Below, piece after piece: positions 1 to 16,724 of a DNA stretch of 16,724 bases. The DNA is from an uncultured bacterium (GTDB lineage: Bacteria; Schekmanbacteria; GWA2-38-11; J061). The notes under the pieces were generated by a model that was not told the DNA's origin, did no database searches, and was given only the letters and a program-made list of their open reading frames with translations. The stretch lies in the NCBI GenBank assembly GCA_964549305.1, contig CAZJVM010000055.1, forward strand, positions 1 to 16,724. Reading direction: 5' to 3'. The translations under genes were made by a program, and so were the position numbers. How positions within the stretch are numbered: the first letter of the stretch is position 1; each line of letters starts with the position of its first letter.

Positions 1-2
1 GG

Positions 3-530
3 CAGGTGAAAATTTATAAGCTTTCAAATGACGGCAAGGAACAGATTCTTCATATCATAGAAAAAGGTGAAACATTCGGGGAAGCGGCGATTTTCTCGGG
101 AGGAAATTATCCCGCCTATGCGGAAACGATAGAAGACTCGGCGCTTATTTACATTCCAAAGGATAAATTCGTTGCACTCCTAAGAAAGTATCCCGACCTC
201 TCCCTTAAAATGCTCGCTTCGCTTTCAAGGTATCTTATGCAGTTTAACAAGATGATAGAAGAGCTTTCTCTGAAAGAAGTGTCCTCACGGCTTGCGGGGT
301 TTCTGATTGCAGAAATAAAAAAGAATAAAGCCGTGGAAGTAAAGGACGGCGCCGTTTTTGAAATCGGAATAAGCAAGGTACAGCTTGCAAGGAAATTAGG
401 AACGGTAAATGAGACTCTCTATCGCACATTCAAGAAGATGAAGGAAAAGAACATCATCGATTTCAAGGGCAAGAAGGTCAAAATAATAAACACCGCCAAA
501 CTAAAGGCAACTGCAGAAGGTAAGAAATAA
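3..530 (+). CDS. Crp/Fnr-family transcriptional regulator (HcpR/Dnr-like), 5'-truncated by the window edge
   Basis: The frame is open from the window start (QVKIYKLSNDGKEQILHII...FGEAAIF...YPAYAET), a cNMP-binding beta-roll. It is followed by the dimer helix (LSLKEVSSRLAGFL) and a Crp-type HTH (SKVQLARKLGTVNETLYRTF). GTG at 6 is probably internal. Confidence 0.95.
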   Translation, partial: QVKIYKLSNDGKEQILHIIEKGETFGEAAIFSGGNYPAYAETIEDSALIYIPKDKFVALLRKYPDLSLKMLASLSRYLMQFNKMIEELSLKEVSSRLAGFLIAEIKKNKAVEVKDGAVFEIGISKVQLARKLGTVNETLYRTFKKMKEKNIIDFKGKKVKIINTAKLKATAEGKK

Positions 531-538
531 AGCATAAT

Positions 539-767
539 GGGTGACCCCTTGTGTTTGTTTGTTCATTCTTTTGCTTGTCCAAAAGAACGTAACCAAGAAA
601 AGGACACCCCCGCAAAAAGTTCCGGGCGGTTCATTCAGTCATCCTTCGGTAAATTTATCTAAACTTGTCATCCGCTGAAGCGTCTGACTTCGGACATCGA
701 TAAATTCTTAACCCTCAGTCTCCTCCTTCTCTCACCTGAACTTTTTAAAAGGGGTTAAAACACACAA
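539..767 (+). repeat. Structured intergenic element 1 (REP/MITE-like or structured RNA) with nested inverted repeats
   Basis: Pairings read from sequence: TTCTTTTG 566-573 / CAAAAGAA 580-587; ACCCC 606-610 / GGGGT 751-755; AAAAAGTTC 614-622 / GAACTTTTT 738-746; AATTTATC 652-659 / GATAAATT 699-706; GTCA 667-670 / TGAC 685-688. Boundaries are approximate. Confidence 0.6.
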
Positions 768-771
768 CTCT

Positions 772-898
772 GACAGCACAGTAGAAAGAATTGGATACAA
801 GGCATATGAGCGATGAGGAATGAGGCGTACGCGTTTGTACGTCGCAGTGACGAGGCGCGATATATAACGCCGTAGACAGTTTTTTATGCTGTGTTGTC
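772..898 (+). repeat. Structured intergenic element 2, 127 bp, MITE-like with imperfect terminal inverted repeats
   Basis: GACAGCACAGTAGAAAGA 772-789 versus TTTTTATGCTGTGTTGTC 881-898 gives 14/18 Watson-Crick pairs, 3 G-T and 1 mismatch. Central hairpin GGCGTAC 824-830 / GTACGTC 837-843. The element abuts the stop codon at 899. Confidence 0.65.
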
Positions 899-1900
899 TT
901 ATCTCTCAAAATGCATATCAATAGTAGCCGGCGGCAGAGCATCCACCACAGCCTTATCCCCCAGCACCGGTTTTACAAATGACAAAAAATCATCCCAGGC
1001 GCCATCCTGAAGAAGAAGAGTCCCGATTCTCTTTCGGCCTTTGCCTTTGCCATTGATTTTATACCATTCGAGAATCTTATCTATAATTGCGGGAATCTCA
1101 TCATCAGAGACAAACTCCGCTATCCTGCTTCCGCAAATGGGATGTCTGCCGTGTTTTCCTCCGACCCTTATCTTCCACCCCTTTATATCTTCCTCCCAGG
1201 CGCCTGACGGACAGGTCCTGATACAATCACCGCAATGGAGACATTTTGCCCTGTCGAGAACAGGATGTCCCGTCTCTTTATCCGCCGTTATTGCGCCCTC
1301 AGTGCAGGTAAAAGAACAAAGACGGCATCCGGTGCAGGCATCCTCATGCCATATCGGTTTTACTGCACCCTGGAAACCTAAATCCATTTCATTTGTTCTG
1401 GCGCAGTCAATGGGACAGCCGGAAAATGACATTTTGAACTTATGGGTAAATTCTCTGCCGAAAAAATCCTTATTAATCATTTCTGCCATTGCCTGCGTGT
1501 TTGTAAGTCCGTTAGGGTTGTATTCGCATCCCGCACAGGCAGTGGGGACTCTCACGCGCGGTCCGCAGGAGGCAATTTCCTGTCCTATTGCATCAAGGTC
1601 TGCTTTCAACCTGCCAAGGTCATGAAAATTAACATAGGTTATTTCAATAGACTGGCGGACAGAGATATGAATGAAATCTCCTCCGTATTTTTTTGCTACC
1701 TGAGCAATCTTTTCAAGCCGGTCAACGGGGACCCTGCCTCCGGGACAGCGCAGACGAACAGTGAAAAGCTCCTTCTGCTTCTGTTTTATTACTCCGCCTG
1801 ATTTAAGAGTATTGAAATCAAGCTCTCCGCTCTTTCCGTCTATTTCACCATCTATTGTTACCTTCTGTTCCTTATCTTCTATAAATTTATCAGCCGACAT
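899..1900 (-). CDS. Siroheme-[4Fe-4S] nitrite/sulfite reductase family protein, AsrC/Dsr-like, with inserted 2x[4Fe-4S] ferredoxin domain
   Basis: NIR_SIR_ferr-type N-terminus (FTVRLRCPGGRV...AKKYG...HISVRQSIEI), GPRVRVPTAC, HKFKMSFSGCPIDC, NEMDLGFQG. Ferredoxin motifs CTGCRLCSFTC and CLHCGDCIRTCP. VGGKHGR near the C-terminus. AAGGAG RBS upstream. Confidence 0.9.
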   Translation of the reverse strand: MSADKFIEDKEQKVTIDGEIDGKSGELDFNTLKSGGVIKQKQKELFTVRLRCPGGRVPVDRLEKIAQVAKKYGGDFIHISVRQSIEITYVNFHDLGRLKADLDAIGQEIASCGPRVRVPTACAGCEYNPNGLTNTQAMAEMINKDFFGREFTHKFKMSFSGCPIDCARTNEMDLGFQGAVKPIWHEDACTGCRLCSFTCTEGAITADKETGHPVLDRAKCLHCGDCIRTCPSGAWEEDIKGWKIRVGGKHGRHPICGSRIAEFVSDDEIPAIIDKILEWYKINGKGKGRKRIGTLLLQDGAWDDFLSFVKPVLGDKAVVDALPPATIDMHFER

Positions 1901-2078
1901 TGATTTCTCCTTTTACAGTCAATGACATATATAAGATTCAAGTCCATCTCATTCTAATTCAAAAATGCAGGATTGTCTTTTTAGAATCAGGTGGTTGTTT
2001 GTGTTTACGAGTCATAATATACTTTATTCATAACTGGAAGCAAAGGCAATTTTTTACCGCGAAAAACTTCAAAAACCA

Positions 2079-2107
2079 TTGATTAAAAAATATCCAAATA
2101 GTAAATT
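2079..2107 (+). promoter_or_regulatory. Putative sigma70 promoter for the small ORF at 2132
   Basis: TTGATT 2079-2084, 17-bp spacer, TAAATT 2102-2107. The AT-rich context lowers specificity. Confidence 0.45.
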
Positions 2108-2131
2108 TATCATATAACCTGGAAATATATA

Positions 2132-2299
2132 ATGGAAAATTTTTTAAAAATTCTTACCTCTCCGGACAACATACCGGTTGCTCTTATGTGCCTTGTCGCA
2201 ATTTATCTGTGCTGGTTCTCTTTTAAAAAAGCTTTAAAAAACGATAAACTCATCAGCGGGAACAAGGTTGATGAAGTAATTAATGAGATGGAAAAATAG
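2132..2299 (+). CDS. 55-aa single-TM protein with PDNIP motif (not in the ORF track); possible small subunit of the Rieske/cytochrome b complex
   Basis: Manual translation: MENFLKILTSPDNIPVALMCLVAIYLCWFSFKKALKNDKLISGNKVDEVINEMEK*. It has a hydrophobic helix followed by basic residues, a GGA 8 nt upstream of ATG, a promoter-like sequence, and fills otherwise non-coding space. Confidence 0.8.
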   Translation: MENFLKILTSPDNIPVALMCLVAIYLCWFSFKKALKNDKLISGNKVDEVINEMEK

Positions 2300-2317
2300 G
2301 AGCTATCCATAATAATC

Positions 2318-2839
2318 CTATGCCATTGATTCAGCGCCCAAGTTAAACTTTTCTAAAAGGGAAACAAGTTTTTCCCCGTTAATCAATTCAAGTTGTACGC
2401 CATAGGAAGCATTTAGAGCTTCCACGGTGAAAAAATGCGGCGTCAGCAGAATTCCTTTTAGCGCTGATTCCCCTTTCACATTGTCCAGCAGTTTTAAAAC
2501 ATATGTTGAATCAATCAGTTTATTTTTTTCAAAACATATACAGTGAACAACAAATTTTCCTCCCTTTACAGGGTCCGAATCAAAAACCAGAAAATCCGTT
2601 TCTCCTGAATCAAATATTGTTATTTCTTCAATTTCAAATCCAAGACTATTTAATAATTTTTTTATTAATTCTGTGAACTTCTCCCGCGGCATATTGAGAA
2701 GGTTACTTATCTTCCCGTTGTCCGCCTCAGAATAAAACTGTTTCTCAGGAGTTTCCAGAGTAGACTTTTTATTCATTAACAAAAAGATAATTAAACTGCC
2801 TACCGCTATGGAAACGATGCTGATTAAAAATATTGGCAT
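2318..2839 (-). CDS. Membrane-anchored Mrr-like (Mrr_cat / PD-(D/E)xK fold) protein, probably nuclease-inactive
   Basis: N-terminal hydrophobic helix, then an Mrr_cat pattern: FTELIKKLLNSLGFEI...GETDFL...FVVHC...KGILLTPHFFTVEA...LELINGEKLVSLLEKF. Confidence 0.75.
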   Translation of the reverse strand: MPIFLISIVSIAVGSLIIFLLMNKKSTLETPEKQFYSEADNGKISNLLNMPREKFTELIKKLLNSLGFEIEEITIFDSGETDFLVFDSDPVKGGKFVVHCICFEKNKLIDSTYVLKLLDNVKGESALKGILLTPHFFTVEALNASYGVQLELINGEKLVSLLEKFNLGAESMA

Positions 2840-2927
2840 ATACGATTACATTTAAACTCGACTCTCAAACGAATGGAAATTATATTTGCAACTATGCAGT
2901 ATCTAAAAAGCAGAGAAGGAAATTTAT

Positions 2928-3653
2928 TTACTTCTGCAATTTATCAAAAAGAATGTTCACCTTCCCATTCTCCTTTACATTTACATCGATAATCTGAGTC
3001 CCCAGAGTTTCATGCCATGCTTTTAACTGATATTTCCCGGAAGGAATATTAGAAATTTCAAAATTTCCATTCTCATCGGTAACTGCAAAGTAAGGATTGT
3101 CAACAACAGCAATATAGGCAGACATCCATTTGTGCCCCGCGTCACAGGAAACATTAATAAGTCCCGGGTTTTTAATTTTTTTCCTGACATTCTGATTCCT
3201 CATCGGCAGGGCAATATTAAACACAGTTTTTACTCCATTCAGATATCCATGCGTATTATGAAGAATGGGGTCAGCATTTGATATATCAAGATACGTGCCT
3301 GCAACCATTGCCTGAACATGGGGAACATAAACACAATTTTTATTTGCCAAGCCGGAATCACCAGTTTGAATTTTCTTACCCTTCTCAATATTTTCAATAG
3401 TGACCACTACATTTTTCACGGCGCCTTTTTCAGAAACAATTAATTTCTCATTTATTTTCTCTTTGCCGCAGAAGTTATTGTCTTTTGTAACTCCTAATGA
3501 AGTTACAGATTTGGTTTTCCCTGTAAATTTAACCTGACCGGCAATACTGCCTCCGTTTAAAACATCAACCTCTTCATAAGCCCAAAGCATAGGACTGCAT
3601 ATTAACAAAAATGCTAAAGCAATCATCGATATAGACATCCAATGTCTTCTCAT
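2928..3653 (-). CDS. Secreted cupredoxin-like / carboxypeptidase-regulatory-like domain protein
   Basis: Signal peptide (...PMLWA|YEE), GGSIAGQVKF, NADPILHNTH, CDAGHKWM, and TDENGNFEISNIPSGKYQLKAWHE (CarboxypepD_reg-like). Strong GGGGAGGT RBS. Confidence 0.85.
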   Translation of the reverse strand: MRRHWMSISMIALAFLLICSPMLWAYEEVDVLNGGSIAGQVKFTGKTKSVTSLGVTKDNNFCGKEKINEKLIVSEKGAVKNVVVTIENIEKGKKIQTGDSGLANKNCVYVPHVQAMVAGTYLDISNADPILHNTHGYLNGVKTVFNIALPMRNQNVRKKIKNPGLINVSCDAGHKWMSAYIAVVDNPYFAVTDENGNFEISNIPSGKYQLKAWHETLGTQIIDVNVKENGKVNILFDKLQK

Positions 3654-3844
3654 ATTTTACCTCCCCTTATATTTTTCAAATCTTAAACTGTTCATATTAA
3701 AACAATCCGATTTTATTCTTCTATTTTCAAGTTATACTTATAATGAAACTGTTCTTTTATACATATACGATATTTATACAGCATTTTCACACTCAACAGC
3801 AAATCCGCTCCGGTTTTCATTTATTCCGGACACATCAAATTATA

Positions 3845-6496
3845 TTACTGCATAATAAAAAGATAATCTTTTAAAAGTTCTATATTTTCCTTAGGATCCG
3901 GTAAAAGTTCAATAATTTCGCCGTCTTCTTCATCAATATCAAAAAAGAAATTTGGCATCTTTGTGTTTTTCTGCAAACTCTGAGGATTGGCAAGCCATTC
4001 TTCCAGCCATTTAGGTTTCAGCCTTTCTTTAGTCAGCGAAAGGTCAGGTGCAAGTTCCGCGGGAGAAACATTTTTTCTGCCTTTTGCAAATTGATGACAT
4101 TTCCGGCATTGAAAAGCATTAAATAGTGCCTTCATCCTTTTCACTTCTTTCCCTGTGTAATCCCTCTGTTTCCAGAAATGATAAAAAACATCCTCCCCTG
4201 ATATGAATTGGAAATATTTTACTATGGCGTTTACCTGCTCGTCATTAAAATTGAATACAGGCATTTTCATTTTCAGCCACGGGCGTATTGAATAAGGAGA
4301 ATGCATATATTTAAATAGCCATTCTGACTGCACTTTTTTACCCTCGTCAATCAGTGATGGAGCTGAATAGTTTTTTACTTCCGAGCCATCATATTTGTTA
4401 TTTAAAGGAATAAGAATATTTTCTCCACCCCATCCATCCTCAATCTCATGACATCCGATACAATTATATTTTTTTATTATTATCCTTCCATTCTGGATAT
4501 TTGCATAATCAGATGAGATTCCTCTTGTAAATTTCTTTGGTATTTTGTCCTCTGTGAAGCTCTTAAGGAGAATTGTTAAAGCCTGTGTTTCATCATCGGA
4601 CAATCCAAAAAAAGGCATCTTTGGCTTAATCATCTCGGTCTCAAATATCCTCGGGGTTTTAATTTTTGCCTGAGTGTAGCCGAACCAACTTCTCTCTACA
4701 TCTGACGCGTATCCAAAGGCCAGTTCATAAAGCTCCTTATTCCCGAAGTTGCTGAGTTCCGCGCCAACCTGCCCGAGTTTTTCCGTTCCCGGAATATTAT
4801 GACACCCATAACATCCATAATAAGATATTATTTTTAATCCCTTATCGCTTTCAGCTTTATCGGATATCTTCTCTTTCAAACCATCCATCTCCCTGAATCC
4901 GGGATCTCTGAGACTATAGAGATACGCAACTATAGATTCAGCTTCTTTGGGAGACAACTTGAAATTAGGCATAAGAGTTTTTGGAGAATATCCCGCGGGA
5001 TTCAATATCCAGTTCAAAATCCATTCGGGAGTTGCCTTATTTCCGATATTTGTCAGTATTGGCGCCGCATCTCTTGTTTCATCCTTATATACTTCAATTT
5101 TGCCTATTGAATGACATCCGTTGCATCCTATGTTCGTTACCAACTCTTTACCTTTTGCGATTAGTCTCTTGTTGCCGATAACTCCTTTTTTCAGTCTATA
5201 GACATCCCAGCTTTTATCTCCTTTCAGGTTCATCAGATAAGAGGTTATGGAAATTGCCTCTTCGTCGGATAACTTAAAGTTAGGCATTCTTGTTTTTTTA
5301 TGATGCCATTTTGGATTTTTTATCCATTGAAAAAGCCATGAGGGATTTACTTTACTGCCTGCATTTTTCAATTCGGGTCCTATTTTATTAACATTCTCAT
5401 ATCCTTTAATAAAATGACAGTTAGCACATCCCAATCTTTCTCTGAATAGTGTAACCCCCTCCGAAAGAACGGGTGCCAACGGGATATCTTCTTCCAGAAA
5501 GTGGCATTCTCTGCAGGAAGATTGAATATAATCGCCTGCCAGCATCGGTTTTTCCCAGTATGCAATCGGCTTCCAGTTGTATTTTTTTTCCCATCTTTTC
5601 CCAGTATCTTCATTTGGGGGGGTATGTCCTGCGTCATAGAATGTTAGTCCGTTTCCCTGTCCGTTATGGCAGACAGTACATCCGAATTTCTCAACAGGAT
5701 GTTTGTTGATAAATACATCAAAATTAACATGGCTTTTGAAGGGTTCTTTAAAATCCTCAAATCCTTTCCTGTCAGAGGCCATATGGCATGAAAGGCACCT
5801 GTCTACTTTGAGAACAGGTTCATCAAAATTATTTTTGTCAAAATCCTGAATAACTATCTGATTAATTTGAGGGGATTTTAAAGATAGCATATTAATTTTG
5901 TTTTCAATTTCCCTTTTGTCCTTCTCATAGATTTCTAATTTATCCTCAATTTCTGCTATTTCTTTCTTATAATTTTTAACTTTTATCCTTATCTCATCCC
6001 TTTCTGCTTTTGCCCTATCCACATCGGATTCCATTTTTTTTGCTATATCGTAGAGCTTTTCCCATTTTTCTTTTTGAGGTTCATAATTCTTTCCTGTATC
6101 GAAGGCGTGCTGGTACTGATAATAGGATTCTTCAACGAGACTTTTGGCAAATTGCAGTTTCTGAAATTCTTCGGAAAACCGGGTGTTTTTTTCATCGAGC
6201 TCTTTAATTTCATCACGGTACTCCTGACTCTTTTCCTTTACATAAAACTGCAGGGTGAGTTTCTCGAGCTTACTTCTCATCTTATTGATTTCCGAGGTGT
6301 CGAGATTTTTGTTTATCTCATCCAATTCTTGCTGAAGTTTCTTACCTTCAAGATGAAAAAATTCTTCCTGATAACCTTTCCATGGCCTTCTGGTAATTGA
6401 TTCATCATAGATTGACCAAATGAAAGATAACGCTAAAAGAAGTGATAATAGGAAAAAATGCACTCTGTACGATTTTTGATTTTCACTATTATTCAT
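3845..6496 (-). CDS. Membrane-anchored octaheme cytochrome c (cytochrome c subunit of the Rieske/cytochrome b complex)
   Basis: Eight CxxCH motifs (CLSCH, CTVCH, CRECH, CANCH, CNGCH, CYGCH, CIGCH, CRKCH). N-terminal TM helix and a long E/K-rich coiled-coil region. Starts 9 bp after the cytochrome b stop. Confidence 0.93.
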   Translation of the reverse strand: MNNSENQKSYRVHFFLLSLLLALSFIWSIYDESITRRPWKGYQEEFFHLEGKKLQQELDEINKNLDTSEINKMRSKLEKLTLQFYVKEKSQEYRDEIKELDEKNTRFSEEFQKLQFAKSLVEESYYQYQHAFDTGKNYEPQKEKWEKLYDIAKKMESDVDRAKAERDEIRIKVKNYKKEIAEIEDKLEIYEKDKREIENKINMLSLKSPQINQIVIQDFDKNNFDEPVLKVDRCLSCHMASDRKGFEDFKEPFKSHVNFDVFINKHPVEKFGCTVCHNGQGNGLTFYDAGHTPPNEDTGKRWEKKYNWKPIAYWEKPMLAGDYIQSSCRECHFLEEDIPLAPVLSEGVTLFRERLGCANCHFIKGYENVNKIGPELKNAGSKVNPSWLFQWIKNPKWHHKKTRMPNFKLSDEEAISITSYLMNLKGDKSWDVYRLKKGVIGNKRLIAKGKELVTNIGCNGCHSIGKIEVYKDETRDAAPILTNIGNKATPEWILNWILNPAGYSPKTLMPNFKLSPKEAESIVAYLYSLRDPGFREMDGLKEKISDKAESDKGLKIISYYGCYGCHNIPGTEKLGQVGAELSNFGNKELYELAFGYASDVERSWFGYTQAKIKTPRIFETEMIKPKMPFFGLSDDETQALTILLKSFTEDKIPKKFTRGISSDYANIQNGRIIIKKYNCIGCHEIEDGWGGENILIPLNNKYDGSEVKNYSAPSLIDEGKKVQSEWLFKYMHSPYSIRPWLKMKMPVFNFNDEQVNAIVKYFQFISGEDVFYHFWKQRDYTGKEVKRMKALFNAFQCRKCHQFAKGRKNVSPAELAPDLSLTKERLKPKWLEEWLANPQSLQKNTKMPNFFFDIDEEDGEIIELLPDPKENIELLKDYLFIMQ

Positions 6497-6505
6497 ATAT
6501 GATTT

Positions 6506-8068
6506 CTAAATATGAAACCAGGGAGTTACCCATATATATTTAATATTAAAAACAATCCTGAGAAATATTTTTATTGGCAGAGCCATCATGGTTAAGAAGA
6601 GGAATGCCACAACAGCATATCTTATAACTCCCATTTTCCGTATAGTTTCACTCTTGCGCTTTAGAAAGTAGACTATTGCACCCAGAGAATAATACCCGAA
6701 AAATACCGCCGCCCCGAATATGGAAGCCGTAACAGAATTTCTGATGCCGAAAGCATGAGAAAGATTAATGTTGGTAAGAGCCACTGTCTTATGAGGGTCC
6801 CATTCCTGCCATGGCCAGAAGAAATACCAGCCCGGTCCTCTCAAGAAAACACCGGTTATAATGAGCCCGAACCAGAGTATAAAAAAACCGAAAAAGAAAT
6901 TTAAAATAGCGAACTTTCTCTCTTTAAACGTAAAATATCCGTTCCCTTTTGGATTGACATCAACATAAGGAATAACCATTAACCCGATGATTATCAGTCC
7001 GGGAAAAACTACGCCTGCAATCCAGGGATCGAAATATCCAAGCATTTCCTGAATCCCAACAAAATACCAGGGAGCTTTGGCAGGGTTGGGCGTTTTTGTG
7101 GGATTTGCCGCTTCGTCAAGGGGCGCATTAACCGTTATAGACCAAATGATTAAAATAATCATAACAGCAAGCACGGCAAGGAATTCCATCCTTACGAGAT
7201 TGGGCCAGACATGAACTTTTTCTATCTGCCTGATTTTCTTTTTTTGGGATTGTTCCTCTTCTGATGATATCTGTTTATCAGATGAAGCATCGAGCTGGGG
7301 TGTTGATATTCCTCCGTCTTTTCTTATCCTCCAGAAATGAAGCGCCATAAACAGAGAAGCTATAATAGGAATGAAGATGCAATGAAACACATAAAATCTT
7401 AACAATGACTGAGGCCCGACAGCGCTCCCGCCTAAAAGAAATGCCCGTTCATCGTAACGCGCTGTCATGCCAAGCTCAGGTCCAAAAAAACCCTCATGGC
7501 CGAAAAATGGAGTTGCCTTTGCTATATTTGTCCCCACGGTCACAGCCCACATTGAAAGTTGATCCCACGGGAGAAGATATCCGGTAAAGCTTAAAAGAAG
7601 TGTCAACACCAACAGCACGACCCCGACTACCCAGTTGAATTCCCTTGGCGACTTATATGAACCTGTCATAAAAACTCTGAACATATGAAACCAGACACAT
7701 ATTACCATTCCGTGGGCAGCCCATCTGTGCATATTTCTCATTAAAGGGCCGAATGGAACATCAAACATAAGGTATTTCATATCTGCGTAAGCATATTCCC
7801 CCGTAGGCCTGTAATAGAACATTAACACGACTCCTGTTACAACAGTGACGAGGAACAAGAGAAAAGTAATTCCTCCCATACCCCACGTATAGCTCAGTTT
7901 AACTGCGTGTTTTGAAACTTTTGAAGGATGCAGATGAAGAAAAACATTGCTTGTTATCTGAAGAATACGGTTCTTCGGAGTGTCAGTGTAATCATGGCGA
8001 AAAACCGACCTCCATATCTGTGAAGTGACTATTGAGTCTCTGAGCCTTTTAAAAAATGAGTTCCGCAT
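6506..8068 (-). CDS. qcrB: Cytochrome b subunit of a bc/b6f-type complex (cytochrome b6 domain fused to a subunit IV-like domain)
   Basis: TGVVLMFYYRP, RNMHRWAAH, FHMFRVFMTGSYKSPREFNWVVG, SFTGYLLPWDQ, LRFYVFHC...LHFWRIRKDGGISTP. After a charged linker: VWPNLV...APLDEAANP...PAKAPWYF...IPYVD. Confidence 0.95.
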   Translation of the reverse strand: MRNSFFKRLRDSIVTSQIWRSVFRHDYTDTPKNRILQITSNVFLHLHPSKVSKHAVKLSYTWGMGGITFLLFLVTVVTGVVLMFYYRPTGEYAYADMKYLMFDVPFGPLMRNMHRWAAHGMVICVWFHMFRVFMTGSYKSPREFNWVVGVVLLVLTLLLSFTGYLLPWDQLSMWAVTVGTNIAKATPFFGHEGFFGPELGMTARYDERAFLLGGSAVGPQSLLRFYVFHCIFIPIIASLFMALHFWRIRKDGGISTPQLDASSDKQISSEEEQSQKKKIRQIEKVHVWPNLVRMEFLAVLAVMIILIIWSITVNAPLDEAANPTKTPNPAKAPWYFVGIQEMLGYFDPWIAGVVFPGLIIIGLMVIPYVDVNPKGNGYFTFKERKFAILNFFFGFFILWFGLIITGVFLRGPGWYFFWPWQEWDPHKTVALTNINLSHAFGIRNSVTASIFGAAVFFGYYSLGAIVYFLKRKSETIRKMGVIRYAVVAFLFLTMMALPIKIFLRIVFNIKYIWVTPWFHI

Positions 8069-8082
8069 ATCCCTGATGTTTC

Positions 8083-8616
8083 CTATACTTTTAAAAAAGC
8101 GCCATTCTTATCCCATTCATCTTTTTCAAACAAAAATTTAATATTCTTGTCTATAAGCAAATTTCCGTCTTCCGAGAGAATAACTTTTACCCTTTCCAAT
8201 GCACGGGGCGCAGGACCTTCGAAATTTATTCCGCTTTTGTAAAATCCGCTTCCGTGGCAGGGGCATTTAAATTTATTCTCAAGCGGAAGCCATCTTGGGG
8301 TGCAGCCCAGATGCGTACATTTTGCAAATAAAGCATAAATTCCTTCTTCTGTTCTTACAATCCAGACCCGTTGAGATTTTATAAATTTTTCACTAACCGT
8401 GCCTGTGGGATATTCATCAGGTAAGCCGGCTTTAAAAGAATATTTGGATTTAAATAAAACCCTTGGAAACATGAACCTCACAAAAGCCGCAAAGGAAGAG
8501 AAGAAAACGGAAAGTACCAGCACCCATCCTGAGAGCGAAAGAAAATCTTTTCTAGTCCACAGATTGTTGATTTGTCCTGTTTTTGCCGGAGATTCGCTAT
8601 TCTCGAACGAAGACAT
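8083..8616 (-). CDS. qcrA: Rieske [2Fe-2S] subunit of a bc/b6f-type complex
   Basis: CTHLGC and CPCHGSGF boxes, GPAPRAL, and a Tat-like TRKDFL followed by a TM helix. GGGAG RBS. Ends 14 bp before the cytochrome b start. Confidence 0.96.
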   Translation of the reverse strand: MSSFENSESPAKTGQINNLWTRKDFLSLSGWVLVLSVFFSSFAAFVRFMFPRVLFKSKYSFKAGLPDEYPTGTVSEKFIKSQRVWIVRTEEGIYALFAKCTHLGCTPRWLPLENKFKCPCHGSGFYKSGINFEGPAPRALERVKVILSEDGNLLIDKNIKFLFEKDEWDKNGAFLKV

Positions 8617-8737
8617 GATTACAACTCCCTGTAATAGATGATGCCGGTTAAAGCGCCATTTCGAACAGGCATTTCAATAAAACATTATCAGGAACGTTGA
8701 CGACGAAATGCTGAGCGTTGCTCATTCCATTTATTTA

Positions 8738-8746
8738 AGTATAACA
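8738..8746 (-). promoter_or_regulatory. Putative extended -10 promoter of the Rieske/cyt b/cyt c operon
   Basis: Minus strand reads TG-T-TATACT, about 120 bp upstream of the Rieske ATG. The -35 is weak (CTGAAG at 17-bp spacing). Confidence 0.45.
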
Positions 8747-8820
8747 GAACAATCTCTTTCCTTCAGGTAATTATATTTCTCCGCGGTAAAAATATGGAAG
8801 TATAAAGTTGTTAAAAAAAA

Positions 8821-9567
8821 TTACATAATTTTTCCGTCAACGGAAATTATTGTTTTTTCAATGGGGATATTTTTGCCTGAATGGGCTACCGCATCATTTA
8901 CAATCTGCTCCATTCCGAAACAGCAGGGCACTTCCATATGCGCGATAGATACTTTTTTAACATTATTCTTTTTAAAAATCTCCGTAAGCTTTTCCCTGTA
9001 AAACTGCGCATCATCGAGCTTGGGACAACCGATTAAAAGAATCTTGTCCTTTAGAAATTTTCCGTGAAATCCGGCGTATGCAAAAGGCACGCAGTCCGCG
9101 GCAATAAGTATGTGGGCATTGTTAAAGTAGGGCGCCTGCGGTGCGGCAAGGCAAATCTGCACGGGCCAGTTTTTAAGCTGAGATGTCTCATTTGTTTCCG
9201 ATGACGTAGAATCATCATTTGAATCCCTGTTGATTTGTCTTGAAAGCGCCGAAGGACATCCGCCGTGGGAATGGTCATGGCTTTTGCTTGTGCTTTCTTT
9301 CTTCCGGGGAGTAAATTTTCTTCCCATACTCTCGAGATGGGTTTTTACAGCTTCTTCATTATAATCTTCGGAAACTTCCTCTTCTTCCACTCTGATGGCA
9401 TCAAATGAACAACTGCCAAGACAGTCTCCGATGCCGTCACAAAATTTTTCCGCGACAAGTTTCGCCTTGCCATTAATAATTTGAAGCGCTCCTTCGTGGC
9501 ATTTCGGAATGCAATCACCGCATCCGGTACACTTTTCTTCATCGATTATTACTATTTTTCTTTTCAT
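8821..9567 (-). CDS. Ferredoxin-domain iron-sulfur protein (FrdX-like, the type usually associated with hcp)
   Basis: N-terminal CTGCGDCIPKCHEGA and CDGIGDCLGSC motifs, a His-rich linker ending in GGCPS, and C-terminal SQLKNWPVQ, AADC, IGCPKLDD and MEVPCC. GAGGA RBS. Confidence 0.88.
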   Translation of the reverse strand: MKRKIVIIDEEKCTGCGDCIPKCHEGALQIINGKAKLVAEKFCDGIGDCLGSCSFDAIRVEEEEVSEDYNEEAVKTHLESMGRKFTPRKKESTSKSHDHSHGGCPSALSRQINRDSNDDSTSSETNETSQLKNWPVQICLAAPQAPYFNNAHILIAADCVPFAYAGFHGKFLKDKILLIGCPKLDDAQFYREKLTEIFKKNNVKKVSIAHMEVPCCFGMEQIVNDAVAHSGKNIPIEKTIISVDGKIM

Positions 9568-9643
9568 TTTCTTATCCTCGCAAAACTGAATTTAAAATAT
9601 TTTCCTTGTATTAAAAAACATAGGATAAAAGAGGGGAAGTCCC

Positions 9644-9659
9644 TATGACTTATGTCATA
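9644..9659. promoter_or_regulatory. Crp/Fnr-family (HcpR-like) operator
   Basis: Perfect dyad TATGAC-TTAT-GTCATA with N4 spacing like the Fnr/HcpR TTGAY-N4-RTCAA box. Minus-strand TATGTT at 9622-9617 would put its centre at about -41.5. Confidence 0.65.
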
Positions 9660-9705
9660 AGCATATTGAAAAAACAAATAAGCCTATATTTATCAATGAT
9701 TTTAA

Positions 9706-9734
9706 TTGACTTAAATTTTATCTGAGCTTAGAAA
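9706..9734 (+). promoter_or_regulatory. Putative sigma70 promoter for the methyltransferase gene
   Basis: TTGACT 9706-9711, 17-bp spacer, TAGAAA 9729-9734, then 6 nt to the ATG at 9741. Confidence 0.35.
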
Positions 9735-9740
9735 ATAAAT

Positions 9741-10793
9741 ATGAAATCCAATAAATCTTCTTCCCAAAAATCCGTTCAATCGGATGCAATTATTAAGATT
9801 GCAACAGGTTTTCATCTTTCCAAAATCCTTTTTGCCGGCGTTGAGTTTGATATTTTTACAAAGCTTGGGAAGAAAAAACTGAGCGCAAAAGATGTGGCAA
9901 AAAAATGCCGTCTTCCTATAAGGTCAACAACACGGCTTTTAAACGGTGCTGTTGCCGTAGGATTGCTCCAATTCAAAAATGAAAAATATTTTAACACTCC
10001 TGTTGCAGAAAAATTTCTTGTCTGCGGAAAGCCGGAATATCTCGGCGACCTTATGAAAGCATATAACTATATGCTTTATGATAAATGGGGAAACCTGGAA
10101 GAAGTGATAAAAAAAGACAAGTTTCAGCCCGTCTTCGGTCCGGGGAAAGACACAATAGGGAATATCTCAAAAAATTCAAAAATCGCACAGGCAGCAATGA
10201 TGGCACAGCATAGCTACAGCGTAAAACCTGCAGAAGAACTTGCTGCAAAATTTGATTTTTCAAAATACAATACGCTCCTCGACCTTGGCGGGGGTTCAGG
10301 AATACTCTCCGTGATGGCGGTAAAAAAATATCCCCATCTTAAAGCAATGGTTTTTGATTTTCCTCCTGTCTGCAAAATAACCAGAAAGGTTGTTTCAAAA
10401 TACAAGGCAGGAAATAAAGTTAAAATACACGAGGGCAATGTTCTGCAGGATACTTTTCCGAAGGGTGCTGACATCATACTTATCTCCGGTGTACTTGACG
10501 GATACAATGAAAGCAACTGCCGTAAAATGATTAAGAAAGCCTACGATTATCTTCCGAATGGCGGAGGAATAATATTAAAAGAATCCATTGTAAAAGATGA
10601 CAGAACAGGGCCTCTCTTTCCCGTGCTTTTCTCGCTCGCTCTGATGATTGAAACTGAAGGCGGAGATTCGCGTTCAAGAGGTGAAATGTCGCAATGGCTG
10701 AAAGAAACCGGTTTTAAGAAAATAAGATACAAAGCACTGACCGGAATAAGCGGAACTTTCAGAAATCTCGGATTTGTAACGGCAGTTAAATAA
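9741..10793 (+). CDS. SAM-dependent methyltransferase family 2 (O-methyltransferase-like) with N-terminal dimerisation domain
   Basis: N-terminal wHTH-like dimerisation region (SKILFAGVEFDIFTKL...RLLNGAVAVGLL), SAM motif LLDLGGGSG, VFDFPPV, GNVLQDTFP, AYDYLPNGG, and WLKETGF. Confidence 0.9.
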   Translation: MKSNKSSSQKSVQSDAIIKIATGFHLSKILFAGVEFDIFTKLGKKKLSAKDVAKKCRLPIRSTTRLLNGAVAVGLLQFKNEKYFNTPVAEKFLVCGKPEYLGDLMKAYNYMLYDKWGNLEEVIKKDKFQPVFGPGKDTIGNISKNSKIAQAAMMAQHSYSVKPAEELAAKFDFSKYNTLLDLGGGSGILSVMAVKKYPHLKAMVFDFPPVCKITRKVVSKYKAGNKVKIHEGNVLQDTFPKGADIILISGVLDGYNESNCRKMIKKAYDYLPNGGGIILKESIVKDDRTGPLFPVLFSLALMIETEGGDSRSRGEMSQWLKETGFKKIRYKALTGISGTFRNLGFVTAVK

Positions 10794-11967
10794 TCTCTCT
10801 TTGCTTCCTGATTTGACCCTGATTTATACTCTTCTTTTCTTTTACAAAAAACAAAACAACAGAAGCACCCAGTGAAGTAAAAAATGCGAATATGAACGGA
10901 TATATTCTTCCTCCTGTCTGCCATAAGATGCCTGCTGCAAATGAAGCTGGAAAACTCAGAAGTCCTATTGCCATCTGAAGCACGCCAAGAGCCGTGCCCC
11001 GAAGTTTTTCAGGAGAGATATTTGAAGCAAGCGCTTTTACGGAAGGCTCGAAAGCTGCAATGTGAAGCCCGTATGATACAAAGAGAAAGATAATAAATAA
11101 CTTACGGCTTCCGGCTACTGCAAAACCAAAACACGTTAACATAAAAAGCAGATACGAAATTATCAGTGTAGCTTTCTTTCCAATCCTGTCTGAAATCCTT
11201 CCCATAGGCAAAGACATTACCGAGGCAATAAATGTAAAGACAAGATATAAAAGAGGGACAGATGATGTTTTAAAGTTTTCGTTCCGCGCCGCTATTATCA
11301 GGAAGGAATAGCTGAAATTCCCGAGAGCAAAAATGCAGTTAGCCAATAAAAAAATATAGAAATTTCTATCAAAATTCCTTAGGGAAAGATTCCTTTTTAG
11401 CTCTCCCTTTTTTTGTTCCTTAATGAAAGTTAAAATAAGTAAAACAGAAAAAAGCGAAGGAATCGCTGCAAGTAAAAAAAGTGTTCTGTATCCGAGTATT
11501 CCTATGAGAAAGACTCCGGTAATTATTCCAAGAAGCGCTCCCGCGTGGTCCATAGCGCGCAAAAATCCGAAGTTTCTTCCCATATCGCTGCTCGATGACA
11601 AATCAGCTACCATTGCATCCCGTGGCGCGCCTCTTATTTTGCCGGTTCGGTCCAATGCTTTGAAGGGAATCAGCCATATCCACGATGTTGAAGCGGCGTA
11701 TCCGACTCGTGAAAAAGACCCCATGAGATATCCAATCCAGATAAAAATCTTTCTTCTTTGAAGTCTGTCTGAAAGATAACCTGAAAATCCCTGAGACAGC
11801 GATACAAGAGCATTTCCCAAACCGTCCAAAAATCCGAGGGCAATCATTGAAGCGCCCATTACTTCCGTGACATAGAGAGGCCAAAGGGGATAAATGATGT
11901 CGGAACCGAAATCATTCAAAAATGAAGCAATGGCAAAAATCAATATGGCGCGCTTTTTTGAAAACAT
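10786..11967 (-). CDS. MFS transporter
   Basis: About 12 hydrophobic segments, MFS motif A copies GYLSDRLQRRK and GRISDRIGKK, and DRTGKIRGAPRDAMVAD. The 3' end overlaps the convergent methyltransferase by 8 bp. Confidence 0.93.
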   Translation of the reverse strand: MFSKKRAILIFAIASFLNDFGSDIIYPLWPLYVTEVMGASMIALGFLDGLGNALVSLSQGFSGYLSDRLQRRKIFIWIGYLMGSFSRVGYAASTSWIWLIPFKALDRTGKIRGAPRDAMVADLSSSSDMGRNFGFLRAMDHAGALLGIITGVFLIGILGYRTLFLLAAIPSLFSVLLILTFIKEQKKGELKRNLSLRNFDRNFYIFLLANCIFALGNFSYSFLIIAARNENFKTSSVPLLYLVFTFIASVMSLPMGRISDRIGKKATLIISYLLFMLTCFGFAVAGSRKLFIIFLFVSYGLHIAAFEPSVKALASNISPEKLRGTALGVLQMAIGLLSFPASFAAGILWQTGGRIYPFIFAFFTSLGASVVLFFVKEKKSINQGQIRKQREII

Positions 11968-12108
11968 AAATCAAATCATTTAGGTTTATGTATTTTACCA
12001 TATTATACCTTTTAAAAGGTACAGTTTTAAGAGAGTTTTACAAATTCAGATTATTTGCCTGACAGCAGGGGGGAGAGTCGATTTTTTAAAATATATTTAT
12101 TCCTTTAA

Positions 12109-12236
12109 TATCAAACAATTATTATTAATAGTATGAAAAGTGTCGAATAATTGAACACTTATATTATTTTTTGAAAACTACAGATAGGTTAAAACAGACG
12201 TGATATTGAAATATATTTCAATATATCAGTATGTTA
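12109..12236. promoter_or_regulatory. Upstream regulatory region of the PEP-CTERM gene: two IHF consensus sites flanking an enhancer-like dyad
   Basis: TATCAA-ACAA-TTA 12109-12121 and TATCAG-TATG-TTA 12224-12236 match WATCARNNNNTTR. Dyad AAGTGT-N11-ACACTT at 12138-12160. Perfect 22-bp palindrome at 12203-12224. Confidence 0.5.
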
Positions 12237-12377
12237 ATTCTTACATTAATTTTAATTGGCGATAATGACACGATTTTGCTTAAAATTTCTTTCAAACCAG
12301 GAAAAAAAATGAAAAAAAGTGTTGAATTTTTGCCGATAATCAATAAATTAATTAGATAATATTCAGGGAAGATTAAA

Positions 12378-13124
12378 ATGAAAAAATTTAAGAAATTTCT
12401 TTTAGTGATATTTACTGCCGCATTGGTTTTTTGTTTAGCTCATTCAAATGCAAATGCTGTTTCCATATCACATCTTTCTTCGGATATTGACCTTAACAAT
12501 ACGCTTAACAGCAAAGCCTTTGTTGCAGAGGGCAGAATAGGCGACCTTGGAGGGCACGCGACGTTCGAACTTGACCTTGGCGCGGACACTTCGGCACCTT
12601 TTACATCGGCAAACTATGCATGGCCCAACTCAATTGCTGTTTCCTTTCTCGTTGAATATACTGCGGCAACAGGGGATGTGATTTTTAGCGTTCCGGGAGA
12701 CGGTTCAGGGCAAACGCTTTCATATGCGAGCACTCCCCCTGCACCGATTAATTCTATTTTTATCAGAACAAGAGCAGTAAATTCAGGTTCGTCGATTTCA
12801 GTTGATAATCTTACTCTCACCGATTTTAACGGAAATAATATGGGAGTGGGAAGTGCGTCCTCTCAGACATCAGGAGATACGGGAGGTCTTGACATTCTAC
12901 AGATAAGTTCCTTGTTGCTTGATTATGACTGGACTATGTCAGGAACATCGACAATGTCGTGGATAGGAAGCGCGCCGAAAAATTCACGTCTTGCCTATCA
13001 GATTAAAGTTGGTAATGCCACATTGACGGGCGGTGAATCATTTCCCATACCTGAACCGTCATCATTCATTCTTCTTGGGATAGGATGTGCGGGGTTTCTG
13101 TTTTTAAAAAAGAAAACCTCCTGA
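12378..13124 (+). CDS. PEP-CTERM sorting domain surface protein
   Basis: Sec signal peptide (MKKFKK...SNANA), Ser/Thr/Gly-rich beta-type body, and a C-terminal IPEPSS motif, TM helix and basic tail KKK. Confidence 0.93.
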   Translation: MKKFKKFLLVIFTAALVFCLAHSNANAVSISHLSSDIDLNNTLNSKAFVAEGRIGDLGGHATFELDLGADTSAPFTSANYAWPNSIAVSFLVEYTAATGDVIFSVPGDGSGQTLSYASTPPAPINSIFIRTRAVNSGSSISVDNLTLTDFNGNNMGVGSASSQTSGDTGGLDILQISSLLLDYDWTMSGTSTMSWIGSAPKNSRLAYQIKVGNATLTGGESFPIPEPSSFILLGIGCAGFLFLKKKTS

Positions 13125-13162
13125 ACACCTTCCTTCCGTAATATTCCGTTAAAATGAAAGTA

Positions 13163-14128
13163 TCAGATAAGATTAGGTAAATCTTTTGCAAAGTAGGATA
13201 TTATTATATCAGCGCCCGCCCGTTTTATTGAAGTAAGGCTTTCGATTATGCAGGATTTTTCATCGATATATCCAGATTTGGCAGCGGATTTAATCATCGA
13301 GTATTCACCGCTTACCTGATATGCCGCAACAGGTATGTCAAAGCTGTCTCTTGCAGACTTTATAATATCAAGCGAAGGAAGTGCCGGTTTCACCATTACA
13401 ATGTCTGCACCTTCTTCAATATCTTCTTTCATCGCGCGGATTGCCTCCCGTGAATTCGCAAAATTCATCTGATGGGTTTTTCTGTCACCGAATGATGGCG
13501 CGGATTGTGCCGCGTCACGGAAAGGTCCGTAAAAGGAAGAAGCATATTTTACCGAATAGGACATTATTGGGATATGACTGAAACCTCCACCATCGAGTTT
13601 TTCCCTGATTGCCTTTACTCTGCCGTCCATCATATCCGAGGGCGCAATTAAATCTGCTCCTGCTTTTGCATGGGACAAGGCGGTTTCAGAAAGCAGGTCA
13701 ACAGTTTCATCATTAAGTATTTTCCCTTCTTTTACAACTCCGCAGTGTCCGTGATTTGTATATTCGCAAAGGCAAACATCGGTTACAAGTAAGATATCGT
13801 CGTGTTTTTTGCGAATCTTTTCGATGCAACGTTGAATCACTCCATCGGGCGCGTATGCCTGCGACGCTTTTTCATCCTTTATTTCAGGTATTCCAAAAAA
13901 AAGAAAAGCTCTTATCCCTGAATCTTTAAGCTTTTTTATCTCGCGCAAAACAATGTCATCGGAAAGTCTGAATATGCCGGGCATTGAATCTATGGATTCC
14001 TTCCTTTTCTTTCCTTCCACAACAAAAAAAGGGTATATAAAATCGTCAGGAGACAATCGTGTTTCGGAAATCATTTTTCTCAACAGGGGATTCCCCCTCA
14101 GTCGCCTCATCCTTGTTGTGGGAAACAT
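13163..14128 (-). CDS. hemB: Porphobilinogen synthase (delta-aminolevulinate dehydratase), Zn-type
   Basis: RMRRLR, DVCLCEYTNHGHCG, APSDMMDGRV, YSVKYASSFYGPFRDAA, MVKPA, YQVSGEY. Confidence 0.99.
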   Translation of the reverse strand: MFPTTRMRRLRGNPLLRKMISETRLSPDDFIYPFFVVEGKKRKESIDSMPGIFRLSDDIVLREIKKLKDSGIRAFLFFGIPEIKDEKASQAYAPDGVIQRCIEKIRKKHDDILLVTDVCLCEYTNHGHCGVVKEGKILNDETVDLLSETALSHAKAGADLIAPSDMMDGRVKAIREKLDGGGFSHIPIMSYSVKYASSFYGPFRDAAQSAPSFGDRKTHQMNFANSREAIRAMKEDIEEGADIVMVKPALPSLDIIKSARDSFDIPVAAYQVSGEYSMIKSAAKSGYIDEKSCIIESLTSIKRAGADIIISYFAKDLPNLI

Positions 14129-14134
14129 ATACGC

Positions 14135-15667
14135 TTACTCCTTTCTAAAATAATAATCCTTTATTGCCATTGCCATGTCGGGAATCGTAAATTTTTCGGG
14201 CTTAATATTTGCTTTCAAATCGAATTTTTCAAGCTCTTTTTCCGTAACATCGCCAATTACCGCGAAGAGGGTATTTTTTACTATATTGACCATTTGTCTT
14301 TTTCCCGCAAGTTTTACGAAACTTCTCACTGCAGAGGATGAGGTAAAGGTGATGATGTCCATATTTTTCCTTATTTGCTCATTTAAAATTTTCCTGTTTT
14401 CATAGGCGGTTACGATATCGTAAAGAGGATATTCCTTAACCTTTGCGCCAAGCGATTTCAGAGTTTCGGGAAGTAGGGGAAGTCCAATTGATGAACGAAA
14501 GAGAATAATCCTTTTTCCTGATATCTCTTTTCTTTTTAATCCTTCAAGAATTCCCTTTGAAGAATATTCCCCGGGAATGAAGTCAACTTTAAACCCCTTC
14601 TTTTGCAGATATTCACCAGTTGCCTCGCCGATCGCGCATATTCTTGCATTGAGGCGCGGTGTTTTCGTACTTCGTGCGATGATTTTCTTTTTAAAAATTT
14701 CAGCGCCTGTAACGCTTGTAAAAATGAGCCAATCCGATTTTTTTATATCATCTCTGATTTTTTGCCTTCTGCCTTTTATATTCCTTTCCTTGATTTTAAT
14801 CAGAGGAATATTTATGGCGCTTCCTCCAGACCCTCTGATTAACGAGGAGAGTTTCCCGTTTCGTTTTTCAGAACGGGTCACAAGGATTCTTTTTCCGCTT
14901 AAAGGTTTAACATAGGGAAATATTTTGTTACGCATTCGCGCCACACTACCTGCAACAAATACCGCAGGCGCCGTGATATTCATTTTTTTCGAAAGAGCGG
15001 CAATATTTTCTATATTACCTTCTGCTATTCTCTGGTTTATTAAAGTTCCATCCTGAATTAAAAGAGCGGGAGTGTTTTTTGGCACACCATTTTTAATCAA
15101 TGATGATGTGATTATTTTCAACCCCCTTACTCCCATCAGAACGACGAGAGTTGTGCCTTTTTTCTTGAGGATTTTAGCTTCTTTCCCAAGTGATGCGGTT
15201 TTACCATTCGCGAGTTTTCCCGCCGTGATTACGAGAGTTGATGAATATTTTCTGCAGGTTACGGGAATTCCCGCGGACTCGGGCACTGCGATTGCAGAGG
15301 GAACTCCGGGAATAATTTCTACGGAAATATCTCTTTCAGAGAGAAATTGAGCTTCTTCCGCGCCTCTGCCGAATAAAAAAGGGTCGCCCCCCTTGAGACG
15401 CACCACATTGTTGCCCTTTTCCGCTTCACTTAAAAGCATATAGCTTATCTCATCCTGAAGGTTATCTTTTGACCCGCTTTTTTTGCCGCAGTAAAAGAGT
15501 TTTGCCCGCGGTGAGGCATGTTTAAGAATTTCTTTATTTATCAGGCGGTCATAGAAAACGGTATCCGCCTTTTGCAGCGCCTCAACCCCTTTAAGGGTGA
15601 TGAGTTTTTCATCTCCGGGACCCGCGCCAACAAGAACAACTTTTCCCTTTTTTATTTTTTTTTTCAT
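14135..15667 (-). CDS. cobA: Fused uroporphyrinogen-III C-methyltransferase / uroporphyrinogen-III synthase (CobA-HemD)
   Basis: N-terminal LVGAGPGD, VVRLKGGDPFLFGRGAEE, IPGVPS. C-terminal HemD domain: KPLSGKRILVTR, LIFTS, AIGEAT, ITFTSSSAV, IGDVT. Confidence 0.97.
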   Translation of the reverse strand: MKKKIKKGKVVLVGAGPGDEKLITLKGVEALQKADTVFYDRLINKEILKHASPRAKLFYCGKKSGSKDNLQDEISYMLLSEAEKGNNVVRLKGGDPFLFGRGAEEAQFLSERDISVEIIPGVPSAIAVPESAGIPVTCRKYSSTLVITAGKLANGKTASLGKEAKILKKKGTTLVVLMGVRGLKIITSSLIKNGVPKNTPALLIQDGTLINQRIAEGNIENIAALSKKMNITAPAVFVAGSVARMRNKIFPYVKPLSGKRILVTRSEKRNGKLSSLIRGSGGSAINIPLIKIKERNIKGRRQKIRDDIKKSDWLIFTSVTGAEIFKKKIIARSTKTPRLNARICAIGEATGEYLQKKGFKVDFIPGEYSSKGILEGLKRKEISGKRIILFRSSIGLPLLPETLKSLGAKVKEYPLYDIVTAYENRKILNEQIRKNMDIITFTSSSAVRSFVKLAGKRQMVNIVKNTLFAVIGDVTEKELEKFDLKANIKPEKFTIPDMAMAIKDYYFRKE

Positions 15668-15680
15668 AATTTTGATTTAT

Positions 15681-16580
15681 TCAAAAAAAGTCTTTTGCCC
15701 CTTTATCAATCATTTCACTGGCAAGTTGTCTTCCGTATTCAATAGCCGATTTGATACTGCCTTCTATTTCCCCTCTCAATGATTCTTTTCCGTTCAGCGA
15801 TAAAATTTTACATTGTAAAAGGAATTTTTCTCCGCTTATGCTGCAATGTACACCCACCGGCAGATTGCATCCCGCGCCTATTTCCGAAATAAACGCTCTT
15901 TCCGCGCAAACGGAGACTCTTGTTTCATAATCGTCTATCTTGCCCGTCAATTCAGAAAGCCCGGAGTTTCCCGAAGATATTTCAATGCAGATTGCCCCTT
16001 GCCCTGCGGCAGGAATGAATATATCGGGAGAAAGATATTCGGTTATCATTTCGGAATATCCGAGGCGGATAATGCCTGCCGCGGCAAGGAGGAGTCCGTC
16101 TACTTCTCCTTCCCCGAGCTTTTTTAACCTTGTATCCACATTTCCCCTTATATTTACCACCTCTACGCCTTTGCAATTTTCAAGAATCATTGCTTTTCTT
16201 CTCGGACTCGATGTTCCGATTTTGAAACTGTCTGGAAGTGATGAGAAATTTTTATCTGATAAAGTTATAAATACATCCCTTGCATCTTCTCTTTTTAAAA
16301 AAGCTCCTGTTTCAAGCCCATCGGGCAGTATTGCTGGCATATCCTTCGTGCTGTGAATGCCCGCGTCGATTTCACCCGATAAAATTAACTCTTCAATTCT
16401 TTTGACAAAAACTCCTTTCTCCGGGTCTTTGTTTTCTTTTGAAAGAATGTCTCCTTCTGTGGTTATTCCCACAATTTCAACTTCAATGCCGCCTGCGGCT
16501 TTTTCGATTGCCTGCTTAACCATTTTCGCCTGTATGAGGGCAAGTCTGCTTTTCCTCGTACCGATTCTGATTTTTTTCAT
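15681..16580 (-). CDS. hemC: Hydroxymethylbilane synthase (porphobilinogen deaminase)
   Basis: IGTRKSRLALIQ, HSTKDMP, GTSSPRR, IRGNVDTRL, PAAGQGA, AERAF, and the cofactor Cys in AGCNLPVG. Confidence 0.98.
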   Translation of the reverse strand: MKKIRIGTRKSRLALIQAKMVKQAIEKAAGGIEVEIVGITTEGDILSKENKDPEKGVFVKRIEELILSGEIDAGIHSTKDMPAILPDGLETGAFLKREDARDVFITLSDKNFSSLPDSFKIGTSSPRRKAMILENCKGVEVVNIRGNVDTRLKKLGEGEVDGLLLAAAGIIRLGYSEMITEYLSPDIFIPAAGQGAICIEISSGNSGLSELTGKIDDYETRVSVCAERAFISEIGAGCNLPVGVHCSISGEKFLLQCKILSLNGKESLRGEIEGSIKSAIEYGRQLASEMIDKGAKDFF

Positions 16581-16723
16581 TTATCCCGTGTAATTTTCTT
16601 TCCGCAAACTTTTTCAATGAAATCGTCAATCTCACAAGCGGCGCTTTTCTTCTTTATCAATTCAAGAAGTTTACCGTCGCAAAGGTTTTTAATGATTATT
16701 TGTCGTTTTCCCGCTCTTTCCTG
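16577..16723 (-). CDS. 3' end of an upstream gene, probably precorrin-2 dehydrogenase/ferrochelatase (SirC/Met8-like); truncated by the window edge
   Basis: Open frame QERAGKRQIIIKNLCDGKLLELIKKKSAACEIDDFIEKVCGKKITRDK* whose TGA overlaps the hemC ATG (ATGA). The identity is inferred from the helical tail pattern and hem operon context only. Confidence 0.55.
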   Translation of the reverse strand, partial: QERAGKRQIIIKNLCDGKLLELIKKKSAACEIDDFIEKVCGKKITRDK

Positions 16724-16724
16724 C

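What the first reader, a model, noticed from the sequence alone, without database searches (positions are those of the whole stretch)
2132..2299. Unlisted 55-aa membrane microprotein: candidate detached helix of the bc complex
Seen: a clean ORF below the track's size cutoff, with a promoter-like sequence, a PDNIP motif, one TM helix and KALKND. It lies on the opposite strand, 1.5 kb beyond the bc operon. From memory (unverified), a PDN[IV]P-TM-QAxxND segment precedes the KVxxWP motif in subunit IV-like proteins of Planctomycete/Acidobacteria-type complexes. Here KVHVWP is instead preceded by the fused b6 domain and a charged linker. Inference: that helix may be encoded separately as a small subunit, analogous in role to the small Pet subunits of b6f.
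Basis: partly seen in the sequence, partly recalled or inferred. Interest (0 to 1): 0.72.

Follow-up and report, generated by a model that had tools for sequence, protein, structure and literature searches.

The report
Split-off helix subunit of complex III
This tiny 55-residue membrane protein matches a helix that many bacteria carry attached to a respiratory-complex subunit, and it turns up as a separate gene in genomes where that subunit lacks the helix, so it is likely an overlooked small subunit of a widespread, still uncharacterised type of complex III.

Summary
The ORF is real. It encodes a 55-aa single-helix membrane protein under purifying selection, with the stop at the same codon in 80 of 80 related loci. 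It is homologous to the N-terminal PDN[IV]P helix of long subunit IV (SUIV) of APWY-clade Rieske/cytochrome b complexes (hhalign 99.5%).

Of 401 genomes, 31 had this SUIV type. Sixteen carry the helix fused and have no separate gene, 14 have a helix-less SUIV and one separate gene, and one has both. In four loci the gene sits between b6 and SUIV.

A three-chain model scores 0.72 (best control 0.08). It places the helix, N-terminus out, between b6 helix B and SUIV helix G, touching the Qo-motif tryptophan. That looks like the PetG slot of b6f, but there is no sequence likeness to PetG.

The promoter claim is not above chance, and expression was not shown. The b6-SUIV fusion here is a lineage-specific extra, not the cause of the split. 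My paper searches found no description. This scan reported the same split before in Nitrospinota (e1-9553359, e1-6992482).

The parts
2132..2299 (+). 55-aa single-pass membrane protein, the detached N-terminal helix of subunit IV: short amphipathic helix, PDN loop, membrane helix ending in KND, polar tail
6506..8068 (-). Cytochrome b6 fused to a helix-less long subunit IV (520 aa); Qo motif APWY; haem-cn cysteine replaced (TWGMGG); predicted binding partner
8083..8616 (-). Rieske iron-sulfur subunit
   Evidence: PF00355, E 1.3e-9
3845..6496 (-). Membrane-anchored multihaem cytochrome c with 8 CxxCH motifs
2928..3653 (-). Protein with a hydrophobic N-terminus and a carboxypeptidase-regulatory-like domain; often beside these bc operons (L033, L080, L188, L198, L199)
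2318..2839 (-). Membrane-anchored Mrr_cat-like protein; recurrent neighbour of the small gene; link to the complex unproven
2079..2107 (+). Weak promoter-like match (TTGATT-17-TAAATT, 8 of 12); not above chance

Best explanation
The 55-aa protein is homologous to the first membrane helix of long subunit IV and is likely a separately encoded structural subunit of the neighbouring Rieske/cytochrome b complex. Shown: the homology, purifying selection, and a nearly one-to-one match between helix-less subunit IV genes and this small gene across genomes. Predicted by the model: it inserts N-terminus out and C-terminus in. Its helix (residues 15-34) packs into the groove between cytochrome b6 helix B (residues 116-134) and subunit IV helix G. 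Its PDN loop touches the end of helix E, Trp334 of the APWY quinol-site motif and the RGPGW loop. Its tail lies near the start of subunit IV, where fused forms are joined. Inferred: it has no cofactor ligand and works as a brace that holds b6 and subunit IV together and steadies the quinol-oxidation side, in about the place PetG takes in b6f. Also inferred: detaching the helix freed an inside-facing subunit IV N-terminus, which allowed the direct b6-subunit IV fusion seen in this lineage.
For: Homology: hhalign 99.5%, E 3.3e-23, 56 columns; fused examples. Complementarity: 31 of 401 genomes had a subunit IV above 300 bits. Sixteen fused-only genomes each gave exactly one helix match, the fused one; 13 split genomes each gave one separate gene, as did G000; G003 has one operon of each kind and one match of each kind. 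Twenty genomes with no or only distant subunit IV gave no helix match. Second sample: 4 of 121 genomes had this subunit IV, all helix-less, all 4 with the small gene, and none of the other 117 (one of the 4 was the seed). Nitrospinota-centred sample: 43 of 45. Gene order b6 - small gene - subunit IV in L080, L133, L134, L156. Model score 0.72, best control 0.08; that mark was reached by 116 of 157 solved complexes and 2 of 215 mismatched pairs; contacts agree at least 93%, partner pLDDT at least 75. No PDB sequence matches the helix profile at E up to 10. Contact positions in residues 14-34 are more conserved than non-contact ones (0.71 over 15 against 0.56 over 6). Selection.
Against: No transcript or peptide evidence, and weak promoter and ribosome-binding signals in this genome. 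The gene is often unlinked: only 18 of 80 loci hold a full b6 or subunit IV gene in the flanks fetched. Of 40 genomes picked for carrying the small gene, 5 gave no subunit IV match and 1 only a distant one (completeness not given). Two of 45 helix-less genomes lacked the small gene and one had two subunit IV genes but one small gene. More distant subunit IV proteins (265 bits or less) have no detectable helix at all, so such complexes can exist without it. The model was run with my own alignments and three chains, unlike the calibration; half of a split gene tends to pass; the partner alignment included fused-form segments; b6f structures could bias the placement. I chose the 300-bit cut after seeing the gap in scores (309 to 264). 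Related genomes are not independent, and three genomes occur in both.
Confidence: 0.87

Rival explanations
1. It binds the complex only transiently, as an assembly factor or a tuning subunit expressed from its own promoter, and is not a fixed part of the mature enzyme.
For: It is often encoded away from the operon (18 of 80 loci near b6 or subunit IV). Here it is a lone gene between a divergent and a convergent neighbour, so it needs its own control.
Against: In 16 genomes the same helix is covalently part of subunit IV. The modelled interface is large, 103-107 contacts with both chains.
Confidence: 0.07
2. After splitting off, it became the partner of the membrane-anchored Mrr-like protein next door and acts in a two-gene module apart from the bc complex.
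For: The Mrr-like gene lies directly downstream in 10 of 13 split genomes of the broad sample, some far from the bc operon. It was found in 11 of 13 split against 1 of 16 fused-only genomes.
Against: It is absent next to the small gene in Binatia-type loci and where the gene sits inside the operon. Presence of the small gene follows the helix-less subunit IV, not the Mrr-like gene. One search used a single-protein query, so distant copies may be missed.
Confidence: 0.04
3. The family is real but this copy is a silent or decaying relic, left inverted beside the operon.
For: Weak promoter and ribosome-binding signals; inverted relative to the co-oriented order seen in other lineages.
Against: Intact frame of exact family length; against L085 pN is 0.18 and pS 0.94; the same inverted layout occurs in L042, L084 and L085.
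Confidence: 0.02

Closest known systems
APWY-clade Rieske/cytochrome b complexes (Kao and Hunte 2014, PMC4122944; passages read) and the octahaem bc-like operon of Nitrospina gracilis (Lucker 2013, PMC3578206; passages read); subfamily G of Dibrova 2017 (PMC5600118; passages and most of section 8 read) is the probable match
   Same: Rieske + b6-type cytochrome b + subunit IV with APWY + octahaem cytochrome c.
   Different: None of the passages I read mentions an N-terminal PDN helix or a separate small subunit. Here b6 and subunit IV are fused and the haem-cn cysteine is lost. Kao and Hunte state that no APWY complex had been characterised.
PetG and the PetG/L/M/N small subunits of cytochrome b6f (PMC7908018, PMC12112970; passages read)
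   Same: Single short membrane helix on the outside of the b6-subunit IV core. The model has it touching helix G and Tyr104 of the subunit IV part, which aligns with Tyr124 of Chlamydomonas subunit IV; Tyr124 lies between helix G and PetG and contacts PetG Phe22.
   Different: No sequence likeness: hhalign 0.4%, within the range of unrelated helices; 0 of 79 members hit PF02529. It is longer (55 aa against a 36-position PetG profile) and exists as a fused part of subunit IV. I did not look for fused forms of PetG.
Subunit IIa of B-type (ba3) haem-copper oxidases (Prunetti 2011, PMC3128077; abstract and outline read)
   Same: Same logic: an overlooked small single-helix gene stands in for the N-terminal helix that is part of the larger subunit in related enzymes.
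   Different: Different enzyme family; IIa was shown by protein chemistry, this one is not; sequence likeness was not tested directly.
Kuenenia Kuste4569-74 and Kustd1480-85 complexes (PMC12954380; passages and section 3.3 read)
   Same: b6 + subunit IV-like protein + multihaem cytochrome c; subunit IV modelled with five helices instead of three.
   Different: The fused form modelled here has six long helices, the extra one being this N-terminal helix. Whether Kuenenia encodes the helix was not tested.

Membership tests
N-terminal PDN helix of long APWY-type subunit IV | Profile homology to the N-terminal segment of fused subunit IV | tested here: met
   (99.5%, E 3.3e-23)
N-terminal PDN helix of long APWY-type subunit IV | D12, N13 and D38 invariant; P11, P15, M19, W28 nearly invariant across standalone and fused forms | tested here: met
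   (79 sequences); all present in P0001
N-terminal PDN helix of long APWY-type subunit IV | Separate gene present where subunit IV lacks the helix, absent where it is fused | tested here: met
   exceptions listed in the Against line
Subunit of the mature complex | Co-purifies stoichiometrically with cytochrome b | not testable with these tools
   only a model
PetG (PF02529) | Sequence or profile similarity to PetG | tested here: not met
PetG (PF02529) | Sits beside subunit IV helix G and the fg loop | tested here: inconclusive
   model contacts mapped through a sequence alignment with a gap at that loop onto paper passages; no superposition was possible
APWY-clade Rieske/cytochrome b complex (parent) | Qo motif APWY with Rieske and c-type cytochrome genes | tested here: met
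b6f-type complexes with haem cn (parent) | CxGG motif in cytochrome b6 | tested here: not met
   TWGMGG in the window, L089, L090 and L080; cysteine present in the other loci printed

The most novel reading that the evidence does not exclude
Non-photosynthetic APWY-type complexes have their own counterpart of the b6f picket fence: a helix in the PetG slot that braces the quinol-oxidation site. It switches between being part of subunit IV and being a free subunit, and its release opened the way to b6-subunit IV fusion with loss of haem cn. The co-occurring Mrr-like membrane protein may be a further accessory part of split complexes.
Probability: 0.4. Interest if true: 0.68.

Novelty: new variant of a known kind. 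Interest (0 to 1): 0.52.

Why it matters
These complexes are candidates for forward or reverse electron transport in Nitrospinota (major marine nitrite oxidisers), Binatia and other uncultured groups, and no close relative appeared in my PDB searches. Anyone expressing, purifying or modelling one from the annotated operon would leave out a probable subunit whose gene is small, unnamed and often elsewhere in the genome. It also gives a clean case of a helix moving between fused and free states in a respiratory complex. It suggests that a small peripheral helix beside helix G is not limited to b6f, where a review calls the picket fence unique (PMC7908018).

Tried and rejected
Pfam, NCBIfam and PADLOC gave no family for the 55-aa protein. 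PDB sequence search with the helix profile found nothing at E up to 10. Fold searches with the fused model gave only weak b6f subunit IV and bc1 rows (best E 0.034) and no Z of 8 or more, so they say nothing on the helix position. PetG homology was rejected. ESM Atlas with homologue P0003 returned only clusters of 55-58 aa hypothetical proteins. Alignment A4 (b6 and subunit IV fragments against the fused protein) was misaligned and dropped; A6 and A7 were used instead. Number and direction of splits is unresolved: quick trees need 6 changes (69 rows) and 7 changes (34-row subset), but starred branches force only 1 and the AU test does not reject one split clade (p 0.375). The idea that it replaces bc1 helix H or the b6f chlorophyll site is less likely, because the listed contacts include none on helix F; this is not excluded. 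Paper searches without a description of this subunit; these cover open-licence papers only. Dibrova 2013 and ten Brink 2013 were not read (an id I recalled led to an unrelated paper). No supplements were read; Lucker Table S1, Dibrova Fig. S1 and the Kao and Hunte tables could bear on the novelty claim. PMC1540425 (passages) was not used.

Full report
Observation. The frame 2132-2299 (+) gives a 55-aa protein with PDNIP at 11-15, one hydrophobic stretch and KALKND. It lies between a divergent nitrite/sulfite-reductase-like gene (899-1900) and a run of minus-strand genes: Rieske, cytochrome b, octahaem cytochrome c, a carboxypeptidase-regulatory-like protein and an Mrr_cat-like membrane protein that ends 18 nt from its stop. 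It is the only good match in this genome. The promoter-like sequence is not above chance (8 sites against 9.1 expected). The nearest titled locus with the same layout is L042, from Candidatus Schekmanbacteria, so the window probably comes from that lineage; this is an inference.

It is a real gene family. A near-length search returned 17 homologues of 55-62 aa, unnamed apart from one doubtful label. In all 80 the frame stops at the same codon. Among 39 sequences, the 82 of 741 pairs with usable dS give a median dN/dS of 0.28 (maximum 0.83), and mismatches concentrate at third codon positions (0.35, 0.20, 0.58).

It is the front end of subunit IV. Searching longer proteins gave 153 hits, of which 120 were listed, many with the cytochrome b C-terminal domain. 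P0031, P0034 and P0035 begin with this very sequence and run on into the KxxxWP start of subunit IV. The standalone and fused profiles align at 99.5%. In an AlphaFold2 model of fused P0035 (pLDDT 80.5) the segment is a short helix (2-8), the PDN loop and a long helix (13-42).

Fused and free forms are complementary. I searched 401 genomes with a profile of the whole fused protein. Because only six candidates per genome were scored, I searched 49 genomes again with the helix profile. Thirty-one genomes had a subunit IV above 300 bits, a cut I set at a gap in the scores. Sixteen have the helix fused and no second match. Fourteen have a helix-less subunit IV and one separate gene; for G468 the subunit IV locus was not fetched, and three of the separate genes (G297, G325, G468) may have an N-terminal extension. 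G003 has one operon of each kind. Twenty genomes with no or distant subunit IV had no helix match, including G001 (same genus) and G002 (same family). A second sample gave 4 of 4 against 0 of 117, and a Nitrospinota-centred sample 43 of 45. In 40 genomes chosen for the small gene, 35 gave a subunit IV match; I fetched 30 and all were helix-less. Five had no match and one only a distant match. In L080, L133, L134 and L156 the small gene sits between b6 and subunit IV, exactly where the fused helix is encoded. Related genomes inflate these counts, and three genomes appear in two samples.

Where it sits. I folded the b6 part (residues 1-262), the subunit IV part (275-520) and the peptide together. 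The score was 0.72 against a best control of 0.08. That mark was reached by 116 of 157 solved complexes and 2 of 215 mismatches, counts that hold only roughly here. Contacts agree at least 93% and partner pLDDT is at least 75. Replacing b6 dropped the score to 0.08. Peptide residues 15-34 run parallel to b6 helix B (116-134, which carries His114 and His128; their role as haem ligands is from established knowledge) and antiparallel to subunit IV helix G, which implies N-out, C-in. Residue 16 touches Trp334 of APWY. Residues 39-42 and 143-149 of the subunit IV chain and the fg loop (104-109) are also in the interface. Halves of split genes tend to pass such tests. No solved structure has this helix by sequence, but b6f structures could still guide the placement.

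Mechanism. The family has no conserved cysteine or histidine, so a structural role is the simplest reading: a brace across the b6-subunit IV joint at the quinol-oxidation side. Tyr104 of the subunit IV chain aligns with Tyr124 of Chlamydomonas subunit IV, which lies between helix G and PetG (PMC12112970). So the helix may fill the PetG slot, without sequence likeness to PetG. Topology adds an inference. b6 ends on the inner side and this helix starts on the outer side, so b6 cannot fuse directly to a helix-bearing subunit IV. The window's fusion lacks the helix, while P0139, which keeps it, has three extra hydrophobic stretches in between (my reading). The three b6-subunit IV fusions printed (window, L089, L090) have lost the haem-cn cysteine, as Dibrova 2017 describes for fusions; L080 has lost it without fusion. 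The tree cannot say whether the split arose once or several times.

Comparison and novelty. The parent complex belongs to the APWY clade and matches the octahaem operon described for Nitrospina, Kuenenia and Methylomirabilis. The closest precedent for the small gene is subunit IIa of ba3 oxidases (abstract). Eight paper searches found no description of this helix or subunit, within the limits of an open-licence library and without supplements. Two earlier notes of this scan report the same split in Nitrospinota. I had reached the same reading before seeing them, and they are not independent support. This report adds the genome-wide complementarity, the interface model and the link to b6-subunit IV fusion. 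Verdict: a real, undescribed small protein family and probable subunit; a new variant of a known kind; interest 0.52.

Noticed in passing
window 2318-2839 (-); L158, L161, L163-L168, L171, L190: A membrane-anchored Mrr_cat-like protein follows the small gene directly in 10 of 13 split genomes of the broad sample and was found in only 1 of 16 fused-only genomes. By eye it lacks the (E/Q)xK lysine of active nucleases (motif recalled), so it may be a catalytically dead accessory protein of the complex.
   Followed up: partly
window 6506-8068 (-), residues 61-66; L089, L090, L080: The haem-cn motif reads TWGMGG instead of TWCMGG in the b6-subunit IV fusions of this order, and in one unfused b6 (L080).
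   Followed up: partly
G000:C77:3721-7523 and G000:C88:1819-2752: This genome has two further Rieske/cytochrome b loci. C77 has a fused cytochrome b with a distant subunit IV and a multihaem cytochrome c. G003 has four subunit IV-like matches.
   Followed up: partly
L007 10001-12952 and similar Binatia-type loci: In Binatia-type genomes the small gene lies far from the bc operon, in a conserved run upstream of a TPR-repeat protein, a 159-aa protein and a gene I read by eye as carboxylase-like.
   Followed up: no
L168 1351-1659, L171 1501-1851, L162 1453-1791; P0038, P0102, P0105, P0139: Longer versions exist: separate genes that may carry an extra N-terminal hydrophobic stretch, and fused subunit IV proteins with one or more further helices ahead of the PDN helix.
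   Followed up: no
G578:C89:273-1932: A genome in the Nitrospinota-centred sample has subunit IV in a 536-aa frame facing the small gene, possibly another b6-subunit IV fusion.
   Followed up: no
window 6-530 (+), 899-1900 (-), 8821-9567 (-): A Crp/Fnr-type regulator, a single-module nitrite/sulfite-reductase-like 4Fe-4S protein and a ferredoxin-domain protein flank the bc genes; 13163-16580 looks by eye like tetrapyrrole synthesis genes (not scanned).
   Followed up: no
L157 (G512): The fused subunit IV gene is interrupted near its 3' end (stops inside the match), either an assembly error or a frameshift.
   Followed up: no
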